From NCBI GenBank assembly GCA_963759405.1, contig CAVWZA010000016.1, positions 351,850 to 415,849 on the forward strand: DNA of 64,000 nt. The letters run 5' to 3'. The position numbers were made by a program, and so were the translations under genes. Source of the DNA: an uncultured Chloroflexia bacterium (GTDB lineage Bacteria; Chloroflexota; Limnocylindria; QHBO01). Below, one piece after another: positions 1 through 64,000 of this stretch; positions within the stretch are counted from its first letter, which is position 1; every line of letters starts with the position of its first letter. A model generated the notes under the pieces. It had not been told where the DNA came from and made no database searches. It worked only from the letters and a program-made list of their open reading frames with translations.

Positions 1-1040
1 TCCCGCCTCTGGGAGGAGCTGGAATAGGCTTGCTGTCGGGATGCCGCGGCGCCCAGGCGTTCGCATCGAAGTACCCGGTCGTCTGGAGGGCCCACGGGAA
101 CGATCCCGGTCCCCAACCCCCGATCGGGTGCTCGAGCCAGGCGCCTGCGAGCGGCCCCCACATTGCAGCTCGATACTCCAGCGAGGCGAGGCTCAATGCG
201 CGGTCGGCGAGCGGAGCCGCAGCGCCGGTGACCACCAGCAGGAGTGCAGCGGTCAGTCCACCGCCAAGTGATCAGCCAGTTTGTGCGTGCGCGTCGCGGC
301 CAGTGGTGGAGCCACGGTCGGGCCGGCCACCCGGCGCTGGCCATTCCGAGCGCAAGCCACAGCATCCGAGACCCGTCGAGGAGAATGATCGATATCAACC
401 ACGAGCCCGAGCGCGGCGGCCGCCCAACGCCGCGCGATTGGAGCGGACGTCCCAGCCACCAGCTCGGATAGGAGCATGGCGACCAGCAGGGCAGCGTCAT
501 CCCCGGTGCCCCCAGACTCCCGCGGGAAGCTCGAAGCCCAGTGGTGGGCTCGAGGATCCGTCCAATCAGGGACCACCACTTGATCACAATTCCGAACCAG
601 CTGACGGCGATCACCAAAGTGACGACCAGCGAGAGAACTTCGGAGAACGCGCGCGAACACGTCGCGGTTGCGATTGTCGATTAAAGCAGACCGCGGGCGA
701 CGAACAGAGCGGCCACGTAAGTCAGGGCTCCCAAGCGTCGCATCCAAAGCCTGGCGTGGAAATGACGACAACACACCTGCGACAGCGAAGAGCAGAAGTG
801 CAAGGATGCAGAGCCAATCGACTTCATCGGCGACCTGAAGGCTAAGGATGAACGCGAAGATCAGCCCCCCCCGCGATGATCCCATTGACGACCTGGAGAT
901 GCGGGATGGACCGCCCCGGGGCGCCAGTCCCTCCGATCATGACGAGGTAGGAGAACGCGGCGATCACGCCCACGGTCAGGTGAGCCGACCTGGACAGCTG
1001 CCCTGCCGAGACTGTCGCCGCCGCTCGGACACCTCGGTTC
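1..1040 (-). pseudogene. O-antigen ligase/polymerase-like (Wzy_C-type) polytopic membrane protein. The 3' end lies beyond the window edge and the frame is disrupted.
   Basis: Minus-strand frames give hydrophobic helices (GLIFAFILSLQVADEVDWLCILALLLFAVAGV; LTVGVIAAFSYLVMIGG). Near position 100-150 they give WLEHPIGGWGPGSFPW, the GxGxGxF loop typical of Wzy_C proteins. The frame changes at the C8 run 866-873 and at other sites. Confidence 0.45.
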
Positions 1041-1188
1041 CCGTCACCCGCGCAGTGTAGGGATCGCGAGCGTCGAGTTCGCCCGCGGCTCTGTACCGAA
1101 CGGCTTCGCCGAATGTACCGTGTGCAACGAACTACTCGCAGGGTATTGATGGAAGGTGCGATCTGGCAATTCGGGTCGGGGTGAGTAG

Positions 1189-2597
1189 ATGACCCGGCGC
1201 CATCTGATGACCCTGCGAATCATCTTCATGCTGGCGGACGCGGGTGCGGCGGCGCTCGTATTCCTGCTCGTCACGCTCGCCCGCTTCGAGGCCGATCCGA
1301 GCGTCCAGTGGTCCGTCGGCATCGATGTTGGGGCCGCGGCGGGACTGTTCGCGGTCACGTGGGTAAGTGTCTTTTGGGCCCTCGGTCTATATCGGCTTCG
1401 CGTCCGCTGGGGACTGCTTGCCGAGGCGCGCGACATCCTGAGGGGCACCATCGTCGTCCTGGCGATCACGCTCTCACTACTGTTTCTCTTCCACCAGGAT
1501 GACGTGAGCCGGCTCTTCCTCGGCCTCCTGTTCGTCGTCCAGCCGAGCGTGGCTCTGGCGGGGCGGTTGCTCCTCCGACGATGGTTCGAAGCCAGACACA
1601 AGCATGGCCGCGACACCAACTACATGGTCGTTGCCGGCACCGGCTCCTTTGCGCAGGACTTCGCCGACCGGGTCGAGGCGCACGCCGCGCTGGGAATGCG
1701 TGTGGTGGGGCACGTATCGGTCCCGGGAGCCGAACAGACAAAACCCGCCGGCCTAACGCGACCAATCCTCGGAACGATCGACATGCTCGACACGGTCTTC
1801 CGTGAACGCGTCGTCAACGAAGTTGCCGTATGCCTCCCGCCAACGGCCGCGCACTATCTCGACCCGATCGTCGCGATGGCGGCGGAGGAGGGCAAGACGG
1901 TCCACGTGCCACGTGAACCCGAGGAGGGCATCCTCAGCGGCGCTCTGCAGGAAGATTTCGATGGCTTCCTTGTCCAATCAATCGTTCACGGCGGGCAACG
2001 CGAGGTGGAGCGCGCGATCAAACGTGTGATCGACGTCGTGGGTAGTGCCGTTGGCCTCGCCGCGTTGAGTCCGCTGCTCCTGGTGGTTGGAGCCATGCTC
2101 TTGCTGCAGAGGGTTCACCGATCCTCTTCCATCAACTCGATAGACGAGCATGACAGCCGTGACCGTCCTGAAGTTACGCGCCATCAAAACCGACGCGGAG
2201 CTTCGATTGGCCGAGCTGGCTCACCGCAATGAGATTACGGGCCCAGCGTTCAAGATCCACGACGACCCACGGGTCACGCGTCTGGGCGTGTCCCTCCGGC
2301 GCACGAGCCTGGATGAGCTTCCGCAGCTGTGGAATGTTCTCATCGGCGATATGAGCCTCGTCGGTTCGCGACCTGCGCTGCCTAACGAGGTGGCCGTGTA
2401 CGACATCTGGCATCGGCGGCGGTTGTCGGTGCGGCCGGGACTGACTGGCCTGTGGCAGGTGCAAGCCCGCTTAGATCCGGACTTCGACGAGCGGGCTGAG
2501 CTCGACCTTCGATACATCAATCAATGGTCGATTTGGACGGACTTTGGGATGCCTCGCGCGGACAGTGCCGGCGGTATTCACCAGACACGGACGTTGA
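1189..2597 (+). pseudogene. Polyprenyl glycosylphosphotransferase (bacterial sugar transferase, WbaP/EpsB-type priming enzyme), frame-disrupted
   Basis: ORF 1189-2232 gives the TM N-terminus and linker. EGSPILFHQ sits in a third frame near 2110. ORF 2150-2701 gives [34 protein letters not shown] and [10 protein letters not shown]. The family-typical tail LARTVPAVF..stop appears only after another shift near 2545, with the stop at 2595-2597. Confidence 0.85.
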
Positions 2598-2649
2598 GTC
2601 GCCGGGCAGTTGGCGCTGCGTTGATGAACCGCACCGAGAACTCCTTTCC

Positions 2650-3440
2650 TCAGGATCTCCGTCGCCGTGACTGCGTAGTCTGCCTTCGGGAAACACGTTG
2701 AGCTTCCCATCCACCGTCGCGTCGACGATCGTTCGGCCGTGCGCCTCGAATTCATCATGTGCGAGGCGGTAGGCAATCTCTGACGTCTCGAGGTCTGGAA
2801 GTTGCCACTTCACGCGGGGTCCGAAATCGTTGGGGTCGAAGTGGTTCGGATCAGGTCGCCGTCGACGTAACAAGCTTGTTCGCTGGTCCCGTGGAACCAA
2901 ACGAGTGGTCGACACCGATGAGGATGGCTTCCTGAAAGCCGAAGTGGAAGGCGAGCTGCATCGCAACGTAGGTGACCGTGCCGCCCTCCCATGCCCCTTC
3001 TGGCAACGTTCGGGAGAACGTGAACAGTCGGGATCGACGAACAAAGATCGCATCGTGCCGGCTCGGCACCTCATCGACGCGATCTCCAGCTCATGAAGGT
3101 CGTCCTTGGGGCGGCGAGCAGGTCGCGCGCCGAATGCTCTACCACGTATCGATTGACCGCCACGAGAAACGTCGTGGGGCGGCCGATGCGGTCGAAAAGT
3201 AGATAGCCGCGATTCAGACCAAAGGTGTACTCGTCTCGCAGCTTCGAGAGATCCATCTTGGCCAGGCTCGGCCCGTTTCCGATGATGAAGCACCGCTTAC
3301 CTCGGTATTGATCCGCAACTCATCGAGACGTCGACGCGACCGCCGGCCCTCTCGCGAGCCCATAGGTGAATGCCTCGATCGGCCGGCTGGATGCGATCTC
3401 GGTACGCGTACGACAGACGTGCCGCACGTGGTCACCGACG
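2650..3440 (-). pseudogene. DUF115 / MptE-like (sialyltransferase-like) polysaccharide-modification protein, frame-disrupted; ends approximate
   Basis: Fragments lie in three frames: GKRCFIIGNGPSLAKMDLSKLRDEYTFGLNRGYLLF (3071-3300), GGTVTYVAMQLAFHFGFQEAILIGVDHSF (2851-3069), and FDPNDFGPRVKWQLPDLETSEIAYRLAHDEF (about 2700-2850). Confidence 0.5.
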
Positions 3441-3480
3441 GTCCGCTTGAGCGCCTCGAGGCCCGCGCGTTCGAGCTCAG

Positions 3481-4229
3481 TCATTCGGTGCTCAGCCTCG
3501 CGAGCGCGCCTCCGTCGACGATCAGCGTCTGACCGGTGATGAAGGACGATCGTTCAGCATCGGCCAGGAAGAGCACGGACTGTGCAACTTCGTCCGGCCG
3601 CCCCACACGCCCTAACGGAGTGCGGCGTGCCAATGTGCCAAGGGCATCCTCGACGTTACCGTCAGGAGACCGACGACTGATGCCCGTCCTGAGCATGGCG
3701 TATCGATGGCACCCGGCAGCACGGCGTTCACCCGAACGCGAGGCGCCCACTCGATGGCGGTCGCTCGCGTCAACGCCACCATCGCCCCCTTGCTTGCGGC
3801 ATACGCGGCCGCGAAAGGCGAAGTCGCAACGGCGTGGACCGACGCAATGTTGATGACCGCGCCGCCGCTTGCTTCCAAAACGGATACGCCGCCTTCATCG
3901 CGAGAAAGGCGCCGCGCACATTCGCAGCCATCATCTCGTCCCACGATTCGCGTCGTCTCCAGTGCCATCGTGGATCTCCCGATGGCGGCGTTATTCACGA
4001 GAGCCTCCAAGCTCGGGAGGGATGCGAAGAAGCGGCCGAGCTGTTCGTCGACATTCGCCTCGGCCCACGTCGACCTGGAGATAATCGTCAAGCGCGATGT
4101 CGTCGCCGACCTTCGCGCACATCCATTCCTACCACGCTCCAGCCGTTCGTGCGGAAGGCAGCCGCCGTCGCGCTTCCGATCCCGCCTCCCTACACCGGTA
4201 ATGGCCACCGTCCGAGTCATCGCCCTCAC
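3481..4229 (-). pseudogene. Short-chain dehydrogenase/reductase (SDR), frame-disrupted
   Basis: ORF 3612-4229 carries NNAAIG and the YAASKGA (YxxxK) motif plus NAVLPGAIDTP. ORF 3481-3750 carries the C-terminal GRPDEVAQSVLFLADAERSSFITGQTLIVDGG. The N-terminal TGxxxG region is in yet another frame. Confidence 0.8.
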
Positions 4230-5100
4230 CTCCCTCCAGCCCGAGCAGCGAGATTGTCGATCGCCCGCTCACTCGTGCGATGCTCAGCCTCGACGGTATT
4301 CGAGCTGTTGTGCGACCCCAGGATGACCCGACGGTGGTTTCGAAGCGGACTCTCGTCTGGCAAGGGCTCGACCTCGAACACATCCAGCGCGGCGGCCCCA
4401 ATTTGACCGTCCGCGACGCTGAGACCAGGGCAGCTCATCGATAAGCCCGCCGCGCGCTGTGTTGATGATCCAGGCGCCGGCTTCATCTCGCGATCGCGCT
4501 CGCGCCGTTCGACCAGGTGGTGGTTCTCGGGCGTCAGTGGGCAATTCAGTGACACGGCGTCGAGAGCGGGAAGACGGAGTCCAACGTCGAAATCTCGACA
4601 CTGAGTCGCCGGCCGGCGACCGTTCGCCATCATCGACGTCGGAGCCGACCACCCGCATGCCGATGCGCGCGGCCCTCGCGCTAACCTCCGCCCGATGCCG
4701 CCGAGCCCGATGACTCCGAGCGTCCGCCCAGCGAGCGATACACCATCGCTTGGGGCAGCCGGGCATGCGACGTCCCGATCGACTTCGCGCAGATGTCGCG
4801 CGAGCAAGACGAGATAACCGATCACGAAATCTGCACCTCGTCCCCAAACATGCCCGGCGTATTCGTGACCTGAATCCCCAACCGCGAAGCAGCCTCCAGA
4901 TCGATGTTATCGATCCCAATTCCCCACTTGGCAATGATTCGCAGCCTATTCGTGGACTCGAGCACTTCGTTGGGTGAAGCGGCTCATCACCGACGATGAT
5001 GCCGTCGACGTCGGCCAGGAGGGCGATCAACGCTTCCTCCGTCAATCGGCTGGTCGACCGCGGGCAAAAGAATGTCGATCCCGCGCTGGGTCAAGCTGTT
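4226..5100 (-). pseudogene. D-isomer-specific 2-hydroxyacid dehydrogenase (PGDH-like), frame-disrupted; 5' end approximate
   Basis: ORF 4226-4825 has GRTLGVIGLGGIGR (NAD fold) and AALDVFEVEPLP...ILGSHNSS. ORF 4284-5045 has the N-terminal EEALIALLADVDGIIVG and INTARGGLIDE. Confidence 0.75.
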
Positions 5101-5860
5101 TCGGTGGACCTCAACGGGGTCCGAACGAGGTGGGGGGCGGTGATGAGCACTCGCCACGTTGTCACAGAGGACGTTGCGCGCAGCTCGAAGAGCGCTTCTG
5201 CGCGCGGAAGTCGAACTCGTCGTCGATGTCCCAGGCTTCGTCCCGCGGGAATTCGAAGAGCATCGGCGCGCCCCGCTACGGGTGCCGCGCCCTCGACCAG
5301 CACCTCGCGGGTGAACAGGTAGAGGCAGGAGTTCTCCTCGTACATCGGCGCGAGGTCCTGGGTCCGGATCAGGATGCTGGGGATCATGGTTCAGCGGCCG
5401 GCCGTCGGCACTCCAGAGTCGAGTCTGCTGCCGCGTGACGCTGAACAGGGAGTCGTGATCCTCATCCGTCTCGAGGGATGCAACGAGCCCGCGGTGGCCG
5501 ATGCCGCGTGGAGGAGCGGATTGGTGCCGTGCGTCTGGAGATACAGGTCGGGCGTCGACCCGGCGGACGTCATTCAAGAGCACGTCGTTCATCGGCACCG
5601 TGCCGGCTCGGAACTTCTCCGGCCGCTCGAGGACCTCGACCGATAGGGAATAGGTCGCGCAGCATCCACCCGGATCAGCTCGCTGTCCGTGTCGATCACC
5701 ACGTCTCGCTGATGCTCGGGCATGCAAGGAGCGTGTCGACGATGTGATGGAACAGGGGTCGGCCCGCGAGTGGGCGGTAGTTCTTGCCGGGCACTCGCTC
5801 GCTAGTTATGGCGCATCGGAACGATGGCTGCGAAATCCGTGGACTCACTCGACGGCCTCG
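5091..5860 (-). pseudogene. Acylneuraminate cytidylyltransferase-family (CMP-sugar synthetase-like) protein, frame-disrupted; ends approximate
   Basis: N-terminal ITSERVPGKNYRPLAGRPLFHHIVDTLLACPSI is at the end of ORF 5696-6166. C-terminal PMYEENSCLYLFTREVLV is in ORF 5091-5387. Confidence 0.55.
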
Positions 5861-5969
5861 AGAATTTCGCCGCGGGGGGCGGCCTCCCGCTCTCGCAAGG
5901 CGGAGAAGAAGGCAGGCCGATCCGCTTCGCGGCCAGATCGCCGCGTCCGTGCGCAGGCGGATCGAGATG

Positions 5970-6965
5970 TCAATCAGATCGGACATCGGCGTCGCGGGGA
6001 CTTGGGATTCGTCGTAGTCGATAACTGTCCGGATCGCGCCACGCTGTCCTCCTGAGGGCGTCGCCATCCATGTGGATAGTAGAAGTGGCGACGAAGCACC
6101 GCCGACTCCTGGCCGCGTTGGCGAATCCGCGATATGTACCCCAGAACTGTGCGGCCCGCGGAACATGGGATCGAGGCGAAGTTGCCGGCTGGTGTGCGGT
6201 CTCGCGCAGCATGCACGAAGTCGCTCGCGATGTTGGCGAGGGCAAGCCCGAGGGGTCGAATGCGCTCATCCGCTGATCGGGGAGATCCGTCGCGTGGGCG
6301 ATGGCCTCGCGGCGATACCGGTTCGCCAGCTCGCTCCCAGTCTGGTCGTGCGACGTGGACAACAGAAGCTGTCCGCGACGTACGAGATGGCGAATCCCGC
6401 CCGCCATCGCCCGCTTGGCCCAATCGACGTCCTCCAGACCGGTAAGGTATCGTCGTATGGCTGCGACTCCCAGACCGAGCGCCGGATGGGACGCATTCGC
6501 GTTGTTGCAGAACGGGTGATCCTGGCGGGCAGCCGACGACGGAGGAAACCACGCGCGAAGACTCGACGTTCGGAGAACGCCGATTCGTCGCCGCCCACCT
6601 GTCGCCCATAGGCGAGTGCGAGCACGGAATCGGCGAACGGCGCGGTCAGCGCGCTCGAGCCAGGTGTCGTAGACCGGGTACACGTGGGCGCTGGCGAACA
6701 CGCGGAGGTCGCCCGGTCGCCGCCGCACACCCAAGGTTCAGCGAACGGCCAAAGGAAAAAGCCTCTGGCTCGATACGATGTGGACCTCGACTGGAAACTG
6801 CGACGCGATTTCAATTGTGCTGTCGGTCGATCCCCAGTCAACACGAAGTTGTGTCATTTTGTGGTTGGGACGCACCGACTGGCGGGCCAGGCCACTCAGT
6901 AGCCGCCCAATGTGCTGTTCCTCGTTGAAGCAGCGGATGACAACGGACGTCGTGGGCCGAGTCAT
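5970..6965 (-). pseudogene. Family 2 glycosyltransferase, frame-disrupted
   Basis: MTRPTTSVVIRCFNEEQHIGRLLSGLARQS...GSTDSTIEIASQFPVEVH is in ORF 6738-7004. The later segments alternate between ORFs 6266-6844 and 5970-6734: LTAPFADSVLALAYGRQVGGDESAFSERRVFA, QDHPFCNNANAS, LTGLEDVDWAKRAMAGG and ANRYRREAIAH. Confidence 0.75.
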
Positions 6966-8440
6966 GACCGCCCGTTGGCCTTCACAGGTGGAATTGCCCG
7001 CCACGCGGATCGCGCTTCACTCCTGAAAGGACCGATGAGGAGCGCGACTGTGGCGACCATGATCACTGCGGTCCTGACGGCGAGGCCGACGCCGGAGTTC
7101 GGCGGAATCACAGCCGCTGCGATGACCGACGGAACGCCCATCACGAGAGCGCCCATGCCAATGCGTTTCCAATCATGAGGTATTGGAGGTTCGCACACGC
7201 GGCGCATGTACAGGAAGACTCCAATGAGTAGCAATCCGTATCCGATCGTCGTGTTGATCGCGGCGGCGGCCGTCCCGATCCGGGGTACGAGAATCAGGTT
7301 GAGGCCGATATTCAGTCCTGCGGCCAAGACCGTGATTAGCCAGAGGTGACGCGTCTTTCCTGCTACGAGTGCGATGGCGTTCGTTGGCATGAGGTAGAGC
7401 CCGTAGAGGCAAGTGCCAGCGGCTAGCCATGGTATGAGCTGAGTGGCACCGGCGTAGTCGTCCTGGAGCAGTAGGACTATTGCGGGTGGTCCTATGAGTC
7501 CGGCAGCCACTGCAGCGCCATCAACGACGACATGTTGGGCGGCGGTCACGCGCCGAAGATACGGGCTGGCTTCGGTCGACTGGTCCGACTCCGCCAGGAG
7601 CGGTTGGGTGGCTTGTGAGCGCGCGATTGCTGCGAGGGTGACTGGCAGGCAGGCTAGGTAGGCGAGGTAGTATGCGCCGACATCGGTCGTCGGCACGTTC
7701 GACGCGAGGATTGCTCGGTCGGACACTGACAGGCCCCGATGCGCGAGGGCGTGCGGGATAAGTGGGATGCCGAAGGTGAGCGCTGCTGCTAGGTCGTTCC
7801 GCTCGAGGTCGACCTACGATGGGTGGTTCAGTATTGCGAGTCCCCGGACGAGCAGGGCGAGTGTGCTCAGGGCGTACGCGAGCATCCAGCCCGTGACGCC
7901 CTGGTCCAGAACGACGACCAGGAGGACGGTGAGCGCCGGCGTTACCGCGACCAGGATGGCGGTTAGCTGTAGGTAGTCTGTTAGTCGTTCTTGAGCGCGT
8001 AGGCTCGCCATCGGCAGGATGGTGGCTGCTGCCATCGCCGCGGCCCCAAGAGTCGCCCCCCGACCGGCATCCACCGGGATACGCGGCCAGCCTGGCAAAG
8101 GCTGGGGCCCCAAGGAAGCAGAACGCAAGGGTAAGGCCGGTCGGCGCCAGAAGTGCAAATCCGCCCACCGTGTTCAGGAACCGCTGAGCGTCCCCAGCGT
8201 GGCTTTCTGGGCGACGGACGTCCCTAAAGATGGCGGTTTCGAGGCCAAAGCTGACGAGAACGCCGATGGCAGCGGAAACGGTCGTCAGGATGCCAATTTG
8301 GCCGAATTCCTCAGGCGAAAGAATGCGGGTGAAGATGGGGAGTAGCAGGATCGGCACCGCCCGCTGCAAGACAGAGCCAATCGCGTAGGTAGCTGCCCCA
8401 CGTATAACCTGCTGTTGCGAGTGTGCCTGGCAGACAAAGC
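6962..8440 (-). pseudogene. Wzx-like oligosaccharide flippase (polysaccharide biosynthesis protein, MOP superfamily), frame-disrupted; 5' end approximate
   Basis: The N-terminal part is in ORF 7521-8567 (IGSVLQRAVPILLLPIFTRILSPEEFGQIGILTTVSAAIGVLVSFGLE). The middle is in ORF 7814-8158. The C-terminal 250 aa of TM helices are in ORF 6962-7726. The stop overlaps the GT2 start as ATGA. Confidence 0.7.
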
Positions 8441-8475
8441 CGACGCACTCGTTCCTACGGACTGGCGTGCAGGCC

Positions 8476-9545
8476 TCACCTTCTCGTTCCGGCCCGTCGT
8501 CCAAGTCGTCGAGCCGCTGCGTAACCGCGGCTCCCCAGGGCATGCCGGAGCACGTCCAGAATGGCACGCCTACCCCTTCTGACCAGGCGCTTCAAGCGCA
8601 TGAGTTTCGATCGGCGCAGCCACTCGAGGTACTGAAGCAGGTCGGCGACGCCGGGGGTTGAAGCGTCACGACGAAGGCCGCCGGACCGAAAGAGGGCGCG
8701 CACGACTTCATCGCCGACGGTGCGTTCGAATCCGGCGCGTGCCATTACCTCCGTGAGGGTCTCGAGCGAGAAGTGGTATGTGTGCGCGAACGTCAGGTAC
8801 TTCAGGAGGTCGTAGTCGTACTCTGGCTTGAGGTGGATGGTCCGAATACCAGGAACCTCCACGGACGCGAGACCGTCGGAAGCGACCAGCGAGCCGAGCG
8901 ATGATCGCAAGGTCTCGGGGCGGGTGGGCGAAGTGCTCCAGGACGTGACTCATGATCACGAGATCGAATGGGCCATGTTCGGCGAGTACCTCTGGCGCGC
9001 CCACCAGGATCGAGCTGCCGGCCGACCGGCCTGCCGGCGCATATGCCGGGGCGAAGTCGCAGCCGACGGCCTCGACGGCGACGCCACCAGCCGTGGCGGC
9101 GGCCTGGAACTCCCGCATCACCTGACCGGTCCCGCATCCGATTTCCGCCAGTCGAACGACGGTCGACAGATGGTCCTTGACGGCCTCAAATATCTCCGAA
9201 CCCTGTCCCTTCCGGAATAGCGATACGGATGAGATAGGGGTCGGGGATCCCCATGTGAAGCCCGTGGTAATCGTCGCGATAGAAGGCGGGGAGATCATCG
9301 CCATGCAGCCGCGGTGTCGTGCGGACCAATCCGCAGACACTGCATGCAACGAATCCCACTGGCATTCCGAACCGATCTTGCGTTGCGATCATGACCCGAG
9401 TCGTCGCTTCCGCATAGGCATTGCTGGACAGACTCGAGGCGATAGGTTCCGGTCTCGAATTTCAGCAGGACGCTACGGCGATAGTCAATTTGGATGGCGT
9501 TCATTGACCAGGCGGGCGGCCCACCGAACGAGTGGTCCTCAGGGA

Positions 9546-9570
<25 letters not shown>
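8476..9570 (-). pseudogene. Class I SAM-dependent methyltransferase with an N-terminal Cys-rich segment, frame-disrupted
   Basis: The gene is spread over four ORF fragments: 9295-9570, 9186-9392 (FGMPVGFVACSVCGLVRTTP), 8708-9349 (LAEIGCGTGQVMREF ... FDLVIMSHVLEHFAHP) and 8476-8910 (YLTFAHTYHFSLETLTEVMARAGFE). Confidence 0.7.
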
Positions 9571-11248
<1,678 letters not shown>

Positions 11249-11259
11249 GTGGATGACCG

Positions 11260-13563
<2,304 letters not shown>

Positions 13564-13933
13564 CGTCACTGGTCCTCGCGTTCGAAGACGCGGATACGCC
13601 GCTGCCATCCTCGCCACGCTGCCACGAGGACACCCGGATCATCGACAACGGTGTTGAGCTGGCTGTCATCTTCTAGTATCGTCTCGATGAGCGCGGGGTA
13701 ACAATCGTCTGGCGCGCGGTTCGGAGCCGGATGCACGAGGCATCACGAAGCTGGAGGCGAGTCCTTTCCTCAATGAGCGACCCGCGGCTGCGGCTCCCCG
13801 TCGGATTCGTGCGCACGGATCACAGTCACTCGATCGTACGCGACCGATGCGGCATCTCGTCGACCTGCTCGCCCGGAGGCTGTGCGCGGATCGCTCGCTC
13901 ATCAGTCGGCGAGGCACGCGGCAAACTGCGTGA

Positions 13934-14863
13934 ATGGATACGGGAGGAACCGCACGATCCGTCCGACGGTTCGAGTGGCGGTCCATCTTGCCCGTCGTCA
14001 TCCTCGCCGCGCTCGCTCCCCTCAACTTCCTGGGGATCTGGATCCTCGCTGGTTCGTCGCAGGTGGGGGTCGCACCAGACTACCAGCAGTACGCTGCGGC
14101 GCTCGAGCGGTTCATCGCCGGCGATCCGCTCTATGTACCGTGGTCGCAGTGGCGGTATTCCCCGGTCGCGCTCCTCACGCTCGGGCCATTCATCAGCCTC
14201 GGCCTTGCCGCGTGGACGGTATTCCATCTGCTCGCGGTATTGCTCATCAGGCCATGGTGGCTCGCACTGCTGTTCGGCCTCTCATGGCCGTTCTGGGTGG
14301 ATGTCGTATCGGGCAACACGGTCACGTTTGTTGCAGTCGCCGGGATCGTTGCGATGCGGGGCTCGGGAGCTGGCGCATATATTTATTGGTGGCTGACGCT
14401 AATCATTCCGCGGCCCGTGCAGATACCGCTGGCGCTGTATCTCGCATGGAAACGGCCTGAGCTTCGGCGCGGCTTCGTCATCCTGACCGCCGTGAACCTC
14501 GTCCTCCTGTTGATCGTCGGGCAGGGTGCGGAGTGGATCTCCTACGTTCTGGCTCGTGGCGCGGAGAACACGGGCGCCGTGTTCAACATCCATCCTGCCG
14601 CGGACCTCGGCATGCTCTGGCTGATCGTCGGGCTTCCCGCCGCCGTCATCCTGACCTGGCGAGGATTTCCCGGCCAGGCAGGGGTGGTGGTTTCACCGTC
14701 ACTGCTGGCTCAGTACCTGCTCATGGCGTTCGTCCCTCCCGACTCCAGGGCCAAGGCGTCGGAAGAGGACGCCAGCCCGGCTGATGGCCGCAGCTCAATG
14801 GTCGAAGAGGTCAGCTTCTGTGGTGATCACGAACGGATCGCCGCCGAGGACCGTTCCGAGTAG
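13934..14863 (+). CDS. Integral membrane protein, DUF2029/GT87-like putative glycosyltransferase
   Basis: This is an intact 309-aa ORF with about 8 predicted TM helices. FIAGDPLYVPWSQWRYSPVALLTLGPF resembles the GT87 N-terminal loop. Confidence 0.5.
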   Translation: MDTGGTARSVRRFEWRSILPVVILAALAPLNFLGIWILAGSSQVGVAPDYQQYAAALERFIAGDPLYVPWSQWRYSPVALLTLGPFISLGLAAWTVFHLLAVLLIRPWWLALLFGLSWPFWVDVVSGNTVTFVAVAGIVAMRGSGAGAYIYWWLTLIIPRPVQIPLALYLAWKRPELRRGFVILTAVNLVLLLIVGQGAEWISYVLARGAENTGAVFNIHPAADLGMLWLIVGLPAAVILTWRGFPGQAGVVVSPSLLAQYLLMAFVPPDSRAKASEEDASPADGRSSMVEEVSFCGDHERIAAEDRSE

Positions 14864-15883
14864 GAGCCGTCCATCCGGGAGCGGCTCGATGGCCGTCATG
14901 CATCCCGGGCGGGGAACCTCGTTTTCGGCGGCGTCTCCGCCGTTCCCGGCGAGGTTGACCCGCGTGACGCGACCACAGGCTCCACTGATGATGATCTCGT
15001 CATGGACGTAGAGCCCGCTCGAGCCGGCGCCGGTCGGCAGGATCCACTTGGCGAATCCCGTTCGGCGGGTGTAGGGACCCACGGTGCCGTCGTCGGGGAA
15101 TCCGTAGTCGAGACCCTCCTCGATCTGCAGCAGCTCCTCGGAGCGCCAGATGCCCCCGCGACCTCGCCCGTCGTTGTCGACGCCCCACAGGCGCCCATCC
15201 GCGTCGAAGTCCAACCCGAAGACATTGCGGAAGCCGGTCGCGAAGGCCTCGACCTCCGAGGTGGCCGGGTCGATGCGCAGGACGGACCCCAGCAGATCGG
15301 TCTCGGGGCCGGTCGGCGGGTCGCCGCCGTCGTCCCAGGCGAGCCGGTCCAGGTTGCCGACGGACAGGTAGAGCATCCCGTCCGGGCCCAGGTCGAGGTC
15401 GTTGAGGCCGTGATCGGTGTTCGTGAAGTGGAGCTCGTCGACCAGGACGGCCGGTTCGCCAAGCCCGTCGGCGACAACGGGATAGGCGAGGATTCGACCC
15501 GAGTTGTTCGCCAGCAGCTGGCGCTCGCCATCGGCGACCGTCGGACCAACGTTCTCGCCCTTGCAGCGCGGGACGGGGTCCTCGCATGGCAGCTCGCCGA
15601 GCTCGGCGACATACAGGACGTCGCCGTCGAGCGCCAGGCCGCGCGGGAACTCGAGGCCGGTCGCCAGCACCTCGGACTCGACGCGGTCGCCATCGACGGT
15701 GAGGCGCAGGATCTGGCCCTCACCCACCGTGGCGTAGGCGAAGCCATCCGCCCATTCGATGTCCATCGGCGTGACGTTCGCGGCCTCCCCCTGCGGTCGG
15801 GTCAGCCCATAGGCGATGGCGGCGAGCCCGAGGGCGATGAGGAGAGCGAGCAGCATGAGCCGGCTCCGCCGCGTTCTCAGCAA
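14795..15883 (-). CDS. PQQ-dependent sugar (glucose/sorbosone) dehydrogenase-like beta-propeller protein, N-terminally anchored
   Basis: This is an intact 362-aa ORF with a signal/anchor (RLMLLALLIALGLAAIAYG). GSDH-like blades are present: FPRGLALDGDVLYVAE, LGPDGMLYLSVGN and GSVLRIDPATSEVEAFATGFRNVFGLDFDADGRLWGVDND. Confidence 0.75.
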   Translation of the reverse strand: MLRTRRSRLMLLALLIALGLAAIAYGLTRPQGEAANVTPMDIEWADGFAYATVGEGQILRLTVDGDRVESEVLATGLEFPRGLALDGDVLYVAELGELPCEDPVPRCKGENVGPTVADGERQLLANNSGRILAYPVVADGLGEPAVLVDELHFTNTDHGLNDLDLGPDGMLYLSVGNLDRLAWDDGGDPPTGPETDLLGSVLRIDPATSEVEAFATGFRNVFGLDFDADGRLWGVDNDGRGRGGIWRSEELLQIEEGLDYGFPDDGTVGPYTRRTGFAKWILPTGAGSSGLYVHDEIIISGACGRVTRVNLAGNGGDAAENEVPRPGCMTAIEPLPDGRLLLGTVLGGDPFVITTEADLFDH

Positions 15884-15960
15884 TGGCTCATACCGGCGGC
15901 GGACACGCGTGCAACCGTACTACAGCGACCTCCCCCAACCATCGCGTACGCTGGCGCGAG

Positions 15961-17256
15961 ATGACTGCCCGCCAACAGCGCACGACGGCGATCCTCGGCG
16001 CCGGTGCCCTGGGACTGACGACCGCCATTCGCCTCGGACGAGCCGGGGACCGGGTCACCGTCATCGAGCGTGAGGCGCTTCCGGGCGGCCTGGCGGCCGG
16101 GTTCCAGCCGACCGAGGGGGTCTGGCTGGAGAAGTTCTACCACCACCTGTTCAAGTCGGACACGCGGGCCATCGCCATGATCCAGGAGCTCGGCCTGGGC
16201 GACCGGCTGGAATGGAAGCAGCCGATCACCGCGACCCTGCGTGATGGCCAGTTCCACCAGCTCGACTCGCCGGCCTCTCTGCTGCGGTTCTCGCCGCTGC
16301 CCATGATCGATCGGCTCCGCATGGGTGCCGCGCTGGCCGTCCTCAAGGCGATGCCGAACCCTCGGCTGCTGGAGGGTGGAACCGCCGCGGACTGGACACG
16401 GCGCTGGATGGGTCCCGCCGCCTACACGACGGTCTGGGAGCCGCTGCTGCGCGGCAAGTTCGGCGACGCGGCACCCGAGATCGCGATGCCCTGGTTCTGG
16501 GCGCGCGTCCACGACCGCACCCAGTCCCTCGGCTACCTGCGCGGTGGCTTCCAGCAGCTCTACGACCGGATGGCCGAGGAAGTGCGAAGCGCCGGCGGCG
16601 AGACGCGATTCGGCGCGTCGGTGACCTCCGTCGGCACCCAGGACGGTGGGTTCCTCGTCGAGACGAATGAGGGAAGCGAGGCGTTCGACCGCGTCATCTC
16701 GACGTTCGCGCCACGGCTCACCGCTCGACTGGTACCCGAGCTGCCCGCGGAGTGGCGCGCGCGGCATGACTGGGGCCGCGCGTACGGCGCGCATTGCCTG
16801 GTCCTGGCGCTCGATCGACCGCTGACATCGGTCTATTGGCTCAACGTCAACGATCCGGGCTTTCCCTTCATGGCGCTGGTCGAGCACACGAACTACATGC
16901 CCGCTGCCGACTATGGCGGTCGTCATCTGATCTACCTGGGCAACTACCGGCCGATGGACGATCCGCTCATGACCGCCACGAAGGATGAGGTGCTGGACGA
17001 GTTCCTGCCGCACCTGGTCCGCATCAACCACGGCTTCGAGCGATCCTGGGTGGACGAGGCGTGGTCGTTTGCCGCACCGTTCGCCCAGCCGATCGTGACC
17101 ACGGACTACCGGGATCACATTCCGCCGCTCGACACCCCGATCCCGAACTTCTGGATGGCGAACATGTTCCAGGTCTATCCGCACGATCGTGGGCAGAACT
17201 ACTCGATCGCGCTCGCCGATCGGCTCGTGGAGCGCATCGGGAGTGGTCGCGGCTAG
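15961..17256 (+). CDS. NAD(P)/FAD-dependent oxidoreductase (amine oxidase / phytoene desaturase-like fold)
   Basis: The dinucleotide fold TAILGAGALGLTTAIRLGRAGDRVTVIEREALPGGLA follows the internal ATG at 15961. TACGCT sits 8 nt upstream of that ATG. Confidence 0.8.
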   Translation: MTARQQRTTAILGAGALGLTTAIRLGRAGDRVTVIEREALPGGLAAGFQPTEGVWLEKFYHHLFKSDTRAIAMIQELGLGDRLEWKQPITATLRDGQFHQLDSPASLLRFSPLPMIDRLRMGAALAVLKAMPNPRLLEGGTAADWTRRWMGPAAYTTVWEPLLRGKFGDAAPEIAMPWFWARVHDRTQSLGYLRGGFQQLYDRMAEEVRSAGGETRFGASVTSVGTQDGGFLVETNEGSEAFDRVISTFAPRLTARLVPELPAEWRARHDWGRAYGAHCLVLALDRPLTSVYWLNVNDPGFPFMALVEHTNYMPAADYGGRHLIYLGNYRPMDDPLMTATKDEVLDEFLPHLVRINHGFERSWVDEAWSFAAPFAQPIVTTDYRDHIPPLDTPIPNFWMANMFQVYPHDRGQNYSIALADRLVERIGSGRG

Positions 17257-17435
17257 GGCGCGTCGAACTCGTCGAACCCCGGAGCTTCGACCTGGATGTC
17301 CGGCATAGCCGGATCGCCCCCATTCACGCCGATCGGCCCGATCGGATAGTCGATGATCGGGAGGCGCATGCCGGCCATCTTCAGGCCGCCGCCGACCACG
17401 ACGAGCGCCAGGAGCACCATGAGCAGCGCCTTCAT
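17253..17435 (-). CDS. Small secreted or membrane protein (60 aa)
   Basis: The N-terminus is hydrophobic (MKALLMVLLALVVVGGGL). The ORF ends 4 nt inside the convergent oxidoreductase stop. No homology was recognised. Confidence 0.35.
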   Translation of the reverse strand: MKALLMVLLALVVVGGGLKMAGMRLPIIDYPIGPIGVNGGDPAMPDIQVEAPGFDEFDAP

Positions 17436-17483
17436 GCCGCGAGGATGCGCCGGTGTGTCAAGCGCGACCGGCTCTGGCGTGGA

Positions 17484-17666
17484 CTAGGGAGCGGGATCGA
17501 CCGGCTGGGCCGGAGCCTCGGGTGCGGTGTCGGCCGGCGCGACGGTCGAGCTGCTGGCCGTGTCCGTCGCGACGACGTCGCGGGTCTTTGCGCGCTGCAG
17601 GTAGAACCAGGCGAATGCGAGCACGGCGAAGAAGAGCAGGAAGATGACGATGACGGCGGTGGGCAT
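17484..17666 (-). CDS. Small single-pass membrane protein (60 aa from the internal ATG)
   Basis: MPTAVIVIFLLFFAVLAFAWFYLQRAK is followed by an Ala/Pro/Thr-rich tail. GAGG lies upstream of the ATG at 17666. Confidence 0.4.
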   Translation of the reverse strand: MPTAVIVIFLLFFAVLAFAWFYLQRAKTRDVVATDTASSSTVAPADTAPEAPAQPVDPAP

Positions 17667-17795
17667 TTTGGGCGTACCTCGGTGATGGCCGTTGACGGAG
17701 ACGACAGTATCCGATCGATCCCTCCGAGTACGCATGGTTCTGATGGGCCATCCCGGACCCTGACCGATGGCGCGGTTCATGCAAGACCGCACGCC

Positions 17796-18107
17796 ATGGC
17801 GGCGACCCGGTTGATCCTCCTGGCCCTGGTGGTCACGCAGCTCGCAGATGCAGCCACGTTCACGCTGGGGGTGTCGCGGTACGGGATCGGCCTGGAGAGC
17901 AACGGAATCGCTGCCGGGCTGTTTGGCGCCGGTGGCCTCGAGGCCGTGCTGCTCACCAAGGGCACCGTCCTGCTCGCGACCATCGGGCTGCTCGTGGCCA
18001 CCGCCACCCGATTCCCGCGCCTGCTGGTCTGGGGCGGCGCAGCCGCCACGAGCCTGGGGTTGCTCGGCTTTGGCTCGAACACGGCGGTGATCCTCCTTCT
18101 GTCCTAG
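17796..18107 (+). CDS. Small polytopic membrane protein
   Basis: This is the C-terminal part of ORF 17061-18107 from the ATG at 17796: MAATRLILLALVVTQLADAATFTLG... with 3 hydrophobic helices. Confidence 0.45.
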   Translation: MAATRLILLALVVTQLADAATFTLGVSRYGIGLESNGIAAGLFGAGGLEAVLLTKGTVLLATIGLLVATATRFPRLLVWGGAAATSLGLLGFGSNTAVILLLS

Positions 18108-18143
18108 TCCGCGCCGCCTCGCCCCATCCGCCGATGCGGGAAG

Positions 18144-19097
18144 ATGGCGTCCATGACGCGAGCTGCCCTCACGATCGCTCTCCTGGTGCTGGCCGCGTGC
18201 GGCAGCCGTGAAGCGTCACCCTCGCGTGTCCCGCCGTCCCCCGAGGCGTCCGTCACCGCGACCCCATCCGTAACGCCATCAACGCCACCATCGACGACCG
18301 AGCCCGCCGTCAAGCTGGTCGCCGCGGGCGACATCGCGTCCTGCGAGGAGTCCGGTGACTCGGCGACGGCTGCCCTTATCGCCGACATGGAGGCTGACGT
18401 CACCATCGCCATGCTCGGTGACGCCGTGTACCCGTCCGGCAGCGACGAGACATATGCCGAGTGCTACGACCCGGTCTGGGGCGCGTGGTTGGATCGAACC
18501 CGGCCGGCGCTCGGCAACCACGACACAGAGGCAGATGGCGGGGCGGCCTACCACGCGTACTTCGGCGATCTCGCCGGTCCGCCCGACGTCGGCTGGTACT
18601 CGTACGACATCGGCGCCTGGCACGCCATCGTGCTCGACTCGAACTGCGAGGTGGTCGGCTGCGGACCGGGCACGCCCCAGCACGAGTGGCTGCTCGCCGA
18701 CCTCGCCGCCTCCGACGCGACCTGCACGCTCGCGTACTGGCACCGTCCGCGCTTCACGTCCGGCCCGCACGGGGACGCCGTGGACGTCGCGCCACTCTGG
18801 GACGCGCTGTACGAGGCGGACGCCGACGTGATCCTGGGCGGCCACGACCACCTCTACGAGCGGTTCGCTCCGCAGGACCCGGAAGGCTCGGCGGACGAGC
18901 GTGGAATGCGTCAGTTCACCGTCGGCACCGGCGGCAAGGAGCTCTACCCGCCGGTCCGGATCGCTCCCAACAGCGAGCTGATCATCCCCGGCACCTTCGG
19001 CGTGCTCGAGCTCACGTTCCACGCCGATTCCTACGACTGGCGCTTCCTGACGGTCGACGGCGCCGTGCCCGATGTCGGGAGCGCTGACTGCCACTGA
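18144..19097 (+). CDS. Metallophosphoesterase lipoprotein (calcineurin-like phosphoesterase)
   Basis: A lipobox is present (LLVLAACGS). The motifs GDIASC, MLGDAVY, LGNHD, YWHRPRF and GGHDHLYERF are present. Confidence 0.85.
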   Translation: MASMTRAALTIALLVLAACGSREASPSRVPPSPEASVTATPSVTPSTPPSTTEPAVKLVAAGDIASCEESGDSATAALIADMEADVTIAMLGDAVYPSGSDETYAECYDPVWGAWLDRTRPALGNHDTEADGGAAYHAYFGDLAGPPDVGWYSYDIGAWHAIVLDSNCEVVGCGPGTPQHEWLLADLAASDATCTLAYWHRPRFTSGPHGDAVDVAPLWDALYEADADVILGGHDHLYERFAPQDPEGSADERGMRQFTVGTGGKELYPPVRIAPNSELIIPGTFGVLELTFHADSYDWRFLTVDGAVPDVGSADCH

Positions 19098-19266
19098 GAC
19101 CAGCCACGAAGCGCGTCCGCGCGCGGGCTTTCGTACGCCCGAGGTCCCTCTTCCCAAACCGCCGGCGAGCAACGAGAATGCGCTTGCACGGCAGGCGGCC
19201 AGGCCGCGGTAGCCGACCGCCCGAGGGGACGGCCCGCAATGGAGCCACCTGCCGGCTGGAGGTCGT

Positions 19267-21780
19267 ATGCGCCCGAGCCGTCATCCAGTCGTCGTCCTCT
19301 TCGCCGCCGCCCTGCTGCTCGTCATCCGTCATCACCCCCGCTGCCGCCACCGAGGCCCCAGGCGACGCCCCGGCGCGGGACTCATGGATCGTCACGCTCG
19401 CCGACGGAGCCAATCCGTCTGTCGACGCGCCCGGGCTTGCACGAGCCGCCGGGGGACGCATCGGGCACGTGTACACCAATGCCCTGCACGGCTTCCAGTT
19501 CCATGGCTCCGCCAAGGCGGCGGCTGCGCTGGAGCACCGTCCACAGGTCGTTTCGGTACAGGCCGACATTCCGCTCTCCCTGGCGGAGACGTTGCCGTTC
19601 GGCATCAAGCGGGTGTCGGCGTACGGACTCGGCGGCACCGTCGGCGCCTACCAGGCCGGCTTCCGCGGCAACGGCGCGCGGATCGCGATCCTCGACACCG
19701 GCATCGACCTCGATCACCCCGAGCTCGCGGCGTCCATCGACGGAGCGCTCGGGAAGAACTGCATGACCGCCGGCGCCGCCCCGAACGACGGCCACGGGCA
19801 CGGAACGCACGTATCCGGGACGGCGGCCGCGCCGATCAACGGTGTCGGCGTTGCGGGCATCGCACCGCAGGCGCGCCTGGTCGCGGTGAAGATGTTCACC
19901 GATGCCGGCACGTCCTCGGAGGCGGCCGCGCTGTGCGCGCTGGACCACATCATCGGCCTCAACCTCGACGCGGACCCGGCGAACGACATCGACGTGGCGA
20001 ACATGAGCTGGGGGGAGCAGCGGGCGTGGGGCGATTGCGCGTCGGACGCTCTGCACGGCGCGATCTGCCGTGCCGATGATGCCGGCATCATCCTCGTGGC
20101 GGGCGCCGGCAACTCGTCGACCGACGCCGGAAACTTCGTGCCGGCAGCCTATCCCGAGGTCATCAGCGTCTCGGCCCTCGCCGACTTCGACGGCGTTCGC
20201 GGGGGCCTGGCCGGTTGCGGGTTCGTCACGGACCTGTTCGCCCAGGAATGCGACGACACCTTCGCGTTCTTCAGCAATCGTGGCCCGTCGGTCGACGTGA
20301 TCGCGCCGGGCGTGAACATCTATTCGAGCTGGGCCGGCGGTGGATGGAAGACGTCGTCCGGGACGAGCATGGCGACGCCGCACGTGGCGGGAATCGCAGC
20401 GCTCATGGCCGCCGCGGCACCTGGCCTGACGCCGGACGCGGCTCGCGCGATCCTGCTCAGCTCCGGCGAGTGCCCGAATGGCCAGGCGGCTGACGCTGAC
20501 GGCTCAGCCGGCTGCGCCGGACAGGGCACCTGGCGCGACGATCCGGATGGCATCCCGGAGCCGATGGGCCACGCCCTGCGTGCCGCCCAGGCGGCGGCTG
20601 CAGCGACGAATCCGGAGCCGCCATCGAGCCCGACCCTGACGGCGGTCGCGACGACCACCTCCATCGACCTGTCCTGGACCGAGCCGTCCGACGATGGTGG
20701 GGCTGCGATCACCGGATACGAGCTCTTCCGGCGCGGTGACGCGGACATCGACTGGACATCGCTCGTCGCCGTGGGAGCGGCCGAGCTGGACTATTCCGAC
20801 ACTGCCGTCGCCACGGGCGAGACCTGGCATTACCGGGTCGTTGCGACGAACTCCGAGGGCAGCGGCCCGCCCTCGAACGAGGTGAGTGCCACGGTTCCGG
20901 CCACGCCTCCGCCCGATCCTGAACCGCCATCGGCCCCAACCCTGACCGCTGGCGCGACCGAATCTTCGATTGAGCTCAGCTGGACCGTGCCCGCCGACGA
21001 CGGCGGCGCGCAACTCACGGGTTACGAGATCTACCGCGGGCTGTCGGAGGGTGACCTGGCGTCGTATGCCAGCGTCGGGCTGGTGACCGGCTACTCCGAT
21101 ACCGGCGTGGCGCCCGGCGACACCTGGTACTACGAGGTTGCCGCTCGTCAACGCCGCGGGCCCGGGCGTTCGCTCGAACTCGGCCAACGCCACCGTTCCT
21201 GAGCCGCCGCCAGTCGTGCCGCCGTCGGCCCCATCCGCTGACGGCATCCCGCGGAAACGGATCGGTCACCTTGAACTGGACGGCACCGGCCGCGAATGGC
21301 GGCGCTGCCGTCACCAACTACGAGATCTATCGCGGGACGTCATCCGGATCGGCCGTCCGGGTGGCGACCGTCGGGAACGTCCTGACGTACCGGAACACGG
21401 GCCTCACCAACGGCACGACGTACTGGTTCCAGGTCGCCGCCGTCAATACCGCGGGAGCCGGCGCCCGGTCGAACGAGGTGAGCGCCACGCCGGCGACAAC
21501 GCCTTCGCCGCCTCGCACGTTGAAGGTCGCGAGGGTGACCGAAGGCTTCAAGCTCACCTGGGTCGCTCCGTCATCTGCCGGAGGCTCCGCAGTGGTGACC
21601 TATAAGATCTACCGGACGGACGGGTCCGGCGGGTCCAGGACGTTCTCCGTACCGGCCTCCGCGCTGACGTACACCGACACCGCCCTCGCGCCGAAGACGT
21701 GGTACGCCTACATCGTCACGGCAATCAACGGGGCCGGAGAGAGCACGGCGTCCAATATCGTGTCCATCAAGAGCCCCTGA
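19267..21780 (+). pseudogene. Secreted subtilisin-family (S8) serine protease with four C-terminal fibronectin type III repeats; three apparent frame changes
   Basis: The signal peptide MRPSRHPVVVLFAAALLLVI is in the frame of ORF 19267. The inhibitor-I9-like propeptide and the catalytic DTGID / HGTHVSG / SGTSMATPHVAG motifs are in ORF 19178-21202. FN3 repeats 1 and 2 are in the same ORF. Repeat 3 is reached via ORF 21138-21605, and repeat 4 is in ORF 21271-21780. Confidence 0.85.
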
Positions 21781-21804
21781 GGACTCGCCCGCCGACCCGC
21801 CGCT

Positions 21805-23151
21805 TTGACGAACAGAGCGCCCCTCCCTAGCATCGAGCGGGTGAACTCACGTCGACCGCTGCGGGCGGGCGTGCCCGACCACGAGGGCGCCATCGCCGGC
21901 GCGGCGTACACCCGCCATCGGCGGATCCATCGGTCCCGAAGCCATCCCCGGCCGCGGATCCTCCAGCTGCTGGCGACCGGCGGCAACGGCGGCGCCCAGG
22001 AGAGCTACACCGGTCTCCTGCTGCGCCTCGACCGCAGCCGATACGACGTGCGCGCCCTGTCTCTCTCGGCCGGCTCCGCTGTCCAACGCCTCAGGGGGCT
22101 CGGCCTCTCCGTGGATGTCCTGGACGAGAGCGACGACGCGCTGGCCGTGCGAGAGCTTGCCGGCTGGCTGCGCCACAACGAGATCGACCTCGTCCACGCT
22201 CACATGTTCCGCGCCGAGGTGATCGGGACTCGCGCGGCCATCGCCGCCGGCACGCCGGTGATCATGGCCACCGTGCACTCCTCGCGCGTCCGCTCGCCCG
22301 AGGACATCGCATTGCTGGCGTCTCTGACGCCGCGGATGGATCGGCTGATCGTTCCGTCGACGAGCATCGAGCACAAGGTGCGTGGCGAGGGACGCGGAGA
22401 CGCCCGCTTCGCGGTCATCCCGAACGGCGTCGATCTCGAGCGGTTCGCGACGCCCGTGCCGGCCTGCCGGATGCGCGACGAGTTCGGCATTCCGCGGCAG
22501 GCGCCGCTGATCGGCGTGGTCGCGCGCCTCGAGCCGGAGAAGGGCCATCGGTTCCTGATCGCGGCGATGCCGATGATCCTGGAGACCGCACCCGACGCCT
22601 GGCTCGCGATCGTCGGCGAGGGCTCGGAAGCCGATGCGCTGCGCGCCCAGGCGGCGTCCCTGGGACGGGCCGTCTCCGAGCGAGTCGTGTTCACCGGGCG
22701 GCGCGACGACGTCTCGGCCCTCACGGCCGACCTCACGGTTGCCGTCCTGCCATCGCTCCGCGAGGCGCAGGGAATCTCGATCCTGGAAGCCATGGCACGG
22801 CGCCGTCCCGTGGTCGCCTCTGCCGTCGGTGGCGTTCCCGAGATCATCACCGACGGGGTCGACGGCCTGCTCGTTCCTCCGGCCGATCCCGCCGCGCTGG
22901 CGAACGCGATCGGCTCGTTGCTGACCGACGCCGCCCGCCGCGAACGGATCGGCGAGGCGGGCTACCGCACGGTTGCCGAGCGGTTCAGCATCGACGCCCA
23001 GGTGAAGCGGATCGAGGTCGTCTACGACGAGGAGCTCGCCCGGGCCGGGGTCGCTGGAGGCGGTACGGCGACCCGAGCCGGTCGGCGGCGCGGCGGCCCT
23101 CCCAGCGGGGAGCCCTGGAGGTTCCCCCGATCTGAGCGCGGCTCTCCGCTA
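21805..23151 (+). CDS. GT4-family glycosyltransferase (3' end uncertain)
   Basis: Motifs present are ILQLLATGGNGGAQ, IGVVARLEPEKGHRFLI, and LPSLREAQGISILEAMARRRPVVASAVGGVPEIITDG (E-x7-E). The listed ORF has no stop and runs on as antisense of the next two genes. Stops are available at 23131-23133 or 23149-23151 in the other frames. Confidence 0.8.
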
Positions 23152-23718
23152 GCTGGACCTCACCCGGTCGCGGTCGACGAGCCGAAGGATCGCCATCAGC
23201 AGCAGATAGATCAGCAGCCAGCCGATGAGCGCGACCATCGCCGCGATGTCGAACACGCTGCCGCCGCCCGGCGTGACCGTGTCCATGGCGAACATCCCGC
23301 GGAAGGGCGCCACGAACGGCTCGGTCACGTCGTAGACGAAGTCGACGATGGAGTTCTGCTGGTTGGCGACCAGGAGCAGAAGCACGATTCGCAACCCGAG
23401 CAGCGTGGCGAGGATGCCGAACAGCAGCGACAGCACGCGGCGCACGTAGTAGAGCGGGCCGGGCCCGGCCGGCTCCGCGTAGCCGCGGGAGGTCGGCGCG
23501 TTGACGTTCACCGGGGCCGCGGCCGGTACCGGATACGGTTGGGCGACCGGTTGCTCGGGCTGGACATACGTCGGCTGCTCGACGACGCGGGTCTCGTTGT
23601 CGACCGGAGTCGACCGGAGCGACCGGAGCGACCGGCTAGCGACCGGAGCGACCGGCTCGACCGGCTCGACCGGCTCGACCGGCTCGACCGGATCTGTGCG
23701 ACGGTCGTCATAAGTCAT
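23149..23718 (-). CDS. YggT-family membrane protein with a repeat-encoded N-terminal extension
   Basis: The C-terminal half, LRIVLLLLVANQQNSIVDFVYDVTEPFVAPFRG...VFDIAAMVALIGWLLIYLL, fits the YggT pattern. The N-terminus is (PVE)4-PVA-PVA-S(RSL)2, encoded by a 9-bp tandem repeat. Confidence 0.65.
   Translation of the reverse strand: MTYDDRRTDPVEPVEPVEPVEPVAPVASRSLRSLRSTPVDNETRVVEQPTYVQPEQPVAQPYPVPAAAPVNVNAPTSRGYAEPAGPGPLYYVRRVLSLLFGILATLLGLRIVLLLLVANQQNSIVDFVYDVTEPFVAPFRGMFAMDTVTPGGGSVFDIAAMVALIGWLLIYLLLMAILRLVDRDRVRSS
23601..23692. repeat. Tandem 9-bp repeat CGACCGG(AG/CT), about 10 units, inside the YggT-like CDS
   Basis: Read directly from the sequence: cgaccggag t cgaccggag cgaccggag cgaccggct ag cgaccggag, then cgaccggct x5 and a final degenerate cgaccggat. 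Confidence 0.9.
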
Positions 23719-23780
23719 GTTCGCGTTCTCCTATATGGAGGTGAGCGTTCGGGACCTGAGGTGCACGCCCTGTGCCAAGG

Positions 23781-24473
23781 CTACTCCACGGGATGGCCGT
23801 GCTTGCCGATCAGCGGCACGAAGACGACCGGCTCGAGCTCCCGGGTGCGCAACGTATCTCCATCCCGCACCACGAGCGTCAGGAACTGGTGCTCGCGGTT
23901 GCCGACCGGCATCACCAGCCGGCCGCCGGACCGATCGAGCTGCTCAAGCAGTGGCCCGGGCACCGATGGACCGCCGGCCGTCACCAGGATCGACCGATAC
24001 GGCGCGCTCTCGGCCCAGCCCTGCGTCCCGTCGCCCACCACGACCTTCACCCGATCGCCGTACCCGGCCTCCTGCAGACCCTGTCGTGCGGTCGTCGCCA
24101 GGGCCTCGTGGCGCTCGATCGTCGTCACGTCGGCGCCGAGCTCGGCCAGCACCGCGGCCTGGTAGCCCGACCCGGTTCCGACCTCCAGGACGTTCGCCCC
24201 GCGCCACCCCTGTGAGGGACGAGCGGCCGCCGTCATCATGGCGACGACATACGGCTGGGAGATCGTCTGCCCCGATCCCACGGGAAGCGCGTGATCGCCG
24301 TACGGCTCATCGCCATCGACGAACCTGTGGCGCTCGACGGTCGCGAACGCGCGCAGGAGCTCGGGATCGCGGATGCCGCGAGCCTCGAGCTGCTCTGCCA
24401 CCATCCGCGCCCGATCGAGGGCGGGATCGTCGCCCGAGCTGCGCGCCGGCCGCGGGAGGCGCGGCCAGCGCAT
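23781..24473 (-). CDS. pcm: Protein-L-isoaspartate O-methyltransferase
   Basis: Motifs present are GQTISQPYVVAMM, VLEVGTGSGYQAAVLAELG and GGRLVMPVG. Confidence 0.9.
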   Translation of the reverse strand: MRWPRLPRPARSSGDDPALDRARMVAEQLEARGIRDPELLRAFATVERHRFVDGDEPYGDHALPVGSGQTISQPYVVAMMTAAARPSQGWRGANVLEVGTGSGYQAAVLAELGADVTTIERHEALATTARQGLQEAGYGDRVKVVVGDGTQGWAESAPYRSILVTAGGPSVPGPLLEQLDRSGGRLVMPVGNREHQFLTLVVRDGDTLRTRELEPVVFVPLIGKHGHPVE

Positions 24474-24486
24474 CGGTCAGATCAGG

Positions 24487-24774
24487 TCAGCCGGCCGGTG
24501 CGCTGGTGCTGGCTGCCTTGGTGCGCGATCGGCCCCCATTGGTGCTGCGGGTGGCGCCCGTCGGCGCGTCAGCATCGGCCTCGACGTCATCCGTCGCGCG
24601 GGCACTGGTGTCGACCGTGCCGAGGCTGGCGGCATCGAGCACGTCATTGAGGATTCCTTCGGCCTTCTCCCGCACCAGGCGGCGCGTCTCTTCACCCTTT
24701 CGGGGGGCGAGGAGCACGCCGACGGCCAGCCCGACGAAGAAGAACCTGATCGCGACTCGCACGCGGCTGAACAT
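24487..24774 (-). CDS. YtxH domain-containing protein
   Basis: From the ATG at 24774 the sequence is MFSRVRVAIRFFFVGLAVGVLLAPRKGEETRRLVREKAEG, the YtxH signature (helix followed by AP-x-G-x-ETR). Confidence 0.6.
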   Translation of the reverse strand: MFSRVRVAIRFFFVGLAVGVLLAPRKGEETRRLVREKAEGILNDVLDAASLGTVDTSARATDDVEADADAPTGATRSTNGGRSRTKAASTSAPAG

Positions 24775-24926
24775 GGGCGATAGCGTCCCTTCGTGTGTGG
24801 ATTTCGTTGATCTCAGAGAGGGCAAGAAGGATACCACCGGGCGCTTTGGCTGACTCCGGCCGCCGATCTGCGTTGCAGCCATGCACACTTCCGGCCGGTC
24901 GTGCGCATCAGTGCACCATTGACGCG

Positions 24927-25642
24927 TCAAGCGGCCGCGTGAGGGGAACGTTCTGCGCCGGAGTGCCTCATGGATCGGCAACGGTCGTTGCGACGGACCC
25001 ATAGCAGGCCGTCAGAACCGAGCGGTCGACCAGCGCGGATCGCCTGCATGATCTGGCGTGAGCCGGCAGGCAGAAGGGACCGGACCAAGCCGATGTGAGG
25101 GGCCAGCGCACTCCGGTTCGAGCGAAGATCCTCAATCGCCAGCACGAGGCGGACTGGTCGTCGATGCTGCCGCGCGAGCCAATCGCCGCTTCGAGCGACA
25201 CCGATCGGTACTGGCCCTGATAGTCACCAATGTGACGAACAATCTCGATCGCGAGAATCTCGTCGGGACCCCAGAACACCTCGTCAATCGCCTGTCCATG
25301 CTCGCCCGCGGTGACCTCGAGGCGGACTTTCCAAGCGCGATGCGCTGTCCTGGCGAGGTGCTCGGCGATCAGCAGCTGGCCTCGATCGCGGAGGGATGTA
25401 CCTCGGCCCGGATAGGCGCGGATGACGAGGTCGAGACCGACCGCATCGCTCAACGAGCAGAGGGTTGCCAGCGTTGCCGCGGCAGACCCCATCTCGACGC
25501 GTTCCAATGTCGACCGCGAAACGCCAGCCCGTCGCGCGGCGCCGCCTGTGCTGAGACCGGCCGCCACTCTGGCAAGGCGCACGTCCCTTCCGAGTGCCTG
25601 GGCTTGATCGCGTGCCCGCTCGCCGGCGCGCCGTCGTTTCAT
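24927..25642 (-). CDS. XRE-family HTH regulator with a nuclease-fold-like C-terminal domain; one apparent frameshift
   Basis: The HTH is LRLARVAAGLSTGGAARRAGVSRSTLERVEMG. It is followed by EHLARTAHRAWKVRLEV..IDEVFWGPDEILAIEIV. The tail LAIEDLRSNRSALAPHIGLVRSLLPAGSRQIMQAIRAGRPL continues in ORF 24927-25145. Confidence 0.6.
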
Positions 25643-25813
25643 CGACCGAGTATCACCAACGGCCGTTATCGCCCAGTTACCCGCCGATTAGTGAGTCATC
25701 CCGGCACGCGAGCCATTGCATATGCGCAGAGCGGCCCGATTCATCGGGCACGCGCGCACCAGGGCAGGCGTTCGCGTGCGTCACGGAATCATTCATGATC
25801 GACGCTGCGCGGC

Positions 25814-26283
25814 CTATCGCTCGCGCTGCCCCGCCGCGAGGGCCGCAACCGTCTCGGCGATCCGCCGGGCGCGAGCCTCCGGGCGCTTCGCGCCCTCGAC
25901 CCATCTCACCCAGGCCTTCCGATAGAACGTCGCCAGCGACTCGAAGAAGCGCCGGGCGTTCGGCTCGGCGGTCAGGGCCTCGGCGAAGTCGCTCGCCAGG
26001 GTCCAGATCTGCGGTCCTTCCGGAGTGAGGTTGACGCGGAGGGACGCGCCGGGCCCGACGCGAGGGTCGCGACACCAGGCTGGACCGAGCTCGAGATATG
26101 GCTCCCCGTCCCTGCTCGCGACCACGCCGCGCATCGGATAGCGCTCGATCGTGCCCGAGACGTAATAGCGCTCTCGCTCTCCCCAGATCGTCGCGGGATC
26201 GACCGGAAGCCTGATCGCGATCCCGCCCCGCGGCCGCGCCTCAGCCGTGGCGGTGAACGTCGCGGTCCGCGCCATCGGCTCGC

Positions 26284-26287
<4 letters not shown>
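25814..26287 (-). CDS. DUF1905 / YdeI (OmpD-associated) family protein
   Basis: [27 protein letters not shown] matches DUF1905. [41 protein letters not shown] matches the YdeI C-terminus. Confidence 0.75.
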
Positions 26288-27769
<1,482 letters not shown>

Positions 27770-27796
27770 GGCCCGGGAGTGAAATTGCGCTCGCGG

Positions 27797-27825
27797 AGTA
27801 TGGCACCTGTCCGCATTCCGTACAA
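27797..27825 (-). promoter_or_regulatory. Candidate sigma-70-type promoter of the NtrC-like gene (TTGTAC-17 nt-CATACT)
   Basis: The minus strand reads TTGTAC ggaatgcggacaggtgc CATACT. The -10 ends about 27 nt before the ATG at 27769. The match is weak and this is a sequence-only prediction. Confidence 0.3.
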
Positions 27826-27847
27826 CAGGGGCCGTTTCCTGGGAGGC

Positions 27848-28008
27848 GGTTTGCTCGCTGAGGTACGTATCGGCCACTGAGTTGCTGAAATTGCCCACCG
27901 GTGCACATGTCAGCCAACCAGGGGGCTGCTTGTTGGCTGTTTGTTGCTGCCTGGGGTACGTATCGGCCAATCAGTGGCTGTTAGTTGCGCACCCAGGTAC
28001 GTCAATGG
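27848..28008 (-). repeat. 161-nt conserved non-coding module, copy 1 (inverted relative to copy 2 at 43661-43821)
   Basis: It aligns without gaps to the reverse complement of 43661-43821 (about 137/161 identical by hand count). It contains two copies of GGTACGTATCGGCCAATCAGTGGC (one degenerate) and the shared block GTTGGCTGTTTGTTGCT. Confidence 0.85.
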
Positions 28009-28025
28009 CTCGACCGCCGGAATCT

Positions 28026-28346
28026 CTACTCGCCGCTGGGCGATGCACTCGGAGAGGCGGACTCAGACGCCGATGCCGATGCCGATGCCGACGGAGATGC
28101 CGAGGCCGATCCTGATGCCGACGGCTCGACCGAGATGGACGCCGGCGTGGACGGCAGCGGAATGATCGTCGGTTCCGGGATGAGGCGCGACGGGATGCCG
28201 AGCGCGGCGAGGACGAAGATGAGGACGAAGATGGCGATGACGGTGAGGATCCAGGTGCGCGCCAGGCGATCCTCCCGCGTCGGCAGCGCGCCTCGGTAGC
28301 CGGGCTCGTTGCGGCCGGGTTCGGGGCGCGGTGTCTGGCTCGTCAT
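28026..28346 (-). CDS. Single-pass membrane protein with a Ser/Ala/Pro-rich repeat tail
   Basis: The TM helix is TWILTVIAIFVLIFVLAALGI. The C-terminus SASGSASASPSASASASASESASPSASPSGE is encoded by GCCGAT-type hexamer repeats. Confidence 0.5.
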   Translation of the reverse strand: MTSQTPRPEPGRNEPGYRGALPTREDRLARTWILTVIAIFVLIFVLAALGIPSRLIPEPTIIPLPSTPASISVEPSASGSASASPSASASASASESASPSASPSGE

Positions 28347-28600
28347 GCGTCGGGTCCGTCTCCAGGTTTCGGTGATGTGATGCGCGTCGCCAGCTGGGCG
28401 AGGGTCGCGCTGGCCTCCGCGGCGCTGGACCGGAGACGAGACTCCGCCTCCACCACGTCGCGGCGCAGGTCTGCTACCCGCCGTCGCGCGCGTCGGGCCT
28501 CTCGCGCGGCGCTGAAGCCGAGGGTCCAGGCGAGGAGAGCCAGCGAGCCGATGACCAGCAGCGCGAGCGCCGCGACCGCGAGGTCGAAGATCAGTCCCAC
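28343..28600 (-). CDS. Small membrane-anchored coiled-coil protein
   Basis: From the GTG at 28600 the sequence is VGLIFDLAVAALALLVIGSLALLAWTLG followed by a charged helix. The stop overlaps the next start as ATGA. Confidence 0.4.
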   Translation of the reverse strand: MGLIFDLAVAALALLVIGSLALLAWTLGFSAAREARRARRRVADLRRDVVEAESRLRSSAAEASATLAQLATRITSPKPGDGPDA

Positions 28601-28628
28601 GGCGCGCGAAGGGTAGCAGATCGCCCGT

Positions 28629-30020
28629 TCAACGGGCGTTGCGCATGGGTGGCACGGCAATGCCGATGACGCCCGCCGCGGCGCAGATGCCGCCGCTCAG
28701 GATGAGGACCTCGGCCGGTCCGATGATCCCGGCCAGCCAGCCGGAGAGGGCCATCGACGCCGCGATCGAACCGAACACGAGCGCCTGGCGGCTGGAGACC
28801 ACGCGGCCCATCAGCCGCTGCGGGGTCCGCTGCTGGAAGAGGGTCACCGTCGGGATGATGAACAGCATGTTGGTCGCGCCGGTGAAGAAGAAGGCGACGA
28901 TGGCCAGCAGCGGATCGGTCGTCAGTCCGGCAGCCACCAGGGAGAGCCCCATCCCGATGAAGCCGGCGATCACCAGCGGCCCCTTCGGTAGCCGATCGCC
29001 GATGTAGCCGACGGCGATCCCGGCAATCACGCTGCCGACCGCGATGGCGGTCAGGAGCAGCGCGTACATCTGCTCGAAGCTCACGGGCCCACGGTCCACG
29101 ACGTCCCGGGCGTAGAGGAGGCTGACCACGATCTCGGCGCCGACCGCCACCTGGGCCATGGTCGAGAGCAGCGTGTTCGAGAGCAGCACGGGCTCGGCCC
29201 ACAGGAAGGAGAAGCCCTCGCGCATCTCCCGCCACACGTTCCGCAGCGAGAGCCCCTCGCTCGGCGGCGCCAGCTGACGCGGCAGGAGCATCGCCCAGAT
29301 GAGCACCGCCGAGACGACGTAGGTGCCGGCATCCAGCACGAACGCCGCGCCGATGACCGAGCTCAGGGCGGTGACGATCAGGCCAGCCACCGGGAAGCCG
29401 ATCAGGTCCGCCGCCGTCTCCGGCACCGACATCGCCGAGTTGGCCGCCACCAGGTCCTGCTCGTCCACCATGGCCGGCACGACGGCCGTCTTCGCGGGGC
29501 GGAAGAGGAGCGTCACCGTCGCGATGAGGAACGCGGCCAGATAGACCAGGCCGATATGGATCTCGAAGGCGAACGGAACCGTGAGCACCAGCCCGGCTCG
29601 CACCACGTCGCAGGCGATCATCGTGATGCGTCGGTCCCATCGGTCCACGAGCACACCGGCCAGCGGGCCGAGCACCACGCTGGGCACCGCGGTCGCCGCG
29701 AAGGTCAGCCCGACCTCGAGCGCCGTCCCGCGGCCGGCCACCAGCGCCCCCAGCGCGATGACGTGGATCCGATCCCCGAGCATCGAGATGAGCTGGCCGG
29801 TCCACAGCAGCGAGAAGTTGCGGTTGCGGACCAGGCGCAGGTACGGCGACTGCGCCCGCGGGGCCCACTCGCCGGCCGGCAGCGCCGCTTCGGCATCGGC
29901 GGGAATCGAGGAGGCACCGCCATAGGCGACACCGGCCTGGAAGGTCCCCGCCGTGGATTGGCGGATCGGGGACTGGCCCAGGGCCACGGCGCCGCGCGAC
30001 GGAGCGCCGGCCCGGGTCAT
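28629..30020 (-). CDS. MFS transporter (MFS_3/EntS-like)
   Basis: It has 12 TM-type hydrophobic segments. Motifs present are NRNFSLLWTGQLISMLGDRIHVIAL and GPLAGVLVDRWDRR (MFS motif A). A candidate ATG at 30020 sits inside a continuous ORF. Confidence 0.85.
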   Translation of the reverse strand: MTRAGAPSRGAVALGQSPIRQSTAGTFQAGVAYGGASSIPADAEAALPAGEWAPRAQSPYLRLVRNRNFSLLWTGQLISMLGDRIHVIALGALVAGRGTALEVGLTFAATAVPSVVLGPLAGVLVDRWDRRITMIACDVVRAGLVLTVPFAFEIHIGLVYLAAFLIATVTLLFRPAKTAVVPAMVDEQDLVAANSAMSVPETAADLIGFPVAGLIVTALSSVIGAAFVLDAGTYVVSAVLIWAMLLPRQLAPPSEGLSLRNVWREMREGFSFLWAEPVLLSNTLLSTMAQVAVGAEIVVSLLYARDVVDRGPVSFEQMYALLLTAIAVGSVIAGIAVGYIGDRLPKGPLVIAGFIGMGLSLVAAGLTTDPLLAIVAFFFTGATNMLFIIPTVTLFQQRTPQRLMGRVVSSRQALVFGSIAASMALSGWLAGIIGPAEVLILSGGICAAAGVIGIAVPPMRNAR

Positions 30021-30552
30021 CGAGTACACGATCGCCCAGAAGATCCCGAGCGCCAGCAGCACGTCGCCGATGCTCACCACGTCGCGGATGTACGGGATCG
30101 GGATCGGGACGACGTCGCCGAACAGCCCGCCGGCGGCGACGAAGCCTGCGACCGTATCGGTCCGAAGCAGGAAGTGGAACGGGTCGTTGACGATGTCCAG
30201 CTTCGGTGAAGCCGGCCGAGAAGAAGGCGGCCGACCAGATGGGCATCTGCCCGCCGTTGATGAGGACGGCCACCATGTTGGCGCCGATGCCCACCGATGC
30301 GATCTGGAGCCCGGGCACCCGCCAGTTGCCGCACAGCCACACGAAGACGAGCAGGTACGCGCCGACGTAGAACCACCCGGCGGGGAGTGCGTCGGCGAAG
30401 CCGGTCTCCTCGCTCACCAGCACCAGCAGCCGCAGTCCCAACGCCGCCGCCAGCAGCCAGCTCCAGCGCAGCTTCAGCTCGCCCAGCCGCGGGAACGAGC
30501 CCCCCGCGAGCGCGCCGACGATCAGCGCAAGGAGGATCGCGCTAAGAAACAT
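30006..30552 (-). CDS. DUF5317-like membrane protein (one frameshift; the 3' part is in frame with the MFS gene)
   Basis: From the ATG at 30552 the sequence is MFLSAILLALIVGALAGGSFPRLGELKLRWSWLLAAALGLRLLV...NMVAVLINGGQMP. The tail DVVSIGDVLLALGIFWAIVYS is in the frame of ORF 28629-30080. Confidence 0.55.
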
Positions 30553-31965
30553 CGTCCGAGGCCAGGGCGGGCCTCGCGGTCGGCTCCGATGTCGAGCTTT
30601 CCGGCTTGTCGCCGGCGCGGCGGTCCCGGCGCTCAACGTCGGCCGGGTGGGGGATGCGGAGCATGGTCGGCAGCTCGTCCGGCCGATCCGGTGGCCGGTC
30701 GAGGATGGCCCGATCCAGGCCGATGAGGACCGGCACGATCTCCGGATCGAACTGGATGCCGGTGAACTTCTCGAGCTGGTCGACGGCCTGCTCGTGGGTC
30801 AGCGGGATCTTCCGATACGGGCGGGAGCTGGTCATCGCCTCGTAGGCATCGGCGATGGTGAGGATGCGGGAGCCCAGCGGGATGTCGAGCGCCTCCATGC
30901 CGTCCGGGTAGCCGGACCCGTTGAACCATTCGTGATGCGCCTTGATCAGCGGCGCTTCCCGGCTCAGCTGGGAGGCCGGCGCAACGATCTCCGCGCCGAT
31001 GGTCGGATGCTGGTTCATCAGGATCCGCTCGCTCTTGTCGAGCGGCCCTTCCTTGAGCAGGATGTTGTCGCGGATGCCGATCTTGCCGATGTCGTGGAGC
31101 AGCCCCGCCCAGGTCAGGATCTCGATCTCCGACTCCGGCAGGCGCATCACCCGAGCCATGGCCTCGGCGATGTGGCTCACCCGGCTCGAGTGGTTCCGGG
31201 TGTAGTTGTCCCGGGCGTCGACCGCCTTCGAGAGCGCCTCGATCGTCTGCTCGAACAGCTCCCTCGTCTCGACGTACCGTGCGTAGGCGACGCGGGTCGT
31301 CAGCAGCGGGACGGCAAACAGTGCGGTGGCCCACCACCCAACGCCGTTCGGCATCTGGAAGACCTGGGCCATCAGCCACGACAGCGGGACCAAGCCCATC
31401 AGGCTGATGGCGACGCCGCCCAGGTCCTGAGCGAACACTGTCCGCACGGATGAGCCGGTCCTGGCGCTAACCGCGGCTAGTGCGAGCGTCCAGTTGACCA
31501 GCGTAAAAGGCGATGCCCGCGATGAGCGCACCGACGAAGGAGACAACGCTAGGCGCCGCAGAAGCCTCACCGCCGAGCAGATGTCGTGGAAACGTCGAAG
31601 GCCATCCCGGCTGCGACCGCCGAGATGACCACCGAGGAGTGGTTGAACAGGGTTCCGTACCACGGAACCTCTCGCCTCGACTTCCCGCGTGTCAGTCGTT
31701 CCGATCGCCCCGACGATCGCCCCCGCAAGCGGTCCACCCAGAGATGGTCGCGGCTAGCACCGGCGCAACGCCGAACCGTACACGACTGTCCCTCGCGGCA
31801 ACCTCACAGGCATCACGCTCGCAAAGAGCGCGACGACGGTCCAAAAGATGAGACCAGGTACTCCGCCCAGTTCTGGACGCACCGGGAATAGCAGAATAGC
31901 CGCCGCAATTGCGAGAATTGCGGCGGCTAGGGTTGCGAGGACAAGGCGCTTTACGATCGGACCAT
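30542..31965 (-). pseudogene. Membrane-anchored HD-GYP domain phosphodiesterase (c-di-GMP turnover); the N-terminal TM region is frame-disrupted
   Basis: The catalytic part is intact in ORF 30542-31663 (HSSRVSHIAEAMA, GLLHDIGKIGI, HHEWFNGSGYPDG). Upstream TM helices (IVKRLVLATLAAAILAIAAAILLFPV...LIFWTVVALFASVMPVRLP) are in other frames. An ATG at 31965 is preceded by GAGAGGTGAGG. Confidence 0.85.
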
Positions 31966-32007
31966 GACCTCACCTCTCGGTGAGCAGCGGAGTCTAGCAC
32001 GCGCCAG

Positions 32008-32106
32008 TTACCAGCCTCGGAAGCCCGCCCCTCCGGCCAAAGCCAGAGTGATGATCGTTCCGAGAGTGGTCAGCAGCGCGACTGTTCGTTGAACGGTCGC
32101 TCGCAT
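32008..32106 (-). CDS. Candidate 32-aa hydrophobic peptide (below the ORF-track size cut-off)
   Basis: My own translation is MRATVQRTVALLTTLGTIITLALAGGAGFRGW, ending in TAA. The ATG at 32106 is preceded by GAGGA with a 5-nt spacer. It lies between the SARP stop and the HD-GYP start. Confidence 0.3.
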   Translation of the reverse strand: MRATVQRTVALLTTLGTIITLALAGGAGFRGW

Positions 32107-32422
32107 GCTGTTCCTCATATCAAGGCTGGCTCTACCAGCCCTTGACGACTTGTGTAGACATCAGAAGGTGCCCTCTTCCGATATGGGTCCATAGACAACC
32201 GACACACTCCGTGACGGAACGGTCGGTTGCACTAGCTGCTCCCCGTTGGCCCAAGTGCCCAAGTTCAGCCAACGGATCAATGCTTCCCACGAAGTTGCGA
32301 CTAGTACCTAGGTACCAGGCCACGGGGGTACCATATGGGTAACGTGTGCCAGAAAGTCAAGCGCCAGACATAGTTTGACTCGAACCGAGTCCAATCAGAT
32401 TTGACCTAGCCTTCGAAGCTGA

Positions 32423-33167
32423 TCAGTCGCTTTCAAGGACCGGCTGGGACGGATCCTCATCAAATTCGGCGCGGAGCTGATCGGCATACGTGACGAGCAG
32501 GTCTCGCGCGGCGCGCCGTCGTCCCGAGCGAGACAGACACTCAGCGAGCGCGAGCGTCGCCGCCTCGTCGAAGGGATCGAGCGCGACAAGTGCGGCTGCT
32601 GCATCCATTGCAATCTGGACGTCAAAGGACATGTGGGCTTGAGTGGCGATGGGAAGCAGCCGAGATCGCACTTCGTTGTGAACCGTGACCTGAAGCCGAG
32701 ATGCCCAGGTCTCATATCGAAGGTCGGCCAAGAATTCTCCGCGCACCAATGCGATCGCCTTCGTGGCTGCGTCCTGACGCTGCTTCCATGTGCCATGCGC
32801 AAGCGGTCGCACTGGCGTCTGAATCTCTTGGAGATCTGTATGAACGAGGCCGGGCGACAAGGTCACTTGTTCCGCGGAACTGACGACGTATTCAGGGCTT
32901 TCGCCTTGCCGATAGGCCGGGTCGAGATAGCGCCGCAATTGAAAAACCGTCTGGTTGAGGTTGTTGACAGCCGAGTCACCGTCTGCCTCTGGCCACAAGA
33001 TGTCGATCGGCCATGTCGCGGGTAAGCGTCGTATGAGCATGTGCGCCGAGGACGGCCAGCAGGGCTCGGACACGCCGCTTCTCAATGCTGACGCGCGGTC
33101 CATCCCATCCACCGCGCCGCAAGCTGATCCCGCCAAACGTGCGCAGATAGACCCGAGAGGCGTACAT
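32423..33167 (-). CDS. SARP-type regulator module (OmpR-like winged helix + BTAD domain); one apparent frameshift
   Basis: The winged helix is VYLRTFGGISLRRGGWDGPRVSIEKRRVRALLAVLGAHAHTTLTRD (ORF 32976-33167), continuing as IDILWPEADGDSAVNNLNQTVFQLRRYL. The BTAD part is ALVRGEFLADLRYETWA...AALVALDPFDEAATLALAECLSRSGRRRAARDLLVTYADQLRAEF. Confidence 0.75.
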
Positions 33168-33227
33168 CTGCTGGAGCTGTCGTCTCGCCTCTGCGACATC
33201 GCGGCCCAGGGATCCTCTCCATTGCGA

Positions 33228-35767
33228 TCACGGTCTCGCGAGTTGGCATGTTGAGTGACCGCCTTCAGGAGAATTGCTCGGGTTGGACCGTCCGTGAGTC
33301 GGAATCAGACGCAGTACGTCGGGACGCCATCCTTCGGGATCCCATGCGAGAAGTTCGGCGAGAGTGTCCGCTCCTGATCGGGAGATCAAGCGCGAGCTGG
33401 GCGTGGTGCAGCGTACCGGCGCACCCACCACCTTATCCCTTCAAGGAATCCATCTGACAGAGCCTGTGACAGGGCAATCCACGCATCGCGCTTGGCTCGA
33501 ATCGCTCGATGTTCCAGAGCGAGCGCGCCGATCTTGACGCGCCCGACTGCGGCAACCAGCTCGCACCCGCGGACTCGGCATCGGCCAACTCTCCGAGGCG
33601 CGCCTGGCACCCGCCGTTGCAGCCTGCCGGCGTGCGATCGGCGATCGACCGCGCAGGCGCGATTTCGGCGGAGTAGCGGAGGTCTACTGGTGCGCCCCGA
33701 CTCCATCGCCAATGCCGGCTTCCAAGACATCGCGGACTGGCTGACCGTCCAGGTACAGGCACTCGATGAGCCGCGCGAATAAGCGGGGCATGAGCACGCG
33801 CCCAAGACGGCAGGACGCGAAGTCGCTTCGTCGGAGGACGTCGGTGGTTTCGCCGAGTCGGCCCTCCGAGGCTAAGACGCGTCGCCCATGCGTGGAGGGC
33901 GTGTGCCGTGGGCCTCGGCCATGGAGCGGTGCGGCGGATCGCGTCTGTCGCAACGACCGCCGCGCGTTCCCTTTGACCCGCCAACGAGCAGAGCGCGATC
34001 GTGAGTTCTTCGTTGTGAGGCGAACGGGATTGGTAGGAGTCTCGCCCAAAAGCGTGCGGCCTGCTCCAGATTGACGATGGCCTTGTCAGTTGCGCCCATT
34101 CGAAGCTGCATCTCGCCGGCGTTGTGATGGCCGATCGCCGCGAAGTGCTCGAACCCACGCGCCGTCGACTCCACGGCGATTCGTTCGCATTCTCGGAACG
34201 ACGGCCTGCAGAGGGCCCGTGCAGCCACGTGCCGCGTGATCGCGACGTTTCCTTCGAGTCTGAGTCGAGTGCTCACCGCGTCGGGTGGGACGATGGCGAC
34301 GCCGGCCTCCGCAGCCTGGGCTGCGCGCTCCGTGTCGCCGTAGTTCGAGTACACCGTGCTGAGCTTCAGGCAGGCAAGGGCCTCGAGGCGTCGATCGCCC
34401 TTGCGGGAGAAGTACTCGCGCGCTCGACTGAGCGCCTCGAGCGCCCGTTGCCACTCGCCGCGGATGCCACAGGCTTCTCCATGGAGAAGGCTCAAGCGCG
34501 CGTTCTGTTTGATCATTTCGTCTGGCAGTTGCTGAAGCCATTCGTCCACGAGACCGAGCCGACCTGACGAGACGATGTCCTCGCCGTATTTGGCGATCAA
34601 TCGAGCGGCCTGGCGTTGAAGGCCGGCGCGGAGGTAGTGGTGGATCGCCTCCGGCCACTGCTCCGTCGTCTCGAAGTACGACGCGGCGTGAATGTGGAGC
34701 CCTACCACCTCGGCCTCGGATCGGTCCGCGATGAGCCGTCGCTCGAGAAAGTCTCGGAACAGGTTGTGGTATCGGTAGCGCTCGTCATCCAGGCGGTTCG
34801 TGAACAGGCCGCGATGCTCGAGCTCGGTGAGCTCTCGCCGGCCGTCGTGGACGCCGGCGAGCCGCTCGGCGACCTCAGGCGTGATCTGCTGGAGGATCGA
34901 GGTCGTCAGGAGGAAGTTTCGAGTCTCCTCCGGCTGTTGGTCGAGGACCTCCTCTGCCAGGAAGTCGAAGAGGTCGCTATCGGTCGTGGCCGTGATCGAC
35001 TGGATGAATTCGCTGCGCTCCTCCGGCGACGGGCGCTCGCGCAGCGAGACCTCCACGAGCTGAAGCGAAGCGGCCCAGCCTTCGGTGCGCCGCTCGAGCT
35101 CGGCGACGTCCGTGGGATTCAGTGGATCGTTGTAGATGTCGCGAAAGAGCTCCTCGATCTCCGACTCACTGAAGCGGAGGGCATCGGTCCGGAGCTCTGC
35201 GTAGCCCGAGTGCGTCTTGAATCGCGCGAACTGCAGGCGAGGCTTGACACGCGACGCGAACACGAAGCGGCAGGTCGGCGGCGCGTCGCGCAGGATCTGG
35301 TTCCAGAGTCCGCGCACCTCGGTCACGGCGTTGACGTACTGCCAGTCGTCGATGATGAAGGTGCAGGGTTCCGTCAGCCGCTCGTGCATCTCGGCCAGCA
35401 GATAGGCCGCCACGCCCGGGCGTGACGAGCCGGGTCCGCCGAGCTGCTGGAGCATCGAGATGGCGCGGCGGCCGAAGCCGGCGTGACGCTTTCCGATCGC
35501 CTCGATCAGATAGCTGATGTGGAAGGTCCAATCCCGATCGTTTCGATCGAGCTTGTACCAGTAGCAGGGGAAGTCGACCTCGCGCTCCCATTGCCACAGG
35601 AGCGTCGTCTTGCCGTAGCCCGCATCGGCTGCGATGACGGCGGCGCGGCAACCGGATGCCTCGTTGAGCCAGTCGATCAGTCGGGCGCGCCGCAACGTCG
35701 GCGTCGCGTAGTGGGGCGACGCGACCTTGTTGAGGATGAGCGGGTAGGCGTCCTTGATGTCCGACAA
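33228..35767 (-). pseudogene. MalT-like STAND NTPase with a TPR-like C-terminal region; frame-disrupted downstream of about 34050; 3' end uncertain
   Basis: The 631-aa ORF has Walker A VIAADAGYGKTTLL and Walker B CTFIIDDWQYV, plus MalT-type helical and winged-helix segments (EGWAASLQLV, FDFLAEEVLDQQPEETRNFLLTTSIL, YHNLFRDFL) and then TPR-like repeats. Further helical-repeat fragments lie in ORFs 33433-34158, 33684-34049, 33386-33805 and 33228-33431. Confidence 0.75.
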
Positions 35768-35885
35768 TACACAGGGCTCCTGGGCGCAGACACACCGATG
35801 CGGTCGTCGCGCCCCCCGCGGCGAGCACTTCAGTCAGACACGACTCTAGTGCCGGCCGATTATCAGCCGATTACCGCGAATGGGA

Positions 35886-35900
35886 TAGAGTGCGAATCAC
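35886..35900 (+). promoter_or_regulatory. -10 box TAGAGT placed 9 nt before the folK GTG (leaderless-type promoter)
   Basis: TAGAGT lies at 35886-35891, followed by gcgaatcac and then the GTG at 35901. There is no room for a Shine-Dalgarno sequence. The same geometry is seen at 41724 and 43886. Confidence 0.45.
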
Positions 35901-36443
35901 GTGCGCGCCTTCATCGGTCTCGGTGGAAATCTCGGGGAGCCGGCCGTTGCATTTCGCGCGGCCGTGGCGGAGCTTCGCGGCATCGGGCTGGTCGCACGCG
36001 TCTCCTCCCTCTACGACAGCGCACCGCGCGATTTGGTCGATCAGCCCCGATTCCTGAATGCGGCGCTGGAGCTGGAGACCGATCTCTCACCGCTCGACCT
36101 GCTCGCCGAGCTGAAGCGCCTGGAGCTGGCGCTCGGCCGGGACCCCGAGACTCGCCGATGGGGCCCCCGGGTCATCGACCTCGACATCCTCTGCTTCGAC
36201 GGCCGATGCGTCACCGATCCCGAGCACAGCCTGATCGTTCCGCACCCGCGCTTCCATGAGCGCCGCTTCGCGCTCGAGCCGGTCGCGGAGCTGGATCCGG
36301 GCCTGCTTCCCTGGCGCAACTGCTCCGACCTGCGCGTGGAGGTCTCGGTCGTCGACCTGCTGGCCACCGTCGCCGACCAGGAGGTCCTTCGCGTCGGCGG
36401 ACCCGACTGGGCCGATCCGAGGACACCGGGAGGGCTCAGCTGA
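35901..36443 (+). CDS. folK: 2-amino-4-hydroxy-6-hydroxymethyldihydropteridine diphosphokinase
   Basis: Motifs present are AFIGLGGNLG, SSLYDSAP, QPRFLNAALELET, RWGPRVIDLDIL and VPHPRFHERRFAL. Confidence 0.9.
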   Translation: MRAFIGLGGNLGEPAVAFRAAVAELRGIGLVARVSSLYDSAPRDLVDQPRFLNAALELETDLSPLDLLAELKRLELALGRDPETRRWGPRVIDLDILCFDGRCVTDPEHSLIVPHPRFHERRFALEPVAELDPGLLPWRNCSDLRVEVSVVDLLATVADQEVLRVGGPDWADPRTPGGLS

Positions 36444-37064
36444 CGGCCGGCTCGAGCTCGACCGAGGCCGCGAAGGAGACGAGCCGGCTCGAGACGTTCG
36501 CCGATGGCGTCTTCGCCATCGCCATCACGCTGCTCGTCCTCGAGATCCACGTCCCCGAGGGCGGGGAGGATCTCGGCGCCGCGATCCTGGCCCAGTGGCC
36601 GTCATTCGCCGCCTACGTCATCAGCTTCCTGACCATCGGCGTGATGTGGGTCAGCCACCACCAGATGTTCACCATCATCCGCCGCACGACGCCGACGTTC
36701 CTGTTCCTGAACGTCCTGTTCCTGCTGCCGGTCGCCTTCGTCCCGTACCCGACCGCCCTGGTCGCCCAGCACATCCTGGATCCCGAGGGACGGACCACGG
36801 CCGTGCTGATCTACGGCACGGTGAGCGTCGTGATCGCGCTGATGTTCAACGTCCTGTGGGCATACGCCTAGCGTCGCGGGCTGGTCGCCGGCAGTCGCCG
36901 GCGAAGGGGGCTTGCGCGTCAGCCTCGGTTTCCTGACCGGCCCGCTGGCGTACCTGGCCGGCACGCTGATCGCGCTCATCAACCCGTTCATCAGCATGGC
37001 GATCTTCTTCGGGCTCGCCATCTACTGGATGCTGCCCGGTCGCATCCCGAGCGGTTCGGGCTAG
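36440..37064 (+). CDS. TMEM175-family (DUF1211) potassium channel-like membrane protein; start codon unclear and one frameshift near 36870
   Basis: ETSRLETFADGVFAIAITLLVLEIHVP ... FLTIGVMWVSHHQMF is in the frame of ORF 36641-36871, with no ATG/GTG upstream of the conserved RLETFADG. The tail GFLTGPLAYLAGTLIALINPFISMAIFFGLAIYWMLP is in another frame, with the stop at 37062-37064. Confidence 0.75.
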
Positions 37065-37462
37065 ACCTGACTCGCGACCAAACGGGGCGGCCAACGCCGC
37101 CTCTGTCCCGAGGGTCTGCGCCGGTCGCCCCTATTCGTCCGCCACCCACTGCGGGCAACGAAACAGCGCCTACGGAGGAACTCCCGCGCCCGTTCCGGTG
37201 AATGGTCCGGTGGAAAGTCCCGCGCTTGGTCCCGCGCCTACCCCCGTGCCTGGGACGTTACCGGCCGCAGGTCGAGTAGTTGGTCGAGTGCCGAGTCGAG
37301 TGCTTTCTCCGGTGTCAATTCCGGTGACGGATCGAGCGGCACCTCCGTTGGCGCCACAACCACTGTAGGGCCCAGTCGGGACGTGGCACCATCCCCTTTG
37401 TCCACCAAATCGGACCTCCGATTGCGAGCGATCCACAGCGCATCCACAGGGAGGCTTGCAGC

Positions 37463-37846
37463 ATGGCGAAGCCACGCTTCACGATGATCGTGCTCTTGAT
37501 CGAGGATCTGCCGCGGTCGCTGGCCTTCTACCGCCGGCTCGGCATGGAGTTTCCGGCCGATGCCGATGCGAAGACCGACATCGGCCTCGACATCGGCGAC
37601 GGGCGCACGATCATCTGGACCACCACGTTCGAGAAGTACGACCGCGAGCGCGAGGCGCCGCGCGGTTCATCGCGGGTCATGCTCGAGTTCTTCGTCGAGG
37701 GCAACCAGGCGGTCGATGCCCTGTTCGCGGAGCTGACGAGGGTCGGTCACCACGGGCGCCGCGCTCCGTTCCTGACCGACTTCGACGCGTACATGTGCAT
37801 GGTCGACGATCCGGATGGCAACACGGTCCTGATCACGGCCGGGTGA
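37463..37846 (+). CDS. VOC-family (glyoxalase/bleomycin-resistance fold) protein
   Basis: This is an intact 127-aa ORF. GGGAGG lies upstream of the ATG. The sequence includes FTMIVLLIEDLPRSLAFYRRLGMEF ... YMCMVDDPDGNTVLI. Confidence 0.8.
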   Translation: MAKPRFTMIVLLIEDLPRSLAFYRRLGMEFPADADAKTDIGLDIGDGRTIIWTTTFEKYDREREAPRGSSRVMLEFFVEGNQAVDALFAELTRVGHHGRRAPFLTDFDAYMCMVDDPDGNTVLITAG

Positions 37847-38577
37847 TGCCAGATCCGACGTTCGCTGACCTGGCACGCCTGCACACCATGGAGGGTCTGG
37901 AGGTCCCGAACATCGCGCGTTCCCTCGCCGATGGCGGCGAGCCCGAGCTCGTCTGGCGGAACGAGTTGGACGGTCTCACCTTCCGCATCGGCGACCGGTA
38001 TCTGAAGTGGAATCCGCGGTCGACCGGCATCGACCTCGAGCGCGAGCGCGTGCGCCTTGAGTGGATTTCCGCAAGGCACCCCGCCCCTCGCGTCGTCGAC
38101 TACGGCACGGACGGCGACGCGCAGTGGTTGCTCACTGAGGGTGTGCCGGGCGGCCCGGCGGTGGGCGACGAGTGGCGCGCCCGCCGAAGCGAGGCGATCC
38201 GGGCGATCGCGGCCGGGCTGCGAGCAATCCACGCCATTCCAATCGACGACTTTCCGGCCGAATGGACCGGGCAGGTTTGGGTTGGGCGGCAGCCGCCCTC
38301 GCTTGGGACGCGACCGCCCATCGACGGGCCAGTCGTCGTCCACGGCGACGCGTGCGCCCCGAACACGCAGATCTCGAAGGACGGCGTGTGGACGGGGAAC
38401 GTCGACTTCGGTGACCTTGCCATCGGTGACCGATGGGCCGATCTGGCCGTTGCGTCGATGAGCCTCGACTGGAACTTCGGAGAAGGGCACCAGCCGGAGT
38501 TCTTCGACGCCTACGGGATCGCGCCGGACGAGGCTCGCATCGGCTACTACCGGTCCCTATGGCATCTGGAGTCATAG
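37846..38577 (+). CDS. Aminoglycoside 3'-phosphotransferase-family kinase
   Basis: The ATG overlaps the VOC stop (TGATG). Motifs present are YLKWNP, VVHGDACAPN (HGDxxxxN) and NVDFGDLAIGDRWADLAVA. Confidence 0.85.
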   Translation: MPDPTFADLARLHTMEGLEVPNIARSLADGGEPELVWRNELDGLTFRIGDRYLKWNPRSTGIDLERERVRLEWISARHPAPRVVDYGTDGDAQWLLTEGVPGGPAVGDEWRARRSEAIRAIAAGLRAIHAIPIDDFPAEWTGQVWVGRQPPSLGTRPPIDGPVVVHGDACAPNTQISKDGVWTGNVDFGDLAIGDRWADLAVASMSLDWNFGEGHQPEFFDAYGIAPDEARIGYYRSLWHLES

Positions 38578-39126
38578 AGCGCCGATGCTCGGCCGACGCC
38601 CTCGACATACACGGGCGCCAGCTGAGGTCGCAACGCGTCGCGACGGTGACGCCGTGCGGCGGGCGTGCCCCTGCGGTAAGCTAGAGCTACCTGCGCTTCC
38701 ATCATGCGCCGCAGGCCATCGACGTCCTGCTGCATCGCTCGTTTGAACATCAGGTCGAGGAGCGGAGCGATGGGGCGAAGCAGACCCTTCGGCACCCAGG
38801 TCCAGACTGAGTCGACTCGGGTGGCGCCGTCGATCGACGTGAAGTCGACCGTCACCTCAAACGGCACGGGCGCTGACGTGCTGCGCCACGCGATGCGGCG
38901 GTTCAGCTCGAATGCCGTGCAAACGGCGTGGTTCTCAGCCGTGCCTTTTCCGAGCGTCCTGACCACCGCGCGCCTCGTCGAGCCGACCTGCACCGGTCGC
39001 GGCGAAGTGAGCTCCTCCTCCATCGCATTGGGCGACCACTTGCGGCGCGTTCTCCGGATCGCTCAGCACCGCGAACACGTCCTCCACCGGGCGCCTGATG
39101 GTTCCACCGACTCGGATGGTTCGCAT
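38547..39126 (-). CDS. SRPBCC-superfamily (polyketide cyclase/dehydrase-like) protein; one apparent frameshift
   Basis: The N-terminus MRTIRVGGTIRRPVEDVFAVLSDPENAPQ starts at the ATG 39126 (tail of ORF 38935-39648). The remainder, AFELNRRIAWRSTSAPVPFEVTVDFTSIDGATRVDSVWTW, is in ORF 38547-39023. Confidence 0.65.
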
Positions 39127-39134
39127 CGCAGGAC

Positions 39135-40112
39135 CTAGAGGCGAACCTTCGGCGGGTTGCCCGGGTCCCACATGTGGACGGTGTCGATGAAGCGGACCAG
39201 CCCGCCGGCGTAGCTCATCATCAGCGAGTGGGTGCGCGCGCCGCCGCCGAAGAAGCGGACGCCGCGCAGCAGCTCGCCATCGGTCACGCCGGTGGCGGTG
39301 AAGACGACGTTGTTGCCCGATGCCAGGTCGTTGGTGGAGTAGACCCGCTCCGTGTCGTCGACGTCCACGCCCATCGTTCGCGCGCGCTCCCGCTCCTCGT
39401 CGCTGCGCCAGCGGAACTTGGCCTGGATCTCGCCGCCCAGGCACTTGAGGGCGGCGGCCGAGAGCACGCCCTCCGGCGCGCCGCCGGTCCCCATCACCGC
39501 GTGCACGCCGGTGCCGGAGACGGCGACGCTGATCGCGGCCGTCAGGTCTCCGTCGCTGATGAGCTTGATCCGCGCGCCGGCCGCGCGAACGTCCGCGATC
39601 AGCTTCTCGTGCCGCGGACGATCCAGGATCACGATCGTCAGGTCCCACACGTTGCGGCTCAGGCGCTCGGCGATGGTCCCCAGCGTCTGCGACACCGGGT
39701 CGTTGATGTTCACGTGGCCGGCGACCATCGGCCCGACGATCAGCTTCTCGAGATACGTGTCCGGCGCGTGCATGAGGCCGCCCGGCTCCGCGGCGGCCAG
39801 CACGGCCGTCGCGTTGGCGGACCCGGTGGCCACCAGGTTCGTGCCCTCCAGCGGGTCGACCGCGATGTCGATGAGCGTGGCGGCATCCGGGTTGCCGACC
39901 TGCTCGCCGATGTAGAGCATCGGCGCCTCGTCGCGCTCTCCCTCGCCGATGACGATCGTGCCGCTGATGTCGGAGTCGTCCATCGCCTTGCGCATGGCGG
40001 TGACGGCCGCCTGGTCCGCCCCGTCCCGGTCGCCGCGGCCCATGAGCCGCGCGGCGGCGATGGCGCCCGCCTCGGTGGCGCGGATGGCATCGGCGATGAC
40101 GATCTTGTCCAT
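39135..40112 (-). CDS. glpX: Class II fructose-1,6-bisphosphatase
   Basis: This is an intact 325-aa ORF. Motifs present are [41 protein letters not shown] and [10 protein letters not shown]. Confidence 0.93.
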
Positions 40113-40119
40113 CGGCGCC

Positions 40120-41667
40120 TCAGTGCTTGAAGTGGCGGCGGCCGGTGAAGACCATGGCCATGTGGTGGCGATCGGCGACCTCGATGGCCATCTCGTCGCG
40201 GATGCTGCCGCCGGGCTGGATGATGGCCGTCACCCCCGCCTGGGCCGCGATCTGGATCCCGTCGGGGAAGGGGAAGTAGGCGTCGCTGGCCATGACGGAG
40301 AGCGGCGCCCGCTCGCCGGCCTTGCGCAGCGCGACCTCGACGCTGACCACGCGCGACGGCTGCCCGGCGCCCATCCCGACCATGGCGTGCTTCTTGGCAA
40401 GCACCACCGCGTTCGACTTCACGTGCCGCACGGCGCGCCACGCGAAGAGCAGGTCGGTCAGCTCGTCCAGGGTTGGGCGCCGCTGGGTGACCGGCTGGAG
40501 CTTGTCGCGGTCCTCCTCCAGGTTGTCGAAGGTCTGGACCAGGACGCCGCCGCCGATGCGCTTGAAGTCGAACTTGCCGATCCCCAGCTCGTCGGCCTCG
40601 GTCTCCGCCGGCGGGATCTCGACGATCTCGAAGCCGCGCTTCGTGCGCAGGATCTCGAGCGCCTCCGGCGTGTAGCCCGGCGCCACGATCGCCTCGAAGA
40701 AGCCCGGGCGGATGGCGCGCGCCGCCGCCTCGTCGATCGCCCGGTTGGCGCCGATCACCCCGCCGTAGGCGCTGACGCTGTCGCCCTCGAGGGCCAGCCG
40801 GAACGCCTCCGCAAGGTCGACCACGCTGGCCAGCCCGCACGGGTTGCCGTGCTTGACGATCGTCACCGCCGGCGTCTTGAAGTCCGATGCGATGGCCCAC
40901 GCGGCATCCAGGTCGAGCAGGTTGTTGAAGGAGAGGTCCTTGCCGGCGATCTGGTGCGCGCTGCTGATGCTGCCGCCGGCGTGGGCCGAATCGGTGTAGA
41001 AGGCGCCGAGCTGATGCGGGTTCTCGCCGTAGCGCAGGTCGGCCTTCTTCTCGACGACCATGGTCAGCCGGCTCGGGAAGACGGTGCCGGTGGACACGTT
41101 CAGGTAGCTCGCGATCTGCGCGTCGTAGGCGGCGGTGGTGGCGAACGCCTCGCCGGCCAGCTTCTGGCGGGTCTCGGCGCTGACGCTGCCGAGCGTCTTC
41201 ACGTCGCGCAGGACCGATGCGTACTGCGTCGGCGAGCTGACCGTCGCGACGCCCGGGAAGTTCTTGGCCGCGGCACGCAGGAGCGCCACGCCGCCGATGT
41301 CGATCTGCTCGAGCGCCTGGTCCAGGGTCGTGTTCGGCTGCCGCACCGTCTGCGCGAAGGGATAGAGGTTGACGACGACGATGTCGATCAGCTCGATGCC
41401 CTGCTCGGCCAGCTGGGCGAGGTGATCGGGCTGGTCGCGCCGCGCCAGGAGGGCGGCGAAGATCTTGGGATGGAGCGTCTTGACGCGGCCGCCCAGGATC
41501 TCGTTCGTCTCGGTCAGCTCGGAGACGGGCCGAATGCCCTCGATGCCGGCTTCGGTGAGGTGGGTGCGGGTGCCATCGGTGGCAAAGAGCTCGGCGCCGG
41601 CATCGGTCAGGCCTTTGGCGAGCTCGACGATGCCTTCACGATCGCTGACGGAGAGCAGGGCGCGCAA
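40120..41667 (-). CDS. purH: Bifunctional AICAR formyltransferase / IMP cyclohydrolase
   Basis: This is an intact 515-aa ORF with a TTG start. Motifs present are [46 protein letters not shown] and [10 protein letters not shown]. Confidence 0.95.
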
Positions 41668-41709
41668 TCGACGTCCTCGTGGTGTGGGCGGAGTGCTTCG
41701 GGGATGCCG

Positions 41710-41738
41710 ATTATAGGGCGTGATAGACTCCGCGGCCG
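41710..41738. promoter_or_regulatory. Back-to-back promoters: TATAAT (minus strand, purH) and TAGACT (plus strand, 9 nt before the ATG at 41739)
   Basis: The plus strand reads gATTATAGggcgtgaTAGACTccgcggccgATG. The reverse complement of 41710-41716 contains TATAAT, about 45 nt upstream of the purH TTG, with ACGAGGAC as a Shine-Dalgarno sequence. Confidence 0.45.
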
Positions 41739-42155
41739 ATGAACCTGTTGACCGATCCCTTCACGCCGGCGAACTTCCCCGACCTCTTCACCCTGATGTG
41801 GGTTGCCGGCATCGTGATCGCCCTCGGCGCGATCATGGTCTACAACCTGGCGCAGCGCCGCTACCGGCGCTATCCGGAGCTGCTGGCCCTGCACGAGTGG
41901 ATCTTCTGGCCGATCATCGTGACCTGGGGAGTCATCCCGCTGCTGGTCGTCATCGGCGTGCCGCTCGTCCTGCAGCTGGTCATCGTGCTTGTCGGGATGG
42001 GGCTCGCGGCGCACGCGGTCTTCATCCGCTTCCCGCCGCGGATCGCGGCCGCCAACGACGAGATCCGACGCCGCCGATACGTCCCGCCGCCGCGCCGCAC
42101 CGAGCGTGAGCGTTCCAAGCCGACGCCGGCAGGACGCCGCCGAAAGCACCGCTAG
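41739..42155 (+). CDS. Membrane protein of unknown function (3 TM) with an Arg-rich tail
   Basis: This is an intact 138-aa ORF with hydrophobic helices and a basic C-terminus. It has a leaderless-type promoter directly upstream. Confidence 0.5.
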   Translation: MNLLTDPFTPANFPDLFTLMWVAGIVIALGAIMVYNLAQRRYRRYPELLALHEWIFWPIIVTWGVIPLLVVIGVPLVLQLVIVLVGMGLAAHAVFIRFPPRIAAANDEIRRRRYVPPPRRTERERSKPTPAGRRRKHR

Positions 42156-42420
42156 GGCCGGGGCTCGTCTGCCTGATCCTGCGCCGATGAAGCGCCGAGG
42201 TCCGCGGCCTCGTCCCTGGGCATCGCCGCGCATCGGCCTCCGGCGGGCGTCGTGCGAGGCGCTCGCGAACGACGGTCTCATGCCCGGCGCGCTCGGCCGA
42301 ATCCGAGATCCACCGGCGCTGGAGGTATCGCACGTATCGGCGAAGCCTGTTCATCACCGGTCTGTCATCTCAGGCTTGCCGTCCATCGGGCTGCCAACTG
42401 CTCAGCGGTGGGCGCCGAGC

Positions 42421-42912
42421 TCATCTGCGCTTCGTCTTGGGTGCATCGTGCTTGGTGTTCGCAGGGACGTCGAGCAGCTCGGCGATCTCGCGTCGATAGC
42501 GGATGCCGGAGCTGTGCCGGCTCAGCCACCGAAGGTAGTCCGGATCCTCGCGAGCGAGATCGGCGACGCTCCAGCCGACGTAGCGGCCGAAGTCGAGCAC
42601 GCCTTTCTTCCCGCCTTCCCGTCGGGCGCCAGCCGGCTTGTGCTGCGGCTGTGCCCGTTCCTTTTGGGTTGGTGGCGCCGGTGCGTGCAGGCGGTCATAC
42701 ACGGCGCGGCGGTCGGCACTACGGAGCTGGGCATACGCGTCGTTCAGCTCCGCCATGCGCCGATTTGAGCCTGCCGCTCCATCGGAGTCGGGATGGTGCT
42801 GCGCCGCCAGCGCTCGGAACGCGGCTCGGATCACGACCTGGCTGGCGTCGGGTCGGACCTGCAGGACCTCGTAGGCGTCTCGGGATGTTCGGGCGCTCTG
42901 CTGCTGTGCCAT
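42421..42912 (-). CDS. J-domain protein with a DUF3820-like C-terminus
   Basis: The J-domain is DAYEVLQVRPDASQVVIRAAFRALAAQHHPD. The C-terminal FGRYVGWSVADLAREDPDYLRWL is DUF3820-like. GGAGAG lies before the ATG. Confidence 0.8.
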   Translation of the reverse strand: MAQQQSARTSRDAYEVLQVRPDASQVVIRAAFRALAAQHHPDSDGAAGSNRRMAELNDAYAQLRSADRRAVYDRLHAPAPPTQKERAQPQHKPAGARREGGKKGVLDFGRYVGWSVADLAREDPDYLRWLSRHSSGIRYRREIAELLDVPANTKHDAPKTKRR

Positions 42913-43034
42913 GTCTCTCCGGTTCTGGACGAGGCGGGCAGCGTGCCATGACCGTGCAGACAGTATGCCGTCGTGGGTCCGAGCCGTGGGGTCGGGCGAC
43001 CTTCGGCCATCGACGCTTGACTAATCTCGCCGGC

Positions 43035-43697
43035 ATGGATCGCGACCAGCTGCTCAGGCGAGCCATCCTGCTGTCGATTCTGAGCATCGGCCTCAGCGCG
43101 GTGGTGGGAACGGCGGCAGTCGCGGTTGCCATCACGACCGGGAGCCTCTCGCTCCTCGGCTTCGGGGCCGATGCGGTGATCGACTCTGTCGCGTCCGTGG
43201 TGCTCGTCTGGCGCTTTCGAACGGAGGTGCGGGAGCCGCATCGTGCGGATCGGATCGAGCAGATCGCGGAGACCATCATCGGAGGAGTCCTGCTCCTGCT
43301 CGCCGCGTACCTCGCGATCAGCGCGGTGGGTGCGCTCATGACCGGCTCCTATCCGTCGGCGAGCCTGGCGCGAACGATTCTGCTTGGCGTTGGCCTCGTC
43401 ACTCTGCCGCCGCTCGCCATTGCCAAGTACCGCGTGGCGCAGGCGCTCGGGAGCCGCGCACTGCGTGCCGATAGCATCCTGACGGCCGTCGCGGCGGTGC
43501 TCGCGGCCATCGGCATGGCGGCGCTCGCGCTCAGCGCTCTCCTCGATGTCCATTGGGGCGATGCCGTCGGCGCGCTCGTCGTCGCGGCATCGTTGCCCGC
43601 GATGAGGCGTCATCGCCCGGCCGTGCAGCCGTGTGACCCTCGCCCGGATTGCCATACTGCCACCGACGTACCTGGGCGAGCAACTAACGGCCACTGA
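43035..43697 (+). CDS. Cation-efflux (CDF-like) membrane protein, TM domain only; 3' end uncertain
   Basis: From the ATG at 43035 the sequence is LSILSIGLSAVVGTAAVAVAITTGSLSLLGFGADAVIDSVASVVLVWRF ... SRALRADSILTAVAAVLA ... WGDAVGALVVA. The listed frame stops at a TGA inside repeat copy 2. An alternative frame stops near 43640. Confidence 0.7.
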   Translation: MDRDQLLRRAILLSILSIGLSAVVGTAAVAVAITTGSLSLLGFGADAVIDSVASVVLVWRFRTEVREPHRADRIEQIAETIIGGVLLLLAAYLAISAVGALMTGSYPSASLARTILLGVGLVTLPPLAIAKYRVAQALGSRALRADSILTAVAAVLAAIGMAALALSALLDVHWGDAVGALVVAASLPAMRRHRPAVQPCDPRPDCHTATDVPGRATNGH

Positions 43698-43821
43698 TTG
43701 GCCGATACGTACCCCGGCTAGCAACAAACAGCCAACGAGCCGCGCCCTGCCTGGCTGACGCGTGCACCAGCGAGCAAATTCAGCCACTGATTGGCCGATA
43801 CGTACCCGAGCGAGCAAACCA
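43661..43821 (+). repeat. 161-nt conserved non-coding module, copy 2
   Basis: It contains two identical 24-mers GCCACTGATTGGCCGATACGTACC (43690-43713 and 43784-43807) and three CGAGCAA motifs. It is the reverse complement of 27848-28008. Confidence 0.85.
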
Positions 43822-43860
43822 CGGAGACGCCGGGCCGGCAAGCCGGTAGACATTCTCGTG

Positions 43861-43900
43861 TTGACGCGAACGACCGATCGGCGCGTAGAGTCCGACACCG
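43861..43900 (+). promoter_or_regulatory. Candidate promoter TTGACG-19 nt-TAGAGT, with the -10 box 9 nt before the ATG at 43901
   Basis: TTGACG is at 43861-43866 and TAGAGT at 43886-43891. The spacer is 2 nt longer than optimal. Confidence 0.4.
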
Positions 43901-43944
43901 ATGGCGCGCATGAGCGCGCCGACCGCAGCCACCAGGAGGACGAG

Positions 43945-44007
43945 ATGTCAGAGACCGCAGGGACGGTTCTTCGCGCGTCGCGTCTCCGGATGGAGCTCGT
44001 CGGCTAG
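43945..44007 (+). CDS. Candidate 20-codon upstream ORF (MSETAGTVLRASRLRMELVG)
   Basis: AGGAGG at 43934-43939 lies 5 nt before the ATG at 43945. An 8-bp GC hairpin (44042-44061) follows. No homology evidence is available. Confidence 0.25.
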   Translation: MSETAGTVLRASRLRMELVG

Positions 44008-44098
44008 CAGCAGCTGGTTTTCAACCGCCGCTCGCCAGATGGGCCGCCCGCCGGGGCGGCCTTCGTCACACCTGAGGCCGAACGCGACGCGCACACCG

Positions 44099-44527
44099 AT
44101 GCGTCCCTCTCAACCGTTCGACCCAGGAGATCCACCCTTGCGCCAGCACCGTGATCCACGCCGCGTGCGGCATCGGCCGCGCGCAGAACCGAGCTCCTTC
44201 CGTTGCGTCAACTGCCGGCTCGACGTGCTGTCCGACGCCCCGGGCACACAGCACCGCAACCACTGCCCGAGCTGCCTCTGGTCGCGTCACGTCGACGACC
44301 GGCCGGGTGACCGCGCCATGCTCGACGAATGCGGCTCAGGCATGGAACCGATCGCCATCACCGTCCGCGGCAAGGGCGAGTGGGTGCTCATCCACCGCTG
44401 CACCGGCTGCGGCGTGCTCCACGCCAACCGATCGGCGGCCGATGACTCGCCGCTGCTCCTCGTCCGGCTGGCGGTGAAGCCGCTGGCGATGCCGCCCTTC
44501 CCGCTCGACCGGCTCGCACTGGTCTAG
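44099..44527 (+). CDS. RNHCP domain-containing zinc-ribbon protein (the ORF is open from 43901)
   Basis: FRCVNCRLDVLSDAPGTQHRNHCPSCLWSRHVDD ... HRCTGCGVLHANR contains the RNHCP motif and the Cys pairs. The first 66 codons of the long ORF are Arg/Ser/Pro-rich and look non-coding, so the internal ATG at 44099 is preferred. Confidence 0.7.
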   Translation: MRPSQPFDPGDPPLRQHRDPRRVRHRPRAEPSSFRCVNCRLDVLSDAPGTQHRNHCPSCLWSRHVDDRPGDRAMLDECGSGMEPIAITVRGKGEWVLIHRCTGCGVLHANRSAADDSPLLLVRLAVKPLAMPPFPLDRLALV

Positions 44528-44540
44528 TCGCCGCGTGAAA

Positions 44541-44566
44541 GAGGCCGGCCCTTGCGGGCCGGCCTC
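44541..44566. terminator. Bidirectional intrinsic-terminator-like hairpin between convergent genes
   Basis: GAGGCCGGCCC ttgc GGGCCGGCCTC forms a perfect 11-bp stem and is flanked by aaa / tc. Confidence 0.6.
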
Positions 44567-44590
44567 TCGGGACGCTGACGAGGGTGCCCG

Positions 44591-46398
44591 TTAGGGCGCC
44601 GCCGCGCGCGTGATCTGGAAGTCGACCGACAGGTCGACCGGCGTGTACGGGTTGTGGTCGGCGAGGTAGGCCTCGAGGGCGACGAGATCGTCGTCCCCGG
44701 TCACCCGCTCCGTGCCCGAGTTGAGGATCGGGAAGTCGTCCCCGCCGGTGGCGAGGAAGTTGTTCACGACGACCCGGTACGTTCCGGCGGGATCGATGGG
44801 CTCGTCGTTGAGCATCATCGTGTCCGGATCGACGCGATCACCGGCCGGGCCGGCCGGGTCCCACGTGTACGTGAAACCGGTCGACGGCAGCAGGATCGTC
44901 GTTCTGCGGCGCGCAGGTTGCCGGCCTGCGAGCCCGTGTTGATCGTGAACTGCTGCTCGAGCATCGTCTCGATCTGCGCTCCGGTCAGCGTCATCGTCGT
45001 GACGATGTTGCTGAACGGCTGCACGCCGAACGCCTCGCCGTGGGTGACGTCGCCAGCGTCCAGGTTCCCCCGGATGCCACCGGGGTTCATGAAGGCCACG
45101 ACGCCTTCGTCGCCTGCCGCTTGCGACGAGGCGAGCTGAGCGTCGGCGATGAGCCGGCCCAGCGTCGATTCACCGCCCGGCGTTACCTCGGCCCTGTCCA
45201 TCGCAGCCGTGACGTTGCCCACGATGACCGCGGCGATCGGCCCGGCGAAGACGTTGTACTTCGCGATGAGCCGCGTGATGTCCTTCGCCTTCGGGACGTC
45301 CTGCGTGACGATCTCGTTGTTCGCCACGATGGAGCCCGGCACGAAGTCGCCGGTCGTGCGGTCGATCTGGGCGTCGATGTCGGTGACGAGGCGGCCCTGC
45401 GCGGCGGCGCCGGTCACGACCTTGCCGTCGATGAGGCAGTTGACCGCCCAGTTCGTGTGACCGGTGATGACGATGTCGATCTCGTCATCGAAGTTCGGGA
45501 CCATGTCGACGATCGGGCCGGTCGCATCGACGCAGCTGTTGATCGCGCCGACGTTGCCCGCGCCGTTGCCGGACGCCGGGACGCTGCCGCCCTCGTGGAG
45601 CAGGACGACGATTGCCTCGATGCCCTGGTCCTTCAGCTCGTCGACGAGCGCGTTGACCGTCTCCGTCTCGTCGAGGAAGTCGACGGTCTGGATGCCGTCT
45701 GGCGAGACGATGAGTGGCGTGCCCTCGAGGGTCATGCCGATGAACGCGACCTCAGCGCCGCCCGCGAACTTCTTGATCGCGTACGGCGGGAAGATCGGCT
45801 CGCCGGCATTCGGCTGGCCCGCTTTGTACGTCACGTTCGCGGCGAGGTACTGGAAGTCGGCGCCCTTGAAGCCGTCACCGTCGCCGCAGCCGTCGACAGG
45901 ATGGCAACCGCCGTTCTGCATGCGCAGAAGCTCGTCGATGCCCTCGTCGAACTCGTGGTTGCCGACGCTCGCGAAGTCGAGCCCCATCAGGTCGAGCGCC
46001 TCGATGGTCGGCTCGTCATGGAAGAGGGCCGACAGGAGCGGCGTCGCGCCGATGTTGTCGCCGGCCGTCACGAAGACGGTCCCCGACGGGTTCTCCGCGC
46101 GCAGGTCGCGCACGTGCGTCGCCAGGTATTCGCCGCCGCCGGCGGGGATGCAGTTCGGCGTCCCGCCCGGGATGCAGGTCTGATTCGGCCGGGATCCCTG
46201 CAGGGATCCGATGCGGCCCGCCGAGCTCACGACCGGGTCGACGACCTCGAGCTGGCCGTGGAAGTCATTGAGCGCGAGGATCTGGATATCGGTGGTCTTC
46301 GGGTCCTTCGCGATCGCGGCAGGCGCGACGACGGCGATGAGCAGGAGGACCGAGGCCACGGCGGCAAGCGGCCGCCGATGGCGGATGGTGGGAATCAC
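44591..46398 (-). CDS. Secreted bifunctional metallophosphatase / 5'-nucleotidase (UshA-like); apparent frameshift(s) near 44820-44930
   Basis: The GTG at 46398 is preceded by GGAGAAGGAGAG, and the signal peptide is RRPLAAVASVLLLIAVVAPAAIA. Motifs present are ILALNDFHG, TAGDNIGATP, GNHEFDEG and VVLLHEGG. The C-terminal 5'-NT domain continues in ORF 44591-44818 (VVNNFLATGGDDFPIL). Confidence 0.85.
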
Positions 46399-46486
46399 GT
46401 GACGAAACTCTCCTTCTCCGGGTGCTGAGAGGGATCTAACCCCTGGGTCGCGTGGACCCCTAAGGCTAGCGGCTCGTCCCCAACCT

Positions 46487-46508
46487 CTCAAACGCGGACC
46501 GTTCCGCG
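46487..46508 (-). terminator. Terminator-like hairpin after clpB
   Basis: The minus strand reads CGCGGA acgg TCCGCG TTTGAG, about 10 nt after the clpB stop. Confidence 0.4.
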
Positions 46509-46517
46509 CACCCGGGC

Positions 46518-49174
<2,657 letters not shown>

Positions 49175-50031
49175 CGGTCTAGCTCAACTTCTGTCTTGGA
49201 TCGGGCTGGGGGATGGAGGAGAGAACCGGCTCCAGCTGCTTGCGGGCGTCTTCGTCGAGCCTGGGCAGCACCACGCGCGTGGTCACGATCAGGTCTCCCT
49301 TCTGAGCTGAGCCTCGCTTCGGCAGGCCACGCCCCTTGACGCGAATCTCCTGGCCGTTCTGGGTGTTGGGCCGGATGCGGAGCTTCACGCTGCCGGTGGG
49401 CGTGGGCACAGGAACCTCCGCCCCGAGGAGCGCCTCTGCCAAGGTGAGCGGGAGCTCGGTGCGCAGGTCCGCTCCTTGCCGCTCGAAACGCGGGTCGGGC
49501 TTGACGCGCACGTTGATGACCAGGTCGCCCCCGTCGACGGCCCCGCTCAGCTTGACCTTCGAGCCGTCGGTCACGCCCGCGGGGATCTTGACGTGCAGCC
49601 GCTTGCCGTTGACGTTCACCATTCGCTCGGCCCCGGTGGCCACCTCGGCGAGCGTGACCTCCGCGGTCGCCTGCGCCGAGGGGATCGCTCGGGCGCGGGT
49701 GCGTCCACCGGCCAGGTCCGAGAGGTCGACGTACTCGAAGGCGCCCGTGCTGCCGCCGCCGTACGCGCTCTGGGCTCCGCCCGCGCCGCCGAAGAACTGG
49801 CGGAAGAAGTCGCTGAATCCGCCGAGGTCCTCCGCCGATGTCGTGCGATACGACCAGCGGGTTCCACCGGGCGCGCCGCCGAAGCCGCCCCAATCGGTGG
49901 CCCCGCCCGATCCGTAGCCGGCCTGCTGGTAGGCCTGCCAGTTCTCGCCCAGCTCGTCGTACTGCTTGCGCTTCTCCGGGTCGGTCAGGACGGCCTGTGC
50001 CTCGTTCGCCTCCTTGAAGCGCTTCTCGGCG

Positions 50032-52776
<2,745 letters not shown>

Positions 52777-53170
52777 CGAACAGATCGTAGACCCGGATCT
52801 TGCCCATGGCCTCGAGCTGGAGGATGACCCGAACGCCGGCGAGGTTCACTCGCTGTCGGCGCGTCAGGAAACGAATGATACGAACGCGCTGGATGTCCGC
52901 CTCACTGTAGAGACGGAGGTTGTTACGCCGCTGTGGCTGGAGGAGTCCCTCCTCCTCGTAGATGCGCAGCGTGCGCGGATGGCAGCTCGCCAGCTCGGCG
53001 GCGATGCTGATGATGTAGCGGGGGCGGGTGAGAGCGTCTCGGCGCGGGATGCCGGTCGCTGACGCTGTCGCGCTCCGCGGACGGTTCATGCCAGAAATGC
53101 TCTCGTGCCTCTCCACGCTTGAAATAGATGGTCAATTCGACGCATCCGTCACTTGGTGGGTGCGTACCGG

Positions 53171-53200
53171 GAACATAAACCCTGACAATGGTGTTGTCAA
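53171..53200 (-). promoter_or_regulatory. Promoter TTGACA-17 nt-TATGTT overlapped by the inverted repeat CTTGACA-N7-TGTCAGG (HAIR-like HspR operator candidate)
   Basis: The minus strand reads CTTGACAacaccatTGTCAGGgttTATGTT. The architecture matches the HAIR consensus CTTGAGT-N7-ACTCAAG (7-N7-7, starting CTTGA). Confidence 0.5.
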
Positions 53201-53243
53201 GGGTTGTGACAGCGCGGACCGATTTCGGCGAGAGCGATCGGCG

Positions 53244-53987
53244 TCAGGAATCTGCGTTCGCGGCGACCAGCTCCCACTGCACGGCTCCCACGTCGCCACC
53301 GCCGGGCAGCTCGACGGGCACGGCCTCCAGCTCGAACGTGAGCACCTGTTCGTCGGCCACGGGGACCAGCTCGCTGCCCGGGAAGATCCACAGGAAGCGT
53401 GACGCGCGCCGCTCGTAGTGGGTCGCCTCGGCGACGGCGGTGGCGCGTCCGTCCACCTCGCTGAGGATCTGGATGCGCACGCCGTTGAACCGGTCGGGAC
53501 CGTTGCCGAGGCTGGCTGCGGCGACGGAGGCCTCCGCGCGCACGTCCGGCGGCCAGTCGGGGCCGAGATCGTCCGCGCTCCACTCGGTCACGAACCGATC
53601 GAGCACCGATGCGGGCGTGGCGGTATGCGCGCCGATCAGCCAGAAGCCGGTTCCCCACAGCAGCAGGGGGACGCTCAGCCAGCCGATGCCGGCGGCGGGC
53701 GAGCGCTGGGGAGTGGGCGGGCGAGCGGCCTGGAGAGCCTGGGCGGACCGATAGGCATCGACCGCCTGCCAGGTCCAGGTCACGATGAACGCGACGCCGG
53801 CGACGAACGGGACGAGGTACGCGCTGGTATCGGCGAGGCCGATCGTCAGCCAGGCGAGGAGAAGGACCGACAGGATCTCCGCGGCCAACAGCACGAGCCC
53901 GGTGCGGCGCCGGCCGATCGCCAGGTGCCCGAGGCCCCAGGCCAGGAGGGCCGACCGCAGGACGCGCCCGGGATCGGGCGCCGTCAC
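53244..53987 (-). CDS. Membrane protein of unknown function (4 TM + extracytoplasmic domain)
   Basis: This is an intact 247-aa ORF with N-terminal helices (LLAWGLGHLAIG, LVLLAAEILSVLLLAWLTIGL ...). No family was recognised. Confidence 0.5.
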   Translation of the reverse strand: MTAPDPGRVLRSALLAWGLGHLAIGRRRTGLVLLAAEILSVLLLAWLTIGLADTSAYLVPFVAGVAFIVTWTWQAVDAYRSAQALQAARPPTPQRSPAAGIGWLSVPLLLWGTGFWLIGAHTATPASVLDRFVTEWSADDLGPDWPPDVRAEASVAAASLGNGPDRFNGVRIQILSEVDGRATAVAEATHYERRASRFLWIFPGSELVPVADEQVLTFELEAVPVELPGGGDVGAVQWELVAANADS

Positions 53988-54649
53988 TCGCCGATGAGCA
54001 GGCTTCGCAGCTCTGACTCGCTGTCGGGCGAGGTCACGGCGAGCAGCTTGTCGCCGCTGCGGAGCTTCGTGTCCGGTCGCGGGGCATGGGCGCGCTCGTC
54101 GCGGATCAGGACCGCGATGGTGCTGCCCTCCGGCAGGTTCAGCTCGCGCAGCTCACGACCGATCACCGGCGAGTCCGAATCCAGCTGGGCCTCGACGATC
54201 TGCACGCCGCCGCCCTCGAGCTCGGCGAGGTGGAGCAGGTCGTGGATCGGGATCTCGTGCTCGATGACGCCAAGGATCGAGCGCGTCGGGCTGACGACCT
54301 CGTCGATGGCCAGCTGGCGGAACAGCTTCTCGTTCTTCGGGTCGTTGATGCGCGCGATGGAGCGCGGCACGTTGAAGCGCATCTTGGCGATCTGGCAGGC
54401 GGCCAGGTTCACCGCATCGTCCCCGGTCACGGCCGCCATCACATCGGCGCGCGCCATCCCGGCCTCGGCCTGGTAGCGGCCCTCGCAGCCGTCATTCGCG
54501 ACCACGATGCTGCCGAGCTCGTCGGCGATCTGGCGGGCGCGGGCCTGCTCCTCCTCGATCACGACCACCTCGTGACCGGCGGCGAGCAGCTCCTTGGTCA
54601 GGTAGTAGCCGACGTTGCCTCCGCCGATGACCACGACGTACATGCTCAA
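53984..54649 (-). CDS. trkA: TrkA-family K+ transport NAD-binding protein (RCK N + C domains)
   Basis: Motifs present are YVVVIGGGNVGYYLTKELLAAGHEVVVIE, AVTGDDAVNL and the TrkA_C segment IGRELRELNLPEGSTIAVLIRD. Confidence 0.9.
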   Translation of the reverse strand: MSMYVVVIGGGNVGYYLTKELLAAGHEVVVIEEEQARARQIADELGSIVVANDGCEGRYQAEAGMARADVMAAVTGDDAVNLAACQIAKMRFNVPRSIARINDPKNEKLFRQLAIDEVVSPTRSILGVIEHEIPIHDLLHLAELEGGGVQIVEAQLDSDSPVIGRELRELNLPEGSTIAVLIRDERAHAPRPDTKLRSGDKLLAVTSPDSESELRSLLIGE

Positions 54650-55218
54650 AAGCCTCCGTCGCGCCCGTCGCCGGGCTGCACGATGTTCGCGTCAGCGGTC
54701 ACGTCCTCGGCAGCGTCCATCGCCGCCTGGACCTCCTTGTCCGCGGCCGAGCCGGAGGGCGGGGCGCTGCGGCGGGGCTCGGCCGTGGCGGGCTCGACGA
54801 ACCCGTTCGTCGCCTCGGCGCCCTCGAGCGCCGCGACCACCAGCGCGTCGCCCAGGATGATCGTTCGGCAGATCGTCTCCACGCCGACGGCCCGATACGC
54901 CTCGCCACGCAGCGGGTCGTTGATCTTGGCGATGACCCGCGGAACGCCGAATGTGTGCTTGGCGAGCTGCGCGGCGAGGGCGTTGCGGTTGTCGCCCTCG
55001 GTGAGCGCCATGACGATGTCGGCCTGCTCGCCACCGGCGGAGCGGACGACGTCCTCATCGGTCCCGTTGCCGCGCGCGGTCTCGCCCTTGAAGGTCGGCG
55101 GCAGCCGGCTGAAGGCGCGGGGGTTGTGATCGATGACCGTGACGTGCTCGCCTCGGCTGTCGAGCTCGGCGGCGACTCGTGCCCCGACCCGGCCGCAGCC
55201 GACGATGATGACCCTCAT
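54646..55218 (-). CDS. trkA: TrkA-family NAD-binding protein (RCK N domain) with an acidic tail
   Basis: From the ATG at 55218 the sequence is MRVIIVGCGRVGARVAAELDSRGEHVTVID ... ALTEGDNRNAL. The start overlaps the usp stop as ATGA. Confidence 0.85.
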   Translation of the reverse strand: MRVIIVGCGRVGARVAAELDSRGEHVTVIDHNPRAFSRLPPTFKGETARGNGTDEDVVRSAGGEQADIVMALTEGDNRNALAAQLAKHTFGVPRVIAKINDPLRGEAYRAVGVETICRTIILGDALVVAALEGAEATNGFVEPATAEPRRSAPPSGSAADKEVQAAMDAAEDVTADANIVQPGDGRDGGF

Positions 55219-55706
55219 GGTGTCTGTGCCAGCTCCTTCGTCTCGGCGCGCAGACACCAGACGGCTGCGGTCGAGTTGCGCATGACGTAGGGGACGGTGC
55301 GTCCCGCGTCCCATTGTCCCCCGAAACGCTTCTTGTAGCGAAGCCCCATCACGATGAGGTCGACGCCAATCTCGTTCGCGTCGTCCACGATCGCCGGGCC
55401 GGCGGCGCGCGCCTGGACGGTGAGCGGACGCGTCGGGATGCCGTGGGCGGTCAGGGCCGCCTTGGCGCCGGACACGATCTCGTCCGCCCGCGCCACCGCC
55501 GCCTCGTCCTCCGTGTCGAGCGTGCGATCGAAGGGAACCTCGATCACGTGCAGCAGGGAGGCCTCGACCCCCTCGCGCCCACCGAGCAACAGGGCGGCCA
55601 CCTTGAGCGCAGGCCCGTCAACCGCCTCGTCGCCCAGCACGGGGACCAGGATCCTTGCGTGCTCGAACGTGGTCGCGCGCTTGTCGCCGCGCCGGAAGAA
55701 GTCCAT
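55215..55706 (-). CDS. Universal stress protein family protein
   Basis: Motifs present are RILVPVLGDE, AGPAIVDDANEIGVDLIVMG and YVMRNSTAAVW. Confidence 0.8.
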   Translation of the reverse strand: MDFFRRGDKRATTFEHARILVPVLGDEAVDGPALKVAALLLGGREGVEASLLHVIEVPFDRTLDTEDEAAVARADEIVSGAKAALTAHGIPTRPLTVQARAAGPAIVDDANEIGVDLIVMGLRYKKRFGGQWDAGRTVPYVMRNSTAAVWCLRAETKELAQTP

Positions 55707-55763
55707 GGCTCGCTATCCTACGGCGCTCATTGGCGGCGTGAAGCCTCTCGCGCGCCGAGGCGG

Positions 55764-56498
55764 TCAGCGCCCGTAGCGCAGGCGCTCCACGAGACGAGCA
55801 GGGAGGCCGGCCTCCTGCATCAGGCGTTGGGTGCTGTCGATGTCGTAGCCGACGCGATGGAAGGACATGCTGCCCCCGCCCGCTGCGTCGTCCAGCTCGA
55901 GGATCGCGTAGGCCGCATCGGGGAGGCCGTCTCTCGGCTGGCCGACGCTGCCCGGATTGAGCAGCGCGCGATCGGTGCCGACGTCCACGACATCGTCCGG
56001 AAGGCCGGGGACCGCCTCGACCGAGCCGTCGACCAGGCGGTAGGCGATCGGGAGGTGGGTATGGCCGAAGAGGCAGAGCCGCGTCTCGAAGGAGTCGAAG
56101 TTCGCCTCCGCGATCGAACGGCTGGCGACGTACTCCCAGATCGGGTCACGTGGTGAGCCGTGCACGGCGGTCAGCTCGCCGTCGCGCCGGACCTCCGGCA
56201 GCGTCGCCAGGTATGAGCGGGCGTTGTCACCGAGCGCGCCGGCCGTCCACTCGATGGCGGCACGGGCATCCGGGTTGAAGTACGCGGGGTCGACGATCCC
56301 GATCGCGGCGCCGTCGTGATTGCCCATCACGCTCCGCGCGCCCATCTCCTGGAGGACGGCGATGACCTCATTCGGCTGCGGGCCGTAGCCGACGATGTCG
56401 CCGAGCACCCAGACCTGGTCGACGTCGGTGAGGTCCGCACGGACCGCCTCCAGGGCGGGCAGGTTGGCGTGAACGTCCGAGAGGACAGCGATACGCAT
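55764..56498 (-). CDS. Metallophosphoesterase family protein (YfcE/ApaH-like)
   Basis: Motifs present are RIAVLSDVHANLPALEAV, VLGDIVGYGPQPNEV, GNHD, HGSP and FGHTH. Confidence 0.85.
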   Translation of the reverse strand: MRIAVLSDVHANLPALEAVRADLTDVDQVWVLGDIVGYGPQPNEVIAVLQEMGARSVMGNHDGAAIGIVDPAYFNPDARAAIEWTAGALGDNARSYLATLPEVRRDGELTAVHGSPRDPIWEYVASRSIAEANFDSFETRLCLFGHTHLPIAYRLVDGSVEAVPGLPDDVVDVGTDRALLNPGSVGQPRDGLPDAAYAILELDDAAGGGSMSFHRVGYDIDSTQRLMQEAGLPARLVERLRYGR

Positions 56499-56538
56499 GC
56501 GAAGGGGGAGTATACCGACGCTCGCGGCGCCGGCCGAT

Positions 56539-57349
56539 TCAGCCGAGCGGACGCTTCGCGGGCTGGCCGGGCCGGCGCGGATATCGATCCGGCGTCGCGC
56601 CGACCTTGCGAATCACCACGAACCGGTGGTCTCCGAGCGCCTCGACGCCCGTCGCCACGACCTCGGGGTCGCCGCCTCCCAGCTGGATCGCCGCGGCCCG
56701 ACCGGCGGTCAGCTCGTCGGGCGGCACGGCTCCCTTCCAGGCGACCAGCGCACCGCCGATCCGGATCAGCGGAAGCGCGTACTCCACCAGGACGGGCAGT
56801 GGTGCGCAGGCACGGGCGGCGACCAGGTCGAACTGCTGGCGGTACGCCGCATCCCGGCCGAGGACCTCCGCTCGCTCGGCGATCACGGCCACGTTGCGCA
56901 GTCCCAATGCGTCGACGAAGCCGCGCATCGCATCGGCCTTCCTGCCGACCGAGTCGACGAGCGTCCACGAGATATCTGGACGGGCGAGGGCGAGCACGAT
57001 GCCGGGGACGCCACCGCCGGAGCCAAGGTCGAGCGCCCGCCGCGGGGCCAGCGCGTCGAGCAGGGGCAGCGCGCTCAGCGCGTCGAGGAGGTGGAGGCGC
57101 GCCACCTCGGCGGGCGTCAACGATGCGCGTCAGGTTGACCCGTGCGTTGGCGGCGAGGAGGAGCTCGACGTAGCGTTCCACGGCATCGGGGAAGCCGGGT
57201 GGGAGCGTCGCCCGAATGGCGGGCGCATCGGTCTCGAGCAGGTCTTCGAGCGCGCGGCGAGCCGTGACGGCGTCGGACACGAAGATGCTCCTCCGGATGG
57301 CTTTTCGGTCTTTCCATCGGATGATCGGCGTCGCGGCCGGCTCTCGCAT
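56539..57349 (-). CDS. rsmG: 16S rRNA (guanine527-N7)-methyltransferase RsmG; one apparent frameshift near 57120
   Basis: The N-terminal VERYVELLLAANARVNLTRIVD is in ORF 56327-57349. PAEVARLHLLDALSAL, LDLGSGGGVPGIVLA and FDLVAARA are in ORF 56539-57120. Confidence 0.85.
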
Positions 57350-57423
57350 CGGCCCCGAATCACCCGCGGTTACCGTACTCGGTCATCCGCAGAAGCAGGA
57401 TCTCCACCCTACCAGCCGCCGGC

Positions 57424-57481
57424 TGTGGATCACAACCGTTGTTATCCACCGTTCTCGCGGATAGGCCCGAACTGTGGATAA
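57424..57481. promoter_or_regulatory. Cluster of three DnaA-box-like 9-mers in the rsmG / 57559-gene divergent intergenic region
   Basis: TGTGGATCA lies at 57424-57432 (8/9 to consensus). TTATCCACC lies at 57442-57450 (8/9). TGTGGATAA lies at 57473-57481 (9/9 to the reverse complement of TTATCCACA). Confidence 0.5.
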
Positions 57482-57558
57482 CCCGCGCGGATATACTCGG
57501 AACCGATGGCGTCCGGTCCCCCGCAGCAGGCTACGATCGAGGTCAGGTGGCGGCTCAC

Positions 57559-57957
57559 ATGATCTCGACCTCGCCACCCCGTTTCGCACACGACAGCGAG
57601 GCGGAGCTGGCGAGGATCTTCGACTACTACGGTGTCCCGTGGCGATACGAACCCGACGTCTTCCCCATCTCCTGGAACGCCGACGGCGTGGTCATCGAGT
57701 CGTTCGCGCCCGATTTCTACCTGCCGGAAATCGATTGCTACATCGAGCTGACCACGCTGAAGCAGTCGCTGGTTCGCAAGAAGAACCGCAAGCTGCGCTG
57801 GATGCGGCAGCTCTACCCCGAGGTACGCGTGAAGCTCTTCTACGCCCGTGACTTCCGGGCGCTGATGCTCAAGTACGGCCGGCTCGAATTCCTGACCGAT
57901 GTCGCCGCCGCGAACGGCGCGAACTCCCTGACCGGCGCCGGCAACGGGGCACGATGA
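57559..57957 (+). CDS. Conserved-looking hypothetical protein, possibly with a PD-(D/E)xK-like nuclease fold, translationally coupled to hpt
   Basis: From the ATG at 57559 the sequence is FAHDSEAELARIFDYYGVPWRYEPDVF...FAPDFYLPEIDCYIELTTLKQSLVRKKNRK. The stop overlaps the hpt ATG as ATGA. The fold assignment is a guess from the D..E.T..K pattern. Confidence 0.45.
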   Translation: MISTSPPRFAHDSEAELARIFDYYGVPWRYEPDVFPISWNADGVVIESFAPDFYLPEIDCYIELTTLKQSLVRKKNRKLRWMRQLYPEVRVKLFYARDFRALMLKYGRLEFLTDVAAANGANSLTGAGNGAR

Positions 57958-58511
57958 GCCTCCACGCCGATGTGGAGGAGATCCTGATCGACGCCGATGC
58001 GATCGGTGGCCGGGTCGCGGAGCTTGGCGCACAGCTCTCCGCGGACTACGCCGGCCGCGACCCGGTGCTGGTCAGCGTCCTCAAGGGCTCGCTCGTCTTC
58101 CTCGCCGACCTCATGCGTGCCATGGACCTGCCGTCGAGCATCGACCTCATGGAGGTCTCGAGCTACGCCGGGACCGAGACATCCGGATCGGTCCGCATCC
58201 TGAAGGATCTCTCGAAGCCGATCGAGGGCCGCGACGTGATCGTCGTCGAGGACATCATCGACACCGGCCTCACCCTGAACTACCTGCTGCGCTACCTCGC
58301 CGAGCGGAAGCCCGCGTCGATCAAGATCTGCTGCCTGCTCGACAAGCCGGCGCGCCGCCTGGCCGAGATCTCGATCGACTACCGCGGGTTCACGATCCCG
58401 GACCGGTTCGTCATCGGCTACGGGCTCGACTACGAGGAGCGCTACCGCAACCTGCCATACATCGGTGTGCTCAAGCCGTCCGTCTACGGCGGCGCGCCAC
58501 CCGAGGGGTAG
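57954..58511 (+). CDS. hpt: Hypoxanthine phosphoribosyltransferase
   Basis: Motifs present are VLKGSLVFLADLMR, VIVVEDIIDTGLTLNYL (PRPP loop), LLDKP and FVIGYGLDY. Confidence 0.93.
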   Translation: MSLHADVEEILIDADAIGGRVAELGAQLSADYAGRDPVLVSVLKGSLVFLADLMRAMDLPSSIDLMEVSSYAGTETSGSVRILKDLSKPIEGRDVIVVEDIIDTGLTLNYLLRYLAERKPASIKICCLLDKPARRLAEISIDYRGFTIPDRFVIGYGLDYEERYRNLPYIGVLKPSVYGGAPPEG

Positions 58512-58517
58512 CGGCTC

Positions 58518-58946
58518 ATGGACGGGGGTGGCGGTCGCTTCCGGATCCTCATCCTGCTCGGCAGCCTGGCCATGATCGGCTCCGGCTTCCTGCCGTGGTG
58601 GCGTGCCGGTGGTGACACGGTCGCCGGTGTGCTGGTGCCTGCGCAGGAGGGGATTGGGCTCGAGGGACCCGGCATCGTCATCTTCGGCGCCGCGATCGCA
58701 GCGCTCGTGCTGCTCGACATCGGCTACATGCGCGGGCGGTGGGGCTTCGTCCTGGACGCTCCGGCGGCCTACCTCATCCTCGGCCTGGTGGGCGGCGCGG
58801 CGCTCCTCTACCGGGGCTGGGAGCTGTGGTCGGTGGGCTTCATTCCGCTGCCGCAGCAGTCGCCGGGCCTGGCGCTCGCCGCGGTGGGCGTCGCGCTGGT
58901 GCTGTACGGCGCGGGAACCGGCTTCGGCCGCCCGCGCCGCTACTGA
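58518..58946 (+). CDS. Membrane protein of unknown function (4 TM)
   Basis: This is an intact 142-aa ORF, hydrophobic throughout. It starts 7 nt after hpt. Confidence 0.5.
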   Translation: MDGGGGRFRILILLGSLAMIGSGFLPWWRAGGDTVAGVLVPAQEGIGLEGPGIVIFGAAIAALVLLDIGYMRGRWGFVLDAPAAYLILGLVGGAALLYRGWELWSVGFIPLPQQSPGLALAAVGVALVLYGAGTGFGRPRRY

Positions 58947-58952
58947 CCGCGA

Positions 58953-59096
58953 TCAGGCGGGCGGCAGGATCAGCGGCGAGAGGATGAGCCACGCGACGAC
59001 CACGGCAACCAGCAGCGCGCCGAGGATCAGCATCGGGCGCAGGTCGGGCCGATAGTCGCCCGGGGAGCGGCGCGGCGGCCTGGGCTCGTCCGCCAC
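58953..59096 (-). CDS. Possible small single-pass membrane protein
   Basis: The GTG at 59096 lies 5 nt after the livF stop. The C-terminal helix is MLILGALLVAVVVAWLILSPLIL. No homology was recognised. Confidence 0.3.
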   Translation of the reverse strand: MADEPRPPRRSPGDYRPDLRPMLILGALLVAVVVAWLILSPLILPPA

Positions 59097-59100
59097 CGGC

Positions 59101-60697
<1,597 letters not shown>

Positions 60698-60701
<4 letters not shown>

Positions 60702-62407
60702 ATCGTCACCACCGGTCTGCCCGTCTCCTCTCCCGCCTCGTCCGCGTACTGATCCTCGTCACTCTCCCGCTCGTGCAGCTCCGCCTGGCGCTGGCGGCTG
60801 GGCAGCAGCCCTTCCGGACGCAGCAGCATCATGGCGACCAGGACGGCGCCGTAGATCAGGAGCCGATACTCGGCGAACTCGCGCAGCAGCTCGGGCAGGC
60901 CGACCAGCACGATGGCGCCGACCACGACGCCGGCGATGTTGCCCATGCCGCCCAGGATGATCAGCGCCAGCGCGTTGATGCTGACCAGGATGTCGAAGCT
61001 CTGCGGGAAGACGACGCCGATCTTGGCCGCGAACAGGGCCCCGGACAGGCAGCCGAAGGCCGCGCCGAGCATGAACGCGAGGAGCTTGTACACCGTCGTG
61101 TTGACGCCCGTCGCCTCCGCCACCGATTCGTCTTCGCGCATCGCATTCCAGGCGCGCCCGACGCGTGACGCGGCGAGGCTCGTCGCGGCGAGGGCCGCGA
61201 TGACGCAGAAGAGCAGGATCGGGTAGTAGATCGACTGCGGGTCACGCTCGAAGGGGAGCGGCGGAGGGATGGAGAGGATCCCCTGCGCGCCGCCGGTCAC
61301 GGGCTGTGCCCAGGCCGACAGGAAGATGGTGCGGGCGATCTCGCCGAAGCCGAGCGTGACGATGGCGAGGTAGTCGCCGCGGAGGCGCAGGACCGGCGCG
61401 CCGACCATGAGGCCGATCATGGCGGCCGCGATGATCACGAACGGCAACGCGCCCCAGAACGAAAGCTCCGGGCTGAAGGCCGGCGATGCGGGCGACGTCA
61501 GCACGGCGGTGGTGTACGCGCCGACCGCGTAGAAGGCCACGTAGCCAAGGTCGAGGAGGCCAGCGAAGCCAACCACGATGTTGAGGCCCAGGCCGAGCAG
61601 GACGTAGAGGCCGACGGTGCCAACCACTTCGGAGAGTCGCTGCCCGACCAGCTGGGGAAGGGCCAGCAGGAGCAGGAAGAGGACGCCATACCAGACCAGC
61701 TTGGCGTTCCGGCGGCGGTCTGCCGGCATGGCCGCCACGCGCTCGAGCGCGCGCGGGCCACGGATGGCCCATGCGTACGAGGCGGCCGCGGTGAGGCCGA
61801 AGATGATGACGGCGCCGATCGGGGTCAGGCCGCCGCTGGCGAAGAAGAAGTCCTCCAGCGCGTCGAGGCCAAGGTTCCGAAGCACGGGACCGAGGAACGG
61901 CTCGAGCAGCGACGCAGCGAGGGTGACCACGAACGCGATCGCGATCGAGCGCGCAATCGGCGACGGCAGCACGTAGAGCGACGCGCCGGCGAGCCCGAGG
62001 ACGGCGCCGCCCACGATGAGGAGCAGCGATCCGACGAGCGGTCCCTGCCCGAACTGGAGGGTCTCCACCAGCGCGGGCGTGGCGTTGACCAGGATCCAGC
62101 GCACGTCGACGACGGTGATGAAGATGGCGAAGGCGGCGAGGATGAGACCGCCGGTCGCACTGGCTACAGCCCCCAGGGTGAGGGCGCGGACGCCGGTCGG
62201 GGTCAGCTCAGCCGAGCGCATCGGCGATGCGGCGCGCCAGCCGACAAGGAGCAGGATCAGGACCGGGAGCATCGAGCCGAGCGTGATCACCCCGGCGATG
62301 GTGTCCCGTGACTGGAACGACTCGATCATGCCGACCAGCCCGACGTGGATTCCGCCGAGGCCGCCGAGCAGTCCGGTGAAGAGCGCGCGCCGCATGAGCG
62401 GATCCAT
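60698..62407 (-). CDS. livM: Branched-chain amino acid ABC transporter permease LivM, long form (569 aa)
   Basis: The ATG at 62407 overlaps the livH stop (TGATG). The C-terminal 330 aa show the typical LivM pattern (GLLDLGYVAFYAVGAYT, LRGDYLAIVTLGFGEI). About 200 extra N-terminal residues form additional TM helices. The 904-aa listed ORF is an upstream run-through. Confidence 0.9.
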
Positions 62408-63456
62408 CACGCGTTCTCCTTGCGGCCGAGCAGGCCCGATGGACGGAAGATGAGGACGAGCACGAGCACGGTGAAGGCGATCACGTCCTGGAGCTGGTTG
62501 GGCGATGGGATCCCGTACCCGGTCAGCAGCAGGTTCGGCCCGACCTGCTCCAGGACGCCGAGCAGGAGGCCGCCGAGCGCCGCGCCGATGATGTTGCCGA
62601 TGCCGCCGAGCACGGCCGCCGTGAAGGCCTTGATGCCGGGCAGGAAGCCCATGTAGAAGTGGACCTGGTTGAAGAGAAGCGTGTAGAGGATGCCGGCCGC
62701 TCCGGCCAGCAGGCCGCCGATGGCGAAGGTCGTCACGATGATGCGATCGACGTTGATGCCCATCATGGCCGCGACGTCCTTGTCCTCGCTCACGGCGCGC
62801 ATCGCGCGACCGGTGCGCGTGCGGTTGATGAAGAAGTAGAGCGCGAACATCAGGAAGAGCGCCGCCCCGATCACCACGACCTCGACGGTGTCGATCCGGA
62901 TCGGCCCGATTTCGACCGTCCCACCGAAGAGACCGAATGCCGGATAGGCGCGCACGCCCGAGCCGTAGAACCCGCGGGCGGTGTACTGCAGGACGAGCGA
63001 CGCGCCGATGGCCGTGATCAGCGGGACGAGGCGCGGTGCCCCTCGCAGCGGCCGGTAGGCGATGCGTTCGAGCAGGATGGCCACCAGCATGCTGACGAGC
63101 ATGCTGGTCAGGAGCGTGAGGAAGAAGGCGAGGACCGGGCTGGCGTCGATCATGCCCCCGTCGTTCAACGCGGTGGCCGCGAAGAAGGCGGTGAACGCGC
63201 CCCACATGAAGACTTCGCCGTGCGCGAAGTTGATCATGAAGAGGATGCCGTACACGAGCGTGTAGCCGAGCGCGATGAGGGCGTAGACGCTGCCGAGTGC
63301 GACGCCAGCCACGATCAGGCTCTGCCACGCCTCCGGCGAGATGCGCCCCTCGGAGAGGGTCAGGTAGGCGCCCCAGGCGGCGAGCGCCAGGATGGCTCCC
63401 CCAAAGACCCACAGGAAGATGTTGACGAGGTTGAGCCGGGCTCGGCGGGCTGGCAT
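62407..63456 (-). CDS. livH: Branched-chain amino acid ABC transporter permease LivH
   Basis: Motifs present are LIALGYTLVYGILFMINFAHGEVFMWGAF and AVSEDKDVAAMMGINV. Confidence 0.9.
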   Translation of the reverse strand: MPARRARLNLVNIFLWVFGGAILALAAWGAYLTLSEGRISPEAWQSLIVAGVALGSVYALIALGYTLVYGILFMINFAHGEVFMWGAFTAFFAATALNDGGMIDASPVLAFFLTLLTSMLVSMLVAILLERIAYRPLRGAPRLVPLITAIGASLVLQYTARGFYGSGVRAYPAFGLFGGTVEIGPIRIDTVEVVVIGAALFLMFALYFFINRTRTGRAMRAVSEDKDVAAMMGINVDRIIVTTFAIGGLLAGAAGILYTLLFNQVHFYMGFLPGIKAFTAAVLGGIGNIIGAALGGLLLGVLEQVGPNLLLTGYGIPSPNQLQDVIAFTVLVLVLIFRPSGLLGRKENA

Positions 63457-63493
63457 CGCAGCTTCCTCGTTGGGTGCTGTCTCCGTAAGCGAT

Positions 63494-63522
63494 GCGGGTG
63501 AGCCGGAGTCCGACTCACCCGC
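63494..63522 (-). other. Intercistronic stem-loop between the binding-protein gene and livH
   Basis: GCGGGTGAG ccggagtccga CTCACCCGC forms a perfect 9-bp stem with no U tract. Confidence 0.4.
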
Positions 63523-63552
63523 ACCTTCAGGGTCCGATTCGAAGGGTAGCGG

Positions 63553-64000
63553 CTACTCCTCCGGCCAGATGCGGACGAATTCGCCGTCCTGGACCTCGCT
63601 GACGCTGATCTTCGCGTCGGCGCAGTCGCCGTTCTCATCGCAGGTCAGCGTACCGGTGACGCCCTCGTAGCCCGAGGTCGCGAAGAAGGCATCCTTCAAC
63701 GCGGTTCGCGGGATGTAGGTCGTCCCACCATCCTCGAACGCGACCGCTTCGATCGCATCGGCGAGCATGTTGTACGCGTCGAACGCGTGAGCGTGGAAGA
63801 CGCTGATCGGAGCGTCCTCGCCGGACACGTCGGTGTACGCCGGCAGGAACTCGTCGGCGTAGAAGTCACCGGAGAACGCGAGGTCCGGGCCTGAGAGCAC
63901 GACGCCCTCGGCGGCGTCGCCAGCGGCGCTGAGCCAGTCGGGCGTCAGGATGCCGTCGGCACCGGCCAGGATGGTGTCCTCGAGCCCCGCCGTCTCACGC
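63553..64000 (-). CDS. Branched-chain amino acid ABC transporter substrate-binding protein (LivJ/K-like); 5' part beyond the window
   Basis: The C-terminal region FHAHAFDAYNMLADAIEAV ... GYEGVTGTLTCDENGDC fits type I periplasmic binding proteins. The frame stays open to the window edge. Confidence 0.8.
   Translation of the reverse strand, partial: RETAGLEDTILAGADGILTPDWLSAAGDAAEGVVLSGPDLAFSGDFYADEFLPAYTDVSGEDAPISVFHAHAFDAYNMLADAIEAVAFEDGGTTYIPRTALKDAFFATSGYEGVTGTLTCDENGDCADAKISVSEVQDGEFVRIWPEE

Follow-up and report, generated by a model that had tools for sequence, protein, structure and literature searches.

An array of short tandem units occurs twice in the window (the whole 64,000-nt stretch of DNA analysed here), each time on the 5′ side of a sigma70-type promoter. 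We tentatively read this array as a lineage-restricted accessory set of putative protein-binding sites, regulatory or architectural in role, that was copied as a cassette; our confidence in this reading is a little short of even. The array was not described before, and the kind of feature that it represents, a low-copy, lineage-restricted intergenic DNA array, is familiar.

A repeat search and alignment within the window revealed an ungapped inverted pair, 27848-28009 on the minus strand and 43659-43820 on the plus strand, with a length of 162 nt and 85% identity (complementarity). The initial annotation had described a duplicated non-coding module that aligns without gaps, and this was confirmed. 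The module size given there, 161 nt, fits the shared core of 162 nt; however, the unit that is gained or lost is larger, ~186 nt at locus 1 and 243 nt at locus 2. The 24-mer GCCACTGATTGGCCGATACGTACC was found four times in the window, three times exactly and once with three mismatches, against 0 expected from 100 shuffles. The earlier count of three identical 24-mers out of four thus holds. Within one copy the pair of 24-mers is identical; their flanks are only ~60% alike. The dyad GGCCA-N5-TGGCC had been assigned to every 24-mer, but it is perfect in the copy 2 distal site only. In two other sites it takes the form GCCA-N5-TGGC(C), and in the copy 1 proximal site it is broken.

Both copies are built from tandem degenerate units of ~30-50 bp each, four in copy 1 and five in copy 2, with the layout [GCCA-loop-TGGC][GA(TA)CGT(A/G)CACC][N3-8][GAGCAA]. 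A near-invariant composite site of 24 bp is retained in two units of each copy; in it, the short dyad GGCCA-N5-TGGCC is joined to the palindrome TACGTA. The spacing of these two sites is 93 nt in copy 1 and in copy 2, or about nine helical turns. Similarity of the array to its reverse complement is weak and stems solely from the palindromic nature of the sub-motifs. The features of the two loci are listed below.

27848-28009, minus strand: copy 1 core, member of the repeat pair (nhmmer match 28013-27846, E = 8e-53)
27832-28017, minus strand: gain/loss unit of locus 1, equivalent of the 189 nt in L167 that are missing from L168, with CGG(C) microhomology flanks
27955-27978, minus strand: copy 1 distal 24-mer, exact GCCACTGATTGGCCGATACGTACC
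27862-27885, minus strand: copy 1 proximal 24-mer with three mismatches, GCAACTCAGTGGCCGATACGTACC, in which the 14-mer GGCCGATACGTACC is intact
27911-27939, minus strand: copy 1 central degenerate unit, inverted repeat CAGCCAAC...GTTGGCTG
27797-27825, minus strand: sigma70-type promoter of the NtrC-like gene (TTGTAC, 17 nt, CATACT), in all orthologues examined
27725-27738, minus strand: GATTGGCCGATTCG over the TTG start codon of the NtrC-like gene, 13/14 to the 24-mer core
43659-43820, plus strand: copy 2 core, member of the repeat pair (nhmmer match 43655-43831, E = 2e-54)
43618-43860, plus strand: gain/loss unit of locus 2, in the window and L197, GGGG in L196; one extra degenerate unit at the left
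43690-43713, plus strand: copy 2 distal 24-mer, exact
43783-43806, plus strand: copy 2 proximal 24-mer, exact
43729-43757, plus strand: copy 2 central degenerate unit, CAGCCA...TGGCTG
43861-43891, plus strand: putative RNHCP leader promoter (TTGACG, 19 nt, TAGAGT), at which homology with all other RNHCP loci starts

A coding array was rejected. ORFs crossing the array lie in different frames from copy to copy, and mismatches between copy 1 and copy 2 are distributed 9/6/7 over the codon phases, in agreement with the original view that these ORFs are non-coding and that the mismatches have no 3-nt periodicity. A protein search with the six-frame translation of the array, aimed at spurious ORF calls in other copies, gave no matches.

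On one side of copy 1 is the stop codon (28026) of a small membrane ORF rich in Ser and Ala, and on the other the promoter of the NtrC-like gene, which is frameshifted in the window. The start of this gene had been placed at ATG 27769; it is most likely TTG 27736, which has the RBS GGAGG and agrees with the gene calls of L167 and L169. Copy 2 lies 3′ of a cation-efflux (CDF)-like gene and 5′ of the RNHCP gene. The RNHCP start is most likely TTG 44138, as in the 129-aa gene calls of L196 and L197, after a structured leader of ~250 nt; copy 2 would therefore be 318 nt from the RNHCP start. Initially, the copies had been placed immediately 5′ of gene starts. Both instead precede conserved promoter-like elements, and their equal orientation relative to the downstream gene holds at both loci.

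The promoter TTGTAC-17-CATACT (27825-27797) is kept in every NtrC orthologue examined, whether the array is present or absent. At the RNHCP loci, homology starts at TTGACG (43861) and continues through TAGAGT into the conserved leader. The distance from the array end to the -35 box is 22 nt at locus 1 and 40 nt at locus 2, in the same orientation at both. The distance from the proximal 24-mer to the -35 box is 34-37 nt at locus 1, and 54 vs 62 nt at locus 2. The 14-nt GATTGGCCGATTCG at the NtrC start codon was equalled in score by 1-2 of 500 shuffles, and L171 matches at 14/14 positions. A 9-mer, GCAATTTCA, is common to copy 1 and the NtrC leader; we treated this sharing as coincidence because the 9-mer is specific to the window.

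The copies are 15.6 kb apart, and this interval has ordinary chromosomal functions, among them an MFS transporter, HPPK, APH, glpX, purH, a J-domain protein, a BTAD/TPR protein and, behind a c-di-GMP-II riboswitch, an HD-GYP-like protein. No transposase, recombinase or integrase gene was found in this interval or adjoining the copies. Two readings of the position were discarded. The CDF gene seems to stop within the first 24-mer of copy 2, an artefact of a deletion or frameshift at ~43602-43605, through which the 3′ end of CDF and an MS-channel gene were lost; L196 and L197 retain both. The idea that the array always follows a co-oriented stop codon fails in L197, in which it occupies a divergent promoter region.

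As a side observation, the RNHCP leader (43892-44137) is non-coding by periodicity but has a conserved 20-codon uORF (ATG 43945 to TAG 44007). Its structure, supported in 22 loci, includes a GC hairpin (44041-44061) and a long-range helix (43975-43983 with 44082-44090) that has compensatory CG-to-UA changes at two of its pairs; 97% of cells are paired, vs ~40% with slid partners. No Rfam match was found for this leader.

To recover relatives independently of the motif, searches were anchored on the Ser/Ala-rich protein and the CDF protein beside the array. The related loci come from Candidatus Limnocylindria (Chloroflexota) MAGs, and the source organism of the window, an uncultured soil bacterium, belongs to this group as well. 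Copy 1 is present in L167 (97.5% NtrC-DNA identity to the window) and L169 (92.7%), and absent from L168, whose NtrC DNA is 98.3% identical to that of L167. Copy 2 is present in L197, which lies on the L169 contig, ~17.8 kb away, in a matching inverted arrangement. L196, with 97.6% identity to the window over 4.6 kb, lacks it. The L168 junction reads GGATCCCG-CC-CTCGGTTGTACGG where L167 carries 189 extra nt, with CGG(C) microhomology at both ends. The L196 junction reads GCGTCATGCC-GGGG-TTGACGCG where the window has 243 nt (43618-43860). No clear target-site duplication was observed at locus 2, where the empty site is GGGG. According to the identity matrix, L168 and L196 are nested within the array-carrying clade; their empty sites are therefore most simply secondary losses. 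These findings show that near-precise loss of the cassette is tolerated. Inversion polymorphism of the segment between the copies was not seen.

The position occupied by copy 1 is variable in other relatives. In the distant NtrC orthologues L172 and L088-L090, just 14-19 nt separate the stop codon from the -35 box. L171 has an unrelated insert of ~190 nt, with two CCGATNTATCG palindromes, at the copy 1 position. Other unrelated inserts at this intergenic site are small ORFs in L173 and L001, and a further insert in L170. The site 5′ of NtrC may simply be a permissive hot spot.

Core identity is 91.4% between orthologues of copy 2, 80-93% between those of copy 1, and 81-87% between paralogues. 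These values indicate that the duplication is old and took place before the split of the two sampled clades, and they fit vertical descent of both copies thereafter. The alignments gave no sign of concerted evolution or recent transposition. Constraint was tested on five copies found without the motif as search key. Variable columns numbered 4 of 48 in the 24-mers and 41 of 115 elsewhere (Fisher p = 2e-4); this test is partly post hoc because the 24-mers were defined from the window copies. These results demonstrate that the array was copied as a whole cassette to the 5′ side of a sigma70-type promoter at two loci before the clade split. As judged from the aligned copies, the 24-mers were held constant since the duplication while the remaining array drifted.

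An exact-pattern scan of 185,579 reference genomes gave one true match, L001, at the orthologous NtrC locus of a sister genome. L001 is a one-site version of the array, and its unit is the single one in the whole sister genome. A metagenome scan gave three contigs: L086, with a full array at the orthologous NtrC locus; L085, with a full array that adjoins the panC 3′ end, in the orientation opposite to the nearest gene start and antisense to both neighbours; and L084, with just one unit, where a TPR gene ends. L001 and L084-L086 were found by searching with the motif itself. The array thus occurs in four genomic contexts, 5′ of NtrC, 5′ of RNHCP, 3′ of panC (L085), and 3′ of a TPR gene (L084). 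Beyond the window pair, to which the initial annotation was confined, further copies are found in L001, L084-L086, L167, L169, and L197.

Other searches were negative. The array was found at 0 of 80 RNHCP loci of other species. An NtrC-anchored genome scan listed at least four NtrC orthologues, and the array is absent at the orthologues L088-L090 and L172. A unit-level profile revealed no further units over ~650 kb of related DNA. The 22 matches in a scan of viral contigs were all chance matches in unrelated contexts, BLAST against plasmids and phages gave no matches, and exact look-ups of three window proteins gave no record. In the collections searched, the array is restricted to a narrow group of relatives. 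This narrow distribution, together with the clean loss in close strains, indicates an accessory DNA-level element and not an RNA gene or a conserved operator. An operator conserved with the adjacent genes, in particular, is contradicted by its absence from the 80 RNHCP loci and from L088-L090, L172, L168, and L196.

The initial annotation had considered a structured RNA gene. In this reading, the strand with GCCACTGATTGGCC would specify an sRNA or a cis-acting 3′ or 5′ UTR element. Small hairpins occur in the array, GGCCA-CUGAU-UGGCC and, at the centre, CAGCCAAC...GUUGGCUG; two A-to-G changes in the stem of the latter lead to G-U pairs on the GCCACTGATTGGCC strand, and copy 1 begins 17 nt past a co-oriented stop codon. 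However, Rfam 15 gave no match at gathering score and none meaningful up to an E-value of 10, and the fold energy of both strands of both copies was like that of shuffles (z = -0.05 to -1.85). The RNAalifold covariation term was +1.6 for five copies, a small number with limited power, and no helix had convincing compensatory changes. In other copies the central stem erodes by G-T changes only, not compensatory ones. No internal promoter or terminator was found in the array, and neither the divergent promoter region occupied in L197 nor the antisense position in L085 fits a transcribed element. An RNA function is highly improbable. A role as UAS for the adjacent NtrC-like protein, a sigma54 enhancer-binding protein that would autoregulate its own gene and control RNHCP, was also considered. 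The adjacent gene encodes Response_reg, Sigma54_activat, and HTH_8 domains, and a partial 24-mer match covers the start codon of the regulator itself. Enhancer-binding proteins typically use at least two dyad sites ~100-200 nt 5′ of promoters. However, both downstream promoters are of sigma70 type and are conserved with or without the array. A UAS of this type would call for a sigma54 promoter (GG-N10-GC; TGGCAC-N5-TTGCW) within ~80-200 nt. Matches of the -24/-12 type numbered 17 in the window against 16.9 expected, i.e., chance, and the match at 27840-27855 is oriented away from the genes and missing from L167. The NtrC-like regulator is conserved in many genomes without the array, which is, to our knowledge, unlike NtrC-type dyads. 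The link to the adjacent activator is unsupported because no sigma54 promoter lies nearby; nothing in the sequence points to the NtrC-like protein as the binding protein, and such a UAS is very unlikely.

Mobility was weighed in two forms. One takes the copies as the ends of a 16-kb transposon or invertible segment, and is scarcely credible. The copies are inverted, with repeated subterminal sites and sharp outer ends that point outward, in a geometry resembling Tn7- or Mu-type ends, and an inverted pair ~16-18 kb apart is conserved in two genomes. However, copies are gained or lost singly with contiguous flanks (L168, L196), which effectively refutes this form. The interior consists of housekeeping genes (purH, glpX, HPPK, MFS, HD-GYP) with no transposase or recombinase, and is syntenic in the sister genome, which has a single unit. 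The other form, a REP/BOX-like selfish repeat, is the main rival to a protein-binding array, although we consider it unlikely on balance. The array would then be an intergenic repeat comparable to REP/BIME, BOX, or MIRU, non-autonomous, selfish or neutral, and with no role for the flanking genes. Its small-hairpin units would have spread and been lost via transposition or recombination, and the 24-mers would be structural hairpins or sites recognized by a recombinase or transposase acting in trans. The initial annotation had also raised a small repeat element, and part of that proposal stands. The four contexts are unrelated to one another, presence or absence is near-precise at both loci in strains 97-98% identical, and the unit number varies (one site in L001, an extra left unit in copy 2). 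The array always lies in intergenic gaps tolerant of insertion. Other Limnocylindria lineages have different arrays of ~180 nt with CCGATNTATCGG palindromes ~50 nt apart, one of which occupies the exact copy 1 site in L171. Homology of the array to L087-type arrays via CCGAT-N12-GAGCAA was considered and set aside; there is a single fitting instance, and homology is not shown. Against a repeat, copies are very few, with a single unit in the sister genome as a whole and two arrays each in two genomes, and the paralogues are old (81-87%), with no near-identical copies, which speaks against recent movement. Dead mobile copies are expected to decay uniformly; the 24-mers are instead conserved at fixed orthologous loci.

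Hallmarks of mobile elements were also sought. Terminal inverted repeats are not consistent between copies. When the left end was aligned with the reverse-complemented right end, the score exceeded that of shuffles only in L167 and L085, with different pairings, and not in window copies 1 and 2 or L169. MITEs are expected in many similar copies per genome, related to an autonomous IS, whereas the array has two old copies per genome that are 81-87% identical. Integron attC sites have the core sites R″ (RYYYAAC) and R′ (GTTRRRY), inverted at the two ends. The array has GCAAC/GCAAAC at both ends in direct orientation and no GTTRRRY at its 3′ end. REPs are defined by a GTAG/CGTC tag directly at the stem-loop end, form mostly head-to-head dimers, and typically belong to families of 20 to thousands of units (PMC3733652). 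The array has no GTAG/CGTC at the stem, where GGCCA-CTGAT-TGGCC is followed by GATACGTACC and, on the opposite strand, GGTACGTATC precedes the stem; its units are arranged head to tail, which is rare in REPs (PMC3733652). No RAYT (Y1/HUH transposase) gene is present in the annotated window regions, and transposase and integrase genes are absent next to the copies and from the 15.6 kb between them. The initial annotation did not recognise the module as any described element, and no match to an IS, MITE, or Rfam family was found; there are, in addition, more than two copies and no coding potential.

We return to the protein-binding array, the preferred reading. The 24-mers would be recognized by a sequence-specific DNA-binding protein, probably dimeric, that would bind at the two strong sites and perhaps at the weaker intervening units. 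The resulting nucleoprotein complex would lie 5′ of the NtrC-like regulator and RNHCP operon promoters, and in L197 also 5′ of the divergent MS-channel gene; its influence on transcription would be accessory and differ between strains. The constrained dyad sites, the spacing of about nine turns, the promoter-proximal position, the low copy number, and the 13/14 site match over the NtrC start codon support such binding. The very low copy number fits a small regulated target set better than a proliferating repeat. Counting against binding are the dispensability of the array, which is absent from L168, L196, and all more distant orthologous loci, and the L085 array beside the panC 3′ end, opposite to the nearest gene start. 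The distance from 24-mer to -35 box is not fixed, which argues against a phase-dependent activator. The original proposal of a duplicated operator or upstream activating array therefore survives in part: the array is non-coding, acts at the DNA level, is promoter-proximal, and contains constrained 24-mers, but it is absent from most orthologous promoters.

A wider interpretation, which we regard as rather improbable, groups the array with the unrelated CCGATNTATCGG arrays in an undescribed class of low-copy, portable promoter-upstream cassettes that rewire operons. Such cassettes would measure ~180 bp, consist of four or five tandem units with a short palindrome in each, and be inserted or excised almost precisely between a gene end and the next -35 box. 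They would change which operons answer to a lineage-specific DNA-binding protein. In that case, the near-copy of the site at the NtrC start codon would be a third operator, permitting a repression loop.

If the 24-mers bind a protein, the array would be a clear natural case of a complete cis-regulatory block copied between promoters, kept in some strains and dropped in others. Its hosts belong to a globally abundant, uncultured soil class without genetics, and matched strains with and without the array at both loci are ready-made controls. As just a selfish repeat, the array would add little to the known range of bacterial intergenic repeats. Either way, annotation as an RNA gene or as an operator of the NtrC-like regulator is unwarranted.

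Several known systems resemble the array in part. The sopC site of plasmid F consists of tandem 43-bp units with a short inverted repeat in each. The array shares with sopC-type partition sites the direct tandem units of ~40-50 bp with a short inverted repeat. It differs in being chromosomal, in its two promoter-proximal loci, in its four or five degenerate units, in the absence of partition genes nearby, and in sequence. BOX (Streptococcus pneumoniae) and MIRU (Mycobacterium) elements are likewise modular, non-coding intergenic arrays of short units, with strain-variable unit number and small hairpin potential, located between genes and often near promoters or gene ends. BOX and MIRU-type families reach tens to hundreds of copies in a genome, whereas the array has one to three and no sequence similarity to them; moreover, two of its units carry a strictly conserved 24-bp composite site and the others are degenerate. 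REP, BIME, and REPIN elements (PMC3733652, PMC3116915) are also short intergenic stem-loop units that form lineage-specific families and are occasionally lost precisely. In contrast to REPs and REPINs, the array has no tag, a head-to-tail instead of head-to-head arrangement, a 5-bp stem, a very low copy number, and no RAYT gene seen, and its copies are old and fixed at orthologous loci. Transcription factor operator or UAS arrays share with it dyad sites at about nine turns, a position just 5′ of the -35 box, sites kept while spacers drift, and few targets. Unlike them, the array is strain-variable, absent from most orthologous promoters, and not at a fixed distance from the promoter, and the whole block of 160-240 bp was copied with its spacers; the sites did not evolve in place.

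The leader of the RNHCP gene shows no codon periodicity and contains a conserved upstream ORF (uORF) of 20 codons (MSETAGTVLRASRLRMELVG) that extends from ATG 43945 to TAG 44007, with AGGAGG as its ribosome-binding site. The structure of the leader is kept across 22 Limnocylindria loci; paired cells in these loci amounted to 97%, compared with ~40% in slid controls. The leader and its structural elements in the window are as follows:

43892-44137, + strand: RNHCP leader
43975-43983 with 44082-44090, + strand: long-range helix, compensatory CG-to-UA changes in two pairs
44041-44061, + strand: GC hairpin, part of the structure conserved in the 22 loci

An Rfam search with the leader gave no match. 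The region is a candidate for a new cis-regulatory leader coupled to translation.

At the NtrC-like gene, GATTGGCCGATTCG (window 27725-27738, - strand) spans the TTG start codon. It is identical at 13 of 14 positions to the core of the 24-mer, the site found twice in each copy of the duplicated array, and the match is 14/14 in L171, the locus of an NtrC orthologue. Equal scores were obtained by 1-2 of 500 shuffles. The resemblance may have arisen by chance, may mark a third binding site, or may preserve a vestige of where the 24-mer came from.

The gap between stop codon and promoter upstream of NtrC, occupied in the window by copy 1 of the array, contains a small inserted ORF in two relatives: at 3150-3341 in L001, from the sister genome, where it is Cys-rich with a zinc-ribbon-like appearance, and at 1931-2134 in L173. 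This gap therefore appears to be an insertion hot spot.

Other Limnocylindria lineages have a different array family of ~180 nt, in which CCGATNTATCGG palindromes are spaced at ~50 nt. Its members and remnants were found at the following positions:

L171, 416-530: array, exactly at the site held in the window by copy 1 (the array upstream of the NtrC-like promoter)
L087, 1771-1946 and 2669-2844: two arrays with an XRE-like gene between them
L022, 608-670 and 4468: array family
L027, 341-402 and 2428: array family
Window, 25736-25747 and ~24975: degenerate remnants on either side of the HTH_31 gene (24968-25642)

Frameshifts in the window break the NtrC-like gene (26284-27736, - strand), the MFS transporter gene (28629-30636, - strand) and, at its 3′ end, the CDF gene (~43600, + strand); intact homologues are known from L001, L167, L196 and L007. 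These frameshifts are probably indel errors of long-read assembly, or mark pseudogenes. An MS-channel gene of ~1 kb, retained in two related RNHCP/CDF loci (L196 and L197), is gone from the window at ~43602-43605.

A tandem 9-nt repeat (CGACCGGAG / CGACCGGCT; window 23611-23693, + strand) lies within the long ORF 21805-24165. A c-di-GMP-II riboswitch (window 32212-32294, - strand) scored 56 bits against a gathering score of 53.5; downstream of it are a 102-aa ORF (31692-32000) and an HD_5/HD-GYP-like gene (30542-31663).
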